Assembly: GCA_951406725.2 (NCBI GenBank)
Contig: OX597821.1
Coordinates: 52,948,001 to 53,012,000 of the forward strand
Source: Octopus vulgaris
Taxonomy: Eukaryota
Direction: 5' to 3'
DNA: 64,000 bases
Shown here: positions 1 through 64,000 of the stretch, in pieces
Position numbering within the stretch: the first letter of the stretch is position 1
How the letters are laid out: the number at the start of each line of letters is the position of its first letter
Notes under the pieces: model-generated
Databases searched by the model: none
Told to the model about the DNA's origin: nothing
The model's input: only the letters and a program-made list of their open reading frames with translations
Translations under genes and position numbers: made by a program

Positions 1-639
1 AATTAGTGCTGCTATGTCTATATAATTGTATTTTTCATAATCTTTCCTTTTCAATCACTTCGATATCCGTGTATAGTTCGTTGATTTCTAGTATATTTTC
101 TGATGAACAACTCTGCGCCGTATACTTAATATCCAGAAAACTTGATATTAAAAAAGGCAAGTATTCTGATAGAAGAGAAAGTGAAAATTCTTGGCTTTAA
201 AGATTTTTCTCTGGTCGTGATTTAATTTATACTGAAAAGGAAAAAAGATACTATGTTGGTAGATTAAATAGTTTCTCAGATATCCAGTGTGAAAATTTAT
301 GCCATATAATCAATCAATGGAACAAAACCAAAGGCAGATCAGCTCCTACTAATTTGATAGCTGTGCAACTTACATGAAACAAATGATGGTAGACATGCAA
401 ATGTACTTTCATGTCTATCTAATTTGGCACGGTGTTCCAGTATCTCTGAGAAAGCATTTTTCAATCTGGGCTTATGGAAGAAAACCTTTCGATAAAAAAG
501 ATGAATAGATAACTGAAGTGAAATGTCTTGAACTTAGAAAAGAAATTGTTTCCAGATAAAAGCACGCTATATTCTTATTTCACATCCCATGGCACAGATC
601 ATAAAAGATTGAAATATTGCTTTCTAATTTTGGATACAA

Positions 640-745
640 ACCCAGCAATTTCGGGGCAAAGGTTAAGTAATTTACATCGACCCTCAGTGATCAGTTGGTA
701 CTTATTTTACCGACCCCAAATGAATGAAAGGCAAAGTTGATTTTG
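640..745 (-). mobile_element. tRNA-derived SINE family B, degenerate 3' part
   Basis: Reverse complement contains the ctttgcctttcat..ggggtcg.taaaataagtacca core seen in the full copy at 43928-44160. Confidence 0.65.
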
Positions 746-833
746 AACAAGTGTTTGCAAGCATAGCTGATGGGCGACCATAGCGTGGTGAATGAATCTG
801 CTTGACGGAAACTGAGAGAAGCTTGCCGAGTAC

Positions 834-835
<2 letters not shown>

Positions 836-865
<30 letters not shown>

Positions 866-942
866 GTGTATGTATGTATGTATGTATGTATGTATGTATG
901 TATGTATGTATGTATGTATGTATGTATGTATGTATGTATACA
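836..942. repeat. (TATG)n microsatellite
   Basis: Direct reading; it produces the HTYI pseudo-ORFs. Confidence 0.95.
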
Positions 943-944
943 TA

Positions 945-1205
945 CAGGATGCGGTGAATACATTGACGTCTAAATTACGCAAAAAGGAAAATAACACTGA
1001 CATCTAATTTTAACAATTATATTTACCAAAATTACATAGAAATATCTTGAAATACTAAATAGCAAATTTATTTACTCTTTAGTATAGAGTAAATCTATTT
1101 CGTCATTGGCTTCAACCACAGCCTCCAGACGACTTCGGAATCTCTTGCAACTCTTTCGAACTGTCTGCTTCATCAAGTTAATGAATGTTGCCATCTTTGC
1201 TACCT
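945..1205 (-). mobile_element. 3' remnant of a Tc1/mariner (maT/DD37D-like) transposon
   Basis: TA|CAGGATGCGG TIR-like end. The minus-strand peptide ..FINLMKQTVRKSCKRFRSRLEAVVEANDE resembles a Tc1/maT transposase C-terminus (ACxxFRxRLEAVxxAxG). Confidence 0.6.
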
Positions 1206-1219
1206 TCAGTTCATAAAAA

Positions 1220-1750
1220 CTGCAGTTACCGTGGAAAAAATTTCTCTTATGATAAATGGTGCGAAAACTCACAGTTCGTTCATTGTCGCCATCTGTTAGG
1301 AATACCAGGCATCGATTTTTCGAGTTTTTTGACGACACTGAACGAACTGGGTTTTTTCACAACTTATTCCATAAGAGAGATTTTTCTCCACGGTAACAGC
1401 AATATATTAACCTTTTAGCAATTGAAATATGTAACAAATATCTTTCACCTCACCTCAATTCTGGTCATACCTAAACACTGCTTCGCGCTAATGCTTCGTT
1501 GTTTGCCTTGATCGGGCGATATACTAGCGCAAATCAGTCAGTGTGTTGACTGAAATATATATAAAGCTACAGCTTTAAGTTCGTTCAGAGTAGCTTCTCT
1601 TAGGTACATCTCATTTATAAGAGTCAAAAAACGTCGATGTCTGGAATTCCTAACAGATGCCGGCACTGAACGAACTGTGTGTTTTCACATCTTATTACCG
1701 CGCTAACTGCTGTATATTTGTATTTTAACAGTTGAAATATGTGACAAACG
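1220..1750. repeat. Foldback/MITE-like inverted repeat cluster
   Basis: About 1222-1288 is inverted at about 1333-1400, and about 1273-1325 is inverted at about 1624-1680. Confidence 0.6.
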
Positions 1751-1765
1751 TATTTGTGTGTGTTT

Positions 1766-1804
<39 letters not shown>

Positions 1805-2629
1805 GTATATATTATTATTTCATTTGATTTTTTAATACTATATATATATATAATTATACAGTATATATTTATTATTTCATTTGATTTTTTAATAATATCC
1901 TAAAATACTGTCGTAACAAGCACTTACCAAAGATTTGACTTTCACGTAATGCGAAGGTTTATAGTAGATCTGATGTGTAATAATGCTTCATTGATTTCTT
2001 TTCTACCTATTACGATGTTCGATGAAATTTAATCAATCGATTCACAAACTTACGCAATGCACACAACAATTTCACGCAACAGTCACGCACGCACGCAAGC
2101 AAGTACAAACACAGACACACTCACACACAAAATGCAGACACACAGACACACACACGCATACAAGCACGAACACACAAAGAACCATTTAAAGTAAAGTCTG
2201 ACTGTTTTTGTAAATAGTTTCTGTCTTCAGATATTTTTTAAACGTGAGATACGTGTGTGTCTGTACCTTTATACATGTGCCTATGGCTGCCTCTGTATCT
2301 GCGTATATCCGTATGTGTATCTATGTATGCTCATGTGCGCTGTGCATGTGATGGTGTGAGTGTGCGTGCCAGAGGACGTAAAATAGATCGTTGTTTAGCA
2401 CTGATTAGTTTTTTTTTATTTCTATCATCAGTTGATGGAATCATAGCTTAATAAGACTATAAGAAAAAAAAAAACATCGGAAAGAAGTGCAATAGAAAAG
2501 AATGTTCTAAAACGGCATTTAAAAGCAAAAATTACATATATTCAAGATAAGACGAGATATGCAGATGTGTATGTGTAGGTGTGAGAATGTGCGTGTATGT
2601 GTGTATATCTATCTATCTATCTATATCTA

Positions 2630-2662
<33 letters not shown>

Positions 2663-3163
2663 GTGTGTGTGCGCGTGTACGTATATATCTCTGTGTGTAT
2701 ATATATGCACACACATACCTATATGTATGAATGTATGCATGCATGTATGTATGCGTGTAATTCAATACAATATTCGAGGACATTAATGTTATCTTGTCTA
2801 GACAAAGAGTAAGTTCTTATACAATCATTATTTTCTTTTGCTTCTGGTTGTGTTTTCTCGTGTTTTTTTTATGCTACACAATGATCATATTATTGCTACA
2901 AGTCTTTTTCATCACCTACATCTTCAACGTAATACTTCAATTCATTTTAAATAGTAAATTTCCGAAGATGATATCTGGGATCAAATAATAATAATATATA
3001 TATTTATATGCCGCGACTTCATAAATTGACAAGGTCGCCTGATCCAGTGATACATAAAGTAATTCCGTTGATGAATAACTAATTTTTGTGGCTCGGTATT
3101 ATATATATTGCGTTTTCAAATCTATATATAAATTAATTCAAAACTAGATTTCAGATACGCGCA

Positions 3164-3199
<36 letters not shown>

Positions 3200-3453
3200 T
3201 ACAAACAAACGTACGTATGTTTGTATGTATGCATGTATATATGTGTTTGTGTCTCTCACTATATATATTGTAAAATGGAATTACAAAGCGTACACTGTAT
3301 ATTCACTTTATAAAATAACCAGACGCAGGGGTGGAATGTGGTAAGAAGTTTGTTTCCCAACCGCATGTCGAGTTCTAGATTATCTTTGCAATGTTTGTAT
3401 ACATGTATATATCTATATATGTAAATATATAATTATTTATATATCAAGGCGTA

Positions 3454-3544
<91 letters not shown>

Positions 3545-3714
3545 GTGTATATACAGTATATATACATGAATGTATATATATATACATATATATAAAATAA
3601 AACGAATGGTTTAAACTTGGTAGGTTACTGGTAAAGCACGGTTACTTGCCTAGTGATCTTTAGGTGTATGGTAAATGAAAGACGGAAGATGGAATATACG
3701 AGAATTTATTATTA

Positions 3715-3820
3715 ATCTCGGCAATTGTTTCGACACATCTACCATCGATTCCTCATGGGTGGAACACTCAACAGCTGGTTCAGGGCCATCTGTTGGCGCT
3801 GATGTATCTCTTCGGGTGAT
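3715..3820 (-). ncRNA. Degenerate type-I hammerhead ribozyme motif
   Basis: Minus strand: atcac-CCGAAGA-gatacatc...gatgtgtc-GAAA-caattg-CC-gagat. It has an 8-bp stem II and palindromic loop III, but the cleavage UH is mutated to CC. Confidence 0.6.
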
Positions 3821-4231
3821 GAATAAATAGAAGTCGTTAAAATGACCGTTCCTGTTCCGCAATGTAACTTTCCGTTTTGTAGAAAGAGAAGCAGCCAGAC
3901 AGAGGAAATACCTTCAAAATAAAATTATAGATGGCAAAAAGAGAAACGAACGTGCAATCCAGCGAGAATAGTATTTAAAATAACCGTTAACAGATATGAA
4001 TATATAAACGCCCTTGGGCAAGCTGCATAGCGCTTTCACACTCGCTCATACATGCATCCGCAAAAATGTGAGCATAAGCACACGTGAGGTTTGGTGCACT
4101 TAAGATCACAAAGACAGTTAGTTATCTGCTTGGTGGTTTATAAGACTGGGAAGGTGAAAAGTAAATTTAAGTTATCCATACATTAAATTAAATCAATTTA
4201 ATTTAAGTTAAGGATTACTCGAAATTAATTC

Positions 4232-4660
4232 TCACTGCATTGTGTGGAAAGTACATTTATATGCGTGTAGGCATCTTGAGAGTCGTTCAGAAATTCTATT
4301 AATGATCTCGTTAGTTCACAGAATAGACAGAGATTCCTCGGAGCAGAGACGGCATCTCCTGGAAATTATATTGTATGGTTTCGCGTACCTTCCTATGGAC
4401 AAATTAATGCTGTAATTCATTTTACCCTCCTTCAGTCGCCATACAAAATCTGCCAAAGATGATGTTGAATGTCTATTATTGATTGTCTTAAAGCTGGCAA
4501 CATGGTTACGATAACGATTCTCAAATGAATCATCCGTGTTCCCAATGTAAACACACGCGCTTCCACTTGTGTGCACGGTACATTTATATACATGATTTGT
4601 TCTCATACAGACGTTCATCAAATGTCATTTTGATTTTTCACTGCATGAGAATTTATCGTA
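4232..4660 (-). pseudogene. PLE GIY-YIG endonuclease domain (Naiad/Neptune-like), with in-frame stops
   Basis: Translates as FSCSEKSK*HLMNVCMRTNHVYKCTV..VYIGNT..FENRYRNHVASF..LADFVWRLK..AKPY..CRLCSEE..SIL*TNEIINRISERLSRCLH. This matches the PLE pattern CxCx4-5CPLxxC..VY..YIG..RyxnHxxsF..CxLCxxE..NxxxE..CxH. Confidence 0.8.
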
Positions 4661-7249
4661 TTTATTTGTATATAAGGCAGTCCTAAAACAAGTTTAAATC
4701 CAGGAAGAACCCATTGCAAAACGCATCAATAAATGTATGAGGAGGAACTGTTTACTATAATTAACTTACATTTTAAAACGAATACTTAGATAATATTAAA
4801 GAATTCAGGAAATGTGAGAAGGCACTAGAGGGGGGATCCTATGCAACATCAGTATCAAGTCCTATAAGAAATTATTATGTGAGGAATTAAATAAGGAAGA
4901 CCGAAATATCACAGCATTAAACAATTTGAATAGTTTAAAATAGTAAGAACCTCGACGTACAAAATAGGGCAAAAAACATATTTATGAAAACGACCTAGAA
5001 TTACAATGAAGAACACAAACCAGGCTTTCCCCATTATCCCATTACCTGTCTGTCAAAATCTGATATCAGTCGAATTTGTAAAACATTACTGATAGAATAC
5101 TGTCTAATTTGAAGTATATAGACAAACTCGAACTTTGGTCGGCACAACGAATGTAATTAACTGCTTTAAACACTAGATATATGGATAAGTTGCAAGATGC
5201 TGAACACTAACCTAAAAGGGAAAGGACTTTCATTGTGAGATTTGTAAAAATTACATTGAATTGAAACGATTGGTGCTGCCTAGGTCATCTTAAAGAAGTG
5301 ATAATCAACAACATGCCAGCCTCAAATTAACATGCCAGTTTCAAATTAACATGCCAGATTTAAGTTAACATGTCACCCGCATTGAAAAACAATACATTTT
5401 CTGTCCAATTAGTGAACTTGTCAACAAATAGATGGTTGGATTCAAGTCTCATGAGAGACATTGACATCGAACCTACATATATACATACGCCTTTCTCCGC
5501 TCTCTCTGTTTTGCTATTTATGTATGCATACAGACAGATACACACACGCATGCACATTAAATTGATATTAAATTGATTTGATTAGAATATTAGAGTTTCG
5601 TTCATTATTTAGAGTTCAGCAATTTATTGCGCAAATCTCAATACGAAGTTTATTTCACAAGAACTGAGGCAAAACAATTCAAATCATTAAGTACAGGCTT
5701 TGTCGTATTCAAGACAGCGACCACATTGTCTTAACACTCGTGGTACCTTCTTTTAGTTCCGAGATAGATGATGTTCCCTTCAAATGAATTATTAGTCAAA
5801 ACTGTTTTAGAAAATATTTACAATATTTAGAGTGGTTTCCTATACTTTTTGCTGCATCTTTGCTGCTCAGCCCCCTACCTTTTTTTTGCTTACTTCTGTC
5901 TTGGTATTTCTTCTTTTCCTGTTTGTGTGTTGCATACTTCAGTCACATCCTCAACAAACTTCCATATATAATCACTAATAGCCTAAAACTTTAGTAATCC
6001 TTGAATCTTATGTTATATTTTCCACTCTTTTCTAAATGCCTCACCGATTGTACATTTTATGTATTTCAAATTTTACATTGTAAGCTTTTATTTATTAAAA
6101 TACTAGTTTAACTCACCCTCATTTATAATACCTATATAAAGCTGTATATCATAATAAATTTCTTAAACGCATCGAAAAGTGAGAACGTTAAATTTAGAAC
6201 AACACTATAAAATAATATTTTCCTATGTAGATCTGTGGATTTAAGTATTTTATCAATTGTTGAAGACATTGTTCATTTATAGGATTTACCACGCATTTCT
6301 CAGCATAGATGAACGATGTAATGCACTATAGATAAATTACTAACAGTAGATAAATTATTTATTACACTTCAGGTGATGTTCTTTCGGTATTTATTGACTT
6401 TACATTAGCGTTTTGTGGTCCCTGCCTTGTGTTTCTGAAGGCATCTCATTGCAATGTATTTTATATACTTCAACTACTCTCATTCGCATATCATATGAAA
6501 GTAGTAAAAGTCAAAGGTCTAATCTCCAGAAAACCGTAGGCTCCAACCAGGTTTCATTTTCGGACTGTATCAGGTTTACTTTAGTTGGGCTTCTAATAAT
6601 TTCGGTTTAGACACGTACCTGACCACTCCCAGTTGTTGCCGGTCACCAACAATCTGAGATCTAGGAACGAAGAATCAATAAATATATATTTCTAAAACAT
6701 TCTCTTTAATCTTCCAGACAGTTTCACCATCACACTCTTTCAATTACTTCAACAATATCTAATTTCATGCCTAATAACGAACATTCTTGTCGCACCGGAT
6801 CACGCACAAACATTCGGACGTACACACACATACACCATCAACTTCAGCTAATAGAAATTTCGACGAATTTACATTAAGCAGAATTAGTTTACTTCTAGTA
6901 TTTACAATTCAACGTTGGATAACATTTTCAAACATAATTTAATGATTATTGTCCTTCGTCTCTATTGACTGGCATATTTGTTTAAAAAAACTATTTATTT
7001 TAGAATTAAATGTCTCTAAGTGAGTCTTCGAAAAGTCTTCGAATTTGGACATTTAAATGAATAGTAAACTGCATAAACTACATTTAATTTCCGAGAGAAT
7101 TATGAGTAAATTTTAGGTTGTCCATTGTACTAATGTTGCATGAGAGGCAGAGGAAATGATCTTTAAGTTGATTTAAAAGTTAGTTTACAATAACAATTTA
7201 CAAATATATCAAACAAATATCAATAGTTAACCGCTCACGCACGCATAGT

Positions 7250-7259
7250 TATATATACA

Positions 7260-7297
<38 letters not shown>

Positions 7298-7495
7298 CAT
7301 ATATATATACATATATATTTATATATATATTATATATATATACATACATATATATATACATATATATATACATACATACATACATATATATATACATACA
7401 TATATATATATACATACATACATACATATATATATACATACATACATACATATATATATATATACACATATATGTATATATACATACATATATAT

Positions 7496-7572
<77 letters not shown>

Positions 7573-7640
7573 TGCATACATACTTTAACACACACATATA
7601 TGTATATATGTATGTAAATATATGCAGATATATATACATG
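7250..7640. repeat. Compound (TA)/(TACA)/(CA)/(GA) microsatellite
   Basis: Direct reading. Confidence 0.95.
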
Positions 7641-8252
7641 GACATGTAAGGAACTACTTTTTCTTTTTCTATTCTAGGAATGTCTGGTACTTAATGTATG
7701 TAATACACAGTCTTTACATATGTATATATATCCTCATACGTGTTTGAAATAAATAAATAAATAAATAAATAGGCATAATATAATGTCTAACAGTTGATGT
7801 GTACCATTTCTGTATCCCCTCCATTTTCTTCTTGTCATATACACACACATACATACACACACACGCACACATACATATATATATATATTTGTATTTATAT
7901 TCCAGACACGGAAGAGAAATCACAATGCACATCAAGGCAACACAGTGGAACAGGGGCAGCCTTAGAGACTCTGAAGACATTCTCATACACCAAACAAAAG
8001 AAACCTAGGATCAACAATCGAAGAGAGTTACGGGAAGCTCCATGCTTGCTATAGCAACACCATTTCGCGCATGCCCACTGCATACACGCTCACACAGATG
8101 CACATCGGCAACATTCATTAATCTCTTGAAAATGGGGTCATAACCCCGAACTATTGAATGCAAGTTAAGTCTACATAAATTCACATATTTGTTTTCTTAT
8201 GATTTACCTTGCATTTACTTCGCATTGATTGGCCTTACCCACGATCTTTTAT

Positions 8253-8322
<70 letters not shown>

Positions 8323-8657
8323 CATATGTACATAAATACACATACACATACATACATGCATGTATGCATCCATATATATCTTTATACATACGTACACACA
8401 TACACACACAATACTATTTCGCTAAGGGATTGTGATCCTAATAGCGAGGTGTTAAAACTCAGATTGTTAATAAAAGACTGGGAGGACAAAAGTAGGGATA
8501 ATTATTTTACGAACTTCACTAGCTTACGACCTCAGACTTGAAGTTTTAAACTCAAGCTCTCAAATATGGGTGTATTGAATCCTACAGCAGAAACAGCTGT
8601 AAGCCAATGAAGCTCATAATATGTTTATTTGTTCATCATCCCAATTTGGCATATATA

Positions 8658-10286
8658 CAGTTGCGGCCAAAATGTTCAGAACGGCATTGTTTTCGACAGA
8701 AAAGTAGGTATAATTTTTTATCAAATTTGTTTTATATTCTATAATTTTCACAGACAATGAATACAATATCATTTGTTATTATCTGAGATTTTCGTGTAAT
8801 TTGAGAGGATAATGCAAAAGTCATGGATGATTTAGGGATTTACTGCAAAACCCATGGCGGCCAAACTGATCAGAACGGTTGCTTTTACTCCGTGTTTTAG
8901 TATATTGAACCGGCGAACTCTAATGTTTTGAATTTGTTTACTTGACGGTTCGTTTACTAAACATTAGTAAGAATATCTGCAGTGTACTTTGTTTATATAA
9001 TGCCACTTACTCCGTTACAAATTCGTCAGCAGATTATTAAGCTTCGAAAGAAGGATAATTTAAGTATTGGGTATATTGCAAAGATTGTTAACAAGTCAAA
9101 AAGTGTTGTTCATGGTATACTTAAGGTCTACGATGATCGTGGTTCGTGTGAAGCAAGGAAGTCTACAGGTAGGCCAAGAAAAACGACCAAGAGAGAAGAT
9201 CGTGCTATGGTAAAGTTGGTTAAAAAGGACAGATTTAAAACTGCTGCTGCTGTTTCTTGGGAAATGAGCATTGTACTGAAGAAAACTTTATCTCGAAAAA
9301 CTGTGTCTCGTCGTTTAGTTGAACATGACCTACAAGCAAGAGCACCTGCAGTTGAAGCCACTGATCAGCTCCAAGAATAAAAAGTGTCGTCTTACCTTTG
9401 CAACCGAACATGTGTTGTGGTCTCAAGAAAAATGGCAAACGGTGCATTTCAGTGATGAATATAAGTTTATGCTATTTGGCTCAGATGGGAAAAGGTACGT
9501 TCGTCGAAAAGTAGGTGAAAAATTGTCGACTAAATGCCTTAAGACTAGTGTTAAGTTCGGTGGAGGAAGTATGGTTTGGGGGATGATATCTGGAGATGGT
9601 GTGGGCTCTTTGGTGCGATTACATGTTAAGTTAAATGCAGGAGTTTATAAACAACTTGTAAAAGATCATGTCTTGCCTGTGCTGAGGAATTCAACTAAGC
9701 GACCACCCATATTCATGCAGGACAATGCCCCATGTCACAAGGCTAAGGTGGTCATGAACTTCCTCAAGGCTGAAAAGGTTATTGTCATGGATTGGCCTGC
9801 TCAAAGCCCAGATCTCAATCCTATTGAAAATGTGTGGAATATTCTAGGGGAAAGTTCGAAAGTCAGAAATCCTAAAACAACCAAGCAATTATGGAATGCC
9901 CATCAGGAAGAAAATTGAATAAGATCACCCAGCAAGAAATTGAAAATTTAGTTTCCTCATGCAGTCTAAGATGACAAAGAGTGGTTGAAGCTAAAGGGCT
10001 TCGCGCTAAATATTAAATAATTCCAGTATACTCTGTCATTTTTGATTATTTTGTTATTTTTTCAACCATTCTGATCATTTTGGCCGCCATAGGTTTTGCA
10101 GTAAATCCCTAAATCATCCATAACTTTTGTATTATCCTCTCAAATTACACCAGAATCTCAGATAATAGCGAATAATATTGTATTTATTGTCTGTGAAAAT
10201 TATAGAATATAAAACAACTTTGATAAAAAGTTATACCTACTTTTCTGACGGAAACAATGCCGTTCTGAATATTATGACCGTCACTG
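8658..10286 (+). mobile_element. Near-full-length Tc1 family DNA transposon, IR/DR type, TA target duplication
   Basis: TIRs of about 225 bp (8658-8881 and about 10062-10286) start with CAGT. Each carries an outer and inner direct repeat (gcggccaaaatgttcagaacgg / gcggccaaactgatcagaacgg). TA flanks both ends and a transposase lies inside. Confidence 0.95.
9000..10016 (+). pseudogene. Tc1 DD34E transposase with frameshifts and a stop
   Basis: MPLTPLQIRQQII..GRPRKT (paired-like HTH), frameshift near 9350, then FSDE..MVWG..QDNAPCH..WPAQSPDLNPIENVW with 34 residues between D and E. Further lesions near 9915 and 9972; ends KY*. Confidence 0.93.
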
Positions 10287-10581
10287 TATATATATATATA
10301 TGTATATACATATATATACATATATATATACATATATACATATACATACATATATATACATATATATACATACATATATATATACATATATATATGCATA
10401 TATATATACACATATATATACACATATATATACATATATATATACATATATATATACATATATATACATACATATATATATACATATATATACATACATA
10501 TATATATATACATATATACATACATACATATATATATATACATATATATACATACATATGTATATACATATATACACATAC

Positions 10582-10628
<47 letters not shown>

Positions 10629-10660
10629 CATATATATATATACATATATATACATATGTA
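10287..10660. repeat. (TA)/(TACATATA) compound microsatellite next to the Tc1 end
   Basis: Direct reading. Confidence 0.95.
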
Positions 10661-12450
10661 TATTGTTATATTTCGGGGACGGTCATGTTTTTGCAAAATA
10701 CGCACTATATATTTGTTGTTTATTACTGTTCTTATTTTATCTTATGTTCACTGTCCGGAAACCATTCGTCACACATTTGCGACTTCTTCAGCGACTCTTT
10801 CCGTCTGCGTGCGTACTCCTCGTTCGAAAGATATTTTTTTTAAATGGCCATCCCGAAATGTAATGATATTTGTTTCAAAACACAGGAATCTTGCAGCACA
10901 ATTTCATAAACCTATATATCTATATGTCTGTATTTATATATATATCTGTGTATCTAGTTATGTATGTATGTATGTATTTATGTGTGTATCTATCTATCTA
11001 TATATACATATATATGTATGAATGTATATATCATATGCGTATGTATATGTATGGGTGGGTACATCAAAAGCAACCCAATGATAAATGTAGGAAAACCGAA
11101 CAGAAATCATTATTTACTAATGTATTTGTTAATCTTTTCACAAATGGCATTTAGTTAGAGTTTAATGCGAGAGTTTGTGAAAGTAGAGATTCATCACTGA
11201 CATGGCTTGTTAGTCTACATATGATTAACATTGCAGACGTGATGCCATCTATTCCTCTGAAAACCAGTATGACAAATATCTAACAGCAGAACTCAATAAC
11301 CCGTTCAAAGACATTAGTTCCCCGGAAACAGTCAATTATCGACTCTTCTAGTAAAATAGAAATGAGAATATTGCAATGAACACAATGCGCAAAATCTACT
11401 TAGATGTCCGCTAATGATGTGGATAAGTCATTCATTTCTATCACCACACTAAGCCCACCTCTTTATACTAGTTCTAGTTAAGACTCTCCTAATTGGGAAC
11501 CGCCAACGAGAAAAAAGGTGGCTCTATGTTTTTGAGCTGTCATACACCTAATTTATCAGGTAGGTTTACAATTATAACAATTTCATTTACAGTAAATCAT
11601 CATCTGGATTTGACATCCAGTCAGGCAATGCGCAGATGATATAGTTATACTTAAATGTATGCGAGTGATTGTATGTGTGTGCTTGTAAATATGCGTCTGT
11701 AATTTTGACATGATGCCGAAAAACGAAAGAAAAAAGTATTTGTAGCGTATGCCATTACCGAAGAGGAATAATCTACTTTTGTAATAGCATATCAACGAAT
11801 GCACCTTTATTGATTTGTTTATCTAAAATATACAGCTTGCGTGATAAATTATATACTTACGTGTGATAAATAATATACTTACGCGGACACACCGTTAAAT
11901 ATTTGTCTGGTAGATGCCATACGTTCCAAATTTCTCCATACACGGAAGTTAAACAATTTAAGTTACATCAATTACTATATATATATATATATATAAGTAA
12001 TATTAGGGTAATAACAATTATAGAAATGTTTATTACCAGTGGCCTGACGCAAAAAAAAAAACAACTTTTTGTGTCTATATGTTATTCATTTATTTTTATA
12101 TGAATAATATATATATTTATTTGAAAAAAATTCAAGACTGAAAATGCTAAAATAATTTTATAGAAGAACATTTCAGAATCGCTTTCAGTCATTGGAACTT
12201 TTTTCAAATGTAAGTATGTATGACAATTAAATTTTGGAAAAATTAAAAGACAAGTTTTTTAAAAATAATATTTGCAGTGTTCAAATACAAGTGGCATTTT
12301 CCTTGTTTCTGCCTGTATCTGTCTCTCCATCTCTTGATGAAAAAGTCTCAATAATGTTTTTTTATGAAATTATTTTAGCATTTCCATTTATATCAATTCA
12401 TGTGTTCCTTTTCAACCTTCTACGCACGCACACACTCATCTCTCTCTCTC

Positions 12451-12850
12451 TTTTACTCTTTTACTTGTTTCAGTCATTTGACAGCGGCCATGCTGCAGTA
12501 CCGCCTTTAGTCGAGCAAATCGACCCCGGGACTTATTCTTTGTAAGCCTAGTACTTATTATATTGGTCTCTTTTTGCCGAACCGCTAAGTGATGGGGACG
12601 TAAACACACCAGCATCGGTTGTCAAGCAATGCTAGGGGGACAAACACAGGCACACAAACACACACACACATATATATATATACATATATACGACAGGCTT
12701 CTTTCAGTTTCCGTCTACCAAATCCACTCACAAGGCATTGGTCGGCCCGGGGCTATAGCAGAAAACACTTGCCCAAGATGCCACGCAGTGGGACTGAAAC
12801 GGAACCATGTGGTTGGTTAGCAAGCTACTTACCACAGAGCCACTCCTGCG

Positions 12851-12852
<2 letters not shown>
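12451..12852 (-). mobile_element. tRNA-derived SINE family A (about 400 bp, octopus OK/OR-like), full length
   Basis: Head ggcgcaggagtggct.tgtggtaag with A/B-box-like motifs, internal (TA)/(TG) tract and an (agtaaaag)n tail; at least six copies in the window. Confidence 0.88.
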
Positions 12853-12891
<39 letters not shown>

Positions 12892-12939
12892 GTCTCTATG
12901 TATAGACATATACACACATATAGGTATACACACATAAGT

Positions 12940-13008
<69 letters not shown>

Positions 13009-16000
13009 CATATATTAGTATATATAGATGTATACATACGCACACACATACACACACACAAACACACACATGTTCCATCTCAGTTAGATGGTGTGTTGTA
13101 ATCGTTGATAATGGTGTGGTCTCTAATTTATGCCTACTCTTTTTTTTTTTTGCTTTTTCACATGTCGTGAATGGCTAAACATTCTCTGTTACGTAACTGT
13201 TCCTTTTATTGCATGTTAAAGGGTTTGTGCTTTTTACAAAATATGTTATTTTATATTCTTATATTTATCATTTTTTTTCACTTAATCAAAGTACAAGTCA
13301 TTGCTTGTTTGCTTCGCGGCCAAGTTTGTTTTGGCGTGTATGGACCTGTGTTTGTGAATATTGATGTTTTGGTTGACTGATTTTGCCGGAAGAATTTCAG
13401 TGATGAAGTGAATGTAACACTGCGCAATAATTAGCAAACACGTCCCCTTAAACTGCACAAACACCTGAACAATAGAAATATCAGCTACAACTACGCAAGA
13501 ACATAGATGATATAAATTCACTAAGCATACGAATAAACACTTGATACAGAGTCATAACAATCACAGGTCCATGCAGCTGGCTCACAGAATGCACATACTC
13601 ATTGCATGGAAACTAATTAAAATACGAAAGAATTATACAATTTCATGAAAAGTTAGAAAGAAACGCAACGTCCCTGTATAGGGAGATGTGGGAGTTAATG
13701 GAAACAGTATAAACAGTAAATATGCAATGTAAAATAACAGATTACGATCTATGCGGTATAAATGTCACTGGAATCTTGCTGCTCTGGTCCGCGGAAAAAA
13801 CGTGCCATCTCAAAATTTAATCACAAAAGTAAATACTTATGAATTAAAATTAATGAAAATCCTACCACACTGCAAAAGCCAAAATAAATCCACTTTTTAT
13901 ATATAGACCTTGCTCCAAATAACAACCACCAGACCTTTCTTCAAAATACACGCAAAATAGTTACACCCACATAAATTGGCATTCAGCGAATCAGCAGAAA
14001 TTAAGTACTCAGACCAGCCTACATACGTATATGCAAAGACAAATTAAAAAGAAGCCTTCTTTGAAATAGATACATAAACATAGATACCAATAAACAAGAT
14101 AAAAACAAACCTTGCCCAAAACATAAGCAATAGCATTCACACTTGAATGCGAGCGTACCCAAACATTTATAATGAAAAATCATACGCAGTCCAATGTAAT
14201 AAACACAACATTTTAATTAAAACAGCACAGAATCTCAATAAGCCATCGAAACTACTCATCTTAGGAAAAAATATTTTTTCACTGCTGAAACTTATTTCCA
14301 AATACATTAGCAGAAGCTACTCAACATAAAATGCCACTTTCGTTCACAGAAATTCATCAATATGCGTGTCCTTAATTATTTTCACTCAGAAACCAAGAAT
14401 TCGTTATAACTCCCTCATTTTCACAAAAAAATGTCATTAACAGAGCTGTCTTATTAGAGCATGAATATTTGCGAATAAAACGTTACATAGCGAAACAAAC
14501 TTGACCAAAAGTATAGGACTAGCTAAGTGAACATTTCGGAAATATACAAATACAAAACAGAACAAATTAAAAACACCCTCTCACCAACAAATCCCACAAA
14601 GCATAGCAGTGAACCAACTGCAGTAACAGACTGTAGGTTTTATATAATCACTTAGACACACAGTGGGTGACAAAGTAATACGCAAAAATGATTATTTTCA
14701 GTACGAAGATAAAAAGGTTATTATAAAAAAACACCCCAAAACAAAAAGAAAAATCGACGAAAATAATATTAGCTAAGTTATAAAACTCCATACGGGTATT
14801 TTGATCATGATCTTCCACGTTTACAGGCGGAATGTATTTCGCTGCGGAAACTGTCTGAGGAAATACATTCTCTGTTCAGAGAATGTGTCTGAAAACACAT
14901 AAAGCCGAGATATGAATAGAAATATGAATGGAGTCATCGGACACGTGTTTATGTATTGTTACACTGCGTCATCCATGGCCCATTTAAACTGTGATTATAT
15001 TTAAACAAGTATTGTATTTTTTGGAGATTGCAAAAATTGCTGATGTGTGCAAAGCTGAAATTTATTAAAGGCACACTAAGTAGTGTTGATTAAAACAAAG
15101 TTATACTAAATATCATAAAGTTGTCATTAGCAAGTTGTGTAAGTTTGCCACTTTCAAATAAAGTATGGTGCCTCCAATAAGCAACCATACAATGCCATCG
15201 CCTAGATTTCCCTTTCAATGATTTTACAAGAGTTATATTTTCAAAGCGAAAGGGATTGATATTGAACGCGAAACAACATTTCATAGTAAATTCTATTGCG
15301 GCCGCTATGCTTGCTTCCATTTTGAAGAAGATATCCCAATTACCGGTCGCCATATTTCCAGTACTTATATTGCATGATGATACTGAGATGCGAAGAAGTT
15401 GAATGAATGAGAATTTCCTCATTTATTTTGAAGTTACCTGTGAGCCGGTGCTAGAAAAGTGCCCACTGGACATAAACTGCAATCGACTAATTAACCATAG
15501 TGATTTACAATTGAATGTTACGTGCAACCAGAATGTTCTTGTGTGAAAAATTGTTTACAATGTTACTGAAATGTTGAGATACCACTTTGCATTAGTGTAT
15601 ATCTTCGATGTACTTATCAGGAATACATTCACAGATATACATACATTCTTATACATACACATACCCGCGACTACTTTATATACAATCATTAAATATCTAT
15701 AATATAGCTACGTCTACCCCGCAAGATATACTTCATCGTGCAGCCCTATTGAAAGCGTATCACCTGCGACCAAACCTTTTTTACAGGAACTGCATTGTGA
15801 AAGGCATCCAATTTTCTGAATAGTACTAGGGTGAGCTTTGTGAAAGAATCGGCTGTTATTTCTAACGTGTCAATTAACACTTAAATGTTCTTTCGATGAT
15901 TCACAATAATTGTAGTGGTTGTGTGTATCCTCTTTCTTGTCTTGACCTCGTGAATAATTAATTAGGGAGGTAGAACCTTCGTCATTTGGAAGCTTCCCGA

Positions 16001-16586
16001 TGCTTGGCTAATCCAATTCAGGACAAGAAGGCAGGACACATCTGCAGCGGTTGTGTAGAAATGTGGGCTGGTCAGGATTGGTCGTAGTATCTTTTTATCC
16101 TCCGTTTAATTTTGTTTGCATGGGTGGTCCTCCAGGTTAGCATTTCATTAACTATAGATTGGTTGTGTGTTGTGTTTTGTGTGTATTTGCTTATATATGT
16201 ATATATATAGTAGCATAGTTATTAGTTGTTATAGAATTAAGTGTTCTGCATTTCAATATATAAGATCGTAATTCCATATTTTAAACTTTACTTCAAACTT
16301 TCAAAGTGTTTCATATTGGAAACAACTTAGTTTCTTCTATTATAGGATGTATTACTAGATGCATCGTAAACTCTGATGATAAATTTAGAAGCAAATAGAG
16401 ATTCTTTTGGTTGATGGATACATCTTTCAAGTACGTATGTATGCATGTATGTATGTGTATATGTATGTTTGTATATATATTCTGCCTTCGTCTTTTGTTT
16501 ATTTTCGTAAACCTGCCCGTTATGCATATATATACATATACATTATTTACATTTGTCGGATATTTGTCCCCATCTTGTTTGTTTTT

Positions 16587-16632
16587 AATACAACGTTTCG
16601 GCTGATATGCCCTCAAGTCTTCATCAGGTGTC
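16587..16632 (-). ncRNA. Minimal type-I hammerhead ribozyme motif
   Basis: gacac-CTGATGA-agact..agcc-GAAA-cg-TT-gtatt, with palindromic AACGTT at stem III. The partner arm (17256-17302, +) has a decayed core, CTGTTAA. Confidence 0.65.
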
Positions 16633-16715
16633 TTGGGGAAATTTCCGACATGGGTTCTCATTCTTAAGGTACTTTTCGATGTTGCTGTTGTTGTTATTAT
16701 TATCATTATTATTAA

Positions 16716-16747
<32 letters not shown>

Positions 16748-16748
<1 letters not shown>

Positions 16749-17120
16749 TTTTTTTTTTCTTCTTTCAAATTTTCTTCCATTTCTTGCCGAGTGTCTTCCC
16801 GACTCCTAGGGCAAAGAAACTCATAGTGTATATTGGTAGGCCATTAAACCAAACTCAGTAGTTCGTTCATTTTTTTTTTTTTTTTTTTAAGTTAAATTAA
16901 AATGCATGATCAGCAACAGTTCTCACATCGACAATGCTCTTCTCAATACGTGTGATGTACCAGTTAAGACAATCTTTTGCACTTCTTGCAGGGATGGTAA
17001 GCCAGGGATCATTCTCATATAATTTTCGGTTCCCTTCTTGATCATTCCTAGTGCTCCTACGATCACTGGTATTGTAACCGCATTGAGATGCCACATTTTC
17101 TCAACTTCAATGAGTAGGTC

Positions 17121-17123
<3 letters not shown>
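16748..17123 (-). mobile_element. 5'-truncated R4/Dong-clade non-LTR retrotransposon inserted in (TAA)n
   Basis: RLE C-terminal coding segment plus a 3' UTR with an A-rich end; (TAA)n on both sides, the known target of Dong-type elements. Confidence 0.8.
16923..17123 (-). CDS. C-terminus of a restriction-like endonuclease LINE ORF (fragment)
   Basis: Uninterrupted KDLLIEVEKMWHLNAVTIPVIVGALGMIKKGTENYMRMIPGLPSLQEVQKIVLTGTSHVLRRALSM* (KYxDL..MW..PVIVGALG pattern). It is not in the supplied ORF track. Confidence 0.85.
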
Positions 17124-17202
<79 letters not shown>

Positions 17203-17413
17203 TCAATATCGAAAAATACCTTGGGATTGAAAGCCCAGGTTCAAAATTTCCTGAAGATACCTGTTAAAGACTTAGAGGGTATATCACCCGAAACGTTGTG
17301 TTAACAACAAACAAGATGAGGCCAAATATCCGTCAAATGTAAATAATGTACATAATTCTTCATCTCTTAAATATACAACTGTATATAAGCATTCATGCAT
17401 ATATACATACATG

Positions 17414-17451
<38 letters not shown>

Positions 17452-17482
17452 ACTATATACATACACACACAACAATACACAC

Positions 17483-17525
<43 letters not shown>

Positions 17526-17789
17526 AATGCATTCTAAGATCCACAAAGATTAGAACTTAACTGCAGCTCTTGGTGGTCCAAATCAGATATGTTGTCCAGG
17601 TGGGTATGAAAAGACACATCAGATGTCATGGTGGTTCTAAAGTGTAGGTAAAAGAGGTGATCAAATTCTGCATAAGGAGGAGACAACCACCATATACATA
17701 TATCCATATATATGTACACATAAATACATATATGCATACATACATATGTATGTAAATATATGTATATATATGTGTGTCTCTGTGTGTGT

Positions 17790-18110
17790 TAAGGTGCGCG
17801 GCTTAAGTGGTTAGGACATTAGGCTCATGTTCATAAGGTCGTGAGTTCAATTCCTGGCGACGCGTTGTGTCCTTGAAAAGGCACTTTATTTCACGTTGCT
17901 CCAGTCCACTCAGCTGGCAAAAATGAGGAGTACCTGTAATTCAAAGGGCCAGACTTGTCAAACTCTTTCTCACGCTGAATATCTCTGAAAACTACGTTAA
18001 GTGTACATGCGTCTGTGGAGTGTTCAGCCACTCGCATATCTAATTTCACGAGCTGTTTCGTTGATCTTTCAGTTGGGACTCTCGTCGTCGTCGCAACCGA
18101 CGGAGTGCTT
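17790..18110 (+). mobile_element. tRNA-derived SINE family C
   Basis: A-box-like ggcttaagtggttag and B-box gagttcaattcc, followed by a tgtgtccttg..aaggcactt..ccagtccactcagctg central domain. A degenerate relative lies near 33860-34080. Confidence 0.75.
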
Positions 18111-20160
18111 CTCTCTTCATACATATATATATGATCATATATATTTTAGATTTTATGCAATATATGAAATACATTAGCCGATTCACGATTCAGCCATGTA
18201 CTCACACGCGGACACATACTCATGTACATAAACGCCCGCATAGACATATACTGACACACTTAAAATGAAATATATAATTACCTATAAGTTCTAAATTTAT
18301 ATTCTTGCGGTGTAAAATGTCCGGCATAGTACCGAAAGAGAGAGTAGCATAATGCGTGTGCGAGAGAGAGAGAGGGAAACGAAGAGAAAGGGAAATATAA
18401 TTCAAACAAATGCGACTGGCACTTGCACACACAGACATAATTATGTTTCTAAATTCCATCGTAAAATGTATGCAACGGTATGTCCTGTATAGTTTTTTTT
18501 TTCAACTAGCTACATATTAACCGTAATGATATGAAGCCGTATATCTTAGGTACAGTTATTACCAATTATGTAACAGAAAGTGCTTCCTAAATTATTTTAT
18601 AAGAGAAACCAAGTTTGGTGTATTGCAAAGGACAATGATAATTGAACACGAAAGTGAGCAATGAAGGGAGAGAAAAAGAAAGGGAAAGAGAGAGAGGTAG
18701 AGAAAATAAACAGACTGACAGGCAGAGGCGATACATAGGAAGATTGGGAAAGGGCAAAGCGGCAAAATAAGAATAAAGATGGGAGAGGCAAGAATGACAA
18801 AAACCTTAACATAGGAGAAAAGGAATGGAATTAATGCGAGAAATGAAGCTAGATGTCGCAGCTTAGAGAGAAAGAATGAGAACCGATGATGAAATGATAC
18901 AGAAAAATATGAACGATAGTAATAGGCCGGAATATTTTGTACAAAATTAATAAAACTGGCTACAAGAGAAAACATGATCGAAGAGAATAGACAAGATTTT
19001 CTAGAAATTAATTAAAGGGTTATGAAGGAAATGATGATATATTATTAACGAGTGGGAAGATATTTATGTCTGACACTGCGCCACACAATAAATGGCTCGT
19101 GGTATATCCTCGGGTACTAGTGTTTATGAATACCTCATCTTGTTCCTATATAGAAATTAACAAACAAAACTTTACTTACAACTGATCGTTGCCAGATGTC
19201 CCCCACTTGACAATTCAGAAAGTTATTTATTCAATGTCATACGTATTAATGATAATGGATGTTTAAGGCCATTTTACTCTGATTAGTTACATTACTTTTA
19301 TTGTACAGAATCGATTAGTTACAATGTCTGTGAGCTCTAATTGATCTGCCGTTTGCAGAGATAGTAGTATAATGTAACGATTGTCGTTTGGTGTTGATAG
19401 AAATACAAAGAAGATACTAATTGTCAGATTACTGTACCAACCTTCAGCAATAAATCTTTTCAGAGTTACGGTCGTGTAAAATTATTCAGCTTAGAAAAGG
19501 TACAATTTTATGTGTGTGTATTCTTGTATATTATTGTATGCACGCGTGTGTATATGTGTGTGATAATTTTAAACAACATATCATCAAATACGGAGAATTT
19601 CATTAGAAATAATTAATGTTTTAGCATAAATCAATTGAGAACCATTTTGCCTTAATATATATGACATAAGATGATCTATAAGTTAATTACATTCTCTTCC
19701 AGACAATGGATAAAGTATCTACATCGACAATGACAATACTTGTGATAATTGGAACAGCATCTACAAGCAAATCCAGATTGTGATCATATTTATATCACAG
19801 AGAAATAATGTAAGAAGTGTAAATGAATCACAGAGGCTTTTAATGATTCAGATTTGATGTTGCTACGTTAGGTTTTGTTTCTGCCTGCGAGATTAGCTCT
19901 CATTAATAAACTGTGCATATAATTAAATTTAATTATCACACTTTGTCCACACAAATAAAGAATTACAATTCTAAATCTAGTGGTGTACTTATTAGAATTC
20001 ATTATGTCGACATTAAGATAGGTATTTAAAGGCATGATAATAATGTGTATATAATTTATTGTTGTATTTAACTTAATTTTAGAACAGGATGTTAATTTCT
20101 AGAAGACTGAACTACATTCATGTTAGCATTTACACGAGTAAATCATTTTTACACGCATAA

Positions 20161-20241
<81 letters not shown>

Positions 20242-20302
20242 ATTCTATCTATCAATCTATCATTCTATCTATCAATCTATCTATCTATCTTTCTATCTAT
20301 CT
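20161..20302. repeat. (CTAT)n microsatellite
   Basis: Direct reading. Confidence 0.95.
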
Positions 20303-20599
20303 ACAGATACAAACATCCCGTACATTTATATATATATATATATAATTATTTGGTTAATTATGTTGCTGAGCTACATTTATATCGAGTCATTCAATTAATG
20401 TTTCCCCGAATTTAAGCATATAGCAATTGCAACGACACTCAGTTTTAATTACGCACACGTACACACACATCACTCACACACAAACACACACATGCATACA
20501 TAGACACTCCAGTACACACATACATGCAAGCATAGACACACACAAACACACATATATACATACATAGACACACAAACACACACACATATATATATATAT

Positions 20600-20823
20600 A
20601 TACGTTATTAATAAAGCGTAAGGGCATCACAAAAACTGTTACTCAGAGTCCCACGTTCCTGTTCATCGAACAGTTTTGATTCACAAACAAAACTGCTTGA
20701 CGAACGGGAACGTGAAACTCTGAGTATCAGTTTTTGTGATGTCTTTGTAGCCTTATTAGTAAAGCATATTACACTACCTCCGGTATTCGAGTACTACTTT
20801 TAATTTGTGTGCTTACTCTGTTG

Positions 20824-20824
<1 letters not shown>
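20600..20824. mobile_element. Short head-to-head inverted HHR element between TA-rich tracts
   Basis: About 20605-20677 is the inverse of about 20689-20762. Plus-arm HHR at 20689-20734: aaaactgc-TTGACGA-acg ggaa cgt-GAAA-ctctgag-TA-tcagtttt. The left arm has a decayed copy on the minus strand. Confidence 0.7.
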
Positions 20825-20873
<49 letters not shown>

Positions 20874-22089
20874 TACAGATATGTGTGTGTGCGTGGGGTG
20901 GCGGGGAATGGTCACGAAGAAGAAAAGTGCAAGTTTTATCAAAGGAGTCATTGGTCTGATGCTTTAACGGAAAAAAGATAATCTTTGACGATTCAAAATG
21001 CTAGAATCCTTCATCAGGAATGAGAAAGATAGAAAGGAAGAAAGACTGACAGCATGACAATCTGGAGAGTAAATGAGAACTACAATCAGTTTTGTTGATA
21101 GGTTTTTCGAGATTTGCAAGGAAATAAGAAATTCTGTCTGGAAGATTATCTGTGAAAAAGCAATTCCCTCTCTCTCTCTCTTTCTCTCTCAGGATATATA
21201 CAGGGTTTGGACAAAATAATGGAAACATCTTAAAATTTCAAAAAAAGTAATTTTAATGTGGGATAGATAGATAGATAGATTGATTGACAAAGAGAATGGC
21301 TTCTGAAAACAAATTTCGGTATGGGATTTTTCTCTAGGAAATAGTTTAAAATTCTTTTAACTTTGTTTTTATATGGACCTTTAATTTAAAAATGGATTGT
21401 CATAAAAAAATGAATAATGTGTTTGCATGAATGTTGCAGGAATATATTTACTATAACATGACTTTTAATACATAACAACCTATGTATAAAAGAGAAGAGG
21501 TTGGAAAAGTGGAAAAGAAATATATAAACATATTTTGAAGTAGCTTCATATTTGTGTTTTAAATCTATTTCACAGGGTTGGTAGCTAATGTGAAAAGATC
21601 TTTGTAGATATAGCAAGGTACAGTACACTCGATAACACAATCTACGAGGGGGTGCTGAAAAATTTCTGACTTTTGGTAAAAGAAAATACATATTTCACTC
21701 TCAGATTCACACAATTATTGCAACAATCCTTCAGTTTCTCTAAGCCCTGTAAAACAACTCGGAAGTGCTAAGTGTGTAAATGGCCCATATCAGATTTCAA
21801 CATATTTGGAGAATATCTAACCTAAAAACAATGGAAATACGTTCATGTGTGTTGACCTAACTACAAGCACAGATGTTTTATGCCTGTTCTTTCCCCAAAT
21901 TTCGGCCATCTTATCTCCCTCCTTCTATTAAGTGGCCCCGTCCTCTATGCTTTCCGTCCTTCTCTTCCCCTTTTTGTTAAGTATCTTACTCTTTTTCTCC
22001 ATTCTACTTGTCACTTTACATCTCCACCCACACACACACACCATGCACGTACCATCCCTTCAGTGTTCTGTTTCGTTATAACCAGACAT

Positions 22090-22200
22090 GGCTCAGACGA
22101 AAGTAACATTAATTCTTTTAGGTCGTTCAATTTTTCTCAACTGATCAATAGATCCATTCAGTAACGTAGCTATAATAACTACTTGAAACAGCTGTAAGCC
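22090..22200 (+). ncRNA. Type-I hammerhead motif with one core substitution, at a probable PLE 3' end
   Basis: ggct-CAGACGA-aagta..(about 75 nt)..tactt-GAAA-cagctg-TA-agcc. Stems I and II are perfect and loop III is palindromic; (TA)n begins about 55 bp downstream. Confidence 0.7.
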
Positions 22201-22257
22201 AAATTTACTCTAATAAAGGAAAAAATATGTAATGGTCATTATTTATGCTTTGTCCTA

Positions 22258-23678
<1,421 letters not shown>

Positions 23679-24224
23679 TATATCATATATACATATGTAT
23701 GTAGCAGTTGTAGTTTGAATAAGGTTTATGTATTCAGTATTCAACGAATGTGGTCTCTTAAACAGAAACAGTAAAAGACAGGAAATTTGTTCTTTCCCAT
23801 TCATCTAGAGTATAGGCGATTTCAGGTTGTCGAAGGTTTAAAGTATAATAAAAGAGGTCAGCATTCTCAATTACATATTGACCACATACTGTCAAATTAA
23901 TGTAGAACATTCTTTACAGCAAAGTGTTCTTTCTTCGATAACGTACATGTGCGTCATGTGACCACGAAGCTTACGAATAACGTGTTTCTGTGTTAAACAA
24001 AGTGCCATGTCAGATTATGCTTACTGGCATCCAATTACACAGTTCTCTCATAAATAGAGAATTTTCGGTGAAAAGGTGATCGTCCGAATTAGTGAGGATA
24101 ACAAATACGTAAGTCTTATTTTCTCAACATAGAATTATAAGAGTTATCCAAGGCTGTGACTGAAGTTATGCATGCATAATATGTATATACATGTATCGCA
24201 TATAGACACATATTGATATATTAT

Positions 24225-24420
24225 TTTATTCTTTACTTTGTTTCAGACCATGCTGGAGCACAGCCTTTAGTCGAGCAAATCGACCCCAGGATTTATTCTT
24301 TGTAAACCTAGTACTTACTCGATCGGGCTCTTTTGCCGAACCGCTAATTTACGGGGACGTAAATACATCAATATCGATTATCAAGCGATGTTGGCGGGAC
24401 AAACACAGACATAGATATAT
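24225..24420 (-). mobile_element. SINE family A, 3' half
   Basis: Matches the 3' half of 12451-12852. Confidence 0.8.
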
Positions 24421-24421
24421 T

Positions 24422-24479
<58 letters not shown>

Positions 24480-24577
24480 TAAGGGCTCCTAAATTAGGAT
24501 GCCGAGTACTGGGAACACAAAAGGGAGATGAATTTATCGAGAGTGAAAATCAAAAACGTTTACCGATAACTTTACAC

Positions 24578-24651
24578 CTCGGACTGATTAGTTTCTGCCT
24601 CTTTCTAGCAAAACACAGAATATGTTTGCTAAGGCTGGCTTCATCAACGAG
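24578..24651 (-). ncRNA. Type-I hammerhead motif (inverted arm copy)
   Basis: Same as 25105-25178 except that loop III reads ctaatcag. Confidence 0.65.
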
Positions 24652-25104
24652 TAGCCTAAATTGAATCGAGGTCTGCAGCGATGTGAGACCATGTGTTGAT
24701 CTGGACTACTAGCAGATCTTAACTTTTCAAATCTCTGCGCAGACGCAAAACTTACACGGCAGTATAGGGCATGCCGGGAAGTGTGTTCCCAGTACTCGGC
24801 ATCCTAATTTAGGAGCCCTTAATTGTATTACTACATGAATAATATTTTTCTTTATGATTAATATTTTGTCTTATGACTAATTCGTCTTTTGTGCTGGGCA
24901 CCTGGCAGTAACTAATTATTACTACCCTTCTTGTTTATATTCGCATATTACTTGATGAATTTATTCGTAAAATTCTTCCCGGCATGCCCTATACTGCCGT
25001 GTAAGTTTTGCGTCTGCGCAGAGATTTGAAAAGTTAAGATCTGCTAGTAGTCCAGATCAACACATGGTCTCACATCGCTGCAGACCTCGATTCAATTTAG
25101 GCGA

Positions 25105-25178
25105 CTCGTTGATGAAGCCAGCCTTAGCAAACATATTCTGTGTTTTGCTAGAAAGAGGCAGAAACTGATCAGTCCGAG
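25105..25178 (+). ncRNA. Type-I hammerhead motif (U3 core variant)
   Basis: ctcg-TTGATGA-a gcc..ggc a-GAAA-ctgatcag-TC-cgag; palindromic stem/loop III and a GUC site at 25172-25174. Confidence 0.72.
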
Positions 25179-25397
25179 GTGTAAAGTTATCGGTAAACGA
25201 TTTTGATTTTCACTCTCGATAAATTCATCTCCCTTCTGTGTTCCCAGTACTCGGCATCCTAATTTAGGAGCCCTTAATTGTATTACTACATGAATAATAT
25301 TTTTCTTTATGATTAATATTTTGTCTTATGACTAATTCGTCTTTTGTGCTGGGCACCTGGTAGTAACTAATTATTACTAACCTTCTTGTTTATATTC

Positions 25398-25455
<58 letters not shown>

Positions 25456-25744
25456 GAAGCTGCTACAGAAAATTAATCGGGTTGCATATGCAACTGCTCA
25501 TACTCTCTGCGGCGGAAACGCATGTAGGTCATCGTAACCACCATGATAATGTCTTGTGTGACATTGTAAAATAAAAGGAAATAAATTTTCAGGATGTACC
25601 AATCTCCATAGTCACTATCGTTATGATTCTTTTTAAGAAAAGAAAGCATTTTCATGCAGGCTCATGCAAATTTTACCCTCCCTCCACACTTCACTTTTAA
25701 ACAAACAAATTCCATAACCCTAGTAATCCACTGTACTACATATT

Positions 25745-25955
25745 ATTCTTTTACTTGTTTCAGTCATTTGATTGCGCCCATGCTGGAACACGGCCTTTAA
25801 TCGAACAAATGAACCCTAGGAGTTATTCCGTGTAAGCGTAGTACTTATTCTATCGGTCACTTTGCAGAACCGATAAGTCACGGGGACGTAAACACACCAA
25901 CATTGGTTATCAAACGATGGTGGGGGGACAAAAACAGATACAAACTCATATATAC

Positions 25956-26023
<68 letters not shown>

Positions 26024-26171
26024 GACGGGTTTCTTTCAGTTTCCCTCTACAAAATCCACTCACAAGGCTTTGATCAGTCCGAGGCTATAGCAGAAGAAAC
26101 TTGCCTAAGCTGCCACGCAATGGGACTGAATCCAGGACCGGTTGGTTGGGAAGCATGCTTCTTACCTGCGC

Positions 26172-26172
<1 letters not shown>
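25745..26172 (-). mobile_element. SINE family A, full length, diverged
   Basis: Colinear with 12451-12852. Confidence 0.85.
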
Positions 26173-26208
<36 letters not shown>

Positions 26209-27780
26209 TATATGTGTAGTGGTGGGGTTATATTTTTGCCTGTAGCCAATACTGCATTTATACACGGACGTAAAAAGTATTCCATACAAACAAATAAATG
26301 GTTCTGTAAATATTTGAACAAGGATTTCATCAACAATTTTTTATCCTCTTTAACTATTTCTGAACACACCCACGTACACACGCACACACACACACACACA
26401 CACACAACACACACAACACACAAACACATAGACGACACACACACACATTCAGAGACATGCTGATATTAAAAATTATATAAACCCATGTAAATGCCTCTTC
26501 GTTACCGCGATCTGCAAGTATTAATCTAAATCTGATATGAGACCTTTCTTCGTATATACATATTTCTGTATGGACACCTGTCAGTGTGCGCGCGTTTGTG
26601 TGTGTATGTGTGTGTGTGTGTGTGTCGAGTAGAGATGCGATTGTATGTTAACTTTTAAATAGCTTTCTTCATTAATTGAAAAAGTTCTCTTATGTGTGAC
26701 ATTTGCCCACTAAATTACGTCATCACATTGCAAAGTGTATCTGGATATCTGCTTAGAAATCACATCTAAACTGAAATCGACAGAAGAGCCTAGTGATCTG
26801 ACTGCTGACTTGATTCTGACAGAATAAATAGAAGTTTAGATAAGAACTGTCTTCACAGTATTCTTGATTTATTTCACTAAATTTAGTCATCAGCTTCTCT
26901 TTGATATCGTTAAGTTTATCACGTCATTGTGTTAAGTACCAACTTTTTCTTTGACGGTTATTGTCTTAATGTATTTATTTCCCTCGATGGTAGATAACAT
27001 ATCGATTGATGCTCTCTTAAGTTTCTTGATGGCTTCAGTTTGATATTTCAGGTAACATTGTCAGATAGATTTTGTGTGTGTTTACCGTTCATAAATCTGT
27101 CGATTCTTTAATTGAGTTGAGAAACATATAATCAGTATTATTGCAATGATGTTCTTATAAATATTTAAGTAATTGTTTATCATTATAGTAAGATTTCTTT
27201 ATTAAAACAACTAATGTTGATTTGAAAAGCAACAATTACTGACATTGTTTCTCACACATAAATTTACACTCTCTATTGCAACGTCTCTTTATCTCTTTCT
27301 CCTTAACTTTACTTCTGTTTATCTTTGTATTACATCTTATCTAGTTTCATTAGAGTTTTCTCTAACACTCTCCAGCTACCCCCACTCCTCATAATCTTCT
27401 ATATCTACAATAGCTATAAATATTCCCAGCTGCACTAATTAGTAGTTAAAGAAGTGACATCCAGAAAAAATAAAACGAAACATAAGCTTCGTATTCAAGT
27501 TAACGTCTCGCCTCAGTCTACTTACTATTTTTGGCTGTCGCATATAACTGACTACTTTTAAGTGCTAAATGGTTTCAGGTTGAAACATAGTGTTACATCA
27601 TGGGAAAATATCTTTTACTATTGTCTGGGATCCACTAAAACACTGCGAATGAAATTTAATAAACGACAAACATGTTTCTGTTGTTTAAATATAATCGGAT
27701 TATTTTCCCATCGGTTTAGAGTTAATAATAACAGCAAGATCTCTTAGTTCCCGCAGACTTAAACAGGCAGCAAAAAACAA

Positions 27781-27819
<39 letters not shown>

Positions 27820-27820
<1 letters not shown>

Positions 27821-28085
27821 TGGCGCTAGGAAGGATATCCAGCCGTAGAAACCATGCCACAACGGAGGTCCCTGCTAGTCAAGCCCATGTCAGATCGTGC
27901 AACCCATACCAGCATGGAAAGTGGGCGATGATGACGATCTCTTATCTTTTATCTCTTACTTGTTTCAGTTATTAGACTGCGGCCATGCTGGAGCACGGCT
28001 GAGGCAAGGCGTTGAATTTTTAGCGGAATTAATCGAGCCCAGTACTTATTTTTTAAGCCTAGTACCTATTTTAACGGTCTCTGTT
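27820..28085. mobile_element. Retroposon 3' tail fragment (+) joined tail-to-tail to a SINE A-like 3' end (-)
   Basis: ccagccgtagaaaccatgcc..aacccataccagcatggaaag..gatgatgacgat tail, then ttacttgtttcag..gactgcggccatgctggagcac as in SINE A. Confidence 0.55.
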
Positions 28086-28289
28086 TGTCTGACTGTCTGT
28101 GTGTCTGTCTGACTATCTCCCTCTCACACTCATACACGTCGGATATTGCCTCAACTTTAGCACTCAAATATTACTTAATTTATTGATCTCCGAAAGAATT
28201 CCACATCCGAACGCAAAGCCGGATATGCTGTTAAACATTTTGTCTGACGCGTTAACAATTCTGCCAGCTAGCTGACTTTTATCACTGTA

Positions 28290-28601
28290 CTAGCAGTATC
28301 GCCCGGCGTTGCTCAGGTTTGTAAGGGAAATAACTATAAAGCATTTTTAGAGAGTTATAGCCAAAAAATAGCAAAAAAATGGAAAAAAATTATGGTAAAT
28401 TTTTTTTTGAGATTTAAAAAAGGTGGAGTTGCATCCCCTAGACAGTTTGTGGTTCGTGTTTCTGATTCTCGACCCCATGTCGAATTTATCGATTTTTTTC
28501 AAGTTTCATCAGAATCGGTTGAAAGCCGTGGTCAGGGTGAGGGTACGAGAAAACAGACACAGAAACACACACAGACAAACTGCCGTTTATATATAGAGAG
28601 A
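28290..28601 (-). mobile_element. Non-autonomous Helitron
   Basis: Minus strand begins A|TCtctctatatataaac and ends cctgagcaacgccgggcgatactgCTAG|T: 5' TC, subterminal GC hairpin, 3' CTAG, A-T insertion site, no TSD. Confidence 0.8.
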
Positions 28602-29297
28602 TAATTAATGTAGCTTATGACAGAATACTCTATCACATAATCAATGTCCATGAAAACATCAGAAGGTATTTTTTTATTCCACCACTGACACTCTCACAAT
28701 TTATATTTGTAAGAGGAGGAGAGGTAACAGCCATGGTCACTTTTTAGAAACTCCAAGAATGATGAAGTGAAAGAAGGTAGATATCCGTGCACTAAAGATC
28801 CGGACAGAATGTTTAGAACACATTTATTGGCCCCCAAAAGCTTGATGATGGTGGTAAGCAAGTTGACCGATTAAGGCTATCCTCCACCCACAACAGAAAG
28901 CTAGGACAGAAAACTTCAGTGTATTTCCATCCAGTATATTTACACCGAAAAACAATTTTATCAATTTAAGACTTTGGAAAACCTCACTAACTCCATGTTC
29001 CACGTAGTGGAATCAAACCTGCAACTAGTTTGTCACAAAACAAACCACCATGCCTGTAATTAGGAGAATGGTCATACAATGGAAGAGTTTGTTAGTTGTT
29101 CCCTTCAGAGTAATTTCTGTTCTTTCTACGATAAAAGGTTAGAGAACCAAAAACAGGAATCTATATTGTGTCGTACGTTTCCTGACATTCTCGAATCAAA
29201 GTCTGTAGACAATAACACTTAATGCGAATGCTATCATGTATATACGAGCCATGATCGTGCCATTGTAACGTATTTGTTTTCAATTTCAAATGAATGC

Positions 29298-29299
<2 letters not shown>

Positions 29300-29393
<94 letters not shown>

Positions 29394-29444
29394 TGATATA
29401 TGTATACATATATATATATATATATATATATATGATATATATGT

Positions 29445-29524
<80 letters not shown>

Positions 29525-29640
29525 ACATATATATAAGAATGTATGTATATGTATGTCTGTATATGTGCATATAAATGAATATATATACTTACTTACACAT
29601 ACATATATATGTGTGTGTATATATATATATATATACAAAT
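29300..29640. repeat. Long (TA)n compound microsatellite
   Basis: Direct reading. Confidence 0.95.
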
Positions 29641-30865
29641 ATAAATGTGTTGTATGTGTGTGTGGGAGAGAAAGGAGGAGAGAGAGAGTGAAAGAGGGCG
29701 GAAAGAAGGAGATGTATATTGAGAAAATGATACCTTGGGGAGGGGAATGAAGACAGAGTATGTCTCTAGAGATGATAGAGTATTTAGTACTTACATACGT
29801 TACGTCTCTAGACACTTGCGCTTATGCAATCCTACACATACATGGGCATGTACAAAGAAGTACTACACATAAGTAGATGTATATAGATACACGTTCCTAT
29901 ACATATATAGACTTACTGACTTATAGCACTCAGACCAGAGTATATAAAGTTTATTTGAAAAAAAAAACTAAACTTTTCAGCTCTTATTCTGTCATATAAA
30001 CCAAAATAGTTTCTTCGTTATTTTATAATTATATTATGGTCATATTTCATCATCATCATCATCATCATGTTTGCTCTCACCAAGCATTAGCATCTCAATC
30101 TTCCTTGTACTATCCTTATATATTGACTGCATTTTATATCTGTCCAGTCCTTGATGTTATCCATCCACGTAATTCTTGGTCTTCTCTCTTGCTATTCATT
30201 CTACTACTTAACTTACTAATGAGATTTCGTTACTCTGCGTAGAGCAGTCGTTAGTTTTGAGATGCACTAAGGGAAACAACAACAAAAACACAACAACAAC
30301 AACAAAACAACGACAGCAACATCAAAAAGAAGTCCCATCACCGCCACCAATATGATTACCAACAACATCATCATCCACAGCATTATCTAATAATATCCAC
30401 AAACCACAGGGATCCATGCTATCACTTCACCTCCAATTATCGACGGTATTCCATACATCCATCCAGAAATTGTAAATTACGAGGGATTTATTTGTTATTT
30501 GTTGTCAGCTGAGTGGCAGCAGATTAAATTTGCCGAATATAAGAATATCTATATCGTTGATAGCGAAATATCTATATTTGCGTTGTTTCATACGTGGGAG
30601 CAATTCAAAAATATGGGAAGAAGATTGTCTTGTAACTGGGGAAAAAGTGTTCATCGTTTTTTTATTTGGTTGAATATTTACATAGAAAGATAGAATGTCT
30701 TTCTCTGAAACTTTATATAACTGAAAGAAGACATTTTGGCCACGGGTTTTTAGAGTGCGGTATTATATGTAGTTAAAAAGTGATAAGAATATGTTTAACG
30801 CCAGGTTAGCTTTGATAGAGAGAACACCTGATCAAACGTGTCCCAGTCAAACGAATCCAGGGTAG

Positions 30866-30990
30866 CTAACTATATACATAAATGGCAGTCTCTGTCTGTT
30901 TCTGGTGTGTGTGAATTTGTTACTTAAACTCTTCCGAGACGATCCAACCGATCTTGATGAAACTTGCGGCCACTTACGTACGTGGAATTT
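30866..30990 (+). mobile_element. Degenerate 5' part of a related Helitron
   Basis: ctatatacataaatggcagtctctgtctgt..caaccgatcttgatgaaactt resembles the 5' end of 28290-28601. Confidence 0.5.
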
Positions 30991-31286
30991 CAAAACAATC
31001 GAATATTTTTTAATTGGCATCGACTTTTCAACAATCAATAGCAGATTTCAATGCAAATTCTAATATCAACGTTATTTTCTGCCTTAACTTTTAAAGTTTT
31101 CAACTTGTTTTCATGGAATTTTATACGCAGACGGAATATGGGCTGAAGAAGGGTTACAACAAATACATTTTTCCCTACGCCACTCAAGCAAAGAGAAAGA
31201 TGATTTTTGATTAACTGATCAACGACATTTGGCCAAAATTGTTGTGGGATTAAAATGTTCAATTATTTCGAATATATATATATATA

Positions 31287-31550
31287 TACAATAATATGTT
31301 ACATTACTCGATAGTCAAGACAAAACTCAGAGTTTCAGATGCCGAAGTGGAAATCCACAACAACATCTCTTCGGTTATCTGGCTATTTGAAAACGCTATG
31401 AAAAAATACCGTTATATAAAGGGAAATTACTGTGTTATAACTCTGCTTTATCTTGACTATCGAGTAATGTAACATATTATTGTATAGATAAATTTCCTCT
31501 ATTTAAATAATATTGAGGTCTCTTTCTTTTGTTATCTTACCGTTTTACCA
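31287..31550. mobile_element. Short head-to-head inverted HHR element within (TA)n
   Basis: Perfect 34-bp inverted repeat tacaataatatgttacattactcgatagtcaaga (31287-31320 and 31451-31484); the right arm extends further; (TA)n on both sides. Confidence 0.8.
31318..31380 (-). ncRNA. Type-I hammerhead motif (C4 core variant)
   Basis: agataa-CCGAAGA-gatgttg..cggcatc t-GAAA-ctctgag-TT-ttgtct; 6-bp stem I and 7-bp stem II. Confidence 0.7.
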
Positions 31551-32469
31551 ATATATATATATATATATATGCATGTGTGTATGATTGTGGGTGTGTGTGC
31601 AAGGACAACGAAACTTAAACCAGCAACCCTCCTATTCTCAGAGAATTCCAAAGGGTTCTATTTGCTTTAACAACCACCTAAGAGGGGTCCCACTGACCCA
31701 AATTTTTACTGCATTTACCTCACCCCTACGTTTATTGATTATACTATGACCAACATCAGTGCTGAGCACATTTGCAGAAGTACGTTTAACCATACAAGGG
31801 TAGAGGGCCACAAAGCGGCTCGAAGGCCTCAAAGATTCAACCCATAGCACTTAACCTGAATGCCGCCCATCGGACAGCTTCAAGGCTAGTATATATATAT
31901 ATATCATTATAAATTAGGGTATATAGGAGATACCACCATGCTAAAAATAGCAGCTATGATCTGACTTTAAAACCAAATAAATTGTCCATATATCAACATG
32001 GAGAAAAATAAAGAGATATCTGTCTTTGCATTTATGAATGCTTTGCCTCGTCAGTACAAAATCTGGATCTAGAATCATCCAGTAATAATTTACTAGTTTC
32101 ATCTTGTCTTGCAAATATGTGAATGAAAATTATGTTCAGACCTCTACATTGCAGGTAGACCTTGCAGAAATAGCAACCAAATCTTCCTCAAAACACCCTA
32201 CTGTCTTAATCCGACTATTCTGCCTATTATGTAGTTTGAATGAAAAACTGTAACTAAAGTTTAAGGTTATTAACTCCACAAAGAGTTGAAAGAAGAGAGA
32301 AAGCATAATATAAATTTTGGCTGACTGTCATCCTTGTTGCTATTGAAATGGTATATGCCAGCTATGTGAGCAACTGATTGTTTTATATATATATAAATAT
32401 TTCATATATATATATATATATATAGCTCTCAGAAATATATATATATATGTATGTATGTATGAATGCTTG

Positions 32470-32880
32470 TTTACTCTTTTCCTTGTTTCAGTCATTTGAC
32501 TGTGGCCATGCTGGATCACTGCCTTTAGTCGAGGAAATCTAGCCCAGTACTTATTCTTTGTAAGCTTAGTACTTATTCTATCGGCCTCTTTTCGCCTTAC
32601 TGCTAAGTTACGGGACGTAAACACACCAGCATCGGTTGTCAAGCGATGTTGGGGTGGGAACAAACACAGACACACAAACACACATATATATACATATATA
32701 CGTCGAGCTTCTTTTAGTTTCTGTCTACGAAATCCACTCAAGGCTTTGGTCGGCCCGAGGCTATAGTAGAAGACACTTGCCCAAGGTGTCACGCAGTGGG
32801 ACTGAACCCGGAGCCATGTGGTTGGTAAGCAAGCTACTTACCACAAATCCACACCTTTGCCTCCACACAGCCACTCCTAT
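32470..32880 (-). mobile_element. SINE family A, full length
   Basis: Colinear with the other copies. Confidence 0.88.
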
Positions 32881-33002
32881 ATATATAGGCAAACATACAG
32901 AAGCGCACAATTTTATTTAGAAATATCACAGCATATGTAAAAGGGAATATTTTTGCATCTGACTCACACACACAAAGGCGCGCGGACACATACACGTTTC
33001 TG

Positions 33003-33034
<32 letters not shown>

Positions 33035-35334
33035 AATGTGTGTGTGTGTGTGTATGCATACATGATAAACGTTTTTTACCAATCTAAGTGATGTGCTGTA
33101 TATTAAGTAATCGTAATTGCACAGTGATTATCTTAAATCTATATCCATATTTAGCGAATCTATGAACTATAGCCCTGATAAAAAAAAACACAGAAATTAT
33201 TTTATTTTTATGTTTACGTCAGTACATTATTCAGTAAAATTTTCTAATGAGCCATTACTCACAATTGATTTCCCGTATGTTTTCTTCTATTTAATTATCT
33301 CCTTGTTTTCTGAATGTCGCTTCTGATGGCTTTAACAGCAAGACCGATTGGAAATATATGTTTCTTCTTATGGCAAAGCAGATAAACCAAAATGAATTAG
33401 TGACTTGAAATATGGCAATGCAATTAACGGAAAGACATTTACATTTTTATGACTATATAAATTAAGGTGAGTGTTACAATTGGTAGAGTTGATTGGTTGA
33501 TTTAGAATACCTAAGAGTCGTTGATTTATATTATGTCAGCATCAATGAATTTCTATTCGGCAGAAGAACTCTTCACATTGATACAACGGATTAAGAACAT
33601 TTTAAATCTAATCAGCAGTCACATGGACAATCAATAAATGCGATACTAATGGTAATGCAAACTCTTCCGCTCTTGTGGTTATAACAAACAGGTGGTCCTT
33701 CATAAATATATTGCTTCAAAGAGATGATCAGTATTCATAATCTGTGCTTGTGATTGAAGTGTTTTCATTGCTAGCAAGTTTTAATGGTGAAGCGATTCGC
33801 TTCACATTTAAGAAGCTCCTTAGTCCGATCCCATGTGACGTGGTTTACACAAACGTCTTTAATCATTCAACTTCAACGTTGTGAGGAGAACTGAGTAAGG
33901 AGAAACTCTGTGGAGGCCGGTCGGTTGAACTCTATTTGTAATTTAAAAGAGCAGCCTGCCCCTTATTGTGTTAAGCTGACTTTGCACGAGAAATACGTGA
34001 AGGACACAAATGTCTTCAGAATAATAAGCTATATACGCATAAATTCAAGCAGAAGATACTTCAGTCGACAAACAAACTGGAATAATCATAGACAAAACCC
34101 ACTTAATTAAATATATTTTACATATTATACTGGCGCATAAAACTGTGACAATTATGTAAAATGTTATGTAGCAATGATGTAAATCATATAAAATGTCGTT
34201 ATATGGCAAGTCACATATCTCAGATGTATAAATACTAGGATAATGTAAAGTGCAGATCAGTCTACCAGAGAGTCAACCTTATTTATTAATGTATGGTCAC
34301 CCGAAAAGTTTATCAAGCATTGAGAAAATCAATGGTGAAAAGATGAACGAGTGAGAGAGAAAAATATTGAAACTAGCTCCATTGGTGTCCATCTTTGATC
34401 CGTTATTTTTCCTACACTTGCTCATTCATTGATGTCACCACAGTTCGGGTTTATTGCTGAACAACGCTTGTATGGAAATAGATTTTGAATATTCTTTAGC
34501 ACAATGTTTGTATCCATAAAAAAACTAAGATGTGTATTCGCAAGGAAACCTATGGGACACTTCAAAAACATACACATACACACACAAGCACACGCGCGCG
34601 CAAACACTCACACACATATTCACGTATAAGACACACACAAACACACATACATAAAATACATTTGCATTTTTAGATGTACAGACATGTTCCTTGTATAAAT
34701 TGAAGCTCGTCAATGAACCAACATATGTTACATTTCTCGTTAGGCCAATGCTATTATTGCAGCTTAATCGCTATATACTTTTTGAAATATTTGTAATTTT
34801 GTCGCATTATGTTCTTGTCATATACAAACTAAAACACCACACCCAAAAGTTTGGGGACATCTGCAAATAAGGGTCTTACAATGGATATGATTACAGAAAG
34901 CTGTCAATTCGTAGTTGTTTCACCTGTGTGGGAAACTAAATACAAAAAAGTTCAGTCTCAGAATTTAAACACACAGAAAATTGTTTCTCAAGTCAGATAT
35001 ATTTGATATTAGTTTAATTACTACTTGAGCATACTGAAAGGATTGGTAACGCAAACAAACTGTATTAGGACTAATACATACTTGTGAACAGAATTAAAAA
35101 AATAATCAATATATTGAATAAAAACATTTCACAGAATCAATAACATTGATTAACAAAAGAAACTTATGTCAAACAAAATCCGTCTGCTCACAGATAATAA
35201 AACTAATTTAAGAATACAAAAGTACAATCAAATACCGTAGAATGTAATAGACAGCTAGTGCTTATTTACCGAAATGATATCTCATTGAGTAGAGTAAAAT
35301 AAATCCTGATAAATATTCTTCATAATTTTAACCG

Positions 35335-35527
35335 AAGGCCAGTAATTTTGAAATGGTGATGGAGTAAATTACATCGATCCCAGTGATCACTGCTACAATC
35401 TTATCGACTCCTGAAAAGAGGAAATGCAAAGCTGGCCTTGGCGGAATCTGAACTCAGAATGTAAAGAGCTGCGAGAAATGCCACTAAGAGTTTTATCCGA
35501 TAGGCTACCGATTCTTTCAGTTCGCCA
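35335..35527 (-). mobile_element. SINE family B, degenerate
   Basis: Reverse complement resembles 43928-44160 (ggcgaactg..aatcggtag..ttctgagttcagattccgcc). Confidence 0.65.
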
Positions 35528-37333
35528 TGAAATTAGTAAATATTAACTAAGGCGTTGTAACTAGTACCCCACAACGGCAATAAATGTAATTACGTTGTGT
35601 TTGAGCTGTGAGGCTGCTAAACCTGAATATATATGATAATCTGTTTTAAACAGGATAAAAAGTTTCTGAAGAATAACTGTATATGATGTATAAATGATTA
35701 AATGGAATCGACAGAAAAACTAGTTTTTATTCCACTCGAAATCCAAAAGAGTGATTACATAAGAGAGAATTTTTTTTTTAATTCGTAACAAATGTGAGCA
35801 TAAAATTTAAAGTGTAAATATGTTTTATATCAGTCTACACATTTTTGAAATATAATTTCCATCTTAGTAGACGTACATCAATTTCAATAAACGTAAACGG
35901 CTAGAATAAATGTCTCTGTGCATTTCGTCCGGCCTAGTAACGTTTTGGCATTTCGTCTGGCCTAGTAACGTTTTTGCAAGCTTTCTGAAATAATACGTGA
36001 CATAGGTAGAAAGAGTATTCTAGAGAGTAATTTATAATCTCTAGAAAGGTGAAACTAAGACGTGGTATAAAGTTCTTAATATACAAAGAGAGTTCGTGAA
36101 GTAATGAAATTCTAAGTAATCCATCACATAGGAAAGGTAATCTCAATAAATCTTTACAAAGATTGGAAAAAATAAAATGCAACGGCTTCTCTAAGTGGTT
36201 GCTTAACATGCAAGAAGCACATCATCAAAGCCCGCTATCCTAAACAAAGTAGTACATATATGTTAATATAGTCCTACCTATACATAAATAACAAAAAATG
36301 TATGCTTTGAAAACGTTTCGGGAGACGTATTCAGAATGAAGTGTGATCTGAGCGGAATTATCTATCCATCTACTCCCACTACGTTTTCGGAGTAGGGGGT
36401 TGGGGTCATTGCAACAGAGTCTTCAGACATATCCTCCATAGAGCACTACCGAAAGCAATCAATATTAGATTTCCCGGCTGGATTTCTAAGGGTAATAAAC
36501 AGAGATTATAGACATATTCCAACCATTTCCTTGCACTATCACTAGATCCCCTGCTGTACGGGTCGGCTTGGAGAATCCGTCTGGCGACTGTATCCTGGAG
36601 TATTATAACCACACGTCCATAGTCCTGGAGCTATGATAGTTAATTGCGGAGGATTAGTAGGTAATTATAGAAGTAGTGACACCTCGATTTCCGGGATACA
36701 CACACACACTCTATCGCATAATCTTATTCCAGAGATCTCCCGAAAGACTCTCATTTCAGCCACTTGTATTCACGATCTTACTCTTTTGTTCATTAGCTAA
36801 TAGTCATAACTGCACGTAAAAAGTGTTGTTTGACCAACCTCTGCCCTTCTGAAGATTAAATGCTTGAGCGGGAGCATTGCCGTGCCAGTACCTGTAATTT
36901 TAGCATCCAGTTCAGCCTTCCACATTCCATCAGTGTGGAACATTCAGAAATATATATATTCTCTAAAAGAAACAGCATAATTTAAAAGGTTTCAGCTATA
37001 TTATACTTATATTTCATATCTGAGCGAACGCTATGAACAGCATCTGTCGAACATTTGTATAATCTTTTTAATTTAAAAGCAAATTTATTTTAGAAGCTAT
37101 TTCCTATTTATTCAGGCATATGTTCACTATCCAGCTTGGCTGCATCTTTATTATATACGCATATTAATATTTATAAATATAACAATTTTATACGTACTTA
37201 CAAATGAATTTATAAGTGTGCATATGCACACGACTTTAGCTATGTATGAGTGTGTGTCTATACATATGTGTGTACATGATTGCATCAATACACACGCCCA
37301 TATATATACACATACACACACACACACACACAG

Positions 37334-37364
<31 letters not shown>

Positions 37365-37372
37365 TATATTAT

Positions 37373-37660
37373 ATTAGAGACAAAACCACTATTAGGCAAA
37401 TAATACAATGAAAAACTTAAGCCAATACATAAGATTATTTAATTTATATCATTTAAATATATAACAAAATTATTAAAAAAATATAATTAATATATCACTA
37501 CGATCGTTTCATGACTATTAATTTCTTTAAATTTTCGAGTTACAGTCATTCATCAGGTGGTTTAAGTATCTAAAATATAATCAATATTTTTAAGATATAA
37601 ATAATATATATAATATAATATAATAATTTTCCTGTAAGTTTGGATTTATTCCCTAATATT
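37373..37660 (-). mobile_element. AT-rich PLE-like element with HHR between (TA)n tracts
   Basis: Weak terminal inversion (tattagagacaaaacc / ggatttattccctaata) and a canonical HHR inside. Confidence 0.6.
37494..37561 (-). ncRNA. Type-I hammerhead ribozyme motif, canonical core
   Basis: accac-CTGATGA-atgact..agtcat-GAAA-cgatcg-TA-gtgat; 6-bp stem II, palindromic loop III, GUA site. Confidence 0.8.
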
Positions 37661-37663
37661 TAT

Positions 37664-37697
<34 letters not shown>

Positions 37698-37989
37698 TAT
37701 ATGAGTCATTTTAATGGTAGAATTTGAAATACATATATCTATGATTTATAGCGTGTAAATTATTGCGTTAAGATGAAGGTGTGATAACAAAAATGACATG
37801 AACAATGTGTGTCTGTGTGTGTTTATATGTGTGTGTGTATACGTGCATCTCGTCCACAGCTGGAGCATTGCTCGAATTGAGGTGTTATGCTGAATCCCTG
37901 CTATTACGTATATGATGATCCAGGTATCAAATGAGCCCAATGTGAAGATCGTTCCGATGCCTTTCTCTGGCTGGGAAGGATAGGCAGTG

Positions 37990-38324
37990 TTTATCTCTCT
38001 GGTGCCTTCACGTGGAAAGGAAGATGAGTTGAGAGAAAGAAGGACTGCATTTTAGGAAATTTCCAGGAGCATGGAAATTAAACAACCCTTATTCAGGGAC
38101 ATTTTGAGTGGGATGAGTTACTCGACCAGAAGAAAATTCTAACTGGGCTCCACCTGCAAGGTCATGTGCTGTTTATCGTGATATGAGATCACCATGTCGC
38201 GCACATATGGTTGTGATGCATGTGCTCAGTGTGCCCTTATTAGACGGGTAGTCATAATGGGTATGCTGGGCTTCGTATATTTCACCCCAGTGTCACTTTG
38301 ATGGTATGCACTGCTCTCTCACTC

Positions 38325-38397
<73 letters not shown>
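37990..38397 (+). mobile_element. Probable retroposon 3' portion with a (TAA)n tail
   Basis: GC-richer block ending ..gcactgctctctcactc directly followed by about 70 bp of (TAA)n. Family identity is inferred only. Confidence 0.5.
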
Positions 38398-41300
38398 GAC
38401 CCTGTTTGTTTTGTTTTATTTTTGTTATAATTGTATGATTATTTTCCCCTAGCTTTTTTAGCCGATAGGCGTTAGTCCATTATGTATGTAGAATTCTATT
38501 TCATATGTTACGTTCGTCCGATAGTCAAAACTCCCTTTCTATCGTTTACGTATTTGTTTTCGTATATATAAATTCGTTTCCCTTTGTCAGGGGCCTAATG
38601 CTTAAGTCCCTGACCCAACCAGTTCCGAGTAGTATCGGAGACAAATGTGCGGAACTACATGGACATTCCCGACTCCAACTAAAGAGTTAATTGGCTGCAA
38701 ATGACCCATGTATCTTGTTTTGCCGTGTTTGCCGTTGTCGTGCTATCGTTCTTTTATTCGCATGTTGTTCTTTGACGGTTTCCGTTTGTTGCGTTTTTTT
38801 CGTTTCTTCTTTGATTTATACATGCAGCGCTACGTACAAGTTGTAGTTTACTCTGTTAAAAAAACATAATTCTTGAATGTATATATACATATGGGTGAAA
38901 TTATAACATAAGCTGATAAAACAAATAGTTAGTCTCAATGTTAGCATACTTCTGTGGATCCTTAAAATTCAAAATTGTATCAGAATATCCTTGAATAAAG
39001 ATTTCTCAATGAAAGGAAACCCAATCAAATCGAGGTTCCCTAATTAACTTCTAAGAAATTTATTGGAAATCTGTTTGAAATCTATTTCAAATATATTAGA
39101 AACAACATCTAATTGACGACAATAACAAATATTGTTTGACTAGATTCTTTGTATAGTCCTTTGTTCTCTAGATTGATTAGGCAAGTCTCACGAAGACCAG
39201 GTTTGAGTACCGTATATTAATGATTCAATTTATTTCAGTTTGTATAGTATAAAACATTTCTTCTGTTACAATGAATCAATAAAATAATAGCTCATCACCC
39301 TCACCACACACATTTAGGCAAATATATGTATATATTTGTATGTATATGAGTGTGCTTGCGGATGGGTGGATGTTTTACGTAAGAACAATACATATACAAA
39401 AAGTTTTATCTTTCTATCGTGGTCTTAAGTACCACGTTGTTCACAATACTTCTCTCAGCCTGTAAGAGTTCTAATACTCAAGATAATGTAAATATTTGCA
39501 TTGTAGCCATAAATATGCTAGTATAATTTACTTTGGAGACATATCCAGGAAATTTAGCTGGGAAGAGCAAGATAAATGAATGCATCAATGGATTTTCTGA
39601 ACTGAATAAAAGAAGTGTATATTTTCTTTTGGTTGTTGTCATACTAATTTATTGTTTTTGTTGACATTGTAATTGTTCTTAATTTTGCTATTGATGTAGT
39701 TACAATTTTTTGCTGGTAGACCCATTTGTATACCGTTGTTGTTATAATTGTGTTATAGTTGCTTTTATGTTCATTAAATTAAAGTCATTGTTATTTCTCT
39801 TTGTTAAATTATATCCATTGATAAATCGGTTTTGCGTTAAACGAATTATATGTAGCTGTACCGAATATATTTCAGTATTTATATTTAACACTCTGTGATA
39901 TGAGTGCTAAATCTCACTCGCAATATACACGAGATGTTGTCGAGGTAACATAACCACAAGTCAGCCCTATTCAAGCAGGATTATAAATCAAAACCACTCC
40001 AGTTGTACGCATCGAATTTTTGTCTCCAAGCACTGTGCATCCAGATCTACACTCTGTTATATATTTCTAGTTCTTTTGCTTGACGTCAGAGATGCAATTT
40101 GGCAAGAATATAGCTATAACTTTTAGCAAATTAGGCGACAACGTTGGGCAATCTCCTGTCAGAGAAACGCAACTGAAATACAAATTGTGACATGAACAGA
40201 AATAATTTCTATTATAAATGTATTTCCAATTATTGCTACTTTTCAAACCCCGCCGAGATCAACTTTGTATTTGCTTTATAAAGTAAAATGATGTCCATGT
40301 TAATGGATGATACACCACCTCAAAAAGTGAGGTCTAATTGACTGAATCTTTACACCATAGGATAAATGTCTCCACGTTCCTTAGCTTCTGATTTCGAATC
40401 CCGCCAATGTCGGCCTGAAGTTGGTTAAAATAAAGTACAACTCCAATGTGTAGATTGATATAGTCAGTGACAGCCACCATATGGCTTATGCAGCGTTGCA
40501 CTTACATTAAAATCAATATCATTATCTCTTCAAAAAGTAGTCGAGAGCAGCATGAGTAGAGCATTGGCAAGATAATGGTAGCTGATTGCAGAATAGCGAT
40601 GAAACATGGAAGAATATTTCTTGTATCATTTAGTTACGACCTTGTAAGCTCTTTGAACTCCGTCAAAGTAATCTTTGTCTTTCAACATCTCGATTTTGTA
40701 CTGAACAAATTTGGAGGCTAATGGAATTAATGTTATCGCTCTCAAATATATGTGATATTGTACATCTCTTAGAAATATTTATACTTTTCAGCACTGGGAA
40801 TGGCAGATCATGACAATAAAATTTTTTTTTTTTGTTAAAATATCTTTATTTCGATTCTATGATCTATGTGGTGAAGAATTACTTTTCATTCATCCGAGAT
40901 CATCAAAATAATTTACCAGTCCGCTACAGCTGTCTCTTTGATTGTAAAGAAATACTTAATATTGGCTCTGTAATTTATTCCTTGTTCCATTGATGTTTTG
41001 TCATTAACTCTGCATAACTGAGCTAATGTCGTATAGGTTAAGGTCAGCTCTGAACCAAAGAATTTATGATTAATGTCATCCTTTATTCCATTCCCAAAAG
41101 TATTTTTGAAGAGAAATTTGTTTGTTAAGTTTAGCAGGTTGACAAATTTCATAGAGTTTCACATACACGCTGAATTGAGTCAATGTTAATGAAACTTTTC
41201 AGAACAAATCAAATTCAGTAGCACATTGGTGAAAATGACTTGCGATGTTGAGACATCGAACTTTTATCTGCTAAGTCGAAGTTGCCTTTGCATTTTATCC

Positions 41301-42364
41301 TTACGAGATGAAGAAAATACCTGTCAGCTACTGGGATCAATATAATTGACTATTTCTTTCCCTTTAATTAGTAGACTATATATCTATGTTAAAAATCAAT
41401 ATAATTACCATGGATATAATGATTACTAATGAAGTAGTTAGCATTGCTGCTCTTCCAGATACTGATGTGATGATGATTGCTACTGACACCACTACTACTA
41501 CTACAACAACAACAACAACAACAACAACAGAATTAGTTGTGAAAACTGCTATTTATTCAACACTGAAGCGGTTCGTTGTGTCACATTAGCTTATTATACA
41601 GACCATATGAATATCATTTTAGATTTATTGAACAGACTTGAATCAATACACCTTTTCGTAATTCGACCATTATCAGCTGATGTTGCTTCTTCGTAGACCT
41701 TTAACCAACATTAATCATGCAAGAAATTAAAGTGGTCTTAAGAGCAGCACGTATATAATTTGATTGGCATATTTAGCGTTGGAATTATTGGTGTGTTAAT
41801 AATATACTGTGTTTATGAGAGGAAATGCCATTCAGAAACTATGACCAAACCGAGATTGTGGTGTTTTCCCGTTTACTGCATTCAGTCAACCTATTATAAT
41901 TCATATTTATTGCAGTTATACTTCACTTACGTCACACATGTTCTTAGCAAACGCACGAACCACCCAACTTTGATATATTATTCACCTGTATCTAAAAGTT
42001 TATAATTATAGAAAATTATAAAACAGTTAATACTAATATTTGAGACAGGTTTCTTTATCAATCTTTTTTATTATATGAATATATTTTTATGATAGTTTCA
42101 TCATAAAAGAGATGTGCATACAAGAAATATTGGAGATTGATTTAGACGTCAAATCTTTTCGTATTAGTGTAATAGATGAAGCGAACAACTAGGAATGGAA
42201 ACACAGTCGAAAAGGCGACGTATTTATATATGACAAATCTCAGTAAATCATAATGATTCTTTGCTATTAACTTTCATATCACAAGAGATTTGAAAGATGG
42301 CACTTATCTTCACACGGCTAAAAACCTAACGAAATCATCTTAGTTGTATTATTTAGCTATTTAA

Positions 42365-42560
42365 AGGCAGAAACGTTAGTACGCCGGGCGAAATGCTTAG
42401 TGGCATATCCTTTGTCTTTACGTTCTGAGTTCAAATTCCGACGAGGTCTACTTTGCTTTTCATCATTTCAAGGTCGATAAGTTAAGTACAAGTTGCTTAC
42501 TGGGTCGATCTAATTCCTCCCCCAAAATTTCGGGCCTTGTGCCTAGGGTAGAAAAGATTA
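42365..42560 (+). mobile_element. SINE family B
   Basis: ggcagaaacgttagtacgccgggcgaaatgc..gagttcaaattccg..tcgataagttaagtac. Confidence 0.8.
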
Positions 42561-43694
42561 TTTAGCTATTTACACATTATTTCTTGTAAGAATAAAAGGC
42601 TCTTATAAAGATTATAGTGTACATATGTCAGTGTGCATGCGCGCGCGTGCGTGTATAAACAGTTAACTGAAGTTTGCTAAATTTAAGCAATAAAATATTC
42701 ATGACTATTATATGTCTTCCATTTTGAGACTGGTCTTGAAAGTTGTTACTTTTAAAATGTAACAGCAACAATTTATGCGTAAGGTTTCAGAAACGAAAAA
42801 ACAAGCCATTATGCACAGGATTGTCTGTAATATGCAGAAATTATTCAGAGTATAATGCAATCTTTAAAACGTTAATTTTAATATACTAATTTTCACTATA
42901 TTTTTTGGTCATGGATGAAATGCTCCTTCATGAGTTAGCACGGCTAGCATGTTACAAATGCATTGGGAGCGATGTTCGTATTCCTTGTTGTCAGATCAGC
43001 AATATAGCAGGCTGTTAATGTAAATGGCGGTTTGTGTTTGTGTATGTGTTCTATCGCGTGGAAGCTTAAGTGTAAATTTAATGAAAATGTTAAAAGAAAT
43101 TGCTGAGAGGTTTGAGAAAAAAAAACAAAGGAACAAAACAAAACAATAAACATTGACAACCTTTATCGATCATAAGCATTTCCCATAACATACTTTAGGA
43201 AGCACTAAATGTCAGGTGAGAGAAATAATTTAACTAGTAGTTACAAAGCAATTATATATAACACATTGCCCAACTCCAAACATCTGTGTTCTTAGATATA
43301 CATAGGTAGTGATTGAAACTGTGCTTACCTTAAATAAATGTTTTAAAATTTTGGCAGATGCCCAGCAATAAAAAAAACAAAACATTTATACTGAGCTAAA
43401 ATTTGTCTATTTTCTAACCACTTCACTCACCTATCCACACTACTTAAATATTCGCTCTAGACTGGCGGCAAAGGCGTATAACCAGTAAATATCTTCTGAA
43501 TTCATATAAAAGGAAACTAAGATTTTCTGCATATCAGAGTTGCCTCTCTTGCCATTTGCTACTGGAGAAAACTATGTAGCTTGAAACGCAATCTATTTGT
43601 CAACATGGAACGCACTGAACCGGTTGCGGTGTTCTAACACCATGTGGTCTAAAGCAAAACTGCAGTAAAATAAAATAGTTCCCATTTCTTTCTG

Positions 43695-43861
43695 TGTAGG
43701 GGGCTAGTCGATTAGATCGCAACTGGTAAATATTTCATCGATCCCGAAAGGAAGAAAAAGCAAAGTCGGCCACGGCAGAATTTGAACTGAGAACGTAAGG
43801 ACGAATGAAATACCGCTCTGTATTTCGTCCGTCGTGTTAACCATTCTGCCACCTGACCACC
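43695..43861 (-). mobile_element. SINE family B, head-to-head with the next copy
   Basis: Diverged reverse complement of the first part of 43928-44160. Confidence 0.75.
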
Positions 43862-43927
43862 ATCAGTTAACAAGAACAACAATGATGATGATGATAGTGA
43901 TGTTGATAATATATATGTATATATATA

Positions 43928-44160
43928 GACGCAGTGAGCTGGCAGAAACGTTAGCACGCCGGGCGAAATGCGTGGCCGTATTTCGTCTGCCGTTACGTTC
44001 TGAGTTCAAATTCCGCCGAGGTCGACTTTGCCTTTCATCCTTTCGGGGTCGATAAATTATGTACCAGTTGCGCACTGGGGTCGATATAATCGACTTAATC
44101 CGTTTGTCTGTCCTTGTTTGTCCTCTCTGTGTTTAGCCCCTTGTGGGTAGTAAAGAAATA
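43928..44160 (+). mobile_element. tRNA-derived SINE family B, full length
   Basis: A-box-like tggcagaaacgttag, B-box gagttcaaattcc, and central gtcgactttgcctttcatcctttcggggtcgataaa domain. Confidence 0.88.
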
Positions 44161-44174
44161 TATATATATATATA

Positions 44175-44583
44175 GACGCAGGCGTGACAGTAGGGTGAGA
44201 AATTTGCTTCTCAATCACACGGTCCCATGTTCAGTCCCAGTCTGTCGCACTTTCTATTTTCTACTATAGCTTCAAGCCGACCAAAGTCTTGACAGTGGTA
44301 GACGGAAATCGAAAGAAGCCCGCCGTATATATATATATATATATAATATGTGTGTGTGTGTATGTATGTATTTCTGCATGTATTCGTGTATGTGTGTTTG
44401 TTCACCCCGCCATCGCTTGACAATCGTTGCTGGTATGTTTACGTCCCCGTCACTTAGCTGTTCGGCAAGAGTCAGAGAGAATAAGTACTAGAATTATAAA
44501 GAATTAGCCCTGGGGTCGATTTATACGACTGAAGGCGGTGCTCTGCAGTCACATGTCTGAAACTTATAAAAGAGTAAAAGAGT
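44175..44583 (+). mobile_element. SINE family A, diverged
   Basis: Colinear with the other copies; aaaagagtaaaagagt tail. Confidence 0.82.
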
Positions 44584-44625
44584 GTGTGTGTATATATATA
44601 TATGTATGTATGTATGAATGTATAT

Positions 44626-45028
44626 CAGGCACGTACCGTTAGAAATTACTCAGGGAAGGTAGTTGGTGACTTTTATGTAGTAAAACACGCAAAAAGCTAA
44701 GCGAAACAGGTGTGCGACTGAGTTGGAGGCAGAATTACTTCTGCATTTTATCACGTAAAGAAAAGCTTGTAGGAATGTACGCAGCATGTGTACCACAGCA
44801 GTACTATACGTAGTTTTAATCCTGAAATTGAAAGGCAGGGGTGAATTATGCTTACCTAATCTACAAAAAAATATATATGCTACTTTGCATTTTATGCATA
44901 AAAATCAGAGTAACCGTCATAATTTTATTGGATTATGTGCATAATTTGACACAAAAATAGAATGTTATTATCGATCTGTTTTATTCAGGGTAGGCACTGC
45001 CTATCTTGCCTACCCAATCGTCACGCCC

Positions 45029-45031
<3 letters not shown>
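44626..45031. mobile_element. Possible MITE with short imperfect TIRs
   Basis: tat|caggcacgtac ... gtcacgcccctg|ata, with a subterminal taggca..tgccta hairpin. Confidence 0.4.
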
Positions 45032-45081
<50 letters not shown>

Positions 45082-45926
45082 AGAGAGAGAGAGAGAGAGA
45101 AGTTAATGGATAGATAGATAGATAAATAGATCGGCAGATAGATAGATAGAAATGTTTGTGTGTATTTTTAAAGCTAAGAGGTGACACACGAGTGAATTTA
45201 TATTAAAAGCAAAAAGAAAATGGTTCGAGAACTTTATCAGGCATAAAAATAAGAAAGTATTTAAAACCCATATCAAAATATCTCCTACAGGTTTCAATCT
45301 CTTTACAAATGTAAATATATCCTTATATATCATATATTATCCATGATAAATATCTCAAAACATTTTCCTCTGTAGTTGCTTCATAGGTACGTGGGTGAGA
45401 GAGAAAATGTGGGTGTGTGCGTTGGGGGTGGGGAGGAAAAATGCGTGCGTGTGTCTGTGTATGTAGAGCAGTATTATATTTGTGTAGCGGAGTTAATTTC
45501 AACTAATCATGACATCATTTAATATACTAATATACTCTTCGAAAACAGTACAAGGCAATGTGTGAGCGATAGAAAGAGGGGAAAAGAGAGAGGGGTGAGA
45601 TAGAGGGAGAGAGAGAGAAAGAAAGAGAGAGACAGACATGGAAGAAGAGAGTGTGTGTTGGGAGAAAGAAAGGGTGATAGTGTGGATGAGCGAGAGAGAG
45701 AGAGAGAGGAGTGGGTGAGAGGGGGATGTAGTGTAGTGATGTCACATTCTTTCAATATGTATACATATTCCTCCTTTCTTTTTCAAATTCTCTATCAGTT
45801 TTAAGCTTTCAGAATTCTACACTCTACATTTCTCTTTACTCTCGATTGCATCTTTCGATACTCAGCTTTACTTTCTTTCACTTTTCTCTCTCTCTCTCTC
45901 TTGCCTTTCTTTCTCGCCTCTTCCTC

Positions 45927-46036
45927 TATTGAGATACAGACGTGGCATTATTGAGACACAGGGGTAGCCTTATTGAGACACAGAGGTAGCCGTATTGAGA
46001 TACAGAGGTAGCCATATAGAGATACAGAGGTAGCCC
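45927..46036. repeat. 22-bp minisatellite, five copies
   Basis: tattgagaYacagaggtagccN repeated. Confidence 0.9.
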
Positions 46037-46707
46037 ATCATTACTTCCACCATCACCATTTATCTTTCTCTGTTATTTATCGCACACTTCCTTTATTTCT
46101 ATCTCTCTATTGATACCAATTTCCGCCCCAAATATTTTTCCCTTTCCTGTCTAATCACACTGTCTAGTTACTTTGTTAAATGTTCTTCTTTCTCTCTCTC
46201 TCACAGTTTCTCTCCATCCATCTCCATTTAAGATTATCAATGTCAACATAACAGCGGCCACCCGAGGTACGCCAATAATATGACGACTAAGTCGTCATTC
46301 AGTTATTTCATTTAGCGTACACAGAAGGTAGGTAACGCTGCCACACTCTCTCTCTCTGTACATATATTTGTGTGTTTTTATATATGTGTATATATACAAA
46401 TATGTTTGCGTGTGCATATATACATACATATATAGAAATACATACAAACATATACATACATACTTACTTATATGTATATATATATATATATAGCAATAAT
46501 AATTCTCTAAAAGGGATATAGACAGTAACTGCTCGATAACATAAGGGACTAAAGCCATCTGAATATGGCTAGGGACAGGGCAGGGTGGTGGGGGTGTTAC
46601 TGTTGCATTTAGCCCCAGGCGAACATCGACGTCACCAGAAAGGCTCGACACCGTCACGGTGCCCTAAACCTGCAAAGGGAGGTAATTCCCCGATGAAGCG
46701 GAAACCA

Positions 46708-46753
46708 CACACGGACCATGGTTTCAAGGTGTATTGCCTATTATCGGCGTGTG
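46708..46753 (-). ncRNA. Hammerhead motif, copy 1 (core CCGAUAA, G8A)
   Basis: cacacg-CCGATAA-t agg..cct t-GAAA-ccatgg-TC-cgtgtg. Confidence 0.65.
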
Positions 46754-47066
46754 GTAGGCCTCCGCTTCCTCGACGAATTCTCACTATGCAGGATTTCTTA
46801 TATAGATTTTCAAGCAAAATACATTTGCTGATTTCGAAAATCTGTTCGAAAGCAATAATAATTCTCTAAAAGGGATATAGACAGTAACTGCTCGATAACA
46901 TAAGGGACTAAAGCCATCTGAATATGGCTAGGGACAGGGCAGGGTGGTGGGGGTGTTACTGTTGCATTTAGCCCCAGGCGAACATCGACGTCACCAGAAA
47001 GGCTCGACACCGTCACGGTGCCCTAAACCTGCAAAGGGAGGTAATTCCCCGATGAAGCGGAAACCA

Positions 47067-47112
47067 CACACGGACCATGGTTTCAAGGTGTATTGCCTAT
47101 TATCGGCGTGTG
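47067..47112 (-). ncRNA. Hammerhead motif, copy 2 (core CCGAUAA, G8A)
   Basis: Identical to copy 1. Confidence 0.65.
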
Positions 47113-47425
47113 GTAGGCCTCCGCTTCCTCGACGAATTCTCACTATGCAGGATTTCTTATATAGATTTTCAAGCAAAATACATTTGCTGATTTCGAAAAT
47201 CTGTTCGAATGCAATAATAATTCTCTAAAAGGGATATAGACAGTAACTGCTCGATAACATAAGGGACTAAAGCCATCTGAATATGGCTAGGGACAGGGCA
47301 GGGTGGTGGGGGTGTTACTGTTGCATTTAGCCCCAGGCGAACATCGACGTCACCAGAAAGGCTCGACACCGTCACGGTGCCCTAAACCTGCAAAGGGAGG
47401 TAATTCCCCGATGAAGCGGAAACCA

Positions 47426-47471
47426 CACACGGACCATGGTTTCAAGGTGTATTGCCTATCATCGGCGTGTG
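47426..47471 (-). ncRNA. Hammerhead motif, copy 3 (core CCGAUGA)
   Basis: cacacg-CCGATGA-t agg caataca cct t-GAAA-ccatgg-TC-cgtgtg. Confidence 0.78.
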
Positions 47472-47843
47472 GTAGGCCTCCGCTTCCTCGACGAATTCTC
47501 ACTATGCAGGATTTCTTATATAGATTTTCAAGCAAAATACATTTGCTGATTTCGAAAATCTGTTCGAAAGCAATAATAATTCTCTAAAAGGGATATAGAC
47601 AGTAACTGCTCGATAACATAAGGGACTAAAGCCATCTGAATATGGCTAGGGACAGGGCAGGGTGGTGGGGGTGTTACTGTTGCATTTAGTCCCTTATGTT
47701 ATCGAGCAGTTACTGTCTATATCCCTTTTAGAGAATTATTATTGCTTTCGAACAGATTTTCGAAATCAGCAAATGTATTTTGCTTGAAAATCTATATAAG
47801 AAATCCTGCATAGTGAGAATTCGTCGAGGAAGCGGAGGCCTAC

Positions 47844-47889
47844 CACACGCCGATGATAGGCAATACACCTTGAAACCATGGTCCGTGTG
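47844..47889 (+). ncRNA. Hammerhead motif in the inverted copy (core CCGAUGA)
   Basis: Core 47850-47856, GAAA 47872-47875, palindrome ccatgg, predicted cleavage after C47883. Stem I is extended by gaagcgga/tccgcttc. Confidence 0.78.
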
Positions 47890-48050
47890 TGGTTTCCGCT
47901 TCATCGGGGAATTACCTCCCTTTGCAGGTTTAGGGCACCGTGACGGTGTCGAGCCTTTCTGGTGACGTCGATGTTCGCCTGGGGCTAAATGCAACAGTAA
48001 CACCCCCACCACCCTGCCCTGTCCCTAGCCATATTCAGATGGCTTTAGTC

Positions 48051-48122
<72 letters not shown>

Positions 48123-48550
48123 GGAGAATTCACAAAAAAAGGAAACGGCCTGATTAGAAAGTGCGAGAATTTTAATAGTGAATGAGAAGTTGTATAATTG
48201 TATGAAATTCAAAATTTTACTATTAAGCAAATTTGGAAGCGTTGTTCTTCGGCAATTTTTTTTAATATTTATTACTACAGAACGAAGTATTAGGTAGGTG
48301 TACGTGTGTGCTACGCTCTTGCATTTGTGCGTTTATATCCAATTAGTATATGTGTTAATTGTTTCCAGTGTCATCTCTTAGAGTATGCTTTGCATATCTT
48401 CTTGTGAGTCTTTCTCTTTCCAAATGCACGTTGTGTGTGTATTTGAGCGTGTCAGCAAGCATATATTACACTGAACAACAAACTTGCTACTGGGGTGAGA
48501 GCATGTCTTTTACACTAAATCTAGGACGCTGATTCCGAATCCACGCTCAA

Positions 48551-48615
<65 letters not shown>

Positions 48616-49320
48616 CAACAACAACATCGAAAAATACCTTAGAAATAAGAATCCAAGTTGAGTTGTATGTATGTGATTGTATCATTTAATATGTATATAT
48701 GAGATACTTCCCCCTCTTTTTATTTACAACACTGTCTAAAAGAAAAAAATTCAAAGTTGGTTTCATCTAGATTTGAAATCAGAATGTAGAACGACGTATC
48801 TAACACGGCCATCACATCAAATCCGTTACTATTTCGGCTTAAACGCTGTCGATAAACACATTTTTCTGTCCAAGACATATGCATACTGGATATTTATACA
48901 TTTGACCTTCAATGGTGACATATACTATAAAGATATATGCGATTGGCATATTGCCTTTGGAGAAACACTCACAAATAATTACAAGAAAAGCTGAAGTTGA
49001 CCGGTTCATAGCAAAATTTGAATAAATTTTCTTGGAAACATGTACACTATAAGAATTATTTAAATATAAGTATGTCTGTGTGAATATGTTTTTATTTGTT
49101 TATATATGTATATGTATCAATGTAAACATACAAAACCGCTCACACATAGGTACGCAGGATTCGACTCAGCAAGGTTTTTTTCAACCTGTTACTTACATGT
49201 TATTTCTAACTTTATACGTACATCGAGATCCAGTTCTACGCGCGTGCGCACACACATACACATTGTATATATACTTATAGGGTGAGCAAAAGTGTACGTA
49301 CGCCGCTATATGTTTTTTTT

Positions 49321-49734
49321 TACTCTTTTTTACTCTTTTTACCTGTTTCAGTCATTTGACTGCGGCCATGCTGGAGCACCGCCTTTAGTCGAGAAAATCG
49401 ACCCCGGGACTTATTCTTTGTAAGCCCAGTACTTATTCTATCGGTCTCTTTTGCCGAACCGCTAAGTTACGGGGACGTAAACACACCAGCATCGGTTGTC
49501 AAGCAATGCTAGGGGAACAAACACAGACACACAAACATATTCACACACACTTATATATATATACATATATACGACAGGCTTCTTTCAGTTTTCGTCTACC
49601 AAATCCACTTACAAGGCATTGGTCGGCCCGGGGCTATAGCAGAAGACACTTGCCCAAGATGCCACGCAGTGGGACTGAACTCGGAACCATGTGGTTGGTT
49701 AGCAAGCTACTTACCAAACAGCCACTCCTGCGCC
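49321..49734 (-). mobile_element. SINE family A, full length, young
   Basis: Very similar to 12451-12852. Confidence 0.9.
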
Positions 49735-49744
49735 TGTATATATA

Positions 49745-50075
49745 AATCCCAAAAAATGGAACAAGAACGCGGCAGACGAGAATAAAACATCGACATAGAC
49801 GATGCAAAGACGAACAGGAAAAACTACAAAACGACGGAGAGGAAAAAAACAAGGACGGGTCATTCACAGCCTTCTCTCATCAGTTAAGTTTGTGACCAGT
49901 CAGATTTGAACAGTCTCAAGTGTAACCGGCTGAAACTGTAAAGATAATCTGGAAATTTGTCTGATGAGAGAAGGCTGCGAATGACTCGTCCTTGTTTTTC
50001 CCTGTCCGTCTTTGTATCGTCTATTTGTCCGGATATTTTATTGTCATCTGTTGCGTTCTTGCTTCATTTTTGGAC
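49745..50075. repeat. Diverged inverted repeat, PLE pLTR-like
   Basis: ccaaaaaatggaacaagaacgc / gcgttcttgcttcatttttgg and aacaaggacgggtcattcacagccttctctcatcag / ctgatgagagaaggctgcgaatgactcgtccttgtt. Confidence 0.7.
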
Positions 50076-50103
50076 TCACACACACACACACACACATATA
50101 TAT

Positions 50104-50147
<44 letters not shown>

Positions 50148-51139
50148 GTAAAGAGACCTCGTAAGGTAAACACACATAAGCCTGAGCCGTATATTCACAT
50201 GGAGCACGAAATGTAGATTATAACATACATGACATTATGTGATGTTTATTTTACCTCGACAGCTGTTTCAAGATTAGGGTTGCACTGATATCTACTTACT
50301 GCTGCATTGTCACTGGTTCTGGATGAAAATTGCTGGAGTTAAGTTCACACTAATTTGGATACTACAGGGTGTTATGTATATTGCACGTATTTTGTTCTCC
50401 TCTATCTCCACCCTCTGAAAACACACACGCTTAGAAGTATAGGCATGAATTCAGTCAAAGAGGATATAAAGTGTTAAAACAAATTGAGGGAAGCAAAGTG
50501 TTAAAATATAAATACAAGCATCGTTTTATCGTAACATTGCCTTTTTTTTGAAAATGTAAACAAGGAGAGCCATTAGTGTTATTTTGCAATAGTGTTCTTA
50601 TAGCGTGGGATTGTTGCCACAGTTTATGTCGAGCAAAGGCATTGCCATATCTACAGTTTGATCGACTAAAAGCAATAATATTAGTAGCTAGTTTTAATGT
50701 ATAAATTTATTACTTGATATCTAGGTAGAGTAATGGAATGCATTCTCTGGGGGAGCAGAAAATGTAACAGATGACACCTGGGAATTATTTTATGAGACTT
50801 CGCTATAATGGGACATGGATTACTGTTAGGTATGTCATAAATTATATCTTCTTTACTGGAGTTGGTATTTACCTAGATAATTCACCCCAGGGTCTATAAT
50901 CATTTAACATTTCTTCAAATGAAATATGATGATATAATACACTGAGGCGCACATAAATATATATCAAACCTCTGTGTGTGTGTGTGTGTACTCTACATTA
51001 AAGATGTACGTTAGGTTCGTAAAATAAATTAGACTGTATTATCCCCATATTAAAATAACCTGTAGCGCTCACGATTTAGAACATTGCTAATCAAACCATT
51101 CCATTACTTTACAACACGTGTTAGCATTTGTGTGTGTGC

Positions 51140-51188
<49 letters not shown>

Positions 51189-51650
51189 CACATACACATA
51201 CATATAATAAGTGGAAGGTAGTCAGAATTCGGATAAATTCTTTTTATTGATAACATTAATTACCTTGTTTTCCTTTTTATATATGAATTAGATGAAAAAT
51301 GTCAATAATTTAATCTTCAGACGTTTTTGGAAAAAGGTCGTGAGTGATTATTTGAGGTGTTCCTTGTCATTCTGAATGTATATGTGTCAATATTTGTATG
51401 TATATGTATCTGTGTGAAACGAATTTTCATTTTCATTTTTATTCTGTCTACCCTAGTGAAGCCTACAACATCCCATGGGCTATGTCTAAAAATTCACATA
51501 CATACCTAAAGATTCACACACATACATACAATCATCAATTAAAAATGACAAAGAATCTCTCAAATAACCACTCTGAAACATTCTTTCTCTAAAAGTCAGG
51601 AAAGCAAAAAGAACTCATAACTTTTTCAGCTAACACACACACACACACAC

Positions 51651-51717
<67 letters not shown>

Positions 51718-51887
51718 GTCTAGTAACCGTCGATTGATTATGAATAACTAAAAGGAATGAAAGTTTTAATAAATAGCATTTATCTCCAGCTCTGACTACT
51801 TTTTACTTATATGCTTGTGTCCATCACAACGAATCTTTCTCTCTCGCTCTCTCTCTCTCTCTCTCAACTGGAAGATTGATGCAAGAT

Positions 51888-52057
51888 TTGAATTTTTTGC
51901 TTTCATAAATCGGTCAATAGATAGATAGATAGATAAAGAGCGAAAGACAGGCAGAAAGACTATAACATATATATATATGTTATAGTCTTTCTGTCTGTCT
52001 TTCTCTCTCTCTCTATCTATCTATCTATTGACCGATTTATGAAAGCAAAAAATTCAA
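51888..52057. repeat. Near-perfect 170-bp palindrome centred on (TA)n
   Basis: ttgaattttttgctttcataaatcggtcaatagatag..agactataacatatatatatatgttatagtct..ctatctattgaccgatttatgaaagcaaaaaattcaa. Confidence 0.9.
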
Positions 52058-52080
52058 TTCTGTCCACAGATTCTGCTCTT

Positions 52081-52093
52081 ATTATTATTATTA

Positions 52094-52181
<88 letters not shown>

Positions 52182-52182
52182 C
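52081..52182. repeat. (TTA)n microsatellite
   Basis: Direct reading. Confidence 0.95.
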
Positions 52183-52381
52183 ATCATCACTGTCATTATT
52201 CCTTCGTAACTCAGTTTAGGTGAAAATGCACCGGATCTTTTTATTCATGTGTCAAGTCAAAACAAAGACCTCAGACAGATCATACTTTCCTTAAGATGTG
52301 TGCTGTGGTCCATAAGACATGAATCTTGCATCAATCTTCCAGTTGCCTTAAGAAGTTTTGAAGTTTCGATGGGATTGAAGC

Positions 52382-52412
<31 letters not shown>

Positions 52413-54599
52413 GAACGTATGCATGTATCTTTATGTATATATCTTTATATCTGTGTTTGAGCGGAAGTTTAGCAGCATATGTGCCTTTGTGTATGTCAAT
52501 GAGTATGAGTATATTTATGAATGTTTATACACATTTTATACACATTTTATAGTCGTACAAACCATTATTTTTTTCACGAATTTGTTTTTCCGTTATTCGT
52601 ATTTCTTCAATAGTTTTTTTTTCCTTTGATCAGTATGAATAAATTGTAAGCGCAGCCGTTATATCTCCAGTTTTATAAGCGATCAAAATCTCCAATATTT
52701 CGTACTAGTGCATTTCAATTTCTATTTCCATGTGATTGCCCTCGGACAATTTTAGAGCACTACTAATGTCTTAGTTTTACATTCCCTTTGTTCCCTTCAT
52801 TTTAAGGAAACAATTATACCTATGAGGAATCGTAGCATAAAACGGCAAATAAGCAAACCGTTGAGTTGGAATTCCCAATAATACATATTTCTCTGATACA
52901 AAATGAGGAACATTAGCCAAGGATATATAAGTCATAGATATTAATAAAAAGTCGATTTTCAATTTTTAATTATCTACTTTCTGATAGAAAATAGATGTGT
53001 TCGCATATATACATTTATAGAAAATTATTACGTTAGATCAGTGAAATAGCGAAAGTTTAAATAAAATTGCGATGGAAATGATAGGCTAAGCTTGTGGTGA
53101 ACTATCTTGTTGGGAATTATAGATTAAAGAATGGCAATAGGATAAAGTGGTTTCTGAAAAGTGGTAATTTAAGTATAGAGTTCTTCGCTTTCACCTACTG
53201 TATCCATAAAATGTAGAAGCTAATGAAATGAAAAGTAGAAAAAGAACTACCAAAGGGTCGTACAAAGATATTGACTTACAGAAAATCTCTGTTTTTAGTA
53301 AATTGCTTTCGTTGTCATTCTATATTTATCCGAAAAGTAGAGGAAGTCACGTGGCTAAGAGAAAGCAGTGAATGATCAGGTTCGGAAAAAATATTATGTT
53401 TAAGTAAGAGTTAGTTCAGTCGCCTACATTTTCCTAATATAGATTTCGCCATCTCCGAATTTTATTTACTGAACTCTAGAGAATGTATCTCACACATTTT
53501 AGTAAAATGACTTAATAGTCTATAAAGATGAATTCTCATCCATACATACTCAAAGGGGCGCGCGCACACGGAATTTTATACATGAGTATGTGTGTGTGTG
53601 TTTGTGTATGTCATGGTCGCTTTGATTCCAATATATTGCTGGCTGGAGCAGGCCCTAGCTATCGCTCTGGCGACCAGGTACTCGTGACTGAAGATGAACG
53701 AGCTCGAAAATGAGTCAGGTCCTGCTAGCAATATATATTGTATACAAAGGGTGCAGCGGCGCACCGACAGCCAGCTGGGGTAAGATCTGCCTGGAGTTAA
53801 ACTAGTAGCAACATGGAACAGCCACTGATGTGATGATTGCTTTTACTTGTCCTGCACACACACACACACACACGCGTGTATGAATGTGTCTATGTATGTA
53901 TATATATATATATATGGGTGTGGGTGGGTGTGTATATATATGTGTGTGTATGTGCGTGTATCTATGTATGAATCTGTGTCTTCCTTTGGAAAATATACTC
54001 CATATTCCAGGTACTCGTACTTAGTAGTTATTCTTGTACACGTTTCGTGACGTCCGAGCGAAGGCTATGCATTTGCAATCTAAGAACAGGAGATTACTAC
54101 TAAACACCTAATAAACAAAAGGGACAACTACTCCCTTAAAGTTGCAAGATGCAATCGAAAATGTAGATTGTGTCATATTACTGTGTACATCACACATGTG
54201 ATTAACAGCTGTTAATCACATATCGTCAAATTATTACCTCCATATACGCGACGAAGTTGTCGCCAAAGCAATATACAATACCATTCTGGATAACGACAGT
54301 CCCGGAATAATCATAAGAACTCCCCTGTTATTGAATAGGTACAGAAACATCAACACAACTAATTCTGGTGGAACATTTCCATCAAAAAATTTCTTACATA
54401 TAAGCATAACAGGCCAAATATTGTTGACTGGAACAGACAAAAAAAGTATGTACCGTCATAGAGCTTAGCTATGATGCTTAAACACTATGATAGTACATAC
54501 TTGTTGATTTCTTATCCAGATAAGCTAGCGCTTTGAGGGACACAAGCAGATAAAAACCCGGCTAAATTTATTAGCATTACAGCTCTACGGACAAAGTCG

Positions 54600-55045
54600 C
54601 ATACCATTGATTACATCGACATTGATGAGACAAAATGCACAGTGGCTACAAACGAAATATGCTGAATCTCAGTAACTGGCCCTGATAGTCTCCCAGCTAT
54701 TCTCCTAAAGTCATGAAAGCTGACTTTCGCGAGACCACTTTAGATACCTTTCCAGTGTTACCCTGCAAATGATAAACTTCCTAAAAGAAGGCATTGCATG
54801 TCTCAAATATACAGGTAGGAACAGAACAGAGACTAATACTACACGCCAATCTCTCTGACCATATATCACTAAAGCCATGGAACGAATCGTCAGAAAGAAA
54901 ATTATTATGTTCCTTGAAGAAAACGATTTACTGAACGATACTCAGCATAAGTTCCGTCCGGGAAGGACTGCTTCACACAGTTCTCACAGCACTATGATTG
55001 AATTGTGAATACGCAGACGTCAGTGTGATACATCTTGATTTCAGA
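54600..55045 (+). pseudogene. CR1/Jockey-group LINE reverse transcriptase N-terminal fragment
   Basis: Across frameshifts: TGPDSLPAILLK..YTPISLT..ITKAMERIVRKKIIMFLEENDLLNDTQHKFRPGR..DVSVIHLDF. Confidence 0.8.
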
Positions 55046-55169
55046 GATCTTGGTATAGCTTGTTAACAGATTAGTTATCAAATGATTTGCATATGAAAAA
55101 AAGCAATTTCACATTCATCTGATAGGGTATTCTATACTTTCGTAAAGTAAAAACTATTTTTTATTATCA

Positions 55170-55283
55170 AGAACATTGTTGACAGTGACTTCGAAGTTTT
55201 GGCTAGTGTAGCCATTGTCGGAGTGCTTGATGATGGATTTGCTGGCCGAAACTTTGAAGTCAGTCATTGTCAACAATATTCTT
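55170..55283. repeat. Small inverted element with a degenerate HHR
   Basis: gaacattgttgacagtgact / agtcattgtcaacaatattc arms; TTGATGA-tgg..cc-GAAA-ctttgaag-TC at 55227-55261, with a poor stem I. Confidence 0.55.
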
Positions 55284-55314
55284 TGTTAGAATAATATATG
55301 TATATATATATATA

Positions 55315-55363
<49 letters not shown>

Positions 55364-56729
55364 ATGTGTATAGGCATTAATGTGTATGCCTATGTCTTTC
55401 AGTCTGTGTTGTTTTTTGTTTTTGTTCCCAACACTACTTTACAACCGGCGGGGAATTGTTTATCTTCTCGTAAACTAGCGGTTCGGCAATAAAGTCCGAC
55501 GACAAACATGTAAAATTTCTAAGATAAAGATAAAATAATGAACTATTTTCTTTCTTATATGAGAGAAAGTGTCCCCATAGTATTACGAATCTTAAATGAA
55601 CGCAATTGATCTATTGCAGATGAATAGAATACTTGTAAATATATAGAAATTCTGGCCTCCAGTTTACGGTATGTACCAGTTATACAATGCTAACGTTAAC
55701 TTTAATATGTTATATACCGCAGTTATTGTTTGAGTTAAGTTAACATAACTTGTGAAATAAATAAATACTCTAAAACATACTTAACGATTATATATTCTCT
55801 TACACTATATTCCCCGTATCTAAATTTTCGGCGCTTTCTTATTTTCATATCTCAGCTATAACATTCTTGAATAAACAACGAGCTTATACGAACTTATATC
55901 TTAATTTGAATACCAAATCTCTGTGCTCTGAAATATTTGTTGATTTTTGTTTCCTTTCCTAGAAAGTGTTCTTCATATACTCGTATGTTAATAGGGATTT
56001 ATGCAAAGTAAAATGAAAGTATCGAGAGTCGTAAATGTTTGTAAAGTGTGTTTAGTGATAAGAGTCTCCCAAGTTTTAACGTAATAACTACCGGAAAATA
56101 TGCTTGAACAAGAACAAAAATGTATAATTTTCTTTAATACTCACATAAGACGAGTTTTATGGGATATTTGAATATGCTCTCCATCACTACTTCTCCCCGT
56201 TCCATACTTCTGTATCTATACTAGTCTCTCTCTCTCACCTCTACACTCACAGCCAAATATTTGCGGGTATGGATATACTCATAAATATGAATAAAAGCCA
56301 TTTTTTCTTTAACGATATTTCCATATATATGATCGCGCGCGTTTACACGTACACACACACACACAAACGACGAAACACACTACATGTAGATTTGGTAGTA
56401 GATTTCATTTTAAGTCAGACCGTTTTGTAATTCATCATTTTCTGTCGCAGTTTGTATTGTATGCAAATAAATTGTTTCGTTTATTATATTGGGTGTCTTA
56501 AAAAATATTTGAAAAGGACACAAATCGCAGATATAATTCCAATGTCTGTTTAACGTACCGTCTCAGCATATGTATGTGTATGCTTATCTACATATGTCTC
56601 TTTGTGTCTGTTGTTTCTGTTCCCAACATTACTGTTCCCAACATTACTGTACAACCATATTTCTATATATCATTTACGTGTATGTCTGTCAGTCTGTATG
56701 CATGTACATATATATATATATATATATAT

Positions 56730-58025
56730 AATCAAAAATACACATTGTGTATAGGACATCACCAGTGATTGAAAAATACGTGAACATTCGAGAGGTAAGC
56801 ACAGGACAAATACAAAAGAAAAAATGAATAATATACATTACGTACAGGGTACCACCAACGACTGAAAAATACGTAAGCACACAGGAAGTCTCACCCCTCC
56901 TCAGTTGTTGACTGCTTATTACTAACCTTTTTCGAGCTTTCTCAATGACAAAAGAAGAAAGCTTCATATGACAGCAGCATCCGTAAATTTAAAAAATATA
57001 AAACTTATGAAGAGTTAGGACTTCGGACGAACAAACGACACCCAATTGGACATACAGAGTTAAGAACCGACAAAGACAGACATTAAGGGCCGTTAGTACA
57101 AGACGAATTTTAATGGGTGACGCCTGGCAGAAATTTTGAAAGTATACAGTATAGATACAAAAGAAAAAGTAGTAGGAGAAAAATAGTAGAAGACAAAAAA
57201 TATCGAGAAGCGAGTGAAATTACGCCCAGCTGGCTTAACGTCCCATTCAAAAAATACAGAGAGACGGGACAATGGCTTGTAGTCACGTGTGATAAACAGG
57301 CAGAGGGGAAGGGGGACGAGAGATAAAAGGGAAAGAAACGAGCCCGTCTTCTTTCTTTTGGGGATGGAACGTCTAGCTCCCTGGACGTAATTTGTCTTGG
57401 TTCTCGATATTTTTTCTCTTTTACTATTATTCTCTCCAACTATTTTTTCTCTTTCCTTCTTTCTGTCTCCTGTCTATCTTTTTTGCTTCTCCCATTTCCT
57501 CACTCCATTCATTTCTTCCCTTCTCCTCTCTCTTCTCCCCTTCCCCTCTGCCAGTTGATCACACGTGACTACAGGCCTTTCTTCGCATCTCTCTGTGTTT
57601 TTGATAGGACGTTCACCAGCTGGACGTAACTTCTCTCGCCTCACGATGTTTTTTGTAACTTCTATCTTTTTAACCTACTATTTTTACTCTTCTACTACTT
57701 TTTCTCTCCTATTTATTCTACATCTTTTCAAAGTTTCTGCCGGGCGTTACCCATTACAATTCGTCTTGCTCTAACGGTCCTGCATGTCTGTCTTCGTCGA
57801 TTGTTTACTCTGTACGTCTACTCTGCTGCCATTTGTTCGTTTGAATCCCTAACTCTCCATAAATTTTATATTTAAAAATTTTTCTGGTTGCTGCTGTCTT
57901 ATGAATTTTTCCTGCCTTGTCGTTGAAAGCTCGAAATAGGCAAAAATAAACAGTGGAAAATTGAGGAAGAGTGAAACTCCTTGTGATATTTTGTCCTGTA
58001 CTTAATGTGTATTTTTAATTATTTA
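56730..58025. repeat. Large old inverted repeat (arms about 450 bp), PLE pLTR-like
   Basis: About 56880-57330 is a diverged reverse complement of about 57520-57985 (for example gtagtcacgtgtgat / atcacacgtgactac and taatgggtgacgcctggcagaaa / tttctgccgggcgttacccatta). Confidence 0.8.
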
Positions 58026-58071
58026 TAATTAAACGCCGCGCAGCCTTTGTCAACGGTAAGTTTTTATACAT

Positions 58072-58157
<86 letters not shown>

Positions 58158-60163
58158 ATATATATATCGTTTTGCATGTTTATAGTGTAATAATTATGAC
58201 AGGTATACGCCTTAATGTACACACACCAAACTCATTCATTATTTAATACATGTAGAGCATTTAATTAAATATGATACCCACAATCGTATATCATTGTTTG
58301 TTTTTAATTTGTCCGGCATTTGTCATTTCAATTACAGAATTCTTTGAAGGGGTTGGCTAATATTACGTTGGGAAAGAAGTGGGCACAATTCTATTTTGTA
58401 ATATATGTGATGTATCAACATTCTTTCTCTACATAAAACCATCTCTGGATTTCTAATTTATTGTTACCGTGATAAGAAAAAATAACGAATGTACATTTCG
58501 AATCTCATATACATTACGCTGTCTCCCCCATCCTATTATTTTTCCTTTATTCACATATCATGGTAGACAGCAATGATGGTGAGAATATGGATCGGAAGCA
58601 GAGTTTATATATTTAACAATAAGAAGTTGGAATTAAATTGGAAATGTAATACAATTAAAGAAGAAATAAGCAACAAAAGTGTAGACAATTTTTCATCTAT
58701 TGTAGAAGAGAAAATCAATACAAATTAACATGTTATCTAAAATTTCCTAAAGCATATTTAGTAGTATAGAGAAGAGATTGCTTAATATATGACGTTATTA
58801 TTGCTTTTACAAGCGTAATGTTCAATTGGTAGGTTTTAATATAGTAATCTAAGATGAATTACTAAATTAGCCAATCCAAAACACACATGGTTTGAATACC
58901 AAATTTTTGTCATTGGTCCATATTGCTCAAGGAGAGGGTGTGTATGGCCTGCTAGCCGAGACCATTCTGTTCGTCCCAATATACAAGGCTCCCAAGAGCC
59001 CATTTTTTTTTCCATTTTAGAAATGGTGGCTCTGATATGAGGTACGTTGGTGGTCTGACAATATGTTGATGACTGCAATTGGTTAGAAGTTATCTGTTGG
59101 TCTGCCACTTCCTTCATCAGCTGCCGCATTACGTATAATGGTGGTAGTAAGTCATTAAACGATAAGTTTAAATTGTTTAATCCTCGTAGTATTTGCATGC
59201 TCGCTCGCACTAGTTAGAAGGAAACTGACACTGTTTGTTTTTAGCTATTCCAAGAAGTATTCAAGTAGGTATTATTAACAGGCTTGGTAAAGCGTTTATT
59301 AAGGAAATGAAGGCAAGTGTCTTCATAAGGGAAATGATAAGAGGTGGAAGGGCAGCGCATCGTGTTGTTGCTTAATCATGTGTCAGCCTCGGTTAATCAA
59401 GCATAGAAATTAAAGTCGTTTCAGTCCTTATGTCAGCTCTAGTACATTCCTGCGTACAGTGTCCAAAACTACACTCAGCAATGTGTCATACTGATTTAGT
59501 CTCGACCAGTAAAAGTCTGACAAAATCTAGCTAGAGTCCAATGTATCAGTATCTTTTGTTGAGACAGGAGGATGTAAACTTAAGGGAAATTATTCTTGCT
59601 CTTCTTAGAGAACGAGGGACCACGGTAAAAAGTTTTCCTTCACTAGGGAGCATTTTTACAGCCGAATACATTGTGTGATAGATGAGAGGAACAGGAAAGT
59701 TTCTAGTTTTAATCGAATAACGATAAATGATTGCATAATATTGTTACTTGAATGTGTAACTATGAGAGATGGTTTATTTTGTAGTTTTATGCAGAATGTG
59801 TAGCTGTTATCTCGAAAAATGCGAATATTAAAGATTTATTACAAGAAGTACTTGAAAAATTCGCCGTCAGAAATAGCTGATTGGGAAAAAGAGGGGAGAG
59901 AGAGAGGAAGGAAACTAACTGAAAACCTTTACTGCTATAATAACAAACAAACATGTGATATGACATATTTATATACCACATGGGTTAGAACTTTAATATT
60001 TCGAAATGAATTGGAATACTGGGTATATAGTGATGAAGATTGTGAAATAAATGAGTGAGGGATTGTTCGTACTGCAGGAAGGCAAATTGGCAGCCATATT
60101 GTTTTTCATTTTCAATGGCTTCGAGTATTTCTTAAAATAAATCACAATCACTTTGAGGTAATA

Positions 60164-61361
60164 TAGATGGTGCGTAAGATATTTGAGGACAGATTTATGT
60201 TTATAAAAAAAACAGATATACAATAACAGATAGTAACTTTATTTATCAAAAAGTGCTAGGAGGATAAAAATAATTTTATTCAATAAGCTTCAACAACTAC
60301 TTCTAAATGAGATCTTGGTTCATTTTGGACATTACCCTACTATTGCAGCTTTCAAAGAATCTTTGGCGTTATGGGCGTGTTCACTGATCTCTCTCTCAAC
60401 AACGCTCCACATGTAATATTCCAATGGATTGAGACGTGGGGAATTAGGAAGCCAAATTTTAGTTATGTGATCATAACAAATTTCAGCCAATCACTCCTAT
60501 ATTACTATAGCCATGTGTAATAGTGCAGTATCTTACTGGAACATTGCAATACACTGTTTATCCAGGGATTAACAATTATTTCCAGGACCTCATTGTAGGT
60601 GGCAGAGTTAACTCTAAGGCCTTGTGGGAAGCACTAAGGAGGCATCACATGTCCTTCTTTGCTAACAACACCTAAAACCATGACAGCTGCAGGAAATTTT
60701 GTATGCATGAAGACTTGGAATTGCAGAAGGGTCTGCACATAACTATCTGTCATTTCTTCAGTTAGCTTTTTCACCTTGGTCGAAGTTTTTCTTGTTTGAG
60801 AAAAACCAAATGAAATCTTCAGCTGGATTTTTCAGTTTGATTAAGAGCCTTTTTGTTCTGATGTAGTGATCTTTCTTTTGTTTTTTCTGACGAATTGACA
60901 TTTGCTCATGATATAAAATTCATATTTGATGTCTTCGTGGACAACATTTCTGACTGTTCCTTCATGCACATAGAGATCTTTTGCAATTGAGCGCATGAGT
61001 TCCTGGGATTGTAATCAATCGTCTGTTGAACTTGCTGGAAAACCTTCAGGTGTTCTGGTGATTTCATCGCGTTTTTTATGCTTTGATTGCTTTGATACGG
61101 GTGATACATTTCCATCTCTAGTTTCGAGCTCCTAACAAACTTTGTAGACGAAAGATATAGCAACTTTTGAAAATAGAGATACTCCTAAATCGCTATGCTC
61201 GGCCGTTATAACCACAATAACAGGATGCCTCTTCATTTATTGTGTAAGCTGAGGGTCTGCTATTTTTATTTTCTGACAGAAAGATTATACAGAGTTAGCG
61301 AAACAATGCAGCAATGACTAAAAACAAAAAAGGTATGTACTCAAATACCTTACATACCCTG
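60164..61361 (-). mobile_element. Decayed maT/DD37D-like Tc1/mariner transposon
   Basis: Imperfect TIRs (ggtgcgtaagatatttgaggaca / tgtactcaaataccttacataccctg|ta). Minus-strand motifs FSNKKNFDQ, KFPAAVMVLGVVSKEGHVMPP, Q*DTALLH and WLPNSPRLNPLEYYMWSVVERE. Confidence 0.85.
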
Positions 61362-62442
61362 TACAGACAGGTGTTTTCCTAAATTACAATTATTCTTGTT
61401 TCCAGATAGCAATATAACTAAAGTAAGCTAAGCTTTACCATTATATCTCGTTGAAACAACACAGTTCTTTTTTTTGTGCCACTATGCTGTACAGAAGATT
61501 GCTTTAATTTTTGCTATAATTGTTTTCCAATGGAATCTTTGTATCTATGATAATTCACTGCCCACGCATTTGCTTGATGACGACAAATATTATATATATG
61601 TGAAAATCAGAAACAAGCGATTTATAACTGAGTGAAAAATTATATGTAACATGAAATTCGAAAATATAAACAACATAAAGAAAGCGTTTTTATTTCCTTT
61701 CGAAGATTAAATTAACAGGAAATCTTTTTTCGTGACGAACATTCTCTACATATATCACGACTAATACAAACCCGCTTCTGAGCGCAAGAGTTTATGCATG
61801 TTTTTCTAATGTTTGTGAACAAAGCAGCCTACCTAAATATTGCTGATTTGGTTTCAACAAGGAATATAAAACAAAAAATAAAACAACATGGCTGGATGGA
61901 GTGAACACTGACTTAACAACATACAACACAAGTCGTGACTAGGAATCTAATATCAAATAAAGTAGGGCCATGAAAATGAATTAAAAACTACAAATAATAT
62001 ATTATTATCACATGATAATATTAATTAGATAATGTTTTACATCGAGAAAAATGAGATAAAATTACTAAAAAAATTGTAAACTAATAATATTAATGTTTTA
62101 GTACTAAATCAAATATCATGTAGTATAGAGAATTTTAGAAACAATAGGAATGTATGAACATATGTAAAAAAGTGAGAATAGATTTAAATATTGAAAACCT
62201 AACCTCGATAACAGAGAGGATTGAAGATTGAGTAATCAAAATATACAAAAGTCAGATTACAGCGCAAAAATGTGTGTATGTGTATACATATAATTATATA
62301 TACATATACAGTTGCCTGACGATCGGTTACATGCAACATTGAGTAGCAGTTTGTTAAGTCTTTTCAGTCTGTCTGTCTATCTATCTAGTTGTCTTGTCTG
62401 TCTCTTTTTATTTATCTATCATATGTCTATTTATATATCTAT

Positions 62443-62505
<63 letters not shown>

Positions 62506-63870
62506 CATATATATATATATAGTGTGTGGGTGCGTGAGTGTGTGTGAAATGAGCCGAGATACCAGTATCTGAAAGATATAACACTGAGTCGAAATACAAG
62601 GATAACCCCATGCACTTTTCTGCCTTTATTTCAGAATTTCAAGACAAACACTGGTTTAGGTCGAATACCATCATTCACTGGAACCAAAGTCGGATATGTT
62701 TCACGGTGATTACTGAATTGGGTAGATATAGAAGCTCATTGTCTACACATCTCACCCTACTGTCTTGAAGGATACAGATTATATTGGACTTGAAGAATAC
62801 AAATGCAAGATGGTTATGATTACATGTTTTAATTATCATTAAAAGTTAGTAATTTTTCTCATCAAATAGCGCCAACCTGTTCAGGATCAATGATAAATAA
62901 GGTATCAAAATTATGTTATATCCTATCGATTCTTCCGTAAAAGCTAGCGTTGTGGTATATTAAATGAATGTATGTATCATCTTTTGGTTATAACAAGATA
63001 TCAATATCTTTATCAGCGTTGTCGCTATGGCCATCCTTCTCAGTACTATGAATGTTTTTGCAGTTATGTATCCATTGTCTCCAATACATGCTGAGCTATT
63101 GAAACAAAAACTAAAACTACATACAACAATCCACCATTGTGTTTATCACGGTTCTTAACTTGCTTTTTCTTACGCACGCCACTAACTCTTAATCTTTGGC
63201 ATTTATTATTTTCCTTTCTTCTTCGTTATGTATGCATATAAATATATATATATAAATATATATTTGTGTTTTCCTTTCTTCTTCGGTATGTATGTATGTA
63301 TATATATATATATATATTTGTGTTTGCACGCATGCACACATGTACGCACATATACGCATGTATTCAAGATTCTATGTATGTGCACATATACCTAGTGGAT
63401 ACAAAATCAAACACACACATATAAATACAAAAATGTTATGCCTATCCTTTTTTTATACGCCAACGTTTTTTATACTAATACTATGACAGGAAAAGTCATC
63501 CTCACCATCCATTCTTCCCCCACCTCATCCTCCTTCATATCATCGTCATCATCATCAATACTAACACGGCAACAATCACATTCTTTTACACGCAAAAACT
63601 TGCACAAAGTGCATCATGTTCCCGATTTTTAAAAATATATAAACGTACGGAGGATTGTAATGAATGTCTTTTTTCTAAAATTCAAGATGATGTTTCAGTG
63701 GAAAACTCTATGTAAGTCATCTTGACAGAGGTACATCACATTCATATTAATGTATTAACGCAGGACTCAAGAAATCCCCTTTCTATGCATATAGAGAATA
63801 TAAATACAGATTCCCACTTGCACATAAACACACATCTACATCCATAGATGTATCCATATATGTATCCATA

Positions 63871-63999
63871 GGCGCAGACGTGGCTGCGTGGTAAGAAGCT
63901 TGCATACGCCGTGTTCAATCCCACTGCGTGGCATCTTGGGCAAGTATCTTCTTTTATAGCCTCGAGCAGAACAAAGCCTTGAGAGTTGATTTTATAGTA
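63871..63999 (+). mobile_element. SINE family A, 5' part (cut by the window end)
   Basis: ggcgcagacgtggctgcgtggtaagaagcttgc..cccactgcgtggcatcttgggcaagt. Confidence 0.8.
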
Positions 64000-64000
64000 G

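Follow-up and report, generated by a model that had tools for sequence, protein, structure and literature searches.

The locus described here is a 926-base non-coding repeat (positions 24473–25398) within a 64-kb stretch of DNA, referred to below as the window, and it carries two copies of a hammerhead ribozyme (HHR) motif in opposed orientation. The repeat consists of two arms. The direct arm (24782–25398, + strand) is 617 nt long, which, according to BLAST and a base-by-base comparison, amounts to 1.36 periods of 455 nt. It begins with a 5′-truncated upstream copy (24782–24943, + strand, 162 nt) devoid of the HHR and continues with one full 455-nt period (24944–25398, + strand) that has no ORF of a Penelope-like element (PLE). 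The 162 nt recur at 25237–25398 with 2 mismatches, giving the direct arm a terminal redundancy that resembles a pseudo-LTR (pLTR). The inverted arm (24473–24781, − strand) spans 309 nt and represents the reverse complement of positions 24975–25283, with 4 mismatches in 309 positions, no gaps and an E-value of 1e-155; a spacer of 193 nt separates the complementary sequences. The two arms meet head to head at a blunt inversion junction (24781..24782) lacking microhomology, where the HHR-sense 5′ end of the inverted arm is located. These measurements agree closely with a preliminary description of the locus, which had proposed about 1.35 direct copies with a period of 455, a redundancy of about 160 bp and a nearly identical 309-bp inverted arm.

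The duplicated parts of the element differ at 6 of the 471 paired positions (1.3%), and a 47-nt stretch present in triplicate is identical in all three instances. This low divergence bears out the earlier suggestion that the element is young, and the six differences point either to a recent but not brand-new insertion or to a heterogeneous template. The junction between 455-nt units (24943|24944) is seen just once in the element and is not spanned by the inverted arm, so that 455 nt is the putative rather than the proven length of a family monomer. Moreover, BLAST found no second copy of the 455-nt unit in the 64-kb window, and the existence of a family is therefore something that we infer.

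Both sides of the element are formed by pure (TA)n tracts, the left one at 24411–24475 (TRF and sequence) and the right one at 25399–25454 (TRF; 28 perfect units). There is no discernible target-site duplication at this insertion site. Next to the left tract lies the tail of an older SINE (24208–24411, − strand) whose head is absent. BLAST detected five other copies of this SINE in the window, with 77–87% identity, all of which keep both the head and the tail with an internal (TA)n tract in between. Thus, as proposed initially, the setting is a (TA)n tract beside a truncated SINE; the 455-nt element occupies the (TA)n tract of a SINE that has lost its head. In the right flank of the element no match to the SINE head was found; after the right TA tract, the likeness is limited to an initial CG and a loose similarity over 10 nt. 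When the SINE reading frame was compared with predicted proteins, three of the four matches came from Octopus vulgaris (best 93%), and Argonauta was also matched, which makes an octopod the likely host.

The HHR motif of the direct arm (25096–25185, + strand) has its core surrounded by three stems, of which stem I is open, as in type I HHRs, and its predicted cut falls after C 25174. Stem I (25105–25108/25175–25178) has a bulged extension and is followed by the core UUGAUGA (25109–25115), a 45-nt stem II (25116–25160), GAAA (25161–25164) and a 10-nt palindrome that makes up stem III (25164–25173), all on the + strand. Compared with the consensus (C3 U4 G5 A6 N7 G8 A9 / G12 A13 A14, A15.1–U16.1, H17), the sole departure in the core is U3, which results in a U3·G8 wobble. 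Stem II consists of an A·A mismatch, 3 bp, an internal loop and a long hairpin. The base pair 10.1–11.1 that should close stem II is not formed because of this A·A mismatch; alternatively, the base of stem II can be read as a G–C pair with an extra A on either side. In addition, AGCC is repeated in the 5′ strand of stem II, which creates a competing register. The inverted arm has its own HHR motif (24571–24660, − strand), with the core at 24647 and C17 at 24582, so that the two cores lie on opposite strands 462 nt apart. The UUGAUGA core with U3 and G8 that had been reported for both arms was found in each of them, and so was the hairpin within stem II. Since U3 is present in both arms, it must already have been in the template. 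Of the proposed palindromic stem III, only one half stood: the palindrome is intact in the direct arm, CUGAUCAG, and is broken at 24589 in the inverted arm, which reads CUAAUCAG.

An HHR descriptor, written after the motif had been seen, had no matches in 30 shuffled windows, and a stricter descriptor that included the palindrome and was likewise tailored afterwards found nothing comparable in 100 shuffled windows. Rfam reported no hammerhead at the gathering score anywhere in the window and none among the 33 hits at E ≤ 10 in 24400–25500; the other HHR-like motifs of the window were likewise missed at the gathering score. An Rfam match of the element to MIR5048 was discarded, as it merely reflects the long inverted repeat. 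A weak HHR-like match elsewhere in the window (14329–14360, − strand) combines a UUGAUGA core with a stem III that is not palindromic, and is probably due to chance.

Folding estimates suggest how the motif might function. The self-duplex of stem III was estimated at −13.6 kcal/mol for the direct copy versus −0.8 kcal/mol for the inverted one. In a monomer, the core pairs with the palindrome, and reaching the active HHR fold therefore costs about 5–6 kcal/mol relative to the free fold. In a linked-dimer model, the active register costs 0.4 kcal/mol, and both stem I and the intermolecular stem III form unprompted in the free minimum; the model is a nearest-neighbor estimate, and the same procedure applied to the HHR of a 359-nt element in the window (see below) left the active form 11.7 kcal/mol uphill. 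Accordingly modeled, the HHR of the 455-nt unit is predicted to be active only as a dimer. As the direct arm carries one sense HHR only, the locus could not release a 455-nt monomer. It also follows from the sequence that read-through RNA would pair over 309 bp across the whole ribozyme. Given a single sense HHR per strand and such pairing across the ribozyme, the prediction is that this copy represents a dead end.

The 455-nt unit has a GC content of 0.385 (38.5%) and, as in retrozymes, is a short non-coding unit with a type I HHR. An ORF with RT and GIY-YIG domains is absent from the element, the longest stop-free frame being 77 aa. Pfam detected no family above the cut-off in the three frames of the unit that were scanned, and a tblastn comparison of 164 PLE-related proteins with the element returned a single 26-aa match (E 0.048). 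A 65-aa frame running through the HHR (24971–25168), which we take to be loosely reminiscent of a PLE RT motif, was rejected as a chance resemblance: its only Pfam match was to Hyccin (E 0.19), it had no homologs and tblastn lent it no support. An exact scan of GTDB genomes with one 22-nt pattern gave 0 matches.

A remnant of a PLE does exist in the window. It corresponds to the 3′ end of such an element (3594–4621, − strand), with a 3′ region that stretches for about 670 nt from the last matched codon to a TA-rich tract/(TA)n, and a decayed HHR-like motif is found inside this region, near 3756. A word-based protein search with its GIY-YIG part (4265–4621, − strand) yielded nothing; an exhaustive protein search identified 1747 relatives at E ≤ 0.001. 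Among them is an RT+GIY-YIG protein of Argonauta hians, whose Pfam matches are below the curated cut-offs (GIY-YIG, E 0.002; RVT_1, E 0.02). By eye, the remnant resembles the endonuclease end of the Hydra clade. However, there is no homology between the 455-nt unit and the remnant's 3′ region (equally good scores in 89 of 300 shuffles), and visual comparison revealed no match to the published 3′ end of Hydra-1_Obim. The remnant therefore indicates that such elements exist here, and not which one served as the helper.

The orientation of the arms is informative. In the HHR sense both arms point outward, with their 5′ ends at the blunt junction and their 3′ ends on (TA)n. For the inverted and the direct arm, respectively, the 3′ ends lie 109 and 224 nt past the predicted cut, the former with a 3-nt overlap with the (TA)n tract, and the 5′ ends lie at +256 and +63. 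The two 3′ ends are thus offset from each other by 115 nt. None of the four arm boundaries falls at the cut site, and the template was therefore presumably not a cleaved linear monomer.

The layout of the element, a partial tandem (pLTR) with an adjacent inverted, 5′-truncated copy joined head to head, is a published one. PLE insertions form partial tandems, often with an adjacent inverted 5′-truncated copy (PMC8557442), and the same tandem plus inverted-copy arrangement is described in PMC3846280. A (TA)n target is listed for 26 of 27 Hydra-clade families, one of them from Octopus bimaculoides; in one Hydra family, a 5′ inverted copy comes with HHRs on both strands (PMC8557442). Pairs of HHRs on opposite strands, 100–700 bp apart, are reported in PMC4209133. 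The (TA)n target of PLEs is also present here, but their tail of 30–40 nt at one end, described as optional, has no counterpart, given the offset of 115 nt. Furthermore, a purified PLE protein cleaved and extended both strands of AT-rich DNA, started inside the RNA and used mainly unprocessed RNA (PMC11167929).

Taken together, we consider it probable (roughly 60%) that the locus represents a single insertion of an ORF-less, HHR-bearing 455-nt unit, which was copied in trans from an uncleaved multimeric RNA into (TA)n by a PLE reverse transcriptase with a GIY-YIG endonuclease, probably of the Hydra clade. Multimeric RNA would arise from a source locus elsewhere that contains the unit in tandem, and this RNA would stay largely uncut because the HHR is weak (U3·G8, A·A at the base of stem II) and is predicted to need dimerization through the 10-nt palindrome. 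The PLE protein would nick (TA)n and begin reverse transcription inside the RNA. The long arm would be copied across one unit junction and become truncated after 1.36 units. The inverted arm would originate either through a second priming event, on the other strand of the target (known as twin priming), or because the first cDNA folds back and is copied. Judged from its sequence, the locus would thus function in the manner of a monomer derivative of a retrozyme, bearing a PLE footprint, and would be neither an active retrozyme nor an autonomous PLE.

In favor of PLE-mediated insertion we counted the published layout, the opposite-strand HHR pairs of PMC4209133, the mismatch at the stem II base in 15 of 25 Hydra families, the Octopus vulgaris matches of the SINE frame, the (TA)n targeting by the Hydra clade including Octopus, the GIY-YIG remnant in the window, the arm ends lying off the cut site, the in vitro activity of the PLE protein (PMC11167929), the dimer folding and the presence of the 359-nt element with the same polarity. 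Counted against it were the lack of a sequence-linked helper, the single unit junction, the 115-nt offset, the silence of Rfam, the absence of U3 and A·A from the HHRs in the Hydra table, the sub-cut-off Pfam matches of the Argonauta protein and the fact that the Hydra assignment was made by eye. On balance, the original view of the locus as an HHR-bearing retro-insertion of the PLE/retrozyme type fits well with an ORF-less, recent (~1.3%) element that is built like its 359-nt neighbor.

This neighbor (46492–48056) consists of 3.3 units and a 372-nt inverted arm; its HHR has the core CCGAUGA and U·U at the base of stem II. It has the same polarity as the 455-nt element, a 9-nt imperfect microhomology at the junction, and 3′ ends at +173 and +222 that are offset by 49 nt. 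The two monomers at 46742 and 47101, out of three in tandem, carry a G8A substitution that, from the sequence, should inactivate the core; the monomer adjacent to the junction and the inverted arm are intact. The dissimilarity of the 455-nt and 359-nt units, asserted from the start, holds, as 105 of 300 shuffles scored as high as the real comparison. A different conclusion was reached for the accompanying claim that the architecture had recurred independently: the shared layout is the insertion signature of endonuclease-bearing PLEs found in PMC8557442 and PMC3846280, and it would therefore be expected in any two passengers, even unrelated ones, that rely on the same machinery.

Several finer resemblances did not stand up. 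A motif shared by the two elements before their short-arm 3′ ends was not significant (7% of random pairs of 30-nt windows match its score), and neither was a 5-bp hairpin at the inversion junction, a candidate scar of self-priming (equaled by 7% of random joins). The near-coincidence of the long-arm 3′ ends, at +224 in the 455-nt and +222 in the 359-nt element, was noticed after the fact in two cases and was not used as evidence. The stem II hairpin (25121–25154) and a hairpin upstream of the 359-nt HHR (47768–47790) have a common AGCAAA...UUUGCU stem, the best local match between them being not above shuffles.

Other repeats in the window deserve mention. A third HHR element (37378–37662, − strand) comprises a single AT-rich unit, about 285 nt long and flanked by (TA)n tracts; its HHR has a canonical CUGAUGA core (37556), an 8-bp stem II and a palindromic stem III. 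A short repeat bearing a minimal PLE-type HHR occurs in two divergent copies (16530–16690, − strand; 17199–17400, + strand), each of which starts at a (TTA)n tract; the HHR is nearly intact in the former, at 16627, and decayed in the latter, at 17264. A C-terminal fragment of a non-LTR retrotransposon (16926–17117, − strand), which begins at a (TTA)25 tract and has no Pfam match, is presumably R4/Dong-like. A frameshifted Tc1-like transposase is present at 8961–9918 (+ strand; DDE_3, E 3e-13), and the fragments at 22345–22833 and 23168–23458 were labeled transposase-like by eye.

The alternative that survives best retains the PLE helper and replaces the template by a religated 455-nt circular RNA around which the reverse transcriptase ran more than once, in the manner of the rolling model proposed for retrozymes in PMC4209133 and PMC7229834. 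We regard it as a possible but unlikely explanation. A circle would account for a long arm that exceeds one unit and for both arms crossing the cut site intact, yet a linear tandem predicts identical anatomy. The size of 455 nt is close to that of metazoan retrozyme circles (PMC7229834). The unit folded as a circle is somewhat more stable than its shuffled versions (z −2.0; 2 of 60 equally stable), but the antisense circle folds equally well or better (z −2.8). The HHR is also predicted to be weak here, and in vitro the one PLE examined did not require HHR cleavage (PMC11167929). Finally, in the 359-nt array G8A occurs in two adjacent monomers and is absent from the third and from the inverted arm, a pattern more readily explained by a heterogeneous linear multimer, or by a subsequent duplication, than by a single circle, although it comes from a single site in another element.

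Somewhat less likely still is the possibility that the locus comprises three 5′-truncated fragments derived from the long non-coding 3′ end of an ordinary autonomous PLE, in which case 455 nt would simply be the length of the downstream piece. The single occurrence of the unit junction and its absence from the inverted arm are in line with this idea, and the ~670-nt 3′ region of the PLE remnant, with its HHR-like motif, indicates that 455 non-coding nucleotides could fit into a 3′ UTR. On the other hand, the downstream copy of a partial tandem is usually full length (PMC8557442), so that an extra template jump would be needed here, and the 359-nt neighbor with its 3.3 copies demonstrates true ORF-less monomers in this region. 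Post-insertion inversion or duplication through DNA repair at fragile (TA)n, or an assembly artifact, with the HHR as a relic, is very improbable, because even though (TA)n flanks and long inverted repeats are troublesome for assemblies (PMC8557442), the 4 differences per 309 positions between the arms are not expected from an artifact, the two 3′ ends break off precisely at (TA)n and an unrelated element 22 kb away shares the polarity.

If the reading as a PLE-mediated insertion in trans is right, what does it mean? Taken alone, the locus is a single repeat copy, a predicted dead end, that belongs to an already described class. Within the available text of the cited sources, every structural feature has a precedent except the combination of A·A with a long stem II. 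The 455-nt sequence is unreported in the literature searched, where PMC8557442 was the only relevant source for cephalopods; Repbase, Dfam or supplements may hold the family. The link between retrozymes and PLEs as their carriers has so far rested on co-occurrence, phylogeny, shared HHRs and pLTR similarity (PMC7229834; bioRxiv 10.64898/2026.07.22.740005). An ORF-less HHR unit with the PLE inversion-plus-tandem footprint in (TA)n adds structural support for this passenger view. Moreover, short young copies such as the 455-nt element and its 359-nt neighbor make the integration mechanism of PLEs countable across the genome, including fixed versus permuted ends, twin priming versus fold-back, and circle versus linear multimer. 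A far more speculative scenario, to which we give little credence at present, is that Octopus holds several unrelated, still-mobile families of circular-RNA retrozymes, written into (TA)n by Hydra-clade PLE proteins with priming on both target strands, and that the 455-nt family uses a conserved, dimer-gated U3·G8 / A·A hammerhead. If true, insertion junctions would provide direct genomic proof that PLEs mobilize retrozymes.

The closest known systems include the non-LTR retrozymes. Metazoan retrozymes were defined, and PLE helpers and circular templates proposed for them, in PMC7229834; they have also been argued to be non-autonomous PLE derivatives (bioRxiv 10.64898/2026.07.22.740005). As described in these two sources, they are an ORF-less class of 150–450 nt with GC below 50%, a type I HHR, no LTR structure and a proposed PLE helper, all of which are reminiscent of the 455-nt unit. 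In the preprint, a retrozyme is considered active if it has two or more units in a row and each of them includes a complete HHR, and cleavage was observed for one of nine dimers tested. In contrast, the direct arm of the present locus comprises only 1.36 units with a single HHR, and the locus counts as a monomer derivative. It also has an inverted arm, whereas the main text of the preprint does not contain the word "inversion" and has "inverted" only in a reference title. The sample of that study covers 31 vertebrates, 3 insects and 1 anthozoan, and no cephalopods were found in its text.

Also close are EN+ (endonuclease-bearing) PLEs of the Hydra clade, including Hydra-1_Obim (PMC8557442), with which the locus shares the (TA)n target and the partial tandem with a 5′ inverted truncated copy. 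Hydra-clade HHRs are similarly located near the 3′ end, with a short stem I, a stem III of 3–4 bp and, in many cases, a mismatched base of stem II. By our own count of the Hydra-family HHR table in PMC8557442, such a mismatch occurs in 15 of 25 cases (14 U·U and 1 U·C), with neither U3 nor A·A among them; U·U at this position is known and tolerated (PMC3088659). The 455-nt locus differs in having no RT or GIY-YIG ORF, U3 instead of C3, A·A instead of U·U, a 45-nt stem II, 3′ ends offset by 115 nt as opposed to 30–40 nt, and no visible sequence match to Hydra-1_Obim. With the minimal and variant HHRs of PLEs (PMC4209133) it has in common an extra nucleotide after A9, a 4-bp inner stem I, a palindromic helix III and, by prediction, a dimer-dependent design, but its palindrome is longer (10 nt), an extra A precedes G12 and a long hairpin is added to stem II. 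U3 together with G8 is listed there for the PLE HHR Saccoglossus kowalevskii(1), in 1 of the 44 rows of supplement part 2, two other rows with U3 having A8. Finally, although the non-autonomous Chlamys elements such as MRC1 (PMC8557442) come from green algae, use other targets and mostly lack an HHR, they too are ORF-less PLE passengers with pLTRs and head-to-tail copies.

Follow-up and report, generated by a model that had tools for sequence, protein, structure and literature searches.

The closest described relatives of the element reported here are the animal non-LTR retrozymes and the Penelope-like elements (PLEs). Non-LTR retrozymes include the 350-390-bp repeats of Mytilus and the Rtz_353 repeats of the axolotl (Cervera and de la Pena 2020, PMC7229834), and the same work names PLEs merely as a strong candidate for moving retrozymes. 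Drawing on co-occurrence and on homology to pLTRs, a preprint on Xenopus (bioRxiv 10.64898/2026.07.22.740005) regards retrozymes as non-autonomous PLE derivatives and suggests that they amplify locally. The entry of animal retrozymes into new loci is still a hypothesis in both accounts. PLEs carry a tail of 30-40 bp, often at one end only, and form 5' inverted copies; Craig et al. (2021, PMC8557442) see the tail as a product of endonuclease resolution. Frangieh et al. (2024, PMC11167929) describe it as the stretch between two reverse transcriptase (RT) start sites, with both target strands cut and extended at AT-rich sites. In that study the PLE protein is predicted to be dimeric, hammerhead cleavage is protein-assisted and dispensable for insertion in vitro, and unprocessed RNA is the main substrate of the Anolis PLE. 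The minimal hammerhead ribozyme (HHR) of PLE pLTRs has no helix III, a helix I of 4-5 bp and a helix II of 7-8 bp (PMC4209133). Our literature search found neither a cephalopod retrozyme nor strict tail pairing in retrozymes, and the supplementary tables of the retrozyme paper and the preprint could list cephalopod families. Ribozymes and hammerheads go unmentioned in the main text of the Octopus vulgaris repeat annotation (PMC13282606).

We analysed a 64,000-nucleotide stretch of Octopus vulgaris DNA, henceforth referred to as the window. A preliminary description had reported three full units and one partial unit of a 359-bp array, followed by an inverted unit plus 13 bp, all within (TA)n. 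Tandem-repeat analysis recovered the array at 46492-47693 (period 359, 3.3 copies, 99% matches), and the inverted arm was found at 47685-48056, with 372 nt that are 100% complementary to the array. TA repeats flank the array on both sides, at 46475-46491 and 48054-48119. The exact left arm (3.34 units) spans 46492-47689, so the two arms have in common a 5-nt overlap (47685-47689) at the inversion junction. Array units 1 and 2 are identical, and unit 3 departs from them at two unit positions, 1 and 251; the sequence of the right arm (1.04 units) is identical to the array's last 372-bp register. The hammerhead strand is the minus strand in the array and the plus strand in the inverted arm, and the RNA sense therefore points outward in both arms. 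The outer end of the left arm lies at start site A (unit position 1) and bears a 44-nt tail (46492-46535, minus strand), a predicted stem-loop that is found on this outer end only. The outer end of the right arm, without the tail, lies at start site B, here at unit position 50 versus position 45 in most copies. The longest stop-free, ATG-independent frame within the units is 98 aa, which agrees with the earlier reading that no credible protein is present. We detected no PLE frame (RT/GIY-YIG) in the 64-kb window and no LTR arrangement at the window array or the mapped loci described below. Elsewhere in the window, a 22-bp minisatellite at 45927-46035 (5 copies, 88%) is unrelated to the array, and two frames at 8961-9918 and 22345-22833 (both plus strand) are, from their translations, what we take to be Tc1/mariner-like transposases.

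The hammerhead motif is best displayed in the right arm (47844-47889, plus strand). It has the claimed type-I layout: a 6-bp stem I, the sequence CCGAUGA, a U.U mismatch and a 3-bp stem II, GAAA, a 2-bp helix III closed by a palindromic tetraloop (palindrome ACCAUGGU), and a GUC ending at 47883, after which the cut is predicted. The motif sits at the tip of a long hairpin (47806-47928, plus strand) whose base covaries in a sister family (family B). The fold of one unit is stronger than that of 100/100 shuffled sequences, with z scores of -5.3 for the hammerhead strand and -2.8 for its complement. Every window copy has the core CCGAUGA, a U4C change from CUGAUGA. The motifs of units 1 and 2 (46708-46753 and 47067-47112, minus strand) carry an additional G8A change, at 46742 and 47101, that is present in only these two places genome-wide, and they are predicted to be inactive. 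The motif of unit 3 (47426-47471, minus strand) has the U4C core typical of the family. The preliminary description had assigned one type-I hammerhead to each full unit; the motif does occur in every unit, but an otherwise intact core is restricted to unit 3 and the inverted arm (two of the four window motifs). The motif is of the canonical type, with a 6-bp helix I, a 3-bp helix II and a 2-bp helix III with a palindromic loop, and differs from the minimal PLE hammerhead as defined in PMC4209133.

A search of positions 44000-50000 against Rfam gave no hammerhead match at E ≤ 1. The U10.1-U11.1 mismatch is a known tolerated one, and U4C considerably lowers hammerhead activity in vitro although one viroid tolerates it (PMC3088659). 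Folding predictions give the monomer hammerhead -3.4 kcal/mol versus -10.8 kcal/mol for a competing fold in which the core is trapped, and -12.6 kcal/mol for the 8-bp palindrome duplex that forms the dimer helix. The U4C core would slow cleavage, which probably would need dimer folding or a protein. Each unit also has a hammerhead-like motif on the opposite strand, for example at 46690-46771 of the window (plus strand), with CCGAUGA, a 4-nt loop II, GAAA, a 7-bp stem III and a GUA site. We considered a two-polarity, viroid-like pair of ribozymes and rejected it, as the opposite-strand motif lacks GAAA in sister family C and is absent from family B; the motif is probably a by-product of the long hairpin.

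We searched the genome with the unit and obtained at least 266 matches on many contigs from the best 40 of 648 candidates, and the matches listed were 99-100% identical. The exact 30-mer of the hammerhead occurs 799 times genome-wide, and the first 100 listed among these exact matches all have the U4C and G8 core. The unit is therefore not confined to a single locus, and the suggestion that it is a young, dispersed, non-coding element of the retrozyme type is upheld by this identity and copy number. We mapped 63 loci, comprising 36 from the unit search, all 18 loci of one contig (C1) from the 30-mer search, 5 of which were already among those mapped, further ones, and the window; this sample is biased to long, young copies. 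The mapped loci hold 0.8-23 units of 359/360 bp (median 3.6), in arms of 0.1-15 units. Private single-unit substitutions number 75 in 114,279 aligned bases (0.07% private divergence), and family-typical intact cores were found in 290 of 292 matched. At least half of the unit's words are present in 20 public sequencing runs (8 studies, five organisms). An A-to-I editing signature was looked for and rejected: of 106 distinct alleles, only 12 are RNA-sense A>G, fewer than are C>U, G>A or U>C. We are confident that the window array is one insertion of a young, dispersed, non-coding, hammerhead-bearing repeat of 359/360 bp (family A) that was likely copied into (TA)n by a PLE RT/GIY-YIG enzyme.

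The outer ends of the insertions are concentrated at two sites. Of the 110 outer ends at the 63 loci, unit position 1 (A) accounts for 41 and position 45 (B) for 48; 89 of the 110 are thus exactly at one of these positions, and 104 fall within positions 1-16 or 37-60. The preliminary description predicted variable, circularly permuted ends, but only the inner junctions vary. Sites A and B are 44 nt apart, and in family A the intervening 44 nt are predicted to form one stem-loop; in the copy of family B that we tested, the tail region folds differently. Just upstream of site B is a 6-bp hairpin (48027-48044 in the window, plus strand) that is kept in the sister families, with one compensatory pair. 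Genome-wide, junctions with TA repeats comprise 221 of type A and 530 of type B, and the latter imply at least about 530 insertions. Many insertions are too short to reach the hammerhead.

The two kinds of ends are strictly paired. Inverted loci make up 47 of the 63, of which 42 are A+B, none is A+A or B+B, and 5 have one damaged end, so every classifiable inverted insertion (42 of 42) combines an A end with a B end. The same holds for six additional inverted loci and for 20 of 20 facing pairs no more than 10 kb apart among the A (39) and B (100) junctions listed first, a set that overlaps with the mapped loci. Among the 16 non-inverted loci, 11 have B alone and 4 have A alone. Target duplications of 12-13 bp were seen at three loci (L048, L050 and L178) and more weakly at a fourth (L177); they are visible only in targets that are not pure TA and are unreadable in pure TA runs. 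The inner ends are evenly spread over the unit (chi-square P=0.11). We rejected the idea that the RT stops at the cut site, since only 4 of 110 inner ends lie at the predicted cut (positions 220-224) versus 1.5 expected, which is not a significant enrichment (P=0.07).

Fixed ends at two sites, with one of each per inverted insertion, are the PLE "tail" signature. Together with the 44-nt tail, the TA target and the 12-13-bp duplications, they sustain the proposal that a PLE enzyme moves the unit, and the evidence for such an enzyme is much stronger than in the first reading. The genome contains 6136 GIY-YIG candidates, and among the best 150, which were scored, are many PLE frames with confirmed RT and GIY-YIG domains. 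In a young coding PLE family with 781-aa frames, the ends fall on two sites within TA runs that are separated by 40 nt, and L132, L134 and L109 each have one end of each kind. Another PLE (L143, 2812-5992) has a 5' inversion and a hammerhead with both U4C and U.U, and only one of its arms bears a tail, of 35 nt. The 781-aa family and the L143 element have a CX4CXXC linker, like the Neptune/Nematis motif (PMC8557442). Copies of the young Neptune/Nematis-like family were seen at L127-L142, with many 781-aa frames, 40-nt tails, TA targets and a long AC-rich 5' region, and a complex 67-99-bp satellite adjoins one PLE copy (L130, 6899-7874).

A coding partner was sought in several ways. No PLE frame adjoins or joins any of the 63 loci, which speaks against the unit being merely the pLTR of an adjacent coding PLE; PLE frames within 10 kb of L038, L050, L064, L183 and L185 were considered as partners and rejected as not joined to the arrays. 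Comparison of the unit by BLAST and nhmmer with 50 GIY-YIG loci (from the best 150 of 6136 candidates scored) identified no coding PLE that shares DNA with it, and the only matches were separate non-coding sister copies. Searches with a canonical-core version of the hammerhead gave 0 matches, and searches with the same stem I and another palindrome gave 1, a family-B mutant.

The sister families have units of about 360 bp, and the families are about 67% alike. Family B is older (best 40 of 2591 candidates, about 90% identical among themselves) and its non-coding units, arranged head to tail, have the same tail end, a canonical CUGAUGA core, stem II GGG/CCC and the palindrome ACUCGAGU; one example is at L143, 6590-6818. 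Family C is a single diverged copy (L032, 130-545) that lies 350 bp away from an array of family A and whose hammerhead is damaged. Family D is also a single copy (L226, 7437-7990, contig C13), with a period of 360, a U3-A8 core and the palindrome ACAUGU. Its core and palindrome are the same as in the hammerhead of the 781-aa coding PLE family, and family D might therefore point to the clade of the partner. The tail of families A, B and D is followed by a short spacer and then by the next hammerhead. When copies of families A (2), B (4) and C (1) were placed in a structure alignment, pairing held in 122 of 130 cells and 4 pairs had changed on both sides, although three families provide few independent events and stem I of the C copy aligns poorly. 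The alignment indicates that the hammerhead fold is kept across the sister families by compensatory changes. The contig region with family D also contains another tandem element with a period of 594 and an inverted partial copy (L226, 4968-6811), which may be a further PLE-type non-coding family, and LTR-retrotransposon-like frames (L226, 915-4090).

Taken as a whole, the data are very probably best explained by PLE-driven insertion of the 359/360-bp hammerhead repeat into (TA)n. A PLE enzyme, probably dimeric, would nick both target strands about 12-13 bp apart, and two cDNAs would be primed, one from each side of the tail stem-loop. Each would run a variable distance through the repeat before the far ends are joined, yielding a head-to-head array in one step; where only one long cDNA is made, the product would be a plain array or a short fragment. 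The preliminary picture of an inverted terminal unit would thus be replaced by two separate cDNAs, each potentially many units long. The retrozyme-like unit is likely a parasite of the PLE enzyme, inserted as a ready-made array.

Less certain is the form of the RNA that is copied. One locus has the variant 279G in 13 of 13 units, across both arms, and no other place in the genome has it; L057, L059, L060, L061, L181 and L183 each have one variant fixed in all of the 4-11 covered units. The variant 279C was found in 4 places genome-wide, and the other fixed variants were surveyed in the mapped loci. A variant fixed through a whole insertion favours a circular template, and we also counted for the circle that array length is large for a family that truncates. 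However, in nine mosaic arrays (the window, L032, L034, L038, L046, L050, L054, L197 and the C6 array) a variant is present in several but not all units. A monomer circle is therefore not the sole template, and multimeric RNA or later shuffling is needed. Both arms repeat the mosaic pattern in L050, L197 and the C6 array. In L050 the switch between variants lies away from the cut site, and the 8 other loci that have this junction yielded no mosaic donor. Multimeric RNA, fold-back or arm-to-arm conversion, and local unit duplication can each explain part of the mosaics. Contigs of 4 of 4 presumed-RNA runs (3 studies) cross the unit joint, as expected alike from a circle, a multimer or DNA. One contig end, at 47823 and not at the cut site, resembles what we take to be a template-switch oligo, suggesting a cDNA library and RNA of the hammerhead strand. 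In Xenopus, 8 of 9 tested retrozyme dimers failed to cleave (bioRxiv 10.64898/2026.07.22.740005). We lean slightly towards a monomer circle as the usual template, which could arise if read-through transcripts are cut by hammerheads acting as dimers and then ligated by the host; the mosaic arrays could then derive from uncut multimeric RNA or from later shuffling of units.

The alternative that survives best retains PLE insertion and holds that the template is always an uncut, linear read-through transcript. The U4C hammerhead would be nearly dead, no circle would form, and arrays would grow by template jumps or by insertion into their own tail. The ordered mosaic patterns common to both arms in L050, L197 and the C6 array are consistent with such a template, as are the weak monomer fold, the lowered activity of U4C hammerheads (PMC3088659) and the preference of the Anolis PLE for unprocessed RNA (PMC11167929). 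Linear copying alone would nonetheless shorten arrays, yet arms reach 15 units and loci reach 23. Moreover, no array in the assembly could have donated the variant that is fixed in 13 of 13 units, the cores are almost all family-intact and the fold covaries across families. We consider an exclusively linear template unlikely, if still a serious contender.

A second alternative concerns the inverted arm, which might be a fold-back copy of the first cDNA, or the result of later arm conversion, trimmed by the endonuclease at the other site. In the window, L032, L050 and L197, the variants of the shorter arm mirror those of the longer arm's inner part, and the attribution of the tail to endonuclease resolution (PMC8557442) would fit with such trimming. 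On the other hand, the distance between the junction and the odd unit of the C6 array is 1.0 kb for one arm and 3.5 kb for the other, and the unit is in register from the outer ends instead. There is no correlation between the inner ends of one arm and those of the other (12 of 48 lie within 45 nt, against 12.2 expected), each end type also occurs alone at non-inverted loci, and both sites are RT starts in vitro (PMC11167929). This makes a fold-back origin improbable, and two independently primed cDNAs remain our preferred account of the arms.

It is more doubtful still that the unit is the pLTR of a coding PLE that inserts as single copies and expands locally by unequal crossing-over, as in the Xenopus preprint (bioRxiv 10.64898/2026.07.22.740005). 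Adjacent units do share a private change (window units 1-2; L034, L046 and L054), and a coding parent may exist, given that the best 150 of the 6136 GIY-YIG candidates were scored. Yet 0 of 63 loci continue into a PLE frame, and in families A, B and D the spacer and the next hammerhead follow the tail. Each arm is a multimer whose outer end is exact, and the 0.07% private divergence leaves little time to fix a variant across the inversion. Finally, an assembly artefact is hardly credible: the window's inversion junction is unbridged in contigs of four DNA runs (contigs collapse repeats, so this proves nothing) and its two adjacent units share a change absent elsewhere, but junctions, arm lengths and variants differ per locus while one end rule applies throughout, and the unit-to-unit joints are present in contigs of other runs.

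More speculatively, a dimeric PLE enzyme might hold one ribozyme-made circle and roll two RTs from two obligately different starts, producing the palindromic multimer in one step, with the slow U4C core kept so that circles survive. The insertions would then be a record of rolling-circle retrotransposition, a proposal that we advance tentatively, at somewhat less than even odds. If true, it accounts for the PLE tail and for the spread of animal retrozymes. The strict rule of one tail and one tailless end constrains the PLE mechanism itself, and a young, abundant family with single-base markers makes the choice between circle and linear template directly testable.

We compared the 359-bp family with the known systems. 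Like the non-LTR retrozymes of PMC7229834, it has a tandem unit within 150-450 bp that is non-coding, with GC <50% and duplications >4 bp, and it has one canonical type-I hammerhead per unit with a palindromic loop III; the axolotl HHR_Amex2 likewise has U.U at the base of helix II. It differs from them in that its core is fixed as U4C, and its insertions show PLE tails and head-to-head arms that are not described in the portion of that work consulted. Like PLEs, especially Poseidon_Ac (PMC11167929) and the Neptune/Nematis-type elements of this genome, it has two RT starts bounding a tail and AT-rich or (TA)n targets. A 5'-truncated inverted second copy and a hammerhead upstream of the start sites are further features in common with Poseidon_Ac and the coding PLEs. 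Unlike coding PLEs, the unit has no ORF, and its tail is 44 nt versus 35 and 40 nt in the two coding families measured; we found no DNA homology between the unit and those two families. The non-autonomous Chlamys PLEs, such as MRC1, belong to a clade reported to be without canonical hammerheads (PMC8557442), whereas the unit keeps one, and they resemble their autonomous partner at the 3' end, whereas no partner was found for the 359-bp unit. The family is thus not a new class of element: its sequence features are those of a non-LTR retrozyme, and its insertions appear to behave like those of a non-autonomous PLE. It resembles the Xenopus retrozymes (bioRxiv 10.64898/2026.07.22.740005), which are likewise proposed to be non-autonomous PLE derivatives with tandem type-I hammerheads. 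In contrast to that preprint, in whose consulted text the word "tail" is absent, the insertion footprints here point to arrays delivered whole, and the 359-bp family provides insertion-level evidence for such delivery by a PLE enzyme.
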